NCBI RefSeq assembly: GCF_003018115.1 | Contig: NZ_CP027457.1 | Length of the DNA: 64,000 nt | DNA from: Escherichia coli | Lineage (GTDB): Bacteria > Pseudomonadota > Gammaproteobacteria > Enterobacterales > Enterobacteriaceae | Reading direction: 5' to 3' (one strand) | In this document: piece by piece, positions 1 to 64,000 of the stretch | Numbering within the stretch: position 1 is the stretch's first letter | Layout of the letters: each line of letters begins with the position of its first letter | Program-made: the position numbers and the translations under genes | Notes under the pieces: model-generated | Seen by the model: the letters and a program-made list of their open reading frames with translations, nothing else | Databases searched by the model: none | What the model was told of the DNA's origin: nothing

Positions 1-6855: not shown

Positions 6856-7059
6856 ATGACCAACAAAGAATCAACCAATACACCATCGCAAAAAACGAAC
6901 AGAGAGCACGAAAATATGGCGTTCGAGCATGAATCAGAAAGATTCGCACCATGCGCTTTTGTCCTTGATGAGTTTCTAAAAAAATATTCACGTTCTGAAC
7001 GGATGAAAATGGCAGCACAATACGGCCCCAACAAGCAAGATAATTGCCCACCAGCCTGA
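6856..7059 (+). CDS. Hypothetical small protein (67 aa), partner of RHH module 2
   Basis: ORF track; paralog of ORF 6178..6405. Confidence 0.5.
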   Translation: MTNKESTNTPSQKTNREHENMAFEHESERFAPCAFVLDEFLKKYSRSERMKMAAQYGPNKQDNCPPA

Positions 7060-7129
7060 TCGCGGTTATCATGCCCGGGCTTATGATTGTTGACACATAC
7101 GGCGCAGCGGGTTAATTGTTCAGAAAGGT

Positions 7130-7155
7130 GGCTCCATTTCGGGGCCGCTTTTTTT
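7130..7155 (+). terminator. Rho-independent terminator after the RHH modules
   Basis: Stem GGCTCC / GGGGCC (one G-T wobble) followed by GCTTTTTTT. Confidence 0.45.
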
Positions 7156-7180
7156 ATGTTCATCATTTGCCCTATATATG

Positions 7181-7387
7181 TTAAGCGGTCGTTCCGCGCG
7201 CTTCTTGTTCGCGTTCTTTCATCCATGCGATTACGTCTTCCTCATACCATCCGCGACGGCGCAAACCGACACGAAAACCCTGCGGGAATTCTCCGGCGTT
7301 GATCATGCTTTGCAGCGTGCTGTCTGCCTTAATGTGGATAAGTTTTTTTACTTCCTGGCGAAAGATGACTTTTTTGATTGCTTCCAT
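7181..7387 (-). CDS. alpA: AlpA-family phage transcriptional regulator (68 aa)
   Basis: ORF track; sequence ...STLQSMINAGEFPQGFRVGLRRRGWYEEDVIAWMKERE typical of AlpA/CP4-57-type regulators; GAGG SD. Confidence 0.8.
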   Translation of the reverse strand: MEAIKKVIFRQEVKKLIHIKADSTLQSMINAGEFPQGFRVGLRRRGWYEEDVIAWMKEREQEARGTTA

Positions 7388-7463
7388 CGTGATTTACCTC
7401 ATTAATCCGGTGTATTCCGGTGAGAAATACGGTAAATCATCGGATGCAGGGAAAAACAGTACT

Positions 7464-7493
7464 CACCGTTTTTAAACGGTATACACCGTTTTT
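7464..7493. promoter_or_regulatory. Direct repeats CACCGTTTTT (x2) with embedded palindrome ACCGTTTTTAAACGGT upstream of alpA
   Basis: Read directly from sequence in the alpA promoter region. Confidence 0.4.
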
Positions 7494-7520
7494 TATATTG
7501 ATGATTTGAAAGGGATTTAT

Positions 7521-7543
7521 AAAAAAAGCGGCATTTCTGCCGC
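7521..7543 (-). terminator. Rho-independent terminator after ORF 7555..7806
   Basis: Hairpin GCGGCAGAAATGCCGC followed by TTTTTTT on minus strand. Confidence 0.6.
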
Positions 7544-7554
7544 TTTCAGGATTG

Positions 7555-7806
7555 TTACCGCCATTTTTTTGGCCTGCCTCCGGTCTTCATGGATGCCGGA
7601 CGTACAACCTTATCAATACTTACAGCCAGATTTCTGGAAGCCCCACGGGATACCAGGAAATCTACTACCTGTTTTTTTGATGGGGCCGTCGTTCTGTCCT
7701 CCGGATCGTAGGTTGACCAAAATTCATGCTGAACCATCAGGGCCAGTTGCAGCCCGTCGCAATTGCATCTGAAATTTGTTTGCATCTTAACAGTTTCATT
7801 TTTCAA
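7555..7806 (-). CDS. Hypothetical protein (83 aa) between integrase and alpA
   Basis: ORF track; own terminator downstream. Confidence 0.5.
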   Translation of the reverse strand: MKNETVKMQTNFRCNCDGLQLALMVQHEFWSTYDPEDRTTAPSKKQVVDFLVSRGASRNLAVSIDKVVRPASMKTGGRPKKWR

Positions 7807-7883
7807 GGCCTCGTCGTTAAATGTGATGCAATTATACGACGGTTTTAAATGGTTTTCGTAGTTTTTACTGGTTTTCTGTACAG

Positions 7884-9125
7884 CTAAACGGCTCGGATAC
7901 CCCTTTTACCACTGGCGAGGGTTACGCCCGTCGCCGCAGCCTCGACAAATTCGCCCCACCAGCGCATAAGCACGATGCGTTTTTCTATGTAGTTGCTCCG
8001 GTTGTATGCCCGTCTGACTTCGTTGGTGTCGACGTGGGCAAGTGCGGCCTCTATTACGTCCGGCTCAAAGCCTTCTTCGTTCGCTGCTGTGCTGAATATG
8101 GCGCGTAATCCATGAGACACCAGCACGCCAGCGAATCCCATGCGTCGTAATGCTGCGTTAGCGGTCTGGCTGTTCATCGGCTGCTGTGGGTCTTTCAGAC
8201 TCGGGAAAACATAATCGCGGTGGTGGCTGATTGGTTTCATAGCCTCCAGCACTGCCATAGCCTGGTCACAAAGCGGGATAACGTGGTCGCGGCGCATCTT
8301 CATGCGTCCGGCGGGTATGGTCCAGCGTTGCGCTTCCATGTCGATTTCTTCCCAGCGTGCCGACGATGCTTCAACGGGACGGGTTACGGTCAGTAACTGC
8401 CATTCAATCAGTAATCTGGTCTGCCGTTCTGTTGCCGATACTGATAAAGCCTGCATAAGCTCCGGCAGCTGTTCGGGGCGGATTGTTGGCATATGTTTTT
8501 TTACAGGGGAGGGGAACGCCTTACGCACATTCATAGCCGGATTGGCATCAATCATCCCACTATTGGCGGCGTAATCCATTACCTCATTTATACGCTGTAA
8601 AACTCGCTTGAGCGTTTCCAGGTTGCCACGTTCCTTGATGGGGGTAAGCACCTCAACGAACCTGCGAGCGGTCAGGGTGTCTATTGGCGTGTTGCCGATG
8701 AACGGGAATACATATTTTTCCAGCGATCGCCAGATGTCTTTAATCGTATTGGGGGCCAGATTCTGGCTGATTTTCACCTGGTACCATGCTGTTGCCACAT
8801 TTTCGAACGTGTTCCCTTGTCTTCGGGCCTCTGTCTCTCTTTTTTGCCTCTCGTGGTCCTGCGGGTCAGTTCCGGCACGAATTAACGCCCTGTACTCGCT
8901 ACGGCGTTTTCTGGCATCAGCCAGGGAAACATCATCAAGCGATCCAAAACTCAGCAATATTCTTTTTTTGTCCGATGGTCGGTAGTAGGAAAATCTCCAG
9001 AGTTTTGATCCGGACGGTTTGATCAGGAGAAAAAGCCCTCCGCCGTCCTGTAGGGTGTATTCCTTTTCTGCTGGTCTGGCTGCTTTGATCTGTACTGTGG
9101 TTAATGGGGGTGTTTTTCTCGCCAT
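7884..9125 (-). CDS. int: P4-type tyrosine site-specific integrase (413 aa)
   Basis: ORF track; N-terminal ...LWRFSYYRP... region and C-terminal catalytic region (...HGLRAIFST..., ...RAYNRSNYIEKR...) typical of tRNA-targeting integrases. Confidence 0.9.
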   Translation of the reverse strand: MARKTPPLTTVQIKAARPAEKEYTLQDGGGLFLLIKPSGSKLWRFSYYRPSDKKRILLSFGSLDDVSLADARKRRSEYRALIRAGTDPQDHERQKRETEARRQGNTFENVATAWYQVKISQNLAPNTIKDIWRSLEKYVFPFIGNTPIDTLTARRFVEVLTPIKERGNLETLKRVLQRINEVMDYAANSGMIDANPAMNVRKAFPSPVKKHMPTIRPEQLPELMQALSVSATERQTRLLIEWQLLTVTRPVEASSARWEEIDMEAQRWTIPAGRMKMRRDHVIPLCDQAMAVLEAMKPISHHRDYVFPSLKDPQQPMNSQTANAALRRMGFAGVLVSHGLRAIFSTAANEEGFEPDVIEAALAHVDTNEVRRAYNRSNYIEKRIVLMRWWGEFVEAAATGVTLASGKRGIRAV

Positions 9126-9158
9126 ATGCTTATGATTCCAAACGAAAAAACAGGGTTT

Positions 9159-9210
9159 TAGTTATACGGCTTTAGTTATACGTCAGCCCGTATAACTAAA
9201 CGTATAACTA
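9159..9210. repeat. Two direct TAGTTATACG repeats followed by two inverted CGTATAACTA copies between int and tRNA-Pro
   Basis: Read directly from sequence; candidate integrase arm-type sites or int promoter operator. Confidence 0.6.
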
Positions 9211-9263
9211 AAAAATCCGGCTGATAGCTTATAAATCCGGTGATGTTCGGTGACTAAAAACCA

Positions 9264-9294
9264 TAAAAAAACCCGCCAATCAAGTAATTGGCGG
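9264..9294 (-). terminator. Rho-independent terminator downstream of tRNA-Pro
   Basis: Hairpin CCCGCCAAT / ATTGGCGGG followed by TTTTTTT on minus strand. Confidence 0.6.
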
Positions 9295-9343
9295 GCTATC
9301 CCTGTCTTATTCGATGATTTCCGGTGGTATCCGGTGGGCGATT

Positions 9344-9420
9344 TGGTCGGCACGAGAGGATTTGAACCTCCGACCCCCGACACCCCATGACGGTGCGCTA
9401 CCAGGCTGCGCTACGTGCCG
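9344..9420 (-). tRNA. proL: tRNA-Pro (anticodon GGG)
   Basis: 77-nt sequence CGGCACGTAGCGCAGCCTGGTAGCGCACCGTCATGGGGTGTCGGGGGTCGGAGGTTCAAATCCTCTCGTGCCGACCA on minus strand. Confidence 0.95.
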
Positions 9421-9494
9421 ACTCGTGGCTGTTAATACTACCGTTTTCCACACCGATTGCAAGTAAGATATTTCGCTAACTGATTTATAATTAA

Positions 9495-11255
9495 TCAGTT
9501 AGCGATAAAACGCTTCTCGTCTGTCAGCACTTGCAATAACAAACTTAACTGTGGTTTTTCATCTTTCACTCTTTCACCACGTAAGTTGTAAGTGCGGTAT
9601 TTACCGTTATTGTTCAGCACCAGCGTCTTTTTCGGGGTGGTAATTGCCAGCGTATCGTTATCCGCTGCGGTAACCCAGTAATGACGGCGTTGAGGGTTGA
9701 ACAAATCCTGACCTTGCGAATATTCGCTGGCAGGTGTGCTGACATGTAGCAGGCGTTGCATCAGCGTCGTCATCAGATCGGTATGATCAGTCAGCGCATT
9801 AATACGCTGCGCCGGCGTGCCTGGCCAGTGAATCACTAATGGCACCTGCAGATGACCGTGGGACCAGTCAAAGGTTTCTTCCTCTTCGCTCAGTGGAATA
9901 CCCCGACCGGCAGTGATAATCACTACCGTATTGTCCAGTTTGCCAGAATCACGCAGTGCATTGAGCACGCGGTTGATCTGGTCATCGACATTGCCTGCCG
10001 CCCGGCTATATTTCCGTGCAAAAGCCTGCTGATTGCTGTCGTCAATGTTAGTACCATTGAAAGAGACCCACGAGAACCAGCGGTTATCTTCTTGTGCGTA
10101 GCGGCCCAGCCAGTTGATCCACTGCGTGGCGGTCTGCTCGTCGGATTGGGTGCGTACGCTCGGCATCGAGAAATCTGACAACAATGCCTGGCGATACAGC
10201 GGGCTGGTAAAGCCATCTGATGAGAATAACCCCAGCTGATAGCCTTGCTGATTAAGCGCAGTAATTAATGCCGCAGGCGTACGGGTCGACAGAATGCCGT
10301 CCATATAGCTCGGCGAGATGCCATAGAACAGGCCAAAGATGCCGTTGTCTGTAGTGTTGCCGGAGCTCATATGGCGCGTGAACGAAATATTTTGCTCAGC
10401 AAAACCTGCCAGCGCAGGCATCTGCTTCTCGAAGCGTGAGTAGTTCAGGCCATCGACAGTAATCAACAGCACATTCTGCCCGGTGCCCATATCGCGATAG
10501 CGCAGTTCGCTTAACGGATACTGAACGGAAACGGCGTCTGGATTACCTTGCTCAATAAGACGGCGTTGATACTCCTGCGCATCAAGCAGGCCATGCTTCT
10601 CAAGAAAACGTCGCGCCGTCATCGGGTACGAAAGCGGCAGGTTAGCGCGCTGCATGGTGATCGGGCGATAGAAGTTGGCATCGGCCCAGATATACACCAC
10701 ATGCGAGGCGATAAAGGCGATAAATAAGAATGCGGCCAGCGGGCGCGCGAAGCGTCGACGACGCGTCAGGCTGCGCAGCTTTTGCCAGCTCCACGTCGCA
10801 AACACCAGTTCAAGCAATAAAATAACCGGAACGCTGATGAACATCAGCTGCCAGTCGCGCGCCATCTCATTTTCGTCTGGGTTGATAACCAGTTGCCAGA
10901 CGATGGGATTAAGATGGAGATGGAAACGAGTAAAGACTTCGCTATCGATCAGTAATAGCGTCATTCCCGCCGTTGCCAGAATGACGGACAAAAACCTCAT
11001 CAGCCTCTGGGAGCCGACGATAAAGGTCAGCGGGAAGAGGATCAGCAAGTAGGCGGCGAACACCAGGAAGCTGAAATGGCCGATGATGCTTACGTAGGAA
11101 TAAATGCGACCAGCAAGCGTGGTCGGCCAGTCGGCGATAAACAGGTAACGGCTGCCAATGACGAGCGAAAGCAGAATATTGAACAGTGCAAACCAGTGCC
11201 CCCAACTGACCATCTGGGAGACTTTTTCACGGTAGCGCTGACGATGAGTTACCAT
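9495..11255 (-). CDS. yejM: Inner-membrane protein YejM (PbgA/LapC)
   Basis: ORF track 586 aa; recognised E. coli protein and K-12 synteny. Confidence 0.9.
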   Translation of the reverse strand: MVTHRQRYREKVSQMVSWGHWFALFNILLSLVIGSRYLFIADWPTTLAGRIYSYVSIIGHFSFLVFAAYLLILFPLTFIVGSQRLMRFLSVILATAGMTLLLIDSEVFTRFHLHLNPIVWQLVINPDENEMARDWQLMFISVPVILLLELVFATWSWQKLRSLTRRRRFARPLAAFLFIAFIASHVVYIWADANFYRPITMQRANLPLSYPMTARRFLEKHGLLDAQEYQRRLIEQGNPDAVSVQYPLSELRYRDMGTGQNVLLITVDGLNYSRFEKQMPALAGFAEQNISFTRHMSSGNTTDNGIFGLFYGISPSYMDGILSTRTPAALITALNQQGYQLGLFSSDGFTSPLYRQALLSDFSMPSVRTQSDEQTATQWINWLGRYAQEDNRWFSWVSFNGTNIDDSNQQAFARKYSRAAGNVDDQINRVLNALRDSGKLDNTVVIITAGRGIPLSEEEETFDWSHGHLQVPLVIHWPGTPAQRINALTDHTDLMTTLMQRLLHVSTPASEYSQGQDLFNPQRRHYWVTAADNDTLAITTPKKTLVLNNNGKYRTYNLRGERVKDEKPQLSLLLQVLTDEKRFIAN

Positions 11256-11274
11256 AACCTGTTATCTGTTTCCC

Positions 11275-11502
11275 TTAGTGCGCTTTGTCTTCGTTGATAG
11301 AGGACTGTAAGGCGCGGGCAAAAGAGTTGGCAATTGCCTGGCGTTGGGCCGGGGCAATGCTGGTGTTGATAAGGTTAGTGACCATGTTGCCTAACACCAT
11401 CAGGGAAAGGTCGGTCGGAGCCTTATGTTTTTCCAGTACGTTGAGCAGCTCTGCGAGCAATTGTTCAACCTGTTCATCACTGTAGCGGGAAATTTGTGGC
11501 AT
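11275..11502 (-). CDS. yejL: UPF0352 protein YejL
   Basis: ORF track 75 aa; synteny. Confidence 0.9.
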
Positions 11503-11683
11503 AAATCGAAATCAGTTAGTTGATGAAAGGGCAACATATTACCGTAGCAACGGTTTTTTTTCTGCTTTTTTATGCGTTAAATCATTCTCGTTACGCTGCC
11601 TTCTGTAAAATGACCGCCATCTTTTATTGCGTCGCTTAACCGGCGGTGGTTGAATACCGCCCGGTCTTAAAGGAGAGTTTATC

Positions 11684-12691
11684 ATGAGTCTGGATATCAA
11701 CCAGATTGCTCTGCACCAGCTTATCAAGCGTGATGAGCAGAACCTTGAGCTGGTGTTGCGCGATTCATTGCTGGAACCGACAGAAACCGTCGTTGAGATG
11801 GTGGCAGAACTGCATCGGGTCTATAGCGCCAAAAATAAAGCTTACGGCTTGTTTAGCGAAGAGAGTGAACTGGCGCAGACGCTGCGCTTACAGCGTCAGG
11901 GCGAAGAGGACTTTCTGGCATTTAGCCGCGCGGCAACCGGTCGCCTGCGTGACGAATTAGCGAAATATCCTTTTGCTGACGGTGGATTCGTGCTGTTTTG
12001 CCACTACCGTTATCTGGCGGTGGAGTATCTGCTGGTGGCAGTCCTGAGCAACCTGAGCAGTATGCGCGTTAACGAAAATCTCGACATCAACCCAACCCAT
12101 TATCTTGATATCAATCATGCGGATATTGTTGCGCGTATCGATTTAACCGAATGGGAAACCAATCCAGAGTCCACCCGCTATCTCACTTTCCTGAAAGGGC
12201 GAGTAGGGCGCAAAGTGGCGGATTTCTTTATGGATTTCCTCGGGGCCAGCGAAGGGTTAAACGCGAAAGCGCAAAACCGTGGGCTGTTGCAAGCGGTTGA
12301 TGATTTCACTGCCGAAGCACAACTGGATAAAGCAGAGCGACAGAACGTGCGCCAGCAGGTTTATAGCTACTGTAATGAGCAGCTGCAGGCAGGCGAAGAG
12401 ATCGAACTGGAATCGCTGTCGAAAGAGCTGGCAGGCGTCAGCGAAGTGAGCTTCACGGAGTTTGCGGCTGAAAAAGGCTACGAACTGGAAGAGAGCTTCC
12501 CGGCAGACCGTAGCACACTGCGTCAGTTGACGAAGTTTGCCGGTAGCGGCGGTGGCTTGACTATTAATTTTGATGCGATGCTGTTGGGCGAACGGATTTT
12601 CTGGGATCCGGCGACCGATACCCTGACTATTAAAGGCACGCCGCCGAATTTGCGCGATCAATTGCAGCGCCGGACGTCCGGCGGCAATTAA
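11684..12691 (+). CDS. yejK: Nucleoid-associated protein YejK (NdpA)
   Basis: ORF track 335 aa; synteny. Confidence 0.9.
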
Positions 12692-12829
12692 TCGGTTTTG
12701 TGTTCTGAATGCCAGATGCGGCGTGAACGCCTTATCTGGCCTGCAAAAAATAGCAATACCGTAATCAGGCATAATCTGCAGATACAAAAAACCCCGCCGG
12801 AGCGGGGTTTTTTACAACTTATTCAGCAA

Positions 12830-13222
<393 letters not shown>

Positions 13223-13238
13223 TCAATCAAAACTACCA

Positions 13239-14999
13239 TTAACCGCGTAATTCGTGCGCCCGACGAAAACGACCTTCGTAATCGAACACTTTTTCACGCA
13301 CTTGCCAGTACTGACCTTTCATGCGGGCAACGACAAAATCCGGGTGTCGCAATAAGGCTTGCTGGGCGAGGATATCGGCGGCGGTGATCCAGCGCAGAGG
13401 GATGCCCGGTGTGCGCGTATGCGGGCGGATAAAAAGCTGCTCGAAGGCAGTTCGCTGGGCGGGCGTTTGCAGACGGAAACGCTCACTCACATCCGCACCG
13501 TCTTCATCGTAATAGGTGATTTTCAACCATTCGCCTTTCTCGTCGTGCCCATGCTGCAAAGACATGCCGCTACAGCGTAATACCAGCGCATCTTTCAGTC
13601 GTAGCGCCGCTTTTAACATATCATCCGGATCAACCAGTACCGTGTCACATTCGCGGCAGCGGCGGGCGGCAATATCGTTTTCCGCGTTACATTGCGGGCA
13701 ATTTTTAAAACGGAAACGGAAATCACACTGTTCGCGATGACCGTCGTCATCTTCAAACCATCCCTGACAACGACGACCAAAGTGTTCAATCAATGTCCCG
13801 TCAGCGGTCGTTTTCCCCCAAAAGGTGTTGGCAAAACCGCAGGCAGGGCAGAAAACTTGTACCGGGACGTTGTCACTTTTGCCTTTCGGTGTACCAACTT
13901 CCGGCGCGTAGAGATCGTGAGGATTACCCGCATAATCAAGAATTAAACAATCAGTCTTGCCCGGAGCGAGACGCAGACCGCGCCCGACAATTTGTTGGTA
14001 AAGACTCACTGATTCGGTAGGGCGCAGAATGGCGATAAGATCGACGTGCGGGGCGTCAAATCCGGTGGTCAGTACTGCGACGTTGACCAGATAGCGAAAA
14101 CGCTGGGCTTTAAAATCTTCAATTAACACATCGCGCTCAGCGCCGGGGGTGTCGCCAGTAATCAGTGCAGCATCTTCGGCGGGTAGTAATCCCACAATCT
14201 CTTTTGCGTGTTCAACGGTGGCGGCGAAAATCATCACCCCTTTGCGCGTTGCAGCAAACTCCATAATCTGGCTGATGATGTGCGGGGTAATACGTTGTTG
14301 TTTTTTTAGCTCGCGGTTGAGATCGGCTTCGCTGAATAGCCCGTTACTCTGTGCCTGCAAGCGGCTGAAATCGTATTGCACTACTGGCATATCCAGTCGT
14401 TCTGGCGGCGTCAGATAGCCGTGTTTAATCATATAACGCAGCGGCAGTTCATAAATGCAGTCACGGAAAAGGGCTTTCTCATCGCCGCGTACCATGCCGT
14501 GATAATGGAACTGGTAGATCCAGCCTTTGCCCAGTCGAAAAGGCGTGGCAGTCAGCCCCAGCAGGCGTAAGTGGGGATTCACTTTTGTCAGGTGAGTGAG
14601 GATTTGCTGATACTGGCTCTCTTCATCGTCACCAATACGGTGGCATTCATCGACAATCAACAGCGAAAATTCACCCTGAAAGGCATCAAGATTACGGGCG
14701 ACCGACTGCACGCTGCCAAATACCACTTTACCATGGCTCTCTTTGCGCTTTAGCCCGGCGGCAAAAATATCGGCTTCCAGCCCCAGCGCCTGATACTTTG
14801 CATGGTTTTGCGCCACCAGTTCTTTAACGTGTGCCAGCACCAGCACGCGACCACGAGCCAGCCGCGCAAGTTCCGCTATCACCAGGCTTTTACCTGCACC
14901 GGTGGGCAGCACGATAACGGCAGGGGTTTTATGATGACGAAAATGGTTGAGCGTGGCATCCACGGCTTCTTGCTGATATGGGCGGAGTGTAAAAATCAT
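13239..14999 (-). CDS. radD: ATP-dependent DNA repair helicase RadD (YejH)
   Basis: ORF track 586 aa; helicase motifs; synteny. Confidence 0.9.
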
Positions 15000-15147
15000 G
15001 ATCTCGCGTAGGTAGATTATTCTGCTAATAGTATGCCACGGTTCTTTTTCCCTTGAGGGAAGTTATTAGACCGCTATACTGGGCAGACAACAGTTCAGAT
15101 TTTCGGGTCAATGCCCGACCTCCGTTTTTACAGGCAAAATCACACAC

Positions 15148-15843
15148 ATGCGACTTGATAAATTTATCGCACAGCAACTCGGCGTTAGCCGTGCTATTGC
15201 CGGGCGTGAAATCCGCGGCAATCGTGTCACCGTCGATGGCGAAATCGTCCGTAATGCAGCGTTCAAACTGCTTCCTGAACATGATGTCGCTTATGATGGC
15301 AACCCGCTGGCGCAGCAACACGGTCCACGTTACTTCATGCTCAATAAGCCTCAGGGCTATGTTTGCTCCACGGACGACCCTGATCACCCAACGGTGCTCT
15401 ATTTTCTGGATGAACCAGTGGCGTGGAAACTGCACGCCGCAGGGCGGCTGGATATCGATACCACCGGTCTGGTACTAATGACAGATGATGGTCAGTGGTC
15501 GCACCGCATTACTTCTCCGCGCCATCATTGCGAGAAGACCTATCTGGTGACGCTGGAATCGCCCGTAGCTGACGATACGGCAGAGCAATTTGCTAAAGGC
15601 GTGCAGCTGCATAACGAAAAAGATCTCACTAAGCCGGCGGTGCTGGAAGTGATTACCCCAACGCAGGTTCGTCTGACCATCAGCGAAGGGCGTTATCATC
15701 AGGTGAAACGCATGTTCGCCGCTGTGGGTAACCATGTGGTTGAGCTGCATCGTGAACGTATTGGCGGCATTACGCTGGATGCTGATTTAGCCCCCGGTGA
15801 ATATCGTCCGTTAACTGAAGAAGAAATTGCCAGCGTCGTCTAA
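15148..15843 (+). CDS. rsuA: 16S rRNA pseudouridine(516) synthase
   Basis: ORF track 231 aa. Confidence 0.95.
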
Positions 15844-15870
15844 TTTTTCAATGACTTTCAGGAGCCCGTT

Positions 15871-17061
15871 GTGACCACCCGACAGCATTCGTCGTTTGCT
15901 ATTGTTTTTATCCTTGGCCTGCTGGCCATGTTGATGCCGCTGTCGATTGATATGTATCTGCCCGCGCTACCGGTAATTTCAGCGCAGTTTGGCGTACCGG
16001 CGGGCAGTACGCAGATGACCCTCAGTACTTATATTCTGGGCTTTGCGTTGGGGCAGTTAATCTACGGGCCGATGGCAGACAGCTTCGGGCGTAAGCCGGT
16101 GGTTCTTGGCGGTACGCTGGTGTTTGCCGCCGCCGCGGTGGCGTGTGCGTTGGCACAAACCATCGATCAGCTGATTGTGATGCGTTTCTTCCACGGGCTG
16201 GCGGCGGCTGCGGCCAGCGTGGTTATCAACGCTTTGATGCGTGATATCTACCCGAAAGAAGAGTTCTCGCGGATGATGTCGTTTGTCATGCTGGTGACAA
16301 CCATTGCACCGCTGATGGCACCGATAGTTGGCGGCTGGGTGCTGGTGTGGCTGAGCTGGCATTACATCTTCTGGATCCTCGCCGTGGCGGCGATTCTGGC
16401 TTCGGCAATGATCTTCTTTCTGATCAAAGAAACCTTACCACCGGAGCGTCGCCAGCCTTTTCACATTCGTACCACTATTGGTAACTTTGCGGCGCTGTTC
16501 CGTCATAAGCGTGTCCTGAGTTATATGCTGGCCAGTGGTTTCAGCTTTGCCGGGATGTTCTCGTTCTTAAGCGCCGGACCGTTTGTCTACATTGAAATTA
16601 ACCACGTCGCGCCGGAAAACTTTGGTTATTACTTTGCACTAAACATTGTCTTCCTGTTCGTGATGACCATCTTTAATAGCCGCTTCGTTCGCCGCATTGG
16701 CGCGTTAAATATGTTCCGCTCGGGGTTGTGGATACAATTTATTATGGCAGCGTGGATGGTCATCAGTGCGCTGCTGGGGCTGGGATTCTGGTCGCTGGTG
16801 GTTGGCGTTGCGGCGTTTGTGGGCTGCGTGTCGATGGTGTCATCCAATGCGATGGCGGTCATTCTTGATGAGTTTCCCCATATGGCGGGAACGGCATCTT
16901 CGCTGGCAGGAACCTTCCGTTTTGGCATAGGGGCAATTGTTGGCGCATTGCTTTCTCTTGCGACCTTTAACTCTGCATGGCCGATGATTTGGTCAATTGC
17001 ATTCTGCGCAACCAGCTCCATTCTCTTCTGTCTGTACGCCAGTCGGCCGAAAAAACGGTGA
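15871..17061 (+). CDS. bcr: MFS transporter, bicyclomycin/multidrug efflux
   Basis: ORF track 396 aa. Confidence 0.95.
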
Positions 17062-17393
17062 TCTATTGCACAACGAGGAAGCTAAAAGGCTTCCTTTGTT
17101 GATGCATGTCAACCACAAATCTATCATTCCCCCGATATATGTTTATTTTATGTAAAATCAATTTATGTAAAAAGTCACATCATTGTAGTTAAAAAGGTTG
17201 AGTTAGATCGCAGAAACGGGTACATATAGCCCCGCAAACGTGACCACGCCCGCAGATATTACTTAAATCAGAGCCATAGAGGCCACGCAGGCGAGGCATC
17301 AATCTTTACGATCTGTATAAAGACGGATTGTTGATGATGTGTTAAAATTGATGTAAACAAATTGTGAAGTAAATGTGCTTCCGGGGAAAATAA

Positions 17394-17738
17394 GTGACTT
17401 CATTACAACTCTCAATCGTCCATCGACTGCCGCAGAACTATCGCTGGTCTGCTGGTTTCGCAGGTTCGAAGGTTGAACCGATTCCGCAAAATGGACCGTG
17501 CGGTGACAACAGCCTGGTGGCGCTTAAATTGCTTAGCCCGGATGGTGATAATGCATGGTCGGTGATGTATAAACTAAGCCAGGCGTTAAGCGACATCGAA
17601 GTTCCATGTTCGGTGCTGGAGTGTGAAGGTGAGCCGTGCCTGTTTGTAAATCGCCAGGACGAGTTTGCTGCAACATGCCGATTGAAAAATTTTGGTGTGG
17701 CAATTGCCGAACCCTTTTCAAACTACAATCCTTTTTAA
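17394..17738 (+). CDS. yejG: Uncharacterised protein YejG
   Basis: ORF track 114 aa; synteny. Confidence 0.9.
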
Positions 17739-17741
17739 GCG

Positions 17742-30590: not shown

Positions 30591-31768
30591 ACATCTTTAA
30601 TCCGCAGTAAGCAAAACAGAGTGGCGATAATCATCACCATCGCAAACCAGAACACAGCGTGATAATTCCAGATCTCGGCGACGATGCCCGCTACAGATCC
30701 TGCGATGATCCAGCCCACGCGCGACGTGTTGGTATAGAGCGTGGTGGCTGAACCTGCCTGACCGGGCATCAAATCCTGAAAATAGAGCATCCCGATGCCG
30801 CCCAGAATGCCAATAAAAATAGCATTTAGCAGCTGCAAGCCCAACAGAATGGCAGGTGAATGCGCCATCAGCATTCCTGCGTAAAAACAGACGCCACCCA
30901 CGGCAGCAACGCGCATTAAGAAACGCTTACCCAGACGTTTGGCGAAATATCCGGCAATCAACATCGTCGGGATTTCCAGCCCGGCGGCGGTCCCCATCAT
31001 CACACCGGCCAGTTTCTCGGGAAGATGCAGTTCGTTGATAATAAATAGCGGCATGTTGATGATGTACAGGCTGTTCGAGCCCCACATCAATGTACAAATG
31101 ACAAACAGCAGCAGCGTATCGCGACGGTTACGGCGCGGCGCTTCGATCGTGCCGGTCGCCAGCGGAAGCTCTTTTTGCATCGACGGTAAAAACAGCCACA
31201 CCATCACACCGCAAACAATAAACGCTACCGCTGCGCTCAGATACATTACCGTAAAGCTGAAACCCATCGCTAAGGCATAAGCCAGCGGTGGGCCAATGAC
31301 CCATGCCAGTGAAACCTGAGCGCGTAAAAAAGAGCTGAACATCACCGCCTCACGTCCGGTTTTGTCGGCATGTTCACGGGCAAGGGCAAACATTTGCGGG
31401 TTAGCGGTCGAGCCAAAGCTGCTAAGAAAGACGCCAATGAATAGCAAAACAAAGTAGTTACGATTCCAGGCAAAAAGGGTGCAGGCCAGCACGCCTAACA
31501 GGCAGCAAAAGACAATCAGCGATTTGCGATCGCCGCGCTTATCAGAGCGCCCGGCGAGAAACTGACTCACCAGAATTCCAATGACAGCGCTGCCGGTAAA
31601 GAAGAATCCCACCATCGCCGGACGGGCATGTACTTCATCGGTAAGAAAAATACTGAGTGTCGGGGTTTGCAGAGCGCCCGCAATACCGGTGAGAAAGGCA
31701 ACGATTAAAAACGCCGTCGAGGTCAGGTCAAACGATTTCGCGCTGGAGACTGCGGGGGAGTTATGCAT
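30587..31768 (-). CDS. setB: Sugar efflux transporter B (MFS)
   Basis: ORF track 393 aa. Confidence 0.9.
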
Positions 31769-32035
31769 GCTGGTCGATCACTGGAAGAGGAAGACGCGGA
31801 GTTTACGCTGCTTGTCAGAAAATAAACAGACAGCGAAATCAAAAGCGCCACGAATAATCAAAATGCTATTTCACTGTTGCTGATTGGCTGCTGACGCTGC
31901 TGAAATGAAATTGCTGATAACGGATTTTCCCATCAGCAATTAGGAAAAATGACAAAAAATTGTGCAGCACATCAAACTTTTGCTCATAACTTTACGGCTT
32001 TCCTTGCGTGCTGAAACAGAAGTATTATGCTTTCT

Positions 32036-32047
32036 TGAAACGTTTCA
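32036..32047. promoter_or_regulatory. Cra (FruR) operator-like palindrome TGAAACGTTTCA upstream of fruB
   Basis: Perfect palindrome matching the Cra consensus core. Confidence 0.6.
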
Positions 32048-32100
32048 GCGCGATCTTGTCTTTAACCCTAAGCCAGGTTGGCGCTTTTTTTCTCATAGAA

Positions 32101-32121
32101 GCTGAATCGTTTCAATTCAGC
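32101..32121. promoter_or_regulatory. Second Cra (FruR) operator-like site GCTGAATCGTTTCAATTCAGC just upstream of the fruB RBS
   Basis: Imperfect palindrome resembling the Cra consensus. Confidence 0.6.
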
Positions 32122-32135
32122 AAGAGAGGAGAACT

Positions 32136-33266
32136 ATGTTCCAGTTATCCGTACAGGACATCCATCCGGGCGAAAAGGCCGGAGACAAAGAAGAGGCGAT
32201 TCGCCAGGTCGCTGCGGCGCTGGTGCAGGCCGGTAATGTAGCAGAAGGCTACGTCAATGGCATGCTGGCGCGCGAACAGCAAACCTCAACGTTCCTCGGC
32301 AATGGTATTGCTATTCCACACGGCACTACCGACACCCGCGATCAGGTGCTGAAAACCGGCGTTCAGGTATTTCAGTTCCCGGAAGGCGTCACTTGGGGTG
32401 ACGGTCAGGTAGCGTACGTAGCGATCGGTATTGCTGCCAGCTCGGATGAGCATCTGGGCCTGCTACGCCAGCTGACCCACGTACTGAGCGATGATTCCGT
32501 TGCTGAACAACTGAAGTCAGCAACAACAGCAGAAGAACTTCGCGCATTGCTGATGGGCGAAAAGCAGAGTGAGCAGCTGAAGCTCGACAACGAAATGCTG
32601 ACGCTGGATATCGTCGCCAGCGATCTGCTGACTCTTCAGGCGCTGAACGCTGCGCGTCTGAAAGAAGCGGGGGCAGTTGACGCCACTTTCGTCACCAAAG
32701 CCATCAATGAACAACCGCTGAACCTCGGACAGGGCATCTGGCTGAGCGATAGCGCCGAAGGCAATTTGCGTAGCGCGATTGCTGTAAGCCGTGCGGCAAA
32801 TGCTTTTGATGTGGACGGCGAAACGGCAGCCATGCTGGTGAGTGTGGCGATGAATGACGATCAGCCCATTGCGGTTCTTAAGCGTCTCGCTGATTTGTTG
32901 CTCGACAATAAAGCTGACCGCTTGCTGAAAGCGGATGCGGCAACGTTGCTGGCGCTGCTGACCAGCGATGATGCGCCGACCGACGACGTGTTAAGCGCGG
33001 AGTTTGTGGTGCGCAATGAACATGGCCTGCATGCTCGTCCAGGTACCATGCTGGTCAACACCATTAAACAATTTAACAGTGATATTACCGTGACAAACCT
33101 TGATGGCACCGGCAAACCGGCAAACGGACGTAGTCTGATGAAAGTTGTGGCACTTGGCGTTAAGAAAGGTCATCGCCTACGCTTTACCGCCCAGGGTGCA
33201 GATGCTGAACAGGCGCTGAAAGCAATCGGCGACGCTATCGCTGCTGGTCTTGGGGAGGGCGCATAA
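32136..33266 (+). CDS. fruB: Fructose PTS multiphosphoryl transfer protein (IIA-FPr)
   Basis: ORF track 376 aa. Confidence 0.95.
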
Positions 33267-34204
33267 TGAGCAGACGTGTTGCTACTATCACCCTTAATCC
33301 GGCTTATGACCTTGTTGGTTTCTGCCCGGAAATTGAACGCGGCGAAGTGAACCTGGTGAAAACCACCGGTCTGCATGCGGCGGGTAAAGGCATCAACGTG
33401 GCCAAAGTATTAAAAGACCTGGGAATTGATGTCACCGTTGGCGGCTTCCTGGGTAAAGACAATCAGGATGGTTTTCAGCAACTGTTCAGCGAGCTGGGCA
33501 TTGCCAACCGTTTCCAGGTTGTACAGGGGCGCACCCGAATTAACGTTAAGCTGACGGAAAAAGACGGCGAAGTGACCGACTTCAACTTCTCGGGTTTTGA
33601 AGTCACCCCCGCCGACTGGGAACGCTTTGTGACTGATTCTCTGAGCTGGCTCGGTCAGTTCGATATGGTCTGTGTCAGCGGAAGCTTACCGTCAGGCGTC
33701 AGCCCGGAAGCGTTCACCGACTGGATGACTCGCCTGCGTAGTCAGTGTCCTTGCATTATCTTTGATAGTAGCCGTGAAGCGTTAGTAGCAGGTTTGAAAG
33801 CGGCACCGTGGCTGGTGAAACCTAACCGCCGCGAGTTGGAAATCTGGGCAGGCCGTAAACTGCCTGAAATGAAAGATGTGATTGAAGCTGCACATGCGCT
33901 ACGTGAACAAGGTATTGCGCATGTTGTTATTTCACTGGGTGCCGAAGGCGCGCTTTGGGTTAATGCCTCCGGCGAATGGATCGCCAAACCACCGTCAGTC
34001 GATGTCGTAAGCACCGTTGGCGCAGGGGATTCTATGGTTGGTGGCCTGATTTATGGCTTGCTGATGCGTGAATCCAGTGAACACACACTGCGTCTGGCGA
34101 CAGCTGTTGCAGCCCTGGCGGTAAGTCAAAGCAATGTGGGTATTACCGATCGTCCGCAGTTGGCCGCAATGATGGCGCGCGTCGACTTACAACCTTTTAA
34201 CTGA
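33266..34204 (+). CDS. fruK: 1-phosphofructokinase
   Basis: ORF track 312 aa. Confidence 0.95.
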   Translation: MSRRVATITLNPAYDLVGFCPEIERGEVNLVKTTGLHAAGKGINVAKVLKDLGIDVTVGGFLGKDNQDGFQQLFSELGIANRFQVVQGRTRINVKLTEKDGEVTDFNFSGFEVTPADWERFVTDSLSWLGQFDMVCVSGSLPSGVSPEAFTDWMTRLRSQCPCIIFDSSREALVAGLKAAPWLVKPNRRELEIWAGRKLPEMKDVIEAAHALREQGIAHVVISLGAEGALWVNASGEWIAKPPSVDVVSTVGAGDSMVGGLIYGLLMRESSEHTLRLATAVAALAVSQSNVGITDRPQLAAMMARVDLQPFN

Positions 34205-34220
34205 CAGCAGGAGAGGCATA

Positions 34221-35912
34221 ATGAAAACGCTGCTGATTATTGACGCTAATCTCGGTCAGGCACGCGCCTATATGGCGAAGACCCTGCTGGGCGCGGCGGC
34301 GCGAAAAGCAAAACTGGAAATCATCGACAATCCGAACGACGCAGAAATGGCGATTGTTCTCGGTGATTCCATCCCGAATGACAGCGCGCTGAACGGTAAA
34401 AATGTCTGGCTGGGTGATATTTCCCGGGCAGTTGCGCACCCTGAGCTGTTCCTGAGTGAAGCCAAAGGCCATGCGAAACCTTACACTGCGCCGGTCGCTG
34501 CGACAGCACCGGTTGCTGCCAGCGGTCCGAAACGCGTAGTTGCGGTGACTGCTTGCCCGACTGGCGTAGCACACACCTTTATGGCGGCTGAAGCCATTGA
34601 AACCGAAGCGAAAAAACGTGGCTGGTGGGTGAAAGTTGAAACCCGTGGTTCTGTTGGCGCGGGCAATGCAATCACCCCTGAAGAAGTCGCAGCAGCGGAT
34701 CTGGTGATTGTGGCGGCAGATATCGAAGTGGATCTGGCGAAATTTGCTGGTAAACCGATGTATCGCACCTCTACCGGTCTGGCGCTGAAGAAAACTGCGC
34801 AGGAACTGGATAAAGCGGTTGCTGAAGCAACGCCGTATGAACCAGCGGGCAAAGCTCAAACAGCGACCACTGAAGGTAAGAAAGAGAGTGCAGGCGCTTA
34901 CCGTCACTTGCTGACGGGCGTCTCTTACATGCTGCCGATGGTTGTTGCAGGTGGTCTGTGTATCGCGCTTTCTTTTGCTTTTGGTATCGAAGCGTTTAAA
35001 GAGCCGGGTACGTTGGCAGCGGCGCTGATGCAGATTGGCGGTGGTTCAGCCTTTGCGCTGATGGTGCCGGTACTGGCAGGTTATATTGCCTTCTCCATTG
35101 CCGATCGTCCGGGCCTCACGCCGGGGCTGATTGGCGGTATGCTGGCTGTCAGCACCGGTTCTGGCTTCATTGGCGGTATTATTGCGGGCTTCCTGGCTGG
35201 TTACATTGCGAAGTTAATCAGTACGCAACTGAAACTGCCACAGAGTATGGAGGCGCTGAAACCAATCCTGATCATTCCGCTAATTTCCAGTCTGGTGGTC
35301 GGTCTGGCGATGATCTACCTGATCGGTAAACCGGTTGCTGGCATTCTCGAAGGGCTGACTCACTGGCTGCAGACCATGGGGACTGCGAATGCGGTTCTGC
35401 TGGGGGCGATCCTCGGTGGCATGATGTGTACTGACATGGGCGGTCCGGTAAATAAAGCAGCGTACGCGTTCGGTGTGGGTCTGCTGAGTACTCAAACCTA
35501 TGGCCCGATGGCGGCGATTATGGCGGCAGGTATGGTGCCACCGCTGGCAATGGGTCTGGCAACAATGGTGGCGCGTCGCAAATTCGACAAAGCGCAGCAG
35601 GAAGGTGGCAAAGCCGCTCTGGTATTGGGACTGTGCTTCATTTCGGAAGGTGCAATTCCGTTTGCTGCTCGTGATCCGATGCGTGTGCTGCCGTGCTGTA
35701 TCGTGGGTGGGGCGCTGACTGGCGCAATCTCAATGGCGATTGGTGCGAAACTGATGGCACCGCACGGTGGTCTGTTTGTTCTGCTGATCCCTGGCGCTAT
35801 TACGCCGGTACTGGGTTACCTGGTAGCAATTATTGCCGGTACGCTGGTGGCGGGTTTGGCCTATGCCTTCCTGAAACGTCCGGAAGTGGACGCAGTAGCG
35901 AAAGCAGCGTAA
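34221..35912 (+). CDS. fruA: Fructose PTS permease IIBC
   Basis: ORF track 563 aa. Confidence 0.95.
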   Translation: MKTLLIIDANLGQARAYMAKTLLGAAARKAKLEIIDNPNDAEMAIVLGDSIPNDSALNGKNVWLGDISRAVAHPELFLSEAKGHAKPYTAPVAATAPVAASGPKRVVAVTACPTGVAHTFMAAEAIETEAKKRGWWVKVETRGSVGAGNAITPEEVAAADLVIVAADIEVDLAKFAGKPMYRTSTGLALKKTAQELDKAVAEATPYEPAGKAQTATTEGKKESAGAYRHLLTGVSYMLPMVVAGGLCIALSFAFGIEAFKEPGTLAAALMQIGGGSAFALMVPVLAGYIAFSIADRPGLTPGLIGGMLAVSTGSGFIGGIIAGFLAGYIAKLISTQLKLPQSMEALKPILIIPLISSLVVGLAMIYLIGKPVAGILEGLTHWLQTMGTANAVLLGAILGGMMCTDMGGPVNKAAYAFGVGLLSTQTYGPMAAIMAAGMVPPLAMGLATMVARRKFDKAQQEGGKAALVLGLCFISEGAIPFAARDPMRVLPCCIVGGALTGAISMAIGAKLMAPHGGLFVLLIPGAITPVLGYLVAIIAGTLVAGLAYAFLKRPEVDAVAKAA

Positions 35913-36335
35913 TAAAAGGTGTGTTACAGGGCAGAAATTTCCTGCCCTGTATCATTGGATGAGCGCAAAGGGAATGACCGGTTTGTAAATGTAATTTTAT
36001 GAATTTAAATGGTTTTATCTTTCAGTAGAAACCTGAAACGTTCATCAAACACTAAGGTTATTTCCTCAAGGGCAGATTATTTTCTGCCCTTTTTTAGTGT
36101 TCCTGTTCTGTGCATCCCGTCACAAATTCCTCGCTTTTGTAATTCAGGCATTTAATCGCATTTTGTGAGCCTGCTCAAATCTGCCCATTTTGCCTCTCTG
36201 GCGGTAATTTACTTTACGTAAAACATGCATACTATGAGCACATGTTTAAATATGAACACATGTTTAAACCGTCTTTGCAGTATCTATATTCTTGTGGATT
36301 GACAGGGTTGGTAATTTTTTACCAGAGGACGTGCT

Positions 36336-37277
36336 ATGCGCGAAAAGGATTATGTCGTAATTATAGGTTCGGCGAATATTGATGTCGCCGGATATTCACA
36401 TGAATCATTAAATTATGCGGATTCAAATCCAGGTAAAATAAAATTTACGCCTGGTGGAGTTGGGCGCAATATTGCACAAAACCTGGCGTTGCTGGGTAAC
36501 AAAGCCTGGCTACTGAGCGCAGTAGGCAGTGATTTTTATGGTCAATCGCTGCTAACGCAAACCAATCAATCTGGCGTTTATGTCGATAAATGCCTGATTG
36601 TGCCGGGAGAAAATACGTCTAGTTATTTATCATTACTCGATAATACCGGTGAAATGCTGGTTGCTATAAATGACATGAATATTAGCAACGCTATTACAGC
36701 TGAATATCTCGCACAGCACCGTGAATTTATTCAGAGGGCAAAGGTCATTGTCGCGGACTGTAATATCAGTGAAGAGGCACTGGCATGGATTCTGGATAAT
36801 GCCGCCAACGTACCCGTATTTGTCGATCCGGTTTCAGCGTGGAAATGTGTCAAAGTGCGCGACCGTCTAAATCAGATCCACACTCTGAAGCCAAACCGCC
36901 TTGAAGCGGAAACCCTGAGTGGGATTGCGCTGTCAGGGCGTGAAGATGTGGCAAAAGTTGCTGCCTGGTTCCATCAACATGGCCTGAACCGACTGGTATT
37001 GAGCATGGGCGGCGATGGCGTTTATTACAGTGATATCAGCGGTGAAAGTGGCTGGTCTGCCCCGATCAAAACCAATGTTATTAATGTTACCGGAGCGGGC
37101 GATGCCATGATGGCGGGACTTGCTTCGTGTTGGGTAGACGGAATGCCGTTTGCCGAATCTGTTCGTTTCGCACAGGGATGTTCGTCAATGGCGCTCTCCT
37201 GTGAATACACCAATAACCCCGATTTATCGATTGCCAACGTTATATCGTTAGTGGAGAACGCAGAATGTCTGAATTAA
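36336..37277 (+). CDS. psuK: Pseudouridine kinase (YeiC)
   Basis: ORF track 313 aa; PfkB-family sugar kinase. Confidence 0.9.
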   Translation: MREKDYVVIIGSANIDVAGYSHESLNYADSNPGKIKFTPGGVGRNIAQNLALLGNKAWLLSAVGSDFYGQSLLTQTNQSGVYVDKCLIVPGENTSSYLSLLDNTGEMLVAINDMNISNAITAEYLAQHREFIQRAKVIVADCNISEEALAWILDNAANVPVFVDPVSAWKCVKVRDRLNQIHTLKPNRLEAETLSGIALSGREDVAKVAAWFHQHGLNRLVLSMGGDGVYYSDISGESGWSAPIKTNVINVTGAGDAMMAGLASCWVDGMPFAESVRFAQGCSSMALSCEYTNNPDLSIANVISLVENAECLN

Positions 37278-38203
37278 AAATTTCCCCTGAATTATTACAA
37301 ATTTCCCCGGAAGTGCAGGACGCTTTAAAAAACAAAAAACCGGTTGTGGCGCTGGAATCGACCATTATTTCTCACGGGATGCCGTTCCCACAAAATGCCC
37401 GGACCGCAATTGAAGTAGAAGAAACTATTCGTAAACAGGGCGCAGTACCTGCCACTATCGCAATTATTGGCGGCGTGATGAAAGTGGGTTTAAGCAAAGA
37501 AGAAATTGAATTACTGGGTCGTGAAGGGCATAACGTGACCAAAGTTAGTCGTCGCGATTTACCTTTTGTTGTTGCCGCCGGAAAAAATGGCGCAACCACT
37601 GTGGCTTCAACGATGATTATTGCGGCGCTTGCCGGAATTAAAGTATTTGCCACCGGGGGAATTGGTGGTGTGCATCGCGGGGCGGAACATACCTTCGATA
37701 TTTCTGCCGATTTGCAAGAACTGGCAAATACTAATGTCACCGTTGTTTGTGCCGGGGCGAAATCTATTCTCGATTTAGGATTAACCACTGAGTATTTAGA
37801 AACCTTCGGTGTGCCGTTAATTGGCTATCAGACTAAAGCGCTGCCTGCGTTTTTCTGCCGTACCAGCCCGTTTGACGTCAGCATTCGTCTCGACAGCGCC
37901 AGTGAAATTGCCCGTGCAATGGCGGTGAAGTGGCAAAGCGGGCTGAACGGTGGCCTCGTGGTAGCGAACCCGATCCCGGAACAGTTTGCGATGCCGGAAC
38001 ACACTATCAATGCGGCGATCGATCAGGCGGTAGCTGAAGCTGAAGCGCAGGGTGTTATTGGTAAAGAAAGTACGCCATTCCTGCTGGCGCGCGTTGCTGA
38101 ACTGACCGGCGGTGACAGCCTGAAATCCAACATCCAGCTGGTGTTCAACAACGCCATTCTGGCGAGTGAAATTGCCAAAGAATACCAGCGTCTCGCGGGT
38201 TAA
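37265..38203 (+). CDS. psuG: Pseudouridine-5'-phosphate glycosidase (YeiN)
   Basis: ORF track 312 aa. Confidence 0.9.
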   Translation: MSELKISPELLQISPEVQDALKNKKPVVALESTIISHGMPFPQNARTAIEVEETIRKQGAVPATIAIIGGVMKVGLSKEEIELLGREGHNVTKVSRRDLPFVVAAGKNGATTVASTMIIAALAGIKVFATGGIGGVHRGAEHTFDISADLQELANTNVTVVCAGAKSILDLGLTTEYLETFGVPLIGYQTKALPAFFCRTSPFDVSIRLDSASEIARAMAVKWQSGLNGGLVVANPIPEQFAMPEHTINAAIDQAVAEAEAQGVIGKESTPFLLARVAELTGGDSLKSNIQLVFNNAILASEIAKEYQRLAG

Positions 38204-38296
38204 TTTCTGACGGGCAGAAAGCCGTCGCCCGTACTCATCAAACATACCAAAACCTGGCGCTGACGCCGGGTTTACTGGCATGAAGGGAAAATCATT

Positions 38297-39547
38297 ATGG
38301 ACATAATGAGAAGTGTTGTGGGGATGGTGGTGTTACTGGCAATAGCATTTCTGTTGTCAGTGAATAAAAAGAGCATCAGTTTGCGTACGGTTGGAGCCGC
38401 ACTACTGCTGCAAATTGCTATTGGTGGCATCATGCTCTATTTTCCGCCGGGAAAGTGGGCTGTAGAACAGGCGGCATTAGGCGTTCATAAAGTGATGTCT
38501 TACAGTGATGCCGGTAGCGCCTTCATTTTTGGTTCGCTGGTCGGGCCGAAAATGGATGTCCTCTTTGACGGTGCGGGTTTTATCTTCGCCTTTCGCGTAC
38601 TCCCGGCGATTATCTTCGTCACTGCGCTCATTAGTCTGCTGTACTACATTGGCGTGATGGGGCTGCTGATTCGCATCCTTGGTAGCATTTTCCAGAAAGC
38701 CCTCAACATCAGCAAAATCGAATCTTTTGTTGCGGTTACCACTATTTTCCTCGGGCAAAATGAGATCCCGGCGATCGTTAAACCGTTTATCGATCGCATG
38801 AATCGCAACGAGTTGTTTACCGCAATTTGTAGCGGGATGGCGTCCATTGCGGGTTCGATGATGATTGGTTATGCCGGAATGGGCGTACCAATTGACTACC
38901 TGTTGGCGGCATCGCTGATGGCGATCCCCGGCGGTATTTTGTTTGCACGTATTCTTAGTCCGGCAACCGAGCCTTCGCAGGTCACATTTGAAAATCTGTC
39001 GTTCAGTGAAACGCCGCCAAAAAGCTTTATCGAAGCGGCGGCGAGCGGTGCGATGACCGGGTTGAAAATCGCCGCCGGTGTGGCGACGGTGGTCATGGCG
39101 TTTGTCGCAATTATTGCGCTGATTAATGGCATTATCGGCGGAATTGGCGGCTGGTTTAGTTTTACCAATGCTTCTCTGGAAAGTATTTTTGGCTATGTGC
39201 TGGCACCGCTGGCGTGGATCATGGGTGTGGACTGGAGTGATGCCAATCTTGCGGGTAGCCTGATTGGGCAGAAACTGGCGATTAACGAATTCGTCGCTTA
39301 CCTGAGTTTCTCCCCATACCTGCAAACGGGCGGCACGCTGGAAGTGAAAACCATTGCGATTATCTCCTTTGCGCTTTGTGGTTTTGCTAACTTTGGTTCT
39401 ATCGGTGTTGTCGTTGGCGCATTTTCGGCTATTTCGCCAAAACGTGCACCGGAAATCGCTCAGCTTGGTTTACGGGCGCTGGCAGCAGCAACGCTTTCCA
39501 ACCTGATGAGCGCGACCATTGCCGGGTTCTTTATTGGTTTAGCTTGA
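38297..39547 (+). CDS. psuT: Nucleoside (putative pseudouridine) transporter (YeiM), NupC family
   Basis: ORF track 416 aa; paralog of 41484..42734. Confidence 0.9.
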   Translation: MDIMRSVVGMVVLLAIAFLLSVNKKSISLRTVGAALLLQIAIGGIMLYFPPGKWAVEQAALGVHKVMSYSDAGSAFIFGSLVGPKMDVLFDGAGFIFAFRVLPAIIFVTALISLLYYIGVMGLLIRILGSIFQKALNISKIESFVAVTTIFLGQNEIPAIVKPFIDRMNRNELFTAICSGMASIAGSMMIGYAGMGVPIDYLLAASLMAIPGGILFARILSPATEPSQVTFENLSFSETPPKSFIEAAASGAMTGLKIAAGVATVVMAFVAIIALINGIIGGIGGWFSFTNASLESIFGYVLAPLAWIMGVDWSDANLAGSLIGQKLAINEFVAYLSFSPYLQTGGTLEVKTIAIISFALCGFANFGSIGVVVGAFSAISPKRAPEIAQLGLRALAAATLSNLMSATIAGFFIGLA

Positions 39548-39614
39548 GTTTCATTGCCGGATGTACTCGCTTATTAAGCGTTGCATCCGGCAATCGCGCT
39601 ATTGCAAATAATTT

Positions 39615-40274
39615 TTACTGCATCATCCCGGAGAATTTATTCTCCGGGTCCATCTCCAGCGCCAGCCCTGACAACTGCTTTCTGTTTTTAATGAGATATC
39701 CTTTCTTGCTTTTAATTAATAAACCGTCGTGAATGAATTGCGCGAGAACATATAAAAGATGTCGATAAGAAACGCCTAAATACTCTGCCGCTTGCGTATG
39801 CTTTTCGTGATAAAGATCACCTTCCTGCGAGAGTAATATAAAAGCTGCCAGGCGGTTCACTAACGGAAATGATTGATTCTGAGTTAAAGAAACAATATTG
39901 CGATAATTTTTATGGCTTAAAGAAACGCAGAGCTTTCGTAAAAATAGGGTATCGTTTAATAACAGCGGACGGTAATGTTTCATAGGGAGCGCAAGGCACC
40001 AACACTCTTCAATCGCCTGTACTGCACGTGGTTCATGGTCTTTATCGATTAACTCAATCTCGCCAATAAAACAGGGGGCGGCAAAGAAATCGATCAGCGA
40101 CACGCGACCATTAGCTAGCGTGGCGTAAAGCCTGGCGCGGCCTCGCGTCAGGTAAAACAGCCAGGACGGCTGTTGCCCTTCCTGCACAATGTAGTCACGC
40201 GCTAAAAAATGAAACAGCCGCGTATCGGCTGAAACATCCGTTAAAAAGCAATCCTTAAACGCGGATTCACTCAT
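39615..40274 (-). CDS. yeiL: CRP/FNR-family transcriptional regulator YeiL
   Basis: ORF track frame; probable start [10 protein letters not shown] (219 aa). Confidence 0.85.
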
Positions 40275-40442
40275 CAATTGCAGCTTAAGATCATTATTGT
40301 GGATTTCTTTCACGATGTTTATCCGCTGTGAGATTTCTCATATTTAGCATACGTACGCTGTTGTTAAGATTCAATCATCGGCCCGGTCGAATTTTCTTTG
40401 CTGTAGAAAAAATAACGCAACTGGAAACAGAGGAAATAAACA

Positions 40443-41384
40443 ATGGAAAAGAGAAAAATTATTCTGGATTGTGATCCGGGTCATGATGATGCTATTGCAA
40501 TGATGATGGCAGCGAAACATCCGGCAATAGATTTATTAGGCATCACTATTGTAGCGGGTAATCAGACGCTTGATAAAACATTAATTAATGGACTGAATGT
40601 TTGCCAGAAACTGGAGATTAATGTTCCGGTTTATGCGGGGATGCCGCAACCCATTATGCGTCAACAAATCGTTGCCGATAATATTCACGGTGAAACCGGA
40701 CTGGATGGCCCGGTATTCGAGCCGCTGACCCGCCAGGCAGAAAGTACCCACGCGGTGAAATACATCATTGATACCCTGATGGCAAGCGATGGCGATATCA
40801 CTCTGGTGCCGGTTGGTCCGCTTTCAAATATCGCGGTGGCAATGCGTATGCAACCCGCGATCCTGCCCAAAATCCGTGAAATTGTGCTAATGGGCGGCGC
40901 TTACGGTACAGGCAACTTCACGCCATCTGCCGAGTTCAACATCTTTGCTGACCCGGAAGCCGCACGCGTGGTGTTCACCTCCGGCGTTCCATTAGTGATG
41001 ATGGGCCTCGATCTTACCAACCAGACCGTTTGCACCCCGGACGTAATTGCTCGGATGGAAAGGGCAGGCGGCCCTGCCGGAGAGCTGTTCAGCGACATAA
41101 TGAACTTCACTCTCAAAACCCAGTTCGAAAACTACGGCCTGGCTGGCGGCCCGGTGCACGACGCCACCTGCATCGGTTATCTGATTAACCCTGATGGCAT
41201 TAAAACCCAGGAGATGTACGTCGAAGTGGACGTCAACAGTGGCCCTTGTTATGGGCGTACCGTCTGCGACGAGCTGGGCGTTCTTGGCAAGCCCGCTAAT
41301 ACCAAAGTCGGCATCACTATTGATACCGACTGGTTCTGGGGCTTAGTCGAAGAGTGCGTGCGCGGCTACATCAAAACCCATTAA
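40443..41384 (+). CDS. rihB: Pyrimidine-specific ribonucleoside hydrolase (YeiK)
   Basis: ORF track 313 aa; DXDXXXDD motif. Confidence 0.9.
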
Positions 41385-41483
41385 GTGTTGATAACAAGCC
41401 GGGCCGGTATCGCAAGATGCAGGCCTGGCTATTTCTGATGGGCAGAAAGCCGTCGCCCAATATGACATGAAGAGATAATCACT

Positions 41484-64000: not shown

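What the first reader, a model, noticed from the sequence alone, without database searches (positions are those of the whole stretch)
7555..7806. Stand-alone 83-aa gene with its own terminator between int and alpA
This position in tRNA-integrated elements is a frequent cargo or recombination-directionality slot. The protein has no obvious motif; it could be an excisionase-like factor or an accessory gene.
Basis: inference. Interest (0 to 1): 0.35.

Follow-up and report, generated by a model that had tools for sequence, protein, structure and literature searches.

The report
Conserved small gene between int and alpA
The small gene is real and belongs to an unnamed protein family that sits between the integrase and the AlpA master regulator of phage-satellite islands in many Gammaproteobacteria, so it is probably part of the island's control module rather than cargo, but its function is untested.

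Summary
The ORF, its position and its terminator are real. The island is a PICI-type phage satellite inserted at tRNA-Pro(GGG), next to yejM. The gene is under purifying selection (dN/dS 0.04-0.22, against >1 in shifted frames). Its likely start is the conserved ATG at 7785 (76 aa), not the TTG at 7806 (83 aa). It has an invariant TATAAT upstream and a hairpin-plus-U terminator kept by compensatory stem changes.

Pfam, NCBIfam, PHROGs and PADLOC do not match it. A profile search of 1.84 billion proteins shows it is the stand-alone C-terminal domain of mostly 170-290 aa hypothetical proteins. In 70+ loci from several Gammaproteobacteria these lie between a P4-type integrase and an AlpA gene. 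Cargo, such as a type III R-M system, inserts between int and this gene. Only one locus family (L006-L008) has another gene between it and the next HTH gene.

The model is a three-helix, HTH-like bundle with a basic GGRPKK tail. My best guess (about 0.4) is a DNA-binding or partner protein that modulates the alpA switch. It is not an AlpA/Xis homologue. The characterised PICIs EcCICFT073 and EcCIMP1 lack it.

The parts
7555..7785 (-). orf76: 76-aa basic protein (13 K/R and 7 D/E, net +6). It is a stand-alone copy of the 'FWSTYDP...TAP...LRP...GGRPKK' C-terminal domain. The 83-aa reading from the TTG at 7806 is mechanically possible but not conserved.
   Evidence: family membership
7831..7836 (-). 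TATAAT -10-like hexamer about 45 nt upstream of the ATG. It is invariant in all five divergent variants aligned, the -35 is weak, and it sits in a conserved block right after the int stop codon.
   Evidence: read from alignment A4. The consensus scan did not call it, so promoter activity is inferred.
7518..7546 (-). Intrinsic terminator of orf76 (9-bp stem, GAAA loop, U7). It insulates alpA from int/orf76 transcription.
7454..7493 (.). Two tandem 20-bp imperfect palindromes (AAACGGT-N4-ACCGTTT type), 84-104 nt upstream of the alpA ATG and conserved among variants. Candidate operator for a dimeric regulator; which protein binds is unknown.
   Evidence: (D1, I2, I7, I9)
7405..7422 (-). Two CACCGGAW repeats 10 bp apart, just upstream of the alpA Shine-Dalgarno sequence. 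The same motif recurs at 9235-9242 and at 9319-9336 (10-bp phased) in attL.
7181..7387 (-). alpA-like HTH regulator/excisionase gene (68 aa)
   Evidence: Phage_AlpA E=0.003, below the cut-off; phrog_66 and phrog_2790, 1e-7
7884..9125 (-). P4-type tyrosine integrase (Arm-DNA-bind_3 + Phage_int_M + Phage_integrase)
9344..9420 (-). tRNA-Pro(GGG), the integration target (attL side)
2957..4366 (-). RepA-type helicase of the satellite replication module. It shows the island is PICI-like, and the island runs off the left end of the window.

Best explanation
Shown: orf76 is a real, monocistronic gene of a PICI-type phage satellite integrated at tRNA-Pro. It encodes a 76-aa basic protein. This protein is the stand-alone C-terminal domain of an unannotated two-domain family (typically 170-290 aa). 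Family members lie between a P4-type integrase gene and an AlpA/HTH_17 gene in 70+ loci examined from several Gammaproteobacteria. Inferred: the protein is a small DNA-binding or partner protein of the alpA control region. It would be expressed from its own constitutive-looking promoter while the island is integrated. Its terminator would keep that transcription out of alpA. It would act as a modulator, most likely a brake, of the self-activating alpA switch that starts the satellite cycle when a helper phage appears. It could do this either by binding the conserved operators between its terminator and alpA, or by binding AlpA itself. It is not cargo, and it is not a homologue of AlpA/Xis excisionases.
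Confidence: 0.4

Rival explanations
1. It is an integrase accessory or recombination-directionality factor. This small basic protein would bind the att arms and bend DNA, helping or biasing this particular Int clade towards integration or excision. It would resemble P2 Cox or 186 Apl, which bind both a promoter and att.
For: It lies directly downstream of int and is co-oriented with it in most loci. It is confined to int-alpA modules with Arm-DNA-bind_3 integrases and is swapped together with int between otherwise identical PICIs. It is basic with an AT-hook-like tail. CACCGGAW repeats are shared by attL and the alpA leader.
Against: It has no homology to the Xis/AlpA/Cox families. AlpA, the usual directionality factor for P4-type integrases, is already present. 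Cargo separates the gene from int in several relatives, whereas only one locus family separates it from the next HTH gene. A constitutive-looking promoter is unexpected for an excision factor.
Confidence: 0.2
2. It is a protein-protein adaptor or sensor domain with no DNA binding. The conserved domain would dock onto AlpA, Int, RNA polymerase or a helper-phage protein. In the long forms it would be tethered to an N-terminal domain; in E. coli it would act alone, for example as an anti-activator or decoy.
For: It is a domain that recurs at the C-terminus of varied N-terminal regions. The fold has no strong DNA-binding homologue. The first 10 residues are hypervariable while the core is invariant.
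Against: The net charge of +6 and the Gly-Arg-Pro basic tail are more typical of nucleic-acid binders. No partner has been identified.
Confidence: 0.15
3. It is a moron-like accessory gene: an autonomously expressed small protein that benefits the host or blocks competitors, for example by superinfection exclusion, and is unrelated to the island's own cycle.
Against: It is present in intact elements carrying this int across E. coli. It keeps the same position across genera and with different cargo. It co-diverges with int and alpA. It has no PADLOC match and is absent from 50,697 phage records.
Confidence: 0.15
4. It is a decaying remnant of the long-form gene, still open by chance and without function.
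For: It lacks the N-terminal domain. Frameshifted or truncated copies exist (L074; P0013, P0030).
Against: It is under strong purifying selection with saturated dS between variant groups. The start, promoter and terminator are conserved. The exact protein is seen on at least 1000 contigs.
Confidence: 0.05

Closest known systems
AlpA / P4 Vis family (Pfam Phage_AlpA, HTH_17): small regulators and excisionases next to P4-type integrases
   Same: It is a small basic protein encoded beside a P4-type int in a tRNA-integrated satellite, and it is plausibly DNA-binding.
   Different: There is no sequence or profile relationship. A true AlpA homologue sits immediately downstream. The predicted fold is a three-helix bundle without the wing.
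SaPI Stl / Gram-positive PICI Rpr master repressors
   Same: The gene lies between int and the gene that launches the satellite cycle. The long forms have a comparable size (about 230-245 aa) and a two-domain build. Its expression unit looks independent of induction.
   Different: It is co-directional rather than divergent. No homology was detected by the family libraries. The E. coli form is one domain only. No interaction with a helper protein is known.
LuxR-family regulator between int and alpA in PIME1 integrative mobilizable elements (bioRxiv 10.64898/2026.01.12.698999)
   Same: It is a second regulator gene in the int-alpA regulatory region. In PIME1 that regulator is required for excision and replication, a precedent for a two-regulator module.
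   Different: PIME1 luxR is divergent from alpA and belongs to a known family. orf76 is co-directional and belongs to an unnamed family. The elements are conjugation-dependent, not phage-dependent.
P2 Cox / 186 Apl dual-function proteins
   Same: If orf76 binds the repeats shared by attL and the alpA leader, it would work in the same way: one small protein acting at both a promoter and att.
   Different: There is no homology. The binding is only a hypothesis, and AlpA is an equally good candidate for those repeats.
Three-helix HTH-like domains (RecX repeats, IclR-type wHTH, ColE2 Rep DNA-binding domain)
   Different: The scores are in the range of generic small helical bundles, and Foldseek found nothing significant in PDB or BFVD.

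Membership tests
Unnamed 'FWSTYDP' C-terminal domain family (defined here) | Sequence signature hhh-FW-S/x-T/x-YDP-x-D-x-x-TAP-x(4)-V-x-x-(F/W/Y)L-x(3)-G-x-S-x-N-x-A-x-x-ID-x-x-LRP followed by a short basic Gly/Pro tail | tested here: met
   Profile hits down to E=1e-27 for short proteins and 1e-19 to 1e-6 for long ones; alignments A1 and A2
Unnamed 'FWSTYDP' C-terminal domain family (defined here) | The domain is the extreme C-terminus of a 170-290 aa two-domain protein | tested here: not met
   The E. coli protein is the domain alone. Only 78-117 nt separate the int stop from its start, so there is no room for an N-terminal domain. It is a truncated variant of the family.
Unnamed 'FWSTYDP' C-terminal domain family (defined here) | Encoded downstream of a P4-type integrase and immediately upstream of an AlpA/HTH_17 gene, on the same strand | tested here: met
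AlpA / Xis-type excisionase (HTH_17, Phage_AlpA) | Winged-helix HTH_17/AlpA domain detectable by profile | tested here: not met
   No Pfam, PHROG or NCBIfam hit; hhalign A2 against an AlpA alignment gave 2.8% probability
AlpA / Xis-type excisionase (HTH_17, Phage_AlpA) | Stimulates Int-mediated excision and binds att arm sites | not testable with these tools
   Needs excision assays and footprinting
AT-hook DNA-binding motif | R-G-R-P core flanked by basic residues | tested here: inconclusive
   The window protein has K-T-G-G-R-P-K-K-W-R, i.e. GRP with basic flanks but no first Arg. Exact GRP occurs in 31 of 140 family members and looser G-(R/K/P)-basic in 111 of 140; a few have RGRP or KGRPRK.
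Gram-negative PICI (the island as a whole) | int + alpA + pri/rep, co-directional, about 8-15 kb, own att site, morphogenesis or packaging-interference genes | tested here: met
   int, alpA and RepA helicase in the window. Relatives carry PerC, a prohead protease/capsid fusion or capsid + decoration + small terminase. IMG/VR contigs are mostly 7-14 kb. Genes downstream of alpA in Nissle are identical to those of EcCICFT073.
Gram-negative PICI (the island as a whole) | Induced and mobilised by a helper phage | not testable with these tools
   Shown for EcCICFT073 and EcCIEDL933 in the literature, not for this element
Moron / cargo gene | Own promoter and terminator | tested here: met
   (the promoter is by sequence only)
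Moron / cargo gene | Variable presence among otherwise syntenic elements | tested here: not met
   It is present in the intact int-alpA modules of this type that were inspected. The one inspected case without it is IS1-disrupted (L018). 440 genomes carry this int at >=80% coverage against 363 with detectable orf76 DNA, and the difference was only sampled. It co-diverges with int and alpA.
Known anti-phage defence proteins (PADLOC) | Match to a defence-system model | tested here: not met
Ankyrin repeat proteins | Tandem 33-residue repeats | tested here: not met
   The PDB and library hits to designed and natural ankyrin proteins are sums of weak matches of one short stretch (EVVxFLxSRGA). Each stretch alone is non-significant.

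The most novel reading that the evidence does not exclude
The family, in its long two-domain form, is the missing gatekeeper of a large class of Gram-negative phage satellites. It would be a repressor or anti-activator encoded just upstream of alpA that holds the self-activating alpA switch off and is neutralised by a helper-phage protein, a functional analogue of SaPI Stl. The E. coli proL elements would keep only its effector domain.
Probability: 0.15. Interest if true: 0.75.

Novelty: new variant of a known kind. Interest (0 to 1): 0.42.

Why it matters
It is still unknown how helper phages switch on alpA in Gram-negative PICIs. The 2018 description states that no master repressor has been identified and that the inducer is unknown (PMC6092414). 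A conserved, unannotated gene that stays next to alpA across genera, even when cargo is inserted beside it, is a concrete candidate for part of that control. It is also present in easily handled strains (Nissle 1917, ATCC 25922). Two practical points follow. Satellite-detection schemes that use int + alpA + pri could add this family as a marker of one module type. The int-to-X junction can be treated as a defence-gene insertion hotspot. If the gene turns out to be dispensable, the result still corrects several start-codon and length miscalls in public annotation.

Tried and rejected
- Family libraries: Pfam, NCBIfam, PHROGs and PADLOC gave nothing for the protein, for 10-20 long-form relatives, or for either domain alignment.
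- PDB sequence profiles: only ankyrin-consensus artefacts and noise.
- tblastn against 50,697 phage records: no match.
- hhalign of the N-terminal or C-terminal domain against AlpA: unrelated. I therefore dropped my idea that the long-form N-terminus is an excisionase-type wHTH.
- EcCIMP1_002, the published gene in the same slot that was once mis-annotated as UvrB: no ORF in that gap resembles orf76.
- My first allele-type correlation used ungapped tails and single linkage and was misleading. I replaced it with a sliding-window identity profile.
- Search for an operator motif shared by E. coli and long-form loci: only a loose AAAC(A/G)GTG resemblance in Serratia, otherwise heterogeneous.
- The AACGGTG pair at 230/266 lies inside a coding region and is probably chance.

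Full report
**Setting.** The window is E. coli chromosome. A tRNA-Pro(GGG) gene lies at 9344-9420 on the minus strand, next to yejM. From it, an island runs leftward on the minus strand:
- a P4-type integrase at 7884-9125 (Arm-DNA-bind_3, Phage_int_M and Phage_integrase);
- the ORF in question at 7555-7806;
- an AlpA-like HTH gene at 7181-7387 (Pfam AlpA E=0.003; PHROG 'excisionase and transcriptional regulator' 1e-7);
- small genes, a DUF4222 gene, a RepA-type helicase (2957-4366) and PerC.

Close relatives in complete genomes show that this is a PICI-type phage satellite of roughly 9-13 kb.
- Strain 95-3322 has a ClpP-like prohead protease/capsid fusion.
- Nissle 1917 has capsid, decoration and small-terminase genes.
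- Several Nissle proteins downstream of alpA are identical to those of the prototype PICI EcCICFT073.
- IMG/VR holds dozens of these elements as mostly 7-14 kb contigs, most starting at int.

The window cuts the island at its left end.

- The ORF exists as described.
- Its DNA is found in 363 of 5426 complete E. coli genomes. Every locus inspected except one is at proL; the exception is a second copy near rclB.
- Between variant groups, dN/dS in the annotated frame is 0.04-0.22, with saturated dS for the most distant pairs. The two shifted frames give 1.2-2.9.
- The hairpin AAAGCGGCA-GAAA-UGCCGCUUU plus U7 (7518-7546) folds at about -15 kcal/mol.
- Stem-loops follow the stop codon in most distant relatives folded, and a clear hairpin-plus-U terminator lies about 50 nt downstream in L075.

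**The start codon needs correcting.** The TTG at 7806 is replaced by GTG, GAC or GGA in relatives. The ATG at 7785 is conserved as the in-frame start in four of the five aligned variants, all 11 protein clusters begin there, and RefSeq aa.

A TATAAT hexamer at 7831-7836 is invariant in all five aligned variants. It sits in a conserved block directly after the int stop codon. Its promoter activity is inferred, not shown.

**What is the protein?** No curated library recognises it. A word-indexed search found only 11 E. coli clusters. Exact-sequence look-ups add Escherichia albertii and Shigella dysenteriae to the close short forms, and Salmonella and Xenorhabdus among more distant relatives; all are 'hypothetical'.

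An exhaustive profile search of 1.84 billion representatives changed the picture.
- It gave 469 hits at E<=1e-3.
- Seven of the listed best 150 are ankyrin-repeat false positives, caused by one short ankyrin-consensus-like stretch.
- In most of the remaining listed hits (120 of about 140), the matched region is the last 60-70 residues of proteins of more than 110 aa, mostly 170-290 aa. The median is 2 residues after the domain end.
- 99 of 122 N-terminal regions are linked in one family, with the motif 'HW..V.EFT.EQAALLLAGIDP'.
- Neither domain has a Pfam, NCBIfam or PDB relative.
- Named members come from Edwardsiella, Halomonas/Billgrantia, Oceanospirillaceae, Pontibacterium, Serratia, Sedimenticola and Salmonella.
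- The Salmonella '83-aa' protein is a mis-called 233-aa long form.

So the E. coli gene is a C-terminal-domain-only derivative. Only 78-117 nt separate the int stop from its start.

**Context is the strongest evidence.** I examined 12 diverse loci and 58 IMG/VR loci.
- The gene is co-oriented with a P4-type integrase upstream wherever upstream sequence is available, with int up to about 1 kb away in the loci and about 7 kb away in L082.
- An AlpA/HTH_17 gene lies 30-250 bp downstream.
- The following genes are satellite-type: Bro-N/AntA, then Toprim/DUF927, DUF5906 or GPA replication proteins.
- Insertions occur between int and the gene: small ORFs in L075 and L079, a second recombinase in L083/L084, and a 7-kb block with a type III restriction-modification system in L082.
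- Only one locus family (L006-L008) has a small ORF between the gene and the next HTH gene.
- Within E. coli, int, orf76 and alpA diverge evenly (60-85% identity between variant groups), while similarity collapses beyond alpA.
- Nissle and CFT073 share identical downstream genes but carry different int-(orf76)-alpA and int-alpA modules.

So the gene is part of a swappable left-end control module and is tied more closely to alpA than to int.

**Candidate targets in cis.** Between the terminator and alpA lie two tandem 20-bp imperfect palindromes of the AAACGGT-N4-ACCGTTT type (7454-7493). They are conserved across variants. Two CACCGGAW repeats 10 bp apart lie at 7405-7422, just before the alpA Shine-Dalgarno sequence. 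The same motif, with the same 10-bp phasing, recurs in attL at 9319-9336 and again at 9235-9242. It occurs 11 times in the window against 3.9 expected, with 5 of the 11 in these two spots. Two kinds of site and two small putative DNA-binding proteins (AlpA and orf76) invite a one-to-one assignment, but the data do not say which way round. AlpA, a Vis/Xis-type protein, is a natural candidate for the direct repeats shared with attL.

[quoted passage not shown] No repressor or inducer has been identified (PMC6092414). I propose the following.
- orf76 is expressed from its own promoter while the island is integrated.
- Its terminator stops int/orf76 transcription from reaching alpA.
- The protein modulates the alpA switch, most likely as a brake. 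It would do so by binding the operators upstream of alpA or by binding AlpA.

The gene, its unit structure, the family and the synteny are shown. DNA binding, the target and the sign of regulation are inferred. Confidence is about 0.4.

**Weighing against this.**
- EcCICFT073 and EcCIMP1, both experimentally inducible, have no homologue anywhere in the sequence examined. The family therefore serves one class of int-alpA modules, not all PICIs.
- The E. coli form lacks the N-terminal domain.
- Divergent Arc-like genes downstream of alpA are alternative repressor candidates.

**Rivals.**
- An Int cofactor or directionality factor of the Cox/Apl kind (0.2).
- A pure protein-protein adaptor (0.15).
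- A moron-like accessory gene (0.15).
- A decaying remnant (0.05; contradicted by selection).

**Comparison with known systems.** The gene works in the same genomic niche as AlpA/Vis, SaPI Stl and the LuxR regulator of PIME1 elements. That LuxR gene also lies in the regulatory region beside alpA and is required for excision. orf76 is not a member of any of those families.

**Novelty and verdict.** The element type is known, and RefSeq already annotates the gene as hypothetical. What is new is the recognition of an unnamed two-domain family as a conserved third component of one class of int-alpA modules, with the E. coli gene as its truncated form. I rate this a new variant of a known kind, with moderate interest (0.42). 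It would rise substantially if the family proves to gate alpA.

Noticed in passing
window 7737-7812 (minus strand); L002-L005, L019, L020, L022-L074: The only Shine-Dalgarno-like element (GAGG, 7809-7812) sits 9 nt before an ATG at 7799 in the +1 frame, not before the orf76 ATG at 7785. That uORF (20 codons) ends in TGA overlapping the in-frame Met17 codon of orf76 (cTGATGg, ATG at 7737). All 20 distinct upstream variants in 60 loci have an out-of-frame uORF ending TGATG or TAATG on that same Met. Substitutions in codons 11-16 are all synonymous in the orf76 frame (A4), so the long product is still selected. This could be translational coupling, a second 60-aa isoform, or coincidence.
   Followed up: partly
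window 7454-7493: Two tandem 20-bp imperfect palindromes (AAACGGT-N4-ACCGTTT type) lie upstream of alpA and are conserved among divergent variants. They look like operators for a dimeric regulator.
   Followed up: partly
window 7405-7422, 9235-9242, 9319-9336: CACCGGAW repeats with 10-bp phasing occur both next to the tRNA/att core and just upstream of the alpA ribosome-binding site. They are conserved as CCGGAWT in all variants, the pattern expected for a directionality factor that also regulates a promoter.
   Followed up: partly
window about 9158-9210 (between the tRNA and the int start): There are four copies of AGTTATACG, two direct and two inverted, about 30-80 nt upstream of the int ATG. 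They are probably Int arm-type sites overlapping the int promoter.
   Followed up: no
L082 1461-8425; L083 1718-2854: In distant relatives, cargo is inserted between int and the orf76-family gene: a type III restriction-modification system plus two small genes (7 kb), or a second tyrosine recombinase. This marks the junction as an insertion hotspot.
   Followed up: partly
L013 4551-5252; L005 5946-6200; L019: There are public gene-call errors in this family. The Salmonella '83-aa' protein (P0027) is really a 233-aa long form. The 61-aa RefSeq call WP_141219638.1 in C5-type variants probably misses an in-frame GTG start with an AAGGAG Shine-Dalgarno sequence (80 aa).
   Followed up: partly
L020 (E. 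coli TW08637, near rclB): A second copy of the same island, with identical int and orf76 proteins to Nissle, is integrated away from proL next to rclB. This implies a secondary attachment site.
   Followed up: no
window 5932-7059 (+ strand); L001 8220-8660: Small genes lie on the opposite strand just downstream of alpA. One is Arc-like / 'YlcI/YnfO family' (6625-6798). The window has about 880 bp more here than strain 95-3322, with a second pair of small ORFs (5932-6405). These are possible repressor candidates for the satellite. The 496-aa minus-strand ORF 5736-7226 spanning them is probably a mechanical artefact.
   Followed up: partly
L001 2077-2173 and 4614-4710: A 97-nt direct repeat (88% identical) ends in a GC-rich hairpin. 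One copy follows the protease/capsid fusion gene and the other precedes PerC in the 95-3322 island. The island's only capsid gene is a ClpP-like prohead protease/major capsid fusion.
   Followed up: no
window 7471-7499 (+ strand): A promoter-like site (TTTAAA-17-TATATT) lies inside the palindromes and points antisense into the orf76 terminator and gene. Only two such sites were found in the region, about the number expected by chance.
   Followed up: no
L081 6161-6525 (EcCICFT073 int-alpA gap): The prototype PICI has no gene in this slot. Instead it has a run of ACAACG/ACAAC repeats, likely protein-binding sites of its different int-alpA module.
   Followed up: no

What the first reader, a model, noticed from the sequence alone, without database searches (positions are those of the whole stretch)
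9147..9215. Arm-type repeat array between integrase and tRNA-Pro
Two direct TAGTTATACG copies followed by two inverted copies lie within 60 bp at the element/tRNA junction. They are candidate integrase or accessory-factor binding sites defining attR.
Basis: seen in the sequence. Interest (0 to 1): 0.35.

Follow-up and report, generated by a model that had tools for sequence, protein, structure and literature searches.

The report
Integrase arm-binding sites of a satellite
The four repeats are almost certainly docking sites for the N-terminal domain of the neighbouring integrase, laid out as in phage P4; this is an ordinary part of how such an island inserts into and leaves the tRNA-Pro gene, and the sites can be swapped together with that domain as one module.

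Summary
Four exact copies of a 12-nt unit, TTTAGTTATACG, lie at 9157-9168 and 9171-9182 (+) and at 9189-9200 and 9201-9212 (-). The 10-mer occurs nowhere else in the window. The array sits 31 nt upstream of the start codon of a P4-type integrase (7884-9125, -). It is about 130 bp inside a ~10 kb satellite-type island inserted at the 3' end of proL. It is not at the junction itself.

Empty proL sites lack the repeats. Near-identical elements carry two more tandem copies about 60 bp from the core at the far end. That far end lies outside this window.

Across 40+ related integrases the layout is conserved, while the repeat sequence falls into classes that follow the integrase N-terminal arm-binding domain. 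In a natural Pectobacterium recombinant, a ~350-bp block (the array plus int codons 1-85) and the far-arm repeats are replaced together. AlpA stays identical and the rest of Int stays 95-97% identical.

The GenBank record of phage P4 annotates the same layout as "attP arm sequence repeats". The array is therefore the int-proximal (P') set of integrase arm-type sites. Because of its position it probably also represses int. No binding experiment exists. This is a new member of a known kind, of modest interest.

The parts
9201..9212 (-). Arm-type site P'1, nearest the core. Reads TTTAGTTATACG on the int-sense strand.
9189..9200 (-). Arm-type site P'2, in tandem with P'1 at a 12-nt spacing.
   Evidence: The 12-nt tandem spacing is conserved in all motif classes and in both arms.
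9171..9182 (+). Arm-type site P'3, inverted relative to P'1 and P'2.
9157..9168 (+). Arm-type site P'4, inverted, 31 nt upstream of the int ATG.
7884..9125 (-). Integrase of 413 aa: Arm-DNA-bind_3 (residues 8-95, about nt 8841-9104), Phage_int_M and Phage_integrase domains. It is 33% identical to P4 Int over its full length.
9342..9358 (.). Core (crossover) region, TTTGGTCGGCACGAGAG, which is the 3' end of tRNA-Pro. An imperfect copy lies at the distal junction in related elements.
9344..9420 (-). tRNA-Pro(GGG), proL, the integration target.
9263..9297 (-). Intrinsic terminator carried by the element, downstream of proL and upstream of the array. It would insulate int from tRNA read-through.
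   Evidence: A hairpin at the equivalent position is conserved across the family.
9215..9337 (+). Second repeat family, (A/T)TCCGG(Y)(K)(R), at 9215-9223, 9235-9243, 9319-9327 and 9329-9337, between the core and the array. It may be an accessory-factor (RDF) site or a promoter element. Its role is unproven.
   Evidence: CCGGAT sits at the same position in P4.
7181..7387 (-). AlpA-family excisionase/regulator of 68 aa, the likely directionality factor.

Best explanation
The array is the int-proximal (P') set of arm-type binding sites of the attachment site of a ~10-kb PICI/P4-like satellite island integrated at proL. The integrase is of the heterobivalent type. Its N-terminal Arm-DNA-bind_3 domain binds the 12-nt TTTAGTTATACG units: four here and two more in tandem on the far arm. 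Its core-binding and catalytic domains act on the 17-bp core at the tRNA 3' end, about 130 bp away. Bridging arm and core, presumably across bent AT-rich spacers and with AlpA as directionality factor, would assemble the intasome for integration and excision. The array fills much of the 145-nt interval between an upstream terminator and the int start codon. Int bound there probably also represses its own gene, as reported for P4 and KplE1. Shown by the sequence data: the sites, their presence in both arms, their absence from the empty site, their co-variation with the Int N-domain, and the identical layout in P4. Inferred: the binding itself, intasome assembly and autoregulation.
For: (1) Int carries Arm-DNA-bind_3 (E=2.4e-23). 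N-domain relatives have solved structures, 3ju0 and 3jtz. (2) Near-identical E. coli elements have exactly six sites: four proximal and two tandem distal copies about 61 bp from the core. (3) The sites are absent from empty proL. (4) In 40+ loci from Escherichia, Pectobacterium, Brenneria, Pantoea, Citrobacter, Klebsiella and others the order is the same: tRNA, core, terminator, two direct plus one or two inverted 12-nt repeats, int ATG. The distal arm has two tandem copies followed by a ~60-70-bp AT-rich spacer and the core. (5) The motif classes (TAGYTATAC, GGGACTA, GGCATA, GGCACCT) match class-specific residues in the N-domain. (6) Natural swap: L014 (GGGACTA) versus L011 and L013 (TAGTTATAC). 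Nucleotide identity is 95-100% up to -95, falls to 45-78% from -94 to +255 (the array plus codons 1-85), and is 85-100% afterwards. At protein level the N-domain is 66-67% identical and the rest 95-97%. The distal arm, 8-9 kb away, switched motif as well. (7) Elimination: L011 (Pectobacterium) and the E. coli element use the same motif but share only Int and AlpA. AlpA is 71/71 identical between L013 and L014, which use different motifs. (8) The P4 record X51522 annotates 12-nt 'attP arm sequence repeats' in the same layout: two tandem, 53 bp, core, 112 bp, two tandem, then an inverted copy over the int ATG. (9) For autoregulation, there is a terminator at 9263-9297 and the ATG at 9125, so any dedicated promoter must overlap or precede the array. 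The P4 and KplE1 precedent is cited in PMC2951348.
Against: There are no binding or genetic data for this element. The distal arm of this particular copy lies outside the window and is inferred from elements 98-100% identical in the int/att module. No sigma-70 consensus promoter was found, so the regulatory part rests on geometry and analogy. The array and the N-domain coding region are adjacent, so part of their co-variation could be simple linkage; the unlinked distal arm and the AlpA and gene-content comparisons are what carry the argument. Position 4 of the motif (T or C) varies within single arrays (L005-L007), so the uniform C in the 83%-identical E. coli variant is weak evidence.
Confidence: 0.85

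Rival explanations
1. The repeats are binding sites or an operator for the AlpA-family excisionase/regulator, not for the integrase.
For: AlpA-family proteins act as directionality factors and regulators, and alpA lies just downstream of int. AlpA was required for excision of a different E. coli PICI (PMC11773190).
Against: AlpA is 71/71 identical in L013 (TAGTTATAC) and L014 (GGGACTA), and 70/71 identical in L011. The GGCATA-class elements keep the same array layout, yet tblastn with the window's AlpA found no homologue in the 4.5 kb from their int start. The motif occurs on both arms.
Confidence: 0.05
2. The inverted array works as an RNA (or cruciform) hairpin in the int leader, acting as an attenuator, terminator or translational control element. 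The repeats would then matter as a structure, not as protein sites.
For: The int-sense transcript of 9126-9230 folds into a ~25-bp hairpin of -33 kcal/mol (z = -5.1). In the window and in E. albertii a T-run follows it.
Against: The T-run is absent in the 83%-identical variant and in Pectobacterium, where the array abuts the ATG. Many relatives have only a 2+1 arrangement. The distal arm carries tandem copies that cannot form a hairpin. The terminator scan did not flag the array. Hairpin potential follows automatically from inverted protein sites.
Confidence: 0.05
3. The repeats are sites for a host nucleoid protein or for another regulator encoded by the element.
For: The arms are AT-rich and host bending proteins are expected to act there (established knowledge from lambda; not tested here).
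Against: The motif differs between elements living in the same genus (Pectobacterium L011, L013 and L014). It is the same in E. coli and Pectobacterium elements that share no proteins other than Int and AlpA.
Confidence: 0.03

Closest known systems
Satellite phage P4 attP arm sequence repeats (annotated in GenBank X51522)
   Same: The units are 12 nt. There are two tandem copies on the int-distal arm about 50-60 bp from the core, and two tandem copies on the int-proximal arm 110-130 bp from the core, followed by inverted copy or copies next to or over the int start. The integrase is of the DUF4102/Arm-DNA-bind_3 type and the target is a tRNA 3' end. A CCGGAT box lies just upstream of the first proximal site.
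   Different: The repeat sequence differs: P4 has A(T/A)TGGGGGCATA and this element has TTTAGTTATACG. This element has two inverted copies where P4 has one. The integrases are only 33% identical. The target is proL. The element's cargo is unrelated to P4's sid/psu/delta module.
KplE1/HK620 attL, where IntS P' arm-type sites and TorI sites overlap the intS promoter (Panis et al. 2010, PMC2951348)
   Same: The int promoter region is embedded in the int-proximal arm next to a tRNA gene. Integrase arm sites lie between the core and the int ATG. That paper reports negative autoregulation of int by Int and by the RDF.
   Different: The site sequences and numbers differ. In KplE1, binding and regulation were shown experimentally; here they are inferred. 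RDF sites are not identified here.
Lambda Int arm-type sites P1, P2 and P'1-P'3
   Same: It is the paradigm of a heterobivalent integrase: an N-terminal domain binds arm repeats on both sides of the core, and the arm repeats differ in sequence from the core sites (summarised in PMC2951348 and PMC8138268).
   Different: Lambda uses a different arm-binding Pfam family and has no inverted pair next to int. The lambda int promoter does not lie in the arm.

Membership tests
Arm-type sites of heterobivalent tyrosine integrases (P4 cluster / IntSXT subgroup) | The cognate integrase has an N-terminal arm-binding domain. | tested here: met
   PF13356 Arm-DNA-bind_3 covers residues 8-95, E=2.4e-23. PDB N-domain relatives 3ju0 and 3jtz.
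Arm-type sites of heterobivalent tyrosine integrases (P4 cluster / IntSXT subgroup) | The repeats differ from the core sequence and occur on both arms flanking the core. | tested here: met
   The proximal arm is in the window. The distal arm was seen in four E. coli elements 83-100% identical in the int/att module and in Pectobacterium, Sodalis and E. albertii relatives. The distal end of this copy lies outside the window.
Arm-type sites of heterobivalent tyrosine integrases (P4 cluster / IntSXT subgroup) | The repeats belong to the element and are absent from the unoccupied attB. | tested here: met
   The K-12-type empty site lacks them. 451 of 5,426 genomes carry the arm region.
Arm-type sites of heterobivalent tyrosine integrases (P4 cluster / IntSXT subgroup) | The repeat sequence co-varies with the arm-binding domain rather than with other proteins. 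| tested here: met
   The mosaic block runs from -94 to +255, and the distal arm is swapped in L014 relative to L011 and L013. AlpA is identical. Int and AlpA are the only proteins shared between genera using the same motif.
Arm-type sites of heterobivalent tyrosine integrases (P4 cluster / IntSXT subgroup) | The Int N-domain binds the repeats directly, and they are required for recombination. | not testable with these tools
   This needs EMSA or footprinting and att-site mutagenesis.
P4-type attP layout | Tandem 12-nt pairs on both arms, with inverted copy or copies at the int start. | tested here: met
   Direct comparison with the features annotated in X51522.
Excisionase (AlpA/Xis) binding sites | The site sequence tracks the RDF. 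| tested here: not met
   Identical AlpA proteins accompany different motifs. With the window's AlpA as tblastn query (the 4.5 kb from the int start searched), no homologue was found in GGCATA-class loci, which have the same layout.
Intrinsic terminator / attenuator | A stable hairpin directly followed by a conserved U-tract. | tested here: not met
   The hairpin is present, but the scan does not flag it and the T-run is not conserved among relatives.

The most novel reading that the evidence does not exclude
In this integrase family the arm-binding domain and both sets of arm repeats behave as an exchangeable 'arm-code' cassette. At least four codes (TAGYTATAC, GGGACTA, GGCATA, GGCACCT) sit on otherwise near-identical integrases. 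Three of them target the same proL core; in this sample GGCACCT was seen only at ssrA. Switching code could make satellites that share one attB, and that are found in tandem there (L014, L015, L037), orthogonal. Each would then excise alone, without cross-recombination with its neighbour.
Probability: 0.35. Interest if true: 0.55.

Novelty: new member of a known kind. Interest (0 to 1): 0.3.

Why it matters
The result fixes the anatomy of the attachment site of a satellite-type island found at proL in about 8% of complete E. coli genomes. That anatomy is a core at the tRNA 3' end, a P' arm with four sites, and a P arm with two. In practice the 12-mers help to delimit these islands and to tell tandem copies apart. 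The class-specific residues of the N-domain give a small and directly testable recognition code for DUF4102-type arm-binding domains, whose solved structures found here (3ju0, 3jtz) are N-domain fragments of about 90-110 residues. The biology itself, arm-type sites with probable int autoregulation, is textbook and already annotated for P4.

Tried and rejected
(1) The sigma-70 promoter scan of 9050-9500 found nothing. By eye, the best candidates are weak: TAGTCA-17-TATAAG upstream of the array, or a P4-like position with the -10 at the junction of sites 1 and 2. I therefore do not claim a promoter.

(2) I first read the uniform T-to-C change in all six sites of the 83%-identical E. coli variant as co-evolution. 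I downgraded this because T and C co-occur at that position within single arrays elsewhere.

(3) The second integrase, in tandem after L014, could have provided a second swap test, but it is truncated at 53 aa.

(4) Strain 2012C-4431, with an arm 100% identical to the window's, is not the source of the window. Its element has a primase where the window has a RepA helicase. The distal end of this exact copy therefore could not be read.

(5) The hairpin/terminator reading was rejected as the main function.

(6) Piazzolla et al. 2006 (P4 Int/Vis regulation) is not held in the library. A search for papers citing Pierson on the P4 attP arms also found nothing. What I say about P4 regulation comes second-hand from PMC2951348.

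(7) The satellite papers found by the search for 'arm-type', integrase, AlpA and satellite contain no occurrence of 'arm-type', so I found no prior description of these sites for this element family.

Full report
**Observation.** TAGTTATACG occurs four times in the 64-kb window, and all four copies are exact. They start at 9159 and 9173 on the + strand and at 9189 and 9201 on the - strand. No other match appears even with one mismatch allowed, against about 1.8 expected by chance across the whole window. The repeat finder extends the unit to 12-13 nt, (T)TTTAGTTATACG. The sites are 9157-9168, 9171-9182, 9189-9200 and 9201-9212. One pair is spaced 12 nt and the other 14 nt, and the inner arms are separated by 6 nt.

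**Context.**
- The only tRNA in the window is tRNA-Pro(GGG) at 9344-9420 on the - strand. It is followed by yejM, so this is the proL locus.
- A 413-aa ORF at 7884-9125 (-) carries Arm-DNA-bind_3, Phage_int_M and Phage_integrase domains. It is 33% identical to P4 Int over its whole length.
- Homology with element-free E. coli starts at 9342.
- Comparing both junctions in sister elements gives a core of about 17 bp, TTTGGTCGGCACGAGAG, which is the tRNA 3' end. An imperfect copy sits at the far junction next to yejO.
- Reading in the int direction, the order is: proL, core (9358-9342), terminator hairpin (9297-9263), four repeats (9212-9157), 31 nt, int ATG (9125). The array is therefore about 130 bp inside the element, not at the junction.
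- The element is a ~10-kb satellite-type island. It encodes a ClpP-like protease/major-capsid fusion, a RepA-type helicase or a primase, an Icd-like protein, AlpA and Int.
- The window begins about 1.3 kb inside the element, so its far end is not in the window.
- 451 of 5,426 complete E. coli genomes carry this arm region, typically at two places per genome.

- The empty site lacks the repeats.
- The far end carries them. In elements whose proximal arm is 99-100% identical to the window, there are exactly six sites in 16-40 kb: four proximal and two tandem distal copies. The distal sequence is CGTATAACTAAACGTATAACTAAAA, about 61 bp from the core.
- The 83%-identical E. coli variant has the same arrangement with TAGCTAYACG at both ends.

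**Family-wide anatomy.** A scan of one genome per species found 44 loci encoding relatives. In Escherichia, Edwardsiella, Buttiauxella, Pectobacterium, Brenneria, Pantoea, Erwinia, Citrobacter, Klebsiella, Kluyvera, Sodalis and others the upstream order is conserved. It runs: tRNA-Pro (or tmRNA), core, terminator hairpin, two direct plus one or two inverted 12-nt repeats, int ATG. Where the far end is present it has two tandem copies 12 nt apart, a ~60-70-bp AT-rich spacer, and then the core.

The repeat sequence falls into four classes:
- TTTAG(T/C)TATAC
- TTTGGGACTA
- TTTAGGCATA
- TTTAGGCACCT

Each class goes with its own residues in the N-terminal domain: EKEY(T/S)LQDG, DKE(L/I)(S/T)L(H/T)DG, and ..LYDG(D/S)GLE for the two GGCA classes.

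**Which protein reads the repeats.** Three comparisons settle this as far as sequence can.
- *A natural recombinant.* Pectobacterium versatile L014 (GGGACTA) was compared with P. aroidearum L011 and P. fontis L013 (TAGTTATAC). Nucleotide identity is 95-100% up to -95 from the ATG. It drops to 45-78% from -94 to +255, which covers the array plus int codons 1-85. It returns to 85-100% for the rest of int. At protein level the N-domain is 66-67% identical and the remainder 95-97%.
- *The unlinked far arm switched too.* It lies 8-9 kb away. Homology between L011 and L014 (about 90-93% along most of the element) stops just before the distal repeats. These are TAGTTATAC in L011 and GGGACTA in L014.
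- *Elimination.* AlpA is 71/71 identical in L013 and L014, and 70/71 identical in L011. L011 and the E. coli element use the same motif, yet the only proteins they share are Int (71%) and AlpA (53%).

A host factor is excluded because the motif differs within Pectobacterium and is shared between genera. Relatives of that domain have solved structures, 3ju0 and 3jtz.

**Comparison with what is known.** The GenBank record of satellite phage P4 (X51522) annotates 12-nt 'attP arm sequence repeats' in the same layout:
- two tandem copies (4151-4174);
- 53 bp of spacer;
- the core (4078-4097);
- 112 bp of spacer;
- two tandem copies (3942-3965);
- an inverted copy over the int ATG (3915-3926).

The P4 unit ATTGGGGGCATA resembles the GGCATA class found here. 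A CCGGAT box precedes the first proximal site in both P4 and the window.

Integrases with a DUF4102 N-domain form the IntSXT subgroup, which includes the P4 cluster that targets tRNA genes (PMC8138268). For KplE1, and as cited there for P4, Int bound to arm sites that overlap its own promoter represses int (PMC2951348).

Here, any dedicated int promoter must lie between the terminator (9263) and the ATG (9125). The array occupies 56 of those 137 nt. In Pectobacterium the array reaches the ATG, and a further copy lies in codons 3-6. Autoregulation is therefore likely but not shown, and no consensus promoter was found.

**Rivals.**
- *AlpA sites:* contradicted by the identical AlpA proteins that accompany different motifs.
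- *A leader hairpin or attenuator:* the array would fold at -33 kcal/mol. However, the following T-run is not conserved, many relatives have a 2+1 layout, and the distal tandem copies cannot pair.
- *Host or other element proteins:* excluded by the gene-content comparison.

**Verdict.** The array is the P' arm-type site set of a P4-type integrase. By the lambda convention this junction is attL. It is 'right' only in window coordinates. This is a new member of a known kind.

The most interesting by-product is the clean cassette exchange of arm-binding domain plus both arm arrays. It gives several arm codes at the same proL core, and tandem satellites with different codes were seen in L014, L015 and L037. 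Whether this gives functional orthogonality is untested.

Noticed in passing
window 9263-9297 (-): The element brings its own intrinsic terminator immediately downstream of proL. The native bidirectional terminator of the empty site stays at the far junction next to yejO. A hairpin at the equivalent position is conserved across the whole integrase family.
   Followed up: partly
window 9215-9223, 9235-9243, 9319-9327, 9329-9337: A second repeat family, (A/T)TCCGG(Y)(K)(R), lies between the core and the arm array. Two copies abut the core and two abut the array. Pectobacterium elements have ACCGGAAA-like boxes at these positions. GGCATA-class elements have TGAAnTCCA there, and tblastn with the window's AlpA found no homologue in the 4.5 kb from their int start. 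P4 has CCGGAT at the same position. These boxes are candidate RDF (AlpA) sites or promoter elements.
   Followed up: partly
L013 9461-9823 and int at 10001 (Pectobacterium fontis), compared with L011: An integrase 95-97% identical to the proL-targeting one of L011 sits next to the tmRNA gene (ssrA) instead of tRNA-Pro, with the same P' arm. The two targets share GGTTCAAATCC in the T-arm. This is either use of a secondary site or a recent switch of target.
   Followed up: partly
L009-L013 and L038, int codons 3-6: In Pectobacterium the inverted copies run up to the ATG, and a further copy, CGTATAACTAC, lies inside the coding sequence where it encodes R-I-T-T. The protein N-terminus and its own binding site therefore overlap.
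   Followed up: no
L014 +8420 to +8770; L015 and L037 upstream of int: Satellites sit in tandem at one proL site, with different arm codes. L014 (GGGACTA) is followed by a decayed GGCATA-class element whose int is truncated at 53 aa. L015 and L037 show the distal arm of a neighbouring element just upstream of int.
   Followed up: partly
L003 2939-2975; L004 4325-4400 (distal end, inside the arm sites): Another short repeat, TATCCGTTAT(C/G)A, occurs in two or three copies, some inverted, just inside the distal arm of the E. coli elements. Its function is unknown; it could be an operator, a packaging site or an origin.
   Followed up: no
window 5736-7226 (-): A 496-aa ORF has no hit in Pfam, PADLOC or PHROGs, and its translation is rich in Ser, Arg and Cys and does not look like a protein. 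It runs antisense to small + strand genes (a YlcI/YnfO-like gene and a hypothetical gene). In the window these appear duplicated, with about 590 bp extra relative to strain 95-3322. The ORF is probably spurious.
   Followed up: partly
window 1-9342 compared with L002, L003, L004 and L050: The same int/att module (98-100% identical) is joined to different replication modules, either a RepA-type helicase or a DUF5906/primase, and to different accessory genes in different strains. The island is a mosaic with a conserved ClpP-protease/major-capsid fusion gene at the far end.
   Followed up: partly

What the first reader, a model, noticed from the sequence alone, without database searches (positions are those of the whole stretch)
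36225..36275. Direct repeat CACATGTTTAAA (x2) in the psuK promoter region
Two copies of a 12-mer 11 bp apart, upstream of the psuKG operon, could be binding sites for a local regulator such as the adjacent CRP/FNR-type YeiL.
Basis: seen in the sequence. Interest (0 to 1): 0.2.

Follow-up and report, generated by a model that had tools for sequence, protein, structure and literature searches.

The report
Two-site operator at psuK promoter
The repeated 12-mer is real and is best read as a pair of conserved repressor-binding sites sitting on the start of the E. coli pseudouridine-breakdown operon, most likely bound not by YeiL but by the uncharacterised kinase-like regulator YeiI.

Summary
CACATGTTTAAA occurs twice (36239-36250 and 36257-36268). 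The gap is 6 bp, not 11, and the true unit is an 18-bp tandem, TATGA[G/A]CACATGTTTAAA x2 (36233-36268).

Each unit holds a 12-bp imperfect palindrome, RAACA-N2-TGTTY: O1 at 36236-36247 and O2 at 36254-36265, centres 18 bp apart. Both lie directly downstream of a conserved promoter (-35 TTTACT 36208-13, -10 TACTAT 36230-35).

The same site pair, with the same spacing and position, recurs upstream of pseudouridine operons in Escherichia, Citrobacter, Raoultella, Buttiauxella, Yersinia, Serratia, Pasteurella, Orbaceae, Aquitalea and Paludibacterium; in Salmonella and Enterobacter O1 is strong and O2 degenerate.

The only regulator gene that always accompanies the sites is a winged-helix + PfkB-kinase protein. 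It is the first operon gene in distant taxa, and the separate paralog yeiI (42790-43878, minus strand) in Enterobacteriaceae. yeiL is adjacent only in E. coli.

YeiI-type proteins keep the pseudouridine-binding residues but have an altered catalytic loop (GAGD to GADD).

Best model: YeiI is a pseudouridine-sensing repressor of a probably CRP-dependent psuKGT promoter. The recurrent adaptive psuK/fruA SNP maps to the -35 (TTTACT to TTGACT).

Nothing here is experimentally shown: the transcription start is predicted, and I found no binding data for the sites or for YeiI.

The parts
36233..36268 (+).
36236..36247 (.). Operator O1, GAGCA-CA-TGTTT, an imperfect palindrome of the RAACA-N2-TGTTY type. 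It starts 1 nt after the -10 hexamer and is centred on the predicted transcription start (about 36242).
   Evidence: Conserved in the alignment. A weight matrix built from non-enterobacterial sites ranks it 5th of 63,985 window positions.
36254..36265 (.). Operator O2, GAACA-CA-TGTTT, centred 18 bp downstream of O1 (about +18)
   Evidence: Top-scoring position in the whole window with the matrix built from Aquitalea, Paludibacterium, Pasteurella and Orbaceae sites; conserved
36208..36213 (+). -35 hexamer TTTACT (invariant ATTTACWTT across genera). Position 36210 is the site of the recurrent adaptive SNP (NC_000913.2 2257444 A>C, equal to T>G on this strand), which gives TTGACT.
   Evidence: papers PMC7518454, PMC9509342, PMC7858067; 5 complete genomes carry the SNP
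36230..36235 (+). -10 hexamer TACTAT, 16-bp spacer from the -35; predicted start about 36242 (inferred, not measured)
   Evidence: Conserved TAYYAT. The same -10/O1 abutment is seen in Aquitalea and Paludibacterium.
36164..36179 (.). Proximal CRP-like site TGTGA-gcctgc-TCAAA, centre about -70.5 from the predicted start; its centre lies exactly 36 bp upstream of the -35 in all Enterobacteriaceae loci examined
36109..36124 (.). Distal CRP-like site TGTGC-atcccg-TCACA, centre about -125.5
36336..39547 (+). Regulated operon: psuK (36336-37277), psuG (37265-38203), psuT (38297-39547)
42790..43878 (-). yeiI, 362 aa, N-terminal winged helix (HTH_24) plus PfkB domain. This is the proposed regulator. 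It keeps the pseudouridine-binding S30/N143/K170 equivalents but has GADD in place of the catalytic GAGD.
It is part of a yeiL-rihB-nupX block that is absent between psuT and yeiI in the other genera.

Best explanation
The repeat is a two-site operator. Each 18-bp unit carries a 12-bp palindrome of the form RAACA-N2-TGTTY. O1 is centred on the predicted transcription start and O2 lies 18 bp downstream, both directly after the -10 hexamer of the psuKGT promoter. The proposed binder is a dimer of the winged-helix/PfkB protein YeiI, one dimer per palindrome. Binding there would block open-complex formation or promoter escape. YeiI keeps the pseudouridine-recognition residues of the kinase PsuK but has a changed phosphoryl-transfer loop, so it probably senses pseudouridine (or its 5'-phosphate) and releases the DNA when the ligand is present. 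Full expression probably also needs CRP at the conserved sites at about -70.5 and -125.5. In Yersinia, Serratia, Pasteurella, Orbaceae, Aquitalea and Paludibacterium, one protein (wHTH fused to a catalytically canonical PsuK) appears to do both jobs and to autoregulate its own operon. In Enterobacteriaceae the roles seem to have split between PsuK (enzyme, no HTH) and YeiI (regulator). The near-perfect direct repeat (17/18) is particular to the main E. coli allele; other lineages keep the two palindromes with less similar flanks. What is shown: sequence, conservation, synteny and residue patterns. What is inferred: the transcription start, the binding protein, repression, and the ligand.
For: (1) The promoter elements and both sites are conserved across Escherichia, E. 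albertii, Citrobacter, Raoultella and Buttiauxella, while the sequence between O2 and the ribosome-binding site diverges.
(2) wHTH-PfkB genes are the first gene of [wHTH-PfkB]-[psuG]-[NupC transporter] operons in 7 of 7 distant taxa examined. Six of the seven have two RAACA-N2-TGTTY sites 18-19 bp apart immediately upstream of the start codon. In Yersinia and Serratia this requires using the start codon shared with orthologs rather than the annotated one.
(3) A weight matrix built only from the 8 sites of Aquitalea, Paludibacterium, Pasteurella and Orbaceae ranks O2 first and O1 fifth among 63,985 positions of the E. coli window. The top hit in every fetched locus of 5-17 kb falls upstream of the first psu gene.
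(4) yeiI lies convergent to psuT in E. albertii, Citrobacter, Buttiauxella, Enterobacter and Salmonella. In Salmonella the yeiI + psuTGK cassette sits in a different genomic context, without nfo or fruA, so the four genes travel together.
(5) The HTH region, including ISRSxVAxHIM, is nearly identical between YeiI and the operon-encoded fusions, which predicts the same DNA motif.
(6) YeiI-type proteins keep S30, N143 and K170, the residues that specify pseudouridine in PsuK (PMC9061257). Across the clade they also show N250D, T252F and G255D in the NxTGAGD loop, whereas the fusions keep the canonical loop.
(7) The recurrent adaptive SNP maps to the -35 (TTTACT to TTGACT), which supports this promoter assignment (PMC7518454, PMC9509342).
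(8) An 11-bp deletion in one E. coli strain (L007) destroys the rival downstream promoter-like match but leaves the upstream promoter and both sites intact.
Against: I found no binding, footprint, ChIP or expression data for YeiI in the searchable literature; it is described as uncharacterised (PMC9061257, PMC12506659). The transcription start is predicted, not measured. In gut and long-term stationary-phase evolution experiments the same single -35 SNP recurs, and loss-of-function mutations in yeiI were not reported. Other repressors (frlR, dgoR, srlR) are hit by many different alleles (PMC9509342 Supplementary Data 7). So loss of YeiI alone may not give the benefit: the promoter may be intrinsically weak, already induced in those conditions, or YeiI may not be a simple repressor. 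O1 in E. coli is a weaker match (GAGCA). Xenorhabdus shows only one strong site, far upstream at -287. In Salmonella and Enterobacter O2 is degenerate.
Confidence: 0.65

Rival explanations
1. The two sites are bound by YeiL, the adjacent CRP/FNR-family regulator.
For: yeiL lies 68 bp beyond psuT in E. coli and is a genuine CRP-family protein. Its regulon is poorly known. PsuG abundance co-varies with FNR- and CRP-regulon proteins in one proteomic study (PMC11039860).
Against: The sites are conserved in genera where yeiL is not adjacent, and in Beta- and Gammaproteobacteria with no CRP-family gene within about 5 kb. Half-site spacing is N2, not the N4 or N6 of the family. Separate conserved CRP-like sites exist upstream and would be the natural targets for a CRP-type protein.
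Confidence: 0.07
2. The repeat acts at the RNA level. If transcription starts near 36242, the two units form an 11-bp stem-loop at the extreme 5' end of the psuK mRNA. That could stabilise the transcript or serve as a small-RNA (RprA) docking site.
For: The leader 36242-36345 folds with z = -3.5 against shuffles, and the first hairpin is made from the repeat units (inverted repeat I8). psuK is listed as an RprA target common to RIL-seq and TRIC-seq (10.1101/2025.09.11.675593).
Against: Every conserved position is explained by two self-palindromic DNA sites, and the pairs in the putative stem are mostly invariant. In distant taxa each site is a palindrome on its own, and O1 and O2 are not complementary to each other except in Aquitalea. 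A duplex prediction with RprA was no better than shuffled targets. This role could coexist with the operator role.
Confidence: 0.1
3. The sites are operators for some other, unlinked transcription factor. One example would be a RecA-dependent, LexA-like repressor, given the resemblance to the Gram-positive GAAC-N4-GTTC SOS box.
For: PsuG and PsuK fall by up to log2 -6 in recA mutants under ciprofloxacin, alongside DinI, YebG and RecN (PMC11039860). E. albertii O2 is CGAACATATGTTC.
Against: No E. coli-type LexA box (CTGT-N8-ACAG, up to 1 mismatch) lies in the promoter. No LexA-like gene is linked to the locus. The same proteomic lists include many FNR/CRP-dependent proteins, so the effect may be indirect. 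The linked wHTH-PfkB gene explains the phylogenetic distribution without a further factor.
Confidence: 0.1
4. The repeat is a neutral slipped-strand duplication with no function.
For: It is a head-to-tail 18-mer with one mismatch, the signature of a local duplication, and the near-identity of the two units is specific to the main E. coli allele.
Against: Two sites at the same position and spacing exist in lineages where the units are only about 60-80% alike. They extend to Betaproteobacteria. The sequence is invariant in thousands of E. coli genomes while neighbouring intergenic sequence varies.
Confidence: 0.03

Closest known systems
BirA (biotin protein ligase / bio operon repressor) and NadR: enzymes with an N-terminal winged helix that repress the operon of their own pathway
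   Same: An N-terminal wHTH is fused to a small-molecule-handling enzyme domain. The palindromic operator overlaps the promoter or start site. The ligand of the enzyme domain sets DNA binding. The operon-encoded wHTH-PsuK fusions of Yersinia, Pasteurella and Aquitalea look like exactly this design.
   Different: The enzyme domain is a PfkB ribokinase-family kinase. The pathway is catabolic rather than biosynthetic, so the ligand should release the DNA rather than promote binding. In E. coli the regulator (YeiI) is a separate paralog with an altered catalytic loop. None of this has been tested biochemically.
ROK-family repressors NagC and Mlc (HTH fused to a sugar-kinase-like sensor domain)
   Same: A kinase fold is re-used as the sensor of a repressor controlling sugar or nucleoside catabolic genes. 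There are two operators per promoter, and CRP co-activates.
   Different: The kinase superfamily differs (ROK/ASKHA versus PfkB/ribokinase). NagC operators are about 23-bp AT-rich sites that work by looping over about 90 bp, not adjacent 12-bp palindromes 18 bp apart.
CRP/FNR-family operators (the family of YeiL)
   Same: Palindromic sites with 5-bp half-sites in a catabolic promoter, and the gene is adjacent in E. coli.
   Different: The spacer is N2 rather than N4 or N6. The sites lie at +1 and +18 rather than at activator positions. The sites persist where yeiL is not linked.
CytR/DeoR control of nucleoside catabolic operons in E. coli
   Same: A specific repressor combined with CRP sites in promoters of nucleoside uptake and catabolism genes.
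   Different: CytR binds between tandem CRP dimers, not over the start site. Its motif (TGCAA-type repeats, from my own knowledge) is absent here. The sites extend to Betaproteobacteria.

Membership tests
Transcription-factor operator (repressor type) of a catabolic promoter | Conserved across species at a fixed position relative to the promoter while flanks diverge | tested here: met
   O1 abuts the -10 in Enterobacteriaceae, Aquitalea and Paludibacterium; O2 lies 18-19 bp downstream
Transcription-factor operator (repressor type) of a catabolic promoter | Dyad symmetry or a regular repeat compatible with an oligomeric DNA-binding protein | tested here: met
   RAACA-N2-TGTTY. Perfect palindromes occur in E. 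albertii (GAACATATGTTC), Salmonella (AAACATATGTTT) and Yersinia (CCAAACACTTGTTTGG)
Transcription-factor operator (repressor type) of a catabolic promoter | Overlaps the core promoter or transcription start | tested here: inconclusive
   The sites follow a conserved -35/-10 pair whose -35 is the target of the adaptive up-mutation. No measured 5' end was available.
Transcription-factor operator (repressor type) of a catabolic promoter | Demonstrated protein binding and an effect on transcription | not testable with these tools
   Needs EMSA or footprinting and reporter assays
YeiI / wHTH-PfkB regulon (proposed) | The regulator gene co-occurs with the motif across taxa | tested here: met
   All 20 loci outside the window carrying the motif (L006-L024, L026-L027) encode a wHTH-PfkB protein in or next to the psu operon where the locus extends far enough
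YeiI / wHTH-PfkB regulon (proposed) | The DNA-recognition region is conserved between proteins predicted to bind the same motif | tested here: met
   residues 1-56 are nearly identical, including ISRSxVAxHIM
YeiI / wHTH-PfkB regulon (proposed) | The sensor domain retains the ligand pocket for the pathway substrate | tested here: met
   S30, N143 and K170 (PsuK numbering; roles from PMC9061257) are invariant in YeiI-type proteins
CRP/FNR-family (YeiL) binding site | Inverted 5-bp half-sites separated by 6 bp (CRP) or 4 bp (FNR) | tested here: not met
   O1 and O2 half-sites are separated by 2 bp. Read in an FNR register the site is TGAAC-N4-GTTTA, 2/5 per half-site against TTGAT.
CRP/FNR-family (YeiL) binding site | The regulator gene is linked to the sites across species | tested here: not met
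   yeiL is adjacent only in E. coli
E. coli LexA (SOS) box | CTGT-N8-ACAG core | tested here: not met
   no match with up to 1 mismatch anywhere in 36100-36340
Rfam-described cis-regulatory RNA | Match to a curated covariance model | tested here: not met
   nothing in 35900-36400 at E up to 1

The most novel reading that the evidence does not exclude
wHTH-PfkB proteins form an undescribed class of enzyme-derived transcription factors. In many Proteobacteria the pseudouridine kinase itself would be the autorepressor of the psu operon, a BirA-like bifunctional enzyme/regulator. In Enterobacteriaceae a duplication would have split this into a pure enzyme (PsuK) and a pure pseudouridine sensor (YeiI), which would give an orphan E. 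coli y-gene a function, an operator motif and a ligand.
Probability: 0.55. Interest if true: 0.6.

Novelty: new variant of a known kind. Interest (0 to 1): 0.45.

Why it matters
If correct, this assigns a function, a DNA motif (RAACA-N2-TGTTY, two sites 18-19 bp apart) and a likely ligand to YeiI, one of the remaining uncharacterised predicted transcription factors of E. coli K-12. It also supplies the missing regulatory logic of the pseudouridine catabolic operon.

It gives a mechanistic frame for one of the most reproducible adaptive mutations seen when E. coli colonises the mouse gut or survives long-term stationary phase. That is the psuK/fruA A>C SNP, which I map to the -35 hexamer (TTTACT to TTGACT) of the promoter that these operators guard.

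It also offers a clean example of a bifunctional enzyme/repressor splitting into an enzyme and a sensor by duplication. The repeat itself is otherwise an ordinary kind of element, a promoter-proximal operator.

Tried and rejected
- **Downstream promoter-like match** (TTTAAA-16-TATATT, 36263-36290). Rejected as the main promoter. It is not conserved outside Escherichia, and an 11-bp deletion in one E. coli strain breaks it.
- **Rfam scan of 35500-36800.** No relevant family.
- **RprA-psuK duplex prediction.** No better than shuffled targets, so uninformative.
- **E. coli LexA box search.** None in the promoter.
- **Motif elsewhere in the window.** No comparable site upstream of yeiL/rihB or nfo-yeiI. 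The core 12-mer at 20616-20627 lies inside a coding region and is probably chance.
- **Reading the hairpin before the ribosome-binding site as a sigma-54 promoter** (TGGCA-N7-TTGC in Citrobacter). Rejected because E. coli lacks the GC element and the start would fall on the ATG.
- **Literature searches** for a known psu regulator or for YeiI function found nothing. Preumont et al. 2008 is not held.
- **Supplementary Data 16 of PMC9509342** (psuK expression in the SNP clone) is truncated in the held copy.
- **Not run:** I did not model the YeiI structure, because it would not decide DNA binding.

Full report
**Identity of the window**

The region is E. coli chromosome, not K-12 but 97.6% identical to it here. 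The gene order is fruB-fruK-fruA (32136-35912), psuK (36336-37277), psuG (37265-38203) and psuT (38297-39547), all on the + strand. Then come yeiL (39615-40313, minus strand), rihB, nupX, yeiI (42790-43878, minus strand) and nfo.

**Observation**

CACATGTTTAAA occurs exactly twice, at 36239-36250 and 36257-36268, and nowhere else in the window even with one mismatch. The copies are 6 bp apart, not 11.

The repeat is really an 18-bp head-to-tail tandem, TATGAGCACATGTTTAAA / TATGAACACATGTTTAAA, at 36233-36268 and 17/18 identical. The 12-mer pair alone is not significant: 10 of 100 shuffles did as well. A 17/18 tandem 18-mer is expected about 1e-3 times per 64 kb (my estimate), and only three tandem arrays of that score exist in the window.

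**Conservation within E. coli**

The 423-bp fruA-psuK spacer is found in 4231 of 5426 complete genomes. In four diverse strains every base from 36205 to 36289 is invariant, while the 5' part of the spacer varies. The 50 bp spanning the repeat are 100% identical in 3275 of 3932 genomes.

A further 142 genomes carry a diverged, E. albertii-like allele. It keeps the layout with less similar units: TATGAACATGTGTTTAAA / TATGAACACGTGCTCTAA.

**Conservation across genera**

A scan of one genome per species with PsuK returned 11 loci from Escherichia species, E. albertii, Citrobacter, a Raoultella MAG and Buttiauxella. Aligning their upstream regions shows these invariant or near-invariant blocks:

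- ATTTACWTT, which holds the -35 hexamer TTTACT.
- TAYYAT, the -10 hexamer TACTAT, 16 bp further on.
- Site O1, RARCAYRTGTTY, starting 1 nt after the -10.
- Site O2, GAACAYRTGYTY, 18 bp after O1.

Sequence between O2 and the ribosome-binding site is not conserved between genera. Each site is an imperfect palindrome, RAACA-N2-TGTTY; E. albertii O2 is the perfect GAACATATGTTC. So the "direct repeat" is a pair of adjacent palindromic sites, and their near-identity is a peculiarity of the main E. coli allele.

The promoter-like match that the simple scan found downstream (TTTAAA-16-TATATT) is not conserved. An 11-bp deletion in one E. coli strain breaks it (L007).

**Promoter assignment and the adaptive SNP**

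The psuK/fruA spacer is a known hotspot of parallel evolution. The same A>C change at NC_000913.2 position 2257444 arose in 5 of 7 mice in one study, in old and young mice in another, and in three long-term stationary-phase populations, where it is labelled psuKp (PMC9509342, PMC7518454, PMC6731689, PMC7858067).

I calibrated the offset between the two K-12 coordinate systems on four srlR mutations from the same tables. Only an offset of 1978 reproduces all four amino-acid changes. I assumed no indel differences between the two K-12 reference versions between psuK and srlR. On that basis the SNP lies 126 nt upstream of the psuK ATG, at window 36210, and is T>G on the psuK strand.

It converts TTTACT to TTGACT, a textbook -35 up-mutation of exactly the hexamer that is conserved across genera. 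Five complete genomes carry it: the lab strains ER1821R, ER2683, S17-1 and ST18, and one pigeon isolate.

With the -10 at 36230-36235 the start should be near 36242. That puts O1 on +1 and O2 at about +18, which are classic repressor positions. The start itself is inferred; I found no measured 5' end.

**Upstream activator sites**

Two CRP-like sites are conserved. The first is TGTGA-N6-TCAWA at 36164-36179. Its centre lies exactly 36 bp before the -35 in every Enterobacteriaceae locus examined, or about -70.5 from the predicted start, a standard class I position. The second is TGTGY-N6-TCWCA at 36109-36124, at about -125.5.

**Which regulator?**

yeiL is adjacent only in E. coli. In E. albertii, Citrobacter, Buttiauxella, Enterobacter and Salmonella the gene convergent with psuT is instead yeiI. 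It encodes 362-364 aa with an N-terminal winged helix (Pfam HTH_24) and a PfkB kinase domain. E. coli has a yeiL-rihB-nupX block inserted between psuT and yeiI.

In Salmonella the four genes (yeiI and psuT-psuG-psuK) sit together in an unrelated context, without nfo or fruA.

Homologs of YeiI at 43-55% identity were traced in Yersinia, Serratia, Xenorhabdus, Pasteurella, Orbaceae, Aquitalea and Paludibacterium. In all seven the wHTH-PfkB gene is the first gene of a [wHTH-PfkB]-[psuG](-[NupC transporter]) operon, overlapping psuG.

Upstream of these operons the same motif recurs in pairs:

| Taxon | Sequence | Spacing |
|---|---|---|
| Aquitalea | ATAAACAAATGTTTTATGCGCAAACATTTGTTTA | 19 bp |
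| Paludibacterium | GCAAACAAATGTTTGAGTAGCGGACAATTGTTTG | 19 bp |
| Pasteurella | CAAACAAAAGTTGAAAAATAAACAGGTGTTGA | 18 bp |
| Orbaceae | TAAACTAATGTTGAAAAACAAACAGGTGTTTA | 18 bp |
| Yersinia and Serratia | two sites straddling an over-extended annotated start codon | 18 bp |

In Aquitalea and Paludibacterium a TTGACC-17/18-TAnnAT promoter directly abuts O1, as in E. coli.

**Independent test**

I built a weight matrix from the eight sites of the four non-enterobacterial taxa only. It ranks O2 first and O1 fifth among 63,985 positions of the E. coli window. In every fetched locus of 5-17 kb, including Salmonella and Enterobacter, the top hit lies upstream of the first psu gene.

**Protein evidence**

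The first 56 residues, including ISRSxVAxHIM, are nearly identical between YeiI and the operon-encoded fusions, so the same DNA motif is expected.

The fusions keep the canonical PfkB catalytic loop NxTGAGD. All YeiI-type proteins of Enterobacteriaceae have DxFGADD instead (N250D, T252F, G255D in PsuK numbering). They retain S30, N143 and K170, the residues shown structurally to specify pseudouridine in PsuK (PMC9061257). This is the pattern of a kinase turned sensor.

YeiI is still described as uncharacterised (PMC9061257, PMC12506659) and listed only as a hypothetical transcription factor (PMC6055005). NCBIfam calls it "sugar kinase", and no solved structure includes the HTH. Full-text searches found no described regulator of psuKG.

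**Model**

YeiI dimers bind O1 and O2 and occlude the psuKGT start. Pseudouridine, or its 5'-phosphate, releases them, and CRP supplies activation.

The recurrent -35 SNP raises intrinsic promoter strength. That only this SNP recurs, and not yeiI knockouts, suggests either that the promoter rather than repression is limiting where pseudouridine is present, or that the simple-repressor picture is incomplete. I count this as evidence against the model.

**Rivals**

- **YeiL.** Disfavoured by synteny and by site geometry (N2 spacer).
- **An RNA role.** The two units would form an 11-bp stem at the mRNA 5' end, the leader folds with z = -3.5, and psuK is an RprA target. But conservation is explained by self-palindromic DNA sites, and pairing shows little independent covariation. 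This role could coexist with the operator.
- **A RecA-dependent regulator.** PsuG and PsuK drop up to 64-fold in recA mutants under ciprofloxacin (PMC11039860). No LexA box is present, and the same lists contain many CRP/FNR-dependent proteins.
- **Neutral duplication.** Excluded by the comparative data.

**Verdict**

The "regulator binding site" reading is supported. The named regulator is probably wrong, and the better candidate is YeiI.

The element is an ordinary kind of thing, a promoter operator. It does point to an unstudied class of wHTH-PfkB regulators and ties into a well-documented adaptive mutation. All functional statements remain predictions.

Noticed in passing
window 36210: The highly recurrent adaptive SNP psuK/fruA 2257444 A>C (mouse gut and long-term stationary phase) maps here and turns the conserved -35 TTTACT into TTGACT. 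Five complete genomes, four of them lab strains, carry it.
   Followed up: yes
window 36309-36324: Stem-loop TGGTAA-TTTT-TTACCA immediately 5' of the psuK Shine-Dalgarno. It is kept as TGGCAA..TTGCCA in Citrobacter and Buttiauxella with a compensatory T:A to C:G change. Function unknown.
   Followed up: partly
window 35922-35954 and 36068-36097: Two similar hairpins (AGGGCAGA...TCTGCCCT) follow fruA. Only the second has a T-run, which implies a fruA 3' UTR of about 180 nt or a duplicated terminator.
   Followed up: no
window 36034-36045: TGAAACGTTCAT fits the Cra (FruR) half-consensus in this strain but not in K-12 (TTCAAACGTTCAT); it lies downstream of fruA.
   Followed up: no
psuK/psuG proteins (literature): PsuG and PsuK are among the proteins most reduced in recA mutants under ciprofloxacin in several clinical isolates (PMC11039860), yet no LexA box is present in the promoter. 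The effect may be indirect, for example via pseudouridine released by RecA-dependent lysis, or via CRP/FNR status.
   Followed up: partly
psuK mRNA (literature): psuK is listed as an RprA small-RNA target common to RIL-seq and TRIC-seq (bioRxiv 10.1101/2025.09.11.675593). My duplex prediction could not locate a site.
   Followed up: partly
window 39615-42734: The yeiL-rihB-nupX block lies between psuT and yeiI in E. coli and is absent there in E. albertii, Citrobacter, Buttiauxella, Enterobacter and Salmonella. It looks like a lineage-specific insertion that split the yeiI/psuKGT cassette.
   Followed up: partly
L024 (E. coli strain 504211) 5133-6258: An alternative, E. albertii-like psuK promoter allele is present in about 142 complete E. 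coli genomes. In this strain psuK is truncated by an IS1 insertion. About 1050 of 5426 genomes show no match to the promoter at all.
   Followed up: partly
window 37273-37312: A 21-bp tandem repeat (1.9 copies) lies at the psuK stop / psuG 5' coding overlap.
   Followed up: no
window 43055-43070 and 20616-20627: The second-best weight-matrix hit in the window lies inside the yeiI coding sequence. The core GAACACATGTTT also occurs inside a 364-aa ORF at 20.6 kb. Both are probably chance.
   Followed up: partly

What the first reader, a model, noticed from the sequence alone, without database searches (positions are those of the whole stretch)
38205..38240. Conserved hairpin motif upstream of both paralogous nucleoside transporters
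CTGA(C/T)GGGCAGAAAGCCGTCGCCC occurs upstream of psuT (38207-38237) and of nupX (41433-41465), although the genes preceding them differ (psuG versus rihB). It forms a GACGG/CCGTC stem and may be a shared regulatory or RNA element that was duplicated with the transporter gene.
Basis: seen in the sequence. Interest (0 to 1): 0.3.

Follow-up and report, generated by a model that had tools for sequence, protein, structure and literature searches.

The report
Conserved hairpin before nucleoside transporter genes
A short RNA hairpin that appears not to have been described sits just upstream of both E. coli PsuT/NupX-type nucleoside transporter genes and is conserved across enteric bacteria, so it is a good candidate control element whose function is still unknown.

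Summary
The repeat is real. TTTCTGAYGGGCAGAAAGCCGTCGCCC occurs at 38204-38230 (before psuT) and 41432-41458 (before nupX) and nowhere else in the window.

In about 50 orthologous spacers from some 20 genera of Enterobacterales, the conserved element is a 5-7 bp stem, YGGGC/GCCCR. Its outer pairs covary (C-G to U-A at least three times). It closes an 11-nt loop, A-G-N3-G-C-N-G-U-C, in which 7 positions are nearly invariant. This fold is also the minimum-energy fold in E. coli.

The element always lies on the sense strand, in the spacer between an enzyme gene (psuG or rihB) and the transporter gene. It predates the psuT/nupX duplication.

It is not:
- an intrinsic terminator (no U-tract; separate terminator-like hairpins lie beside it),
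- an Rfam family,
- a small ORF,
- a promoter operator (the psuK promoter has its own, different operator).

I found no alternative pairing or pseudoknot. A few lineages carry an unrelated perfect hairpin at the same place.

Best reading: a cis-acting RNA stem-loop recognised sequence-specifically by an unknown factor, setting transporter expression separately from the upstream enzymes. The mechanism is untested and no experimental data exist.

The parts
38210..38232 (+). hp1, psuT copy. 5' arm ACGGGC 38210-38215; 11-nt loop AGAAAGCCGTC 38216-38226; 3' arm GCCCGT 38227-38232. The MFE fold adds a bulged A38216 and the pairs G38217-C38226 and A38218-U38225.
   Evidence: -11.1 kcal/mol; CM score 50.5 bits
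41439..41459 (+). hp1, nupX copy. 5' arm TGGGC 41439-41443; loop AGAAAGCCGTC 41444-41454; 3' arm GCCCA 41455-41459. Its U-A outer pair replaces the C-G pair of the psuT copy.
   Evidence: -8.3 kcal/mol; CM score 38.7 bits
38204..38209 (+). TTTCTG flank, identical at 41432-41437. It is specific to Escherichia. It forms a TTTCTG/CAGAAA dyad with the loop that is not conserved elsewhere.
   Evidence: 45% paired across genera
38236..38253 (+). G-free, A/C-rich linker CATCAAACATACCAAAAC. The consensus in other genera is ATATCAGACATACCAAAA. It is absent from this strain's nupX leader and from C. amalonaticus psuT leaders.
38250..38273 (+). hp2, a terminator-like hairpin AAACCTGGCG-CTGA-CGCCGGGTTT (A-tract, G+C stem, only 3 U). 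It is conserved in psuT-type leaders and in one NupX-type leader (L027, K. spallanzanii).
   Evidence: 9 conserved pairs; -15.2 kcal/mol
41397..41430 (+). rihB-proximal hairpin AGCCGGGCC...GGCCTGGCT followed by ATTTCT. A hairpin of variable sequence occupies this place in most rihB-nupX spacers. In Pluralibacter (L037) it has a clear U-tract.
38283..38309 (+). psuT translation-initiation region: Shine-Dalgarno AAGGGA 38283-38288, ATG 38297, and the palindrome TCATTATGGACATAATGA 38292-38309 spanning the start codon.
41462..41494 (+). nupX translation-initiation region: ATGACAT 41462-41468 pairs with ATGTCAT 41488-41494, enclosing the Shine-Dalgarno AAGAGA 41470-41475 and the ATG at 41484.

Best explanation
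hp1 is a cis-acting RNA stem-loop transcribed as part of the psuK-psuG-psuT and rihB-nupX mRNAs. It lies in the untranslated spacer just before the transporter cistron.

Its anatomy is a G+C stem (invariant GGGC/GCCC plus one to three covarying outer pairs), a probable bulged A, and a loop with fixed G..GC.GUC.

I propose that an unidentified trans-acting factor, most likely a protein, reads the loop and bulge sequence-specifically. Binding would change the fate of the transporter cistron (processing, stability or translation) independently of the upstream enzyme genes.

Shown here: the hairpin, its covariation, its strong purifying selection, its exclusive position and orientation, and its descent from an ancestral rihB-nupX operon into both paralogs.

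Inferred: that it acts as RNA rather than DNA, that something binds it, and what the output is.
For: - Conserved helix: 90% of cells are paired. The outer pair is CG 32 / UA 8 / UG 3. 0 of 500 shuffles reach the observed value, and the slid controls score far lower.
- The helix is extended by different sequences in different lineages, for example CUGCGGG/CCCGCAG, UAUGGGC/GCCCAUA and GGCGGGC/GCCCGCC.
- C-G to U-A switches occur at least 3 times on the transporter tree. In E. sichuanensis an invariant G-C pair has become U-A.
- Loop constraint: mean pairwise identity is 0.84 for the 19-nt core, against 0.47 at four-fold degenerate sites and about 0.35-0.43 in the flanks.
- The covariance model hits only the sense strand of the spacer before the CNT gene in 51 places. 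It hits nothing in the psuK or rihB/yeiL promoter regions.
- The inner G-C pair becomes G.U in 6 sequences, which fits pairing on the sense strand.
- The hairpin is the MFE fold in E. coli and most genera.
- No sigma-70-like promoter was found in either spacer, so the spacers are probably co-transcribed with the upstream genes.
- The psu operon's DNA control sites (a CRP-like site and the CACATGTT-N8-AACATGTG dyad) are at the psuK promoter and look nothing like hp1.
Against: - No binding factor is known, and no neighbouring gene encodes an obvious RNA-binding protein. YeiL and YeiI both carry DNA-binding HTH domains.
- E. coli has only two sites, a very small regulon for a dedicated factor.
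- Hafnia, Entomohabitans (psuT copy) and a 66%-identical distant operon carry unrelated perfect hairpins at the same place. In those lineages a plain hairpin may be enough.
- The distance to the start codon varies from 26 to 69 nt, and I found no alternative pairing with the Shine-Dalgarno sequence, hp2 or the flanks. There is therefore no visible route from binding to output.
- Wobble counts on the outer pairs do not settle the strand.
- No transcript ends are mapped in these spacers in the data sets I could read.
Confidence: 0.42

Rival explanations
1. Structure-only intercistronic hairpin. Any stable stem-loop here would serve. It could act as a barrier to exonucleases or as a 5'-terminal protective hairpin after RNase E cleavage in the adjacent A/U-rich or G-free segments. 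Either way the transporter message and the enzyme message would acquire different stabilities.
For: A hairpin is kept at this place even where hp1's sequence is gone: Hafnia has a 16-bp perfect hairpin at -18.7 kcal/mol, and Entomohabitans psuT and the distant operon L182 also have replacements. hp1 is flanked 5' by A/U-rich sequence and 3' by a G-free A/C-rich block. It starts about 6-13 nt after the psuG stop codon in psuT-type operons. No expression platform was found.
Against: This does not explain why 7 of 11 loop positions and the GGGC/GCCC sequence itself are nearly invariant while four-fold sites are saturated. A 5-bp stem of -8 to -11 kcal/mol is a weak barrier. rihB-nupX spacers already carry another, stronger hairpin next to the stop codon.
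Confidence: 0.25
2. Minimal ligand-sensing RNA (riboswitch-like). hp1, perhaps together with the A/C-rich tail, would bind a pyrimidine nucleoside or a catabolite and tune import.
For: The element has a conserved loop inside a covarying stem, lies directly upstream of nucleoside transporter genes in two different operons, and matches no Rfam family. Its size (about 25-50 nt) is in the range I recall for the smallest riboswitch aptamers such as preQ1-I and guanidine-II. That comparison is from my own knowledge and was not tested.
Against: It is a single short hairpin. There is no covariation linking the loop to the tail or flanks and no alternative pairing with hp2 or the translation-initiation region. 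The tail is missing in the E. coli nupX leader of this window and in C. amalonaticus psuT leaders. Several lineages have replaced the element.
Confidence: 0.12
3. Double-stranded DNA operator for a transcription factor such as YeiL or YeiI, controlling an internal promoter for the transporter gene.
For: GGGC-N11-GCCC is a dyad. YeiL (a CRP/FNR-type HTH protein) adjoins every rihB-nupX module, and YeiI (winged HTH plus PfkB kinase) adjoins psuKGT modules. Wobble counts on the outer pairs do not favour either strand.
Against: The outer dyad positions covary instead of being conserved, and they differ between the two copies within one genome. The conserved inner positions are asymmetric. No promoter-like hexamers lie in the spacers. 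No copy occurs in the psuK or rihB/yeiL promoter regions. The psuK promoter has a different, A/T-rich operator. hp1 occurs in loci where neither yeiL nor yeiI lies within the fetched flanks, and next to each of them separately.
Confidence: 0.08
4. hp1 is simply the terminator of psuG and rihB.
For: It lies downstream of both genes, starting about 6-13 nt after the psuG stop codon.
Against: It has no U-tract: it is followed by GUACUCAU in the psuT leader and AAUAUGAC in the nupX leader. The terminator scan does not report it. Terminator-like hairpins are separate elements: hp2 downstream in psuT leaders, and the rihB-proximal hairpin upstream in nupX leaders. hp1 tracks the transporter gene, not the upstream gene.
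Confidence: 0.04
5. A neutral remnant kept similar in E. coli only by gene conversion between the paralogs.
For: Both Escherichia copies share lineage-specific states: loop C at 38223/41451 and the TTTCTGA flank. This points to concerted evolution of about 30 nt.
Against: Gene conversion within Escherichia cannot explain conservation across about 20 genera, including genomes in which only one copy was seen in the fetched loci.
Confidence: 0.02

Closest known systems
PyrR-binding loops in the Bacillus subtilis pyr operon (intercistronic attenuators before pyrP and pyrB)
   Same: A small hairpin with a conserved loop lies in an intercistronic spacer directly upstream of a pyrimidine transporter gene. 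In psuT-type leaders a terminator-like hairpin follows it.
   Different: hp1 has no resemblance to the PyrR consensus. I found no antiterminator or anti-antiterminator alternative pairing. hp2 is absent from most NupX-type leaders. The comparison with PyrR rests on my own knowledge. I recall no PyrR-type regulator in enterobacteria, but that was not tested here.
Intercistronic mRNA stabiliser or processing hairpins (for example malE-malF REP, pap and puf operons)
   Same: A stem-loop lies between cistrons that probably need different expression levels, an enzyme versus a membrane transporter. The place is occupied by unrelated hairpins in some lineages.
   Different: hp1 is short (5-7 bp), has only two copies per genome, and has a strongly conserved loop. 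Generic stabilisers lack that last feature.
Protein-recognised operator hairpins with a bulged A (MS2/PP7 coat-protein operators, lambda boxB)
   Same: A short G+C stem, a probable bulged A and fixed loop bases, which is the architecture typical of sequence-specific RNA-protein recognition.
   Different: The sequences and loop sizes are unrelated, and there is no phage context. The resemblance is architectural only and is recalled, not tested.
Smallest riboswitch aptamers (preQ1-I, guanidine-II mini-ykkC)
   Same: Comparable size, and a conserved loop in a covarying stem upstream of a transporter gene.
   Different: No Rfam match. It has no second hairpin of the same kind, as guanidine-II has. 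There is no evidence for a loop-tail pseudoknot, as preQ1-I has, and no expression platform.

Membership tests
Intrinsic (Rho-independent) terminator | G+C-rich hairpin immediately followed by a U-tract | tested here: not met
   hp1 is followed by GTACTCAT (psuT) or AATATGAC (nupX). The terminator scan does not list it. Across genera the 3' flank is RNNNATATCA.
Any Rfam 15 family | Covariance-model score at or near the family's gathering threshold | tested here: not met
   The best overlapping hit is isrJ at 20.1 bits against a threshold of 37, E = 3.4.
Riboswitch | Conserved, covarying aptamer structure upstream of a related gene | tested here: inconclusive
   There is one covarying helix with a conserved loop, but only a single hairpin and no further helices or pseudoknot.
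Riboswitch | Expression platform: alternative pairing with a terminator or the Shine-Dalgarno sequence | tested here: not met
   Duplex energies between the hp1 region and the hp2 arms, or between the 5' flank and the translation-initiation region, are no better than shuffles.
Riboswitch | Direct binding of a small ligand | not testable with these tools
   This needs in-line probing or ITC.
Transcription-factor operator (dsDNA dyad) | Conserved symmetric half-sites, placed at a promoter, recurring in co-regulated promoters | tested here: not met
   Only GGGC/GCCC is symmetric. The outer positions covary and the inner conserved bases are asymmetric. No promoter lies in the spacer. No copy occurs in the psuK or rihB promoter regions. 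A different operator sits at psuK.
REP/BIME-type repeated extragenic palindromes | Many dispersed copies per genome | tested here: not met
   The median is 2 places per E. coli genome, the two leader sites.
Small ORF or leader peptide | Start codon, open frame and conserved peptide | tested here: not met
   The codon-like frame GGG-CAG-NNN-GCN-GTC has TAA or TGA at NNN in 6 sequences and no start codon. The antisense frames are interrupted next to the core.
PyrR-type attenuator | PyrR-binding consensus loop plus antiterminator/terminator alternative | tested here: not met
   The loop sequence is different (compared with the PyrR consensus as I recall it). No alternative pairing with hp2 was found.

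The most novel reading that the evidence does not exclude
hp1 is the sensor of a previously unknown post-transcriptional switch in E. coli. It could be a minimal nucleoside- or catabolite-binding RNA, or the operator of a dedicated RNA-binding protein. Either way it would gate PsuT/NupX-type nucleoside uptake independently of the catabolic enzymes encoded upstream.
Probability: 0.15. Interest if true: 0.75.

Novelty: new member of a known kind. Interest (0 to 1): 0.4.

Why it matters
The physiology and regulation of PsuT and NupX are poorly understood. A 2024 study detected only weak uridine and cytidine uptake by NupX, and no uptake by PsuT of the nucleosides it tested (PMC11241209).

A 25-nt element kept nearly unchanged from Escherichia to Pantoea, in two operons that share only the transporter gene, implies that transporter dosage is controlled on its own. 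It also gives a precise, easily mutated handle: four or five nucleotides in K-12 at 2,257,401-2,257,421 and 2,254,170-2,254,190.

If a factor or ligand binds it, that would be a new regulatory RNA in the best-studied bacterium. It would also be relevant to engineering pseudouridine production strains.

If it proves to be a plain stability hairpin, it is ordinary.

Tried and rejected
2. The E. coli dyad TTTCTG-N5-CAGAAA as an operator: 45% paired across genera, no signal.
3. Rfam search: nothing.
4. Other copies: none in the 64-kb window apart from a weak 15.7-bit hit on the fruA terminator. None elsewhere in the fetched loci. E. coli genomes show a median of two places.
5. Metagenome scan with YGGGCAGNNNGCDGTCGCCCR: 119 of 120 hits are chance matches in high-GC DNA, mostly 56-77% G+C. 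Only L168 is a genuine psuK-psuG locus.
6. Small ORF across hp1 on either strand: rejected.
7. Pseudoknot or long-range partner of the loop: mutual information reflects phylogeny only.
8. 5' flank pairing with the translation-initiation region, as suggested by the E. coli MFE: z is about 0 across genera.
9. Antiterminator pairing between hp1 and hp2: z is about 0.
10. Sigma-70 and sigma-54 promoter readings of hp1: no hexamers found. For sigma-54 the GG/GC spacing is wrong by my inspection.
11. Wider phylogenetic range: the next protein clusters are at 47% identity or less. The one 66%-identical operon lacks hp1.
12. Experimental transcript ends: none found in these spacers in the eLife 2021, Cappable-seq or SMRT-Cappable-seq supplements as held. 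These files may be truncated, and the operons may be poorly expressed in laboratory culture.
13. Literature searches on psuT, nupX, yeiL and rihB regulation found no description of the element.

Full report
**Setting.** The window is E. coli chromosome. The gene order is fruK-fruA, then psuK-psuG-psuT (+ strand), yeiL (- strand), rihB-nupX (+ strand), then yeiI, nfo and yeiH (- strand), then yeiE (+ strand). PsuT and NupX are 88% identical CNT-family nucleoside transporters.

TTTCTGA[C/T]GGGCAGAAAGCCGTCGCCC is at 38204-38230 and 41432-41458. There are no other matches with up to three mismatches, and none in shuffles. With the preceding A, the block is 27/28 identical between the two leaders. 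Four-fold degenerate sites of the two genes are only 89/185 identical. A 43-nt query over the psuT copy finds a median of two places per genome in 5,424 E. coli genomes. K-12 carries both copies, at NC_000913.3 2,257,401-2,257,421 and 2,254,170-2,254,190, minus strand.

- A protein-seeded scan of one genome per species returned 46 enterobacterial loci. The spacers before the transporter gene share the core R-Y-GGGC-A-G-NNN-G-C-N-G-T-C-GCCC-R-Y.
- On a 47-sequence alignment the outer helix (columns 15-20 with 32-37) is 90% paired. The pair next to GGGC/GCCC is C-G in 32 sequences, U-A in 8, U.G in 3 and unpaired in 3. The next pair out is A-U in 12 and G-C in 11. No shuffle in 500 reaches these values, and the slid registers score far lower.
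Two of its five pairs are broken in 33 of 46 sequences.
- That helix exists only because Escherichia has a C at the twelfth core position, where other genera have G, T or A.
- The E. coli dyad TTTCTG/CAGAAA is not conserved either.
- Even in E. coli the minimum-energy fold is the outer helix plus a bulged A and two inner pairs, at -11.1 kcal/mol for psuT and -8.3 kcal/mol for nupX.

**Strength of the evidence for a real, selected hairpin.**
- Different lineages extend the helix with different sequences.
- On a neighbour-joining tree of the transporters, the C-G/U-A state switches at least three times.
- In Enterobacter sichuanensis, where the motif is decaying, one invariant G-C pair has become U-A.
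- Mean pairwise identity is 0.84 for the 19-nt core and 0.73 for the loop, which has four free positions and seven nearly fixed ones. It is 0.47 at four-fold degenerate sites and about 0.35-0.43 in the flanks.
- A covariance model built from the alignment finds only the two sites in the window. The one extra hit, at 15.7 bits, falls on the fruA terminator.
- In 59 loci the model hits only the sense strand of the spacer before the transporter. The single exception is a remnant after psuG in an Escherichia strain that has lost psuT.

**Context and history.** There are two modules:
- psuK-psuG-[hp1]-psuT in Escherichia, Citrobacter, Klebsiella, Enterobacter, Kosakonia, Phytobacter, Buttiauxella, Kluyvera and others. 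In most of these yeiL is not adjacent.
- yeiL(-)/rihB-[hp1]-nupX in Escherichia, Salmonella arizonae, Superficieibacter, Ewingella, Pantoea, Izhakiella, Pluralibacter and others.

The psuT clade nests inside the rihB-nupX diversity. hp1 is therefore an old feature of the transporter's leader and moved with the gene when it was duplicated. Both Escherichia copies share lineage-specific states (the loop C and the TTTCTGA flank), which indicates concerted evolution of about 30 nt within that genus.

The PsuT/NupX subfamily is compact. The next protein clusters are at 47% identity or less. The one operon with a 66%-identical transporter lacks hp1 and has a 10-bp perfect hairpin in the same spacer. 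Hafnia and the psuT copy of Entomohabitans likewise carry unrelated long perfect hairpins at the same spot, just upstream of the conserved AATATCAG block.

**What hp1 is not.**
- It is not an intrinsic terminator. It has no U-tract and the scan does not report it. The terminator-like elements are separate. hp2 (38250-38273: A-tract, 7-10 bp G+C stem, UUU) is conserved in psuT-type leaders. A hairpin of variable sequence lies next to the rihB stop codon (41397-41430 here), and in Pluralibacter it has a clear U-run.
- It matches no Rfam family.
- It is not coding. The suggestive frame GGG-CAG-NNN-GCN-GTC has stop codons at NNN in six sequences and no start codon. The antisense frames are closed next to the core.
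- It is unlikely to be a DNA operator. The symmetric outer positions covary rather than being conserved, and they differ between the two copies in one genome. The conserved inner bases are asymmetric. No promoter-like hexamers lie in the spacers. No copy lies in the psuK or rihB/yeiL promoter regions.
- The psuK promoter has its own conserved architecture: a CRP-like TGTGA-N6-TCA site and a CACATGTT-N8-AACATGTG dyad. The dyad is exact in 17 psuKGT loci and bears no resemblance to hp1.

**Looking for a mechanism.**
- RNAalifold on psuT-type leaders gives hp1, hp2, a small hairpin next to the Shine-Dalgarno sequence, and a hairpin spanning the start codon, all as independent elements.
- I found no covariation between the free loop positions and any flank or CDS column.
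- The 5' flank does not pair with the translation-initiation region better than chance.
- The hp1 region does not pair with either arm of hp2 better than chance.
- hp1 therefore stands alone, at a variable distance (26-69 nt) from the start codon.
- Wobble counts on the outer pairs do not decide the strand (3 versus 2, and 1 versus 5). The inner G-C pair becomes G.U in six sequences, which fits the sense strand.
- The neighbouring regulators YeiL (cNMP-binding domain plus Crp-type HTH) and YeiI (winged HTH plus PfkB kinase) have DNA-binding domains. hp1 occurs in loci lacking either one.
- No transcript 5' or 3' ends are reported in these spacers in the supplements I could read.
- The literature I could search says nothing about the element.

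**Verdict.** A conserved hairpin that appears not to have been described belongs to the leader of the PsuT/NupX transporter clade. A near-invariant loop and bulge on a covarying stem is the signature of sequence-specific recognition. My best reading (about 0.4) is therefore a cis-acting RNA operator for an unknown factor that sets transporter expression apart from the upstream enzymes. The main rival (about 0.25) is a structure-only processing or stability hairpin. That reading is favoured by the lineages that swapped in plain hairpins, but it leaves the loop conservation unexplained. A minimal ligand sensor (about 0.12) and a DNA operator (about 0.08) are less likely. The terminator and neutral-remnant readings are essentially excluded. 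The finding is modest but concrete, and it is directly testable with a handful of point mutations.

Noticed in passing
window 36164-36262 (psuK upstream); exact dyad matches in 17 loci, e.g. L009 1440-1463 and L021 1426-1449: The psuK promoter region is conserved across 10 genera. It has a CRP-like site TGTGA-N6-TCA (36164-36179), TTTACTTT (36208-36215), and an inverted repeat CACATGTT-N8-AACATGTG (about 36239-36262; the second half is altered in E. coli). The repeat occurs once per psuKGT locus and never in rihB loci. It is probably the psu operon's repressor operator, with YeiI as one candidate binder.
   Followed up: partly
window 42790-43878 (-): YeiI is a winged-HTH (HTH_24) domain fused to a PfkB sugar kinase, and is a paralog of PsuK. 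It lies convergent and downstream of psuT in nearly all psuKGT loci, so it may be a kinase-regulator for pseudouridine catabolism.
   Followed up: partly
window 36068-36091: The fruA terminator AAGGGCAGATTATTTTCTGCCCTT shares GGGCAG...GCCC with hp1 and gives a weak covariance-model hit on the minus strand (15.7 bits, E = 0.013). This is probably coincidence. A published TSS (MG1655 2259533, equivalent to about window 36099) lies just after it.
   Followed up: partly
window 40327-40342: TGTGAGATTTCTCATA lies in the yeiL-rihB divergent region. It is a CRP/FNR-type site resembling the one before psuK, and is a possible YeiL or CRP target.
   Followed up: no
L028 431-1287: Escherichia sp. MOD1-EC7003 has lost most of psuK and all of psuT, but keeps a psuG fragment followed by an intact hp1 (47.5 bits).
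   Followed up: no
window 41459-41466 versus L002 6660-6700: The E. coli nupX leader is polymorphic. This window and K-12 have GCCCAATATGACATG, while another strain has GCCCATAACGGGATCAGACCTGACATG. The shorter form breaks the outermost A-U pair and removes the CAGAC block.
   Followed up: no
window 38292-38309 and 41462-41494: Hairpins span the start codons. TCATTAT/ATAATGA around the psuT ATG is conserved in most genera and contains two in-frame ATGs. ATGACAT/ATGTCAT encloses the Shine-Dalgarno sequence and ATG of nupX. Both could limit translation initiation.
   Followed up: partly
L034 3429-3463; L030 about 100-140; L182 2402-2445: Hafnia, Entomohabitans (psuT copy) and a distant psuK-psuG-CNT operon carry unrelated long perfect hairpins where hp1 would be.
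   Followed up: partly
window 38236-38253: The G-free C/A-rich block CAUCAAACAUACCAAAAC resembles the C/A-rich translational enhancer sites that G/U-rich sRNAs such as GcvB target. This is from my own recollection and was not tested.
   Followed up: no
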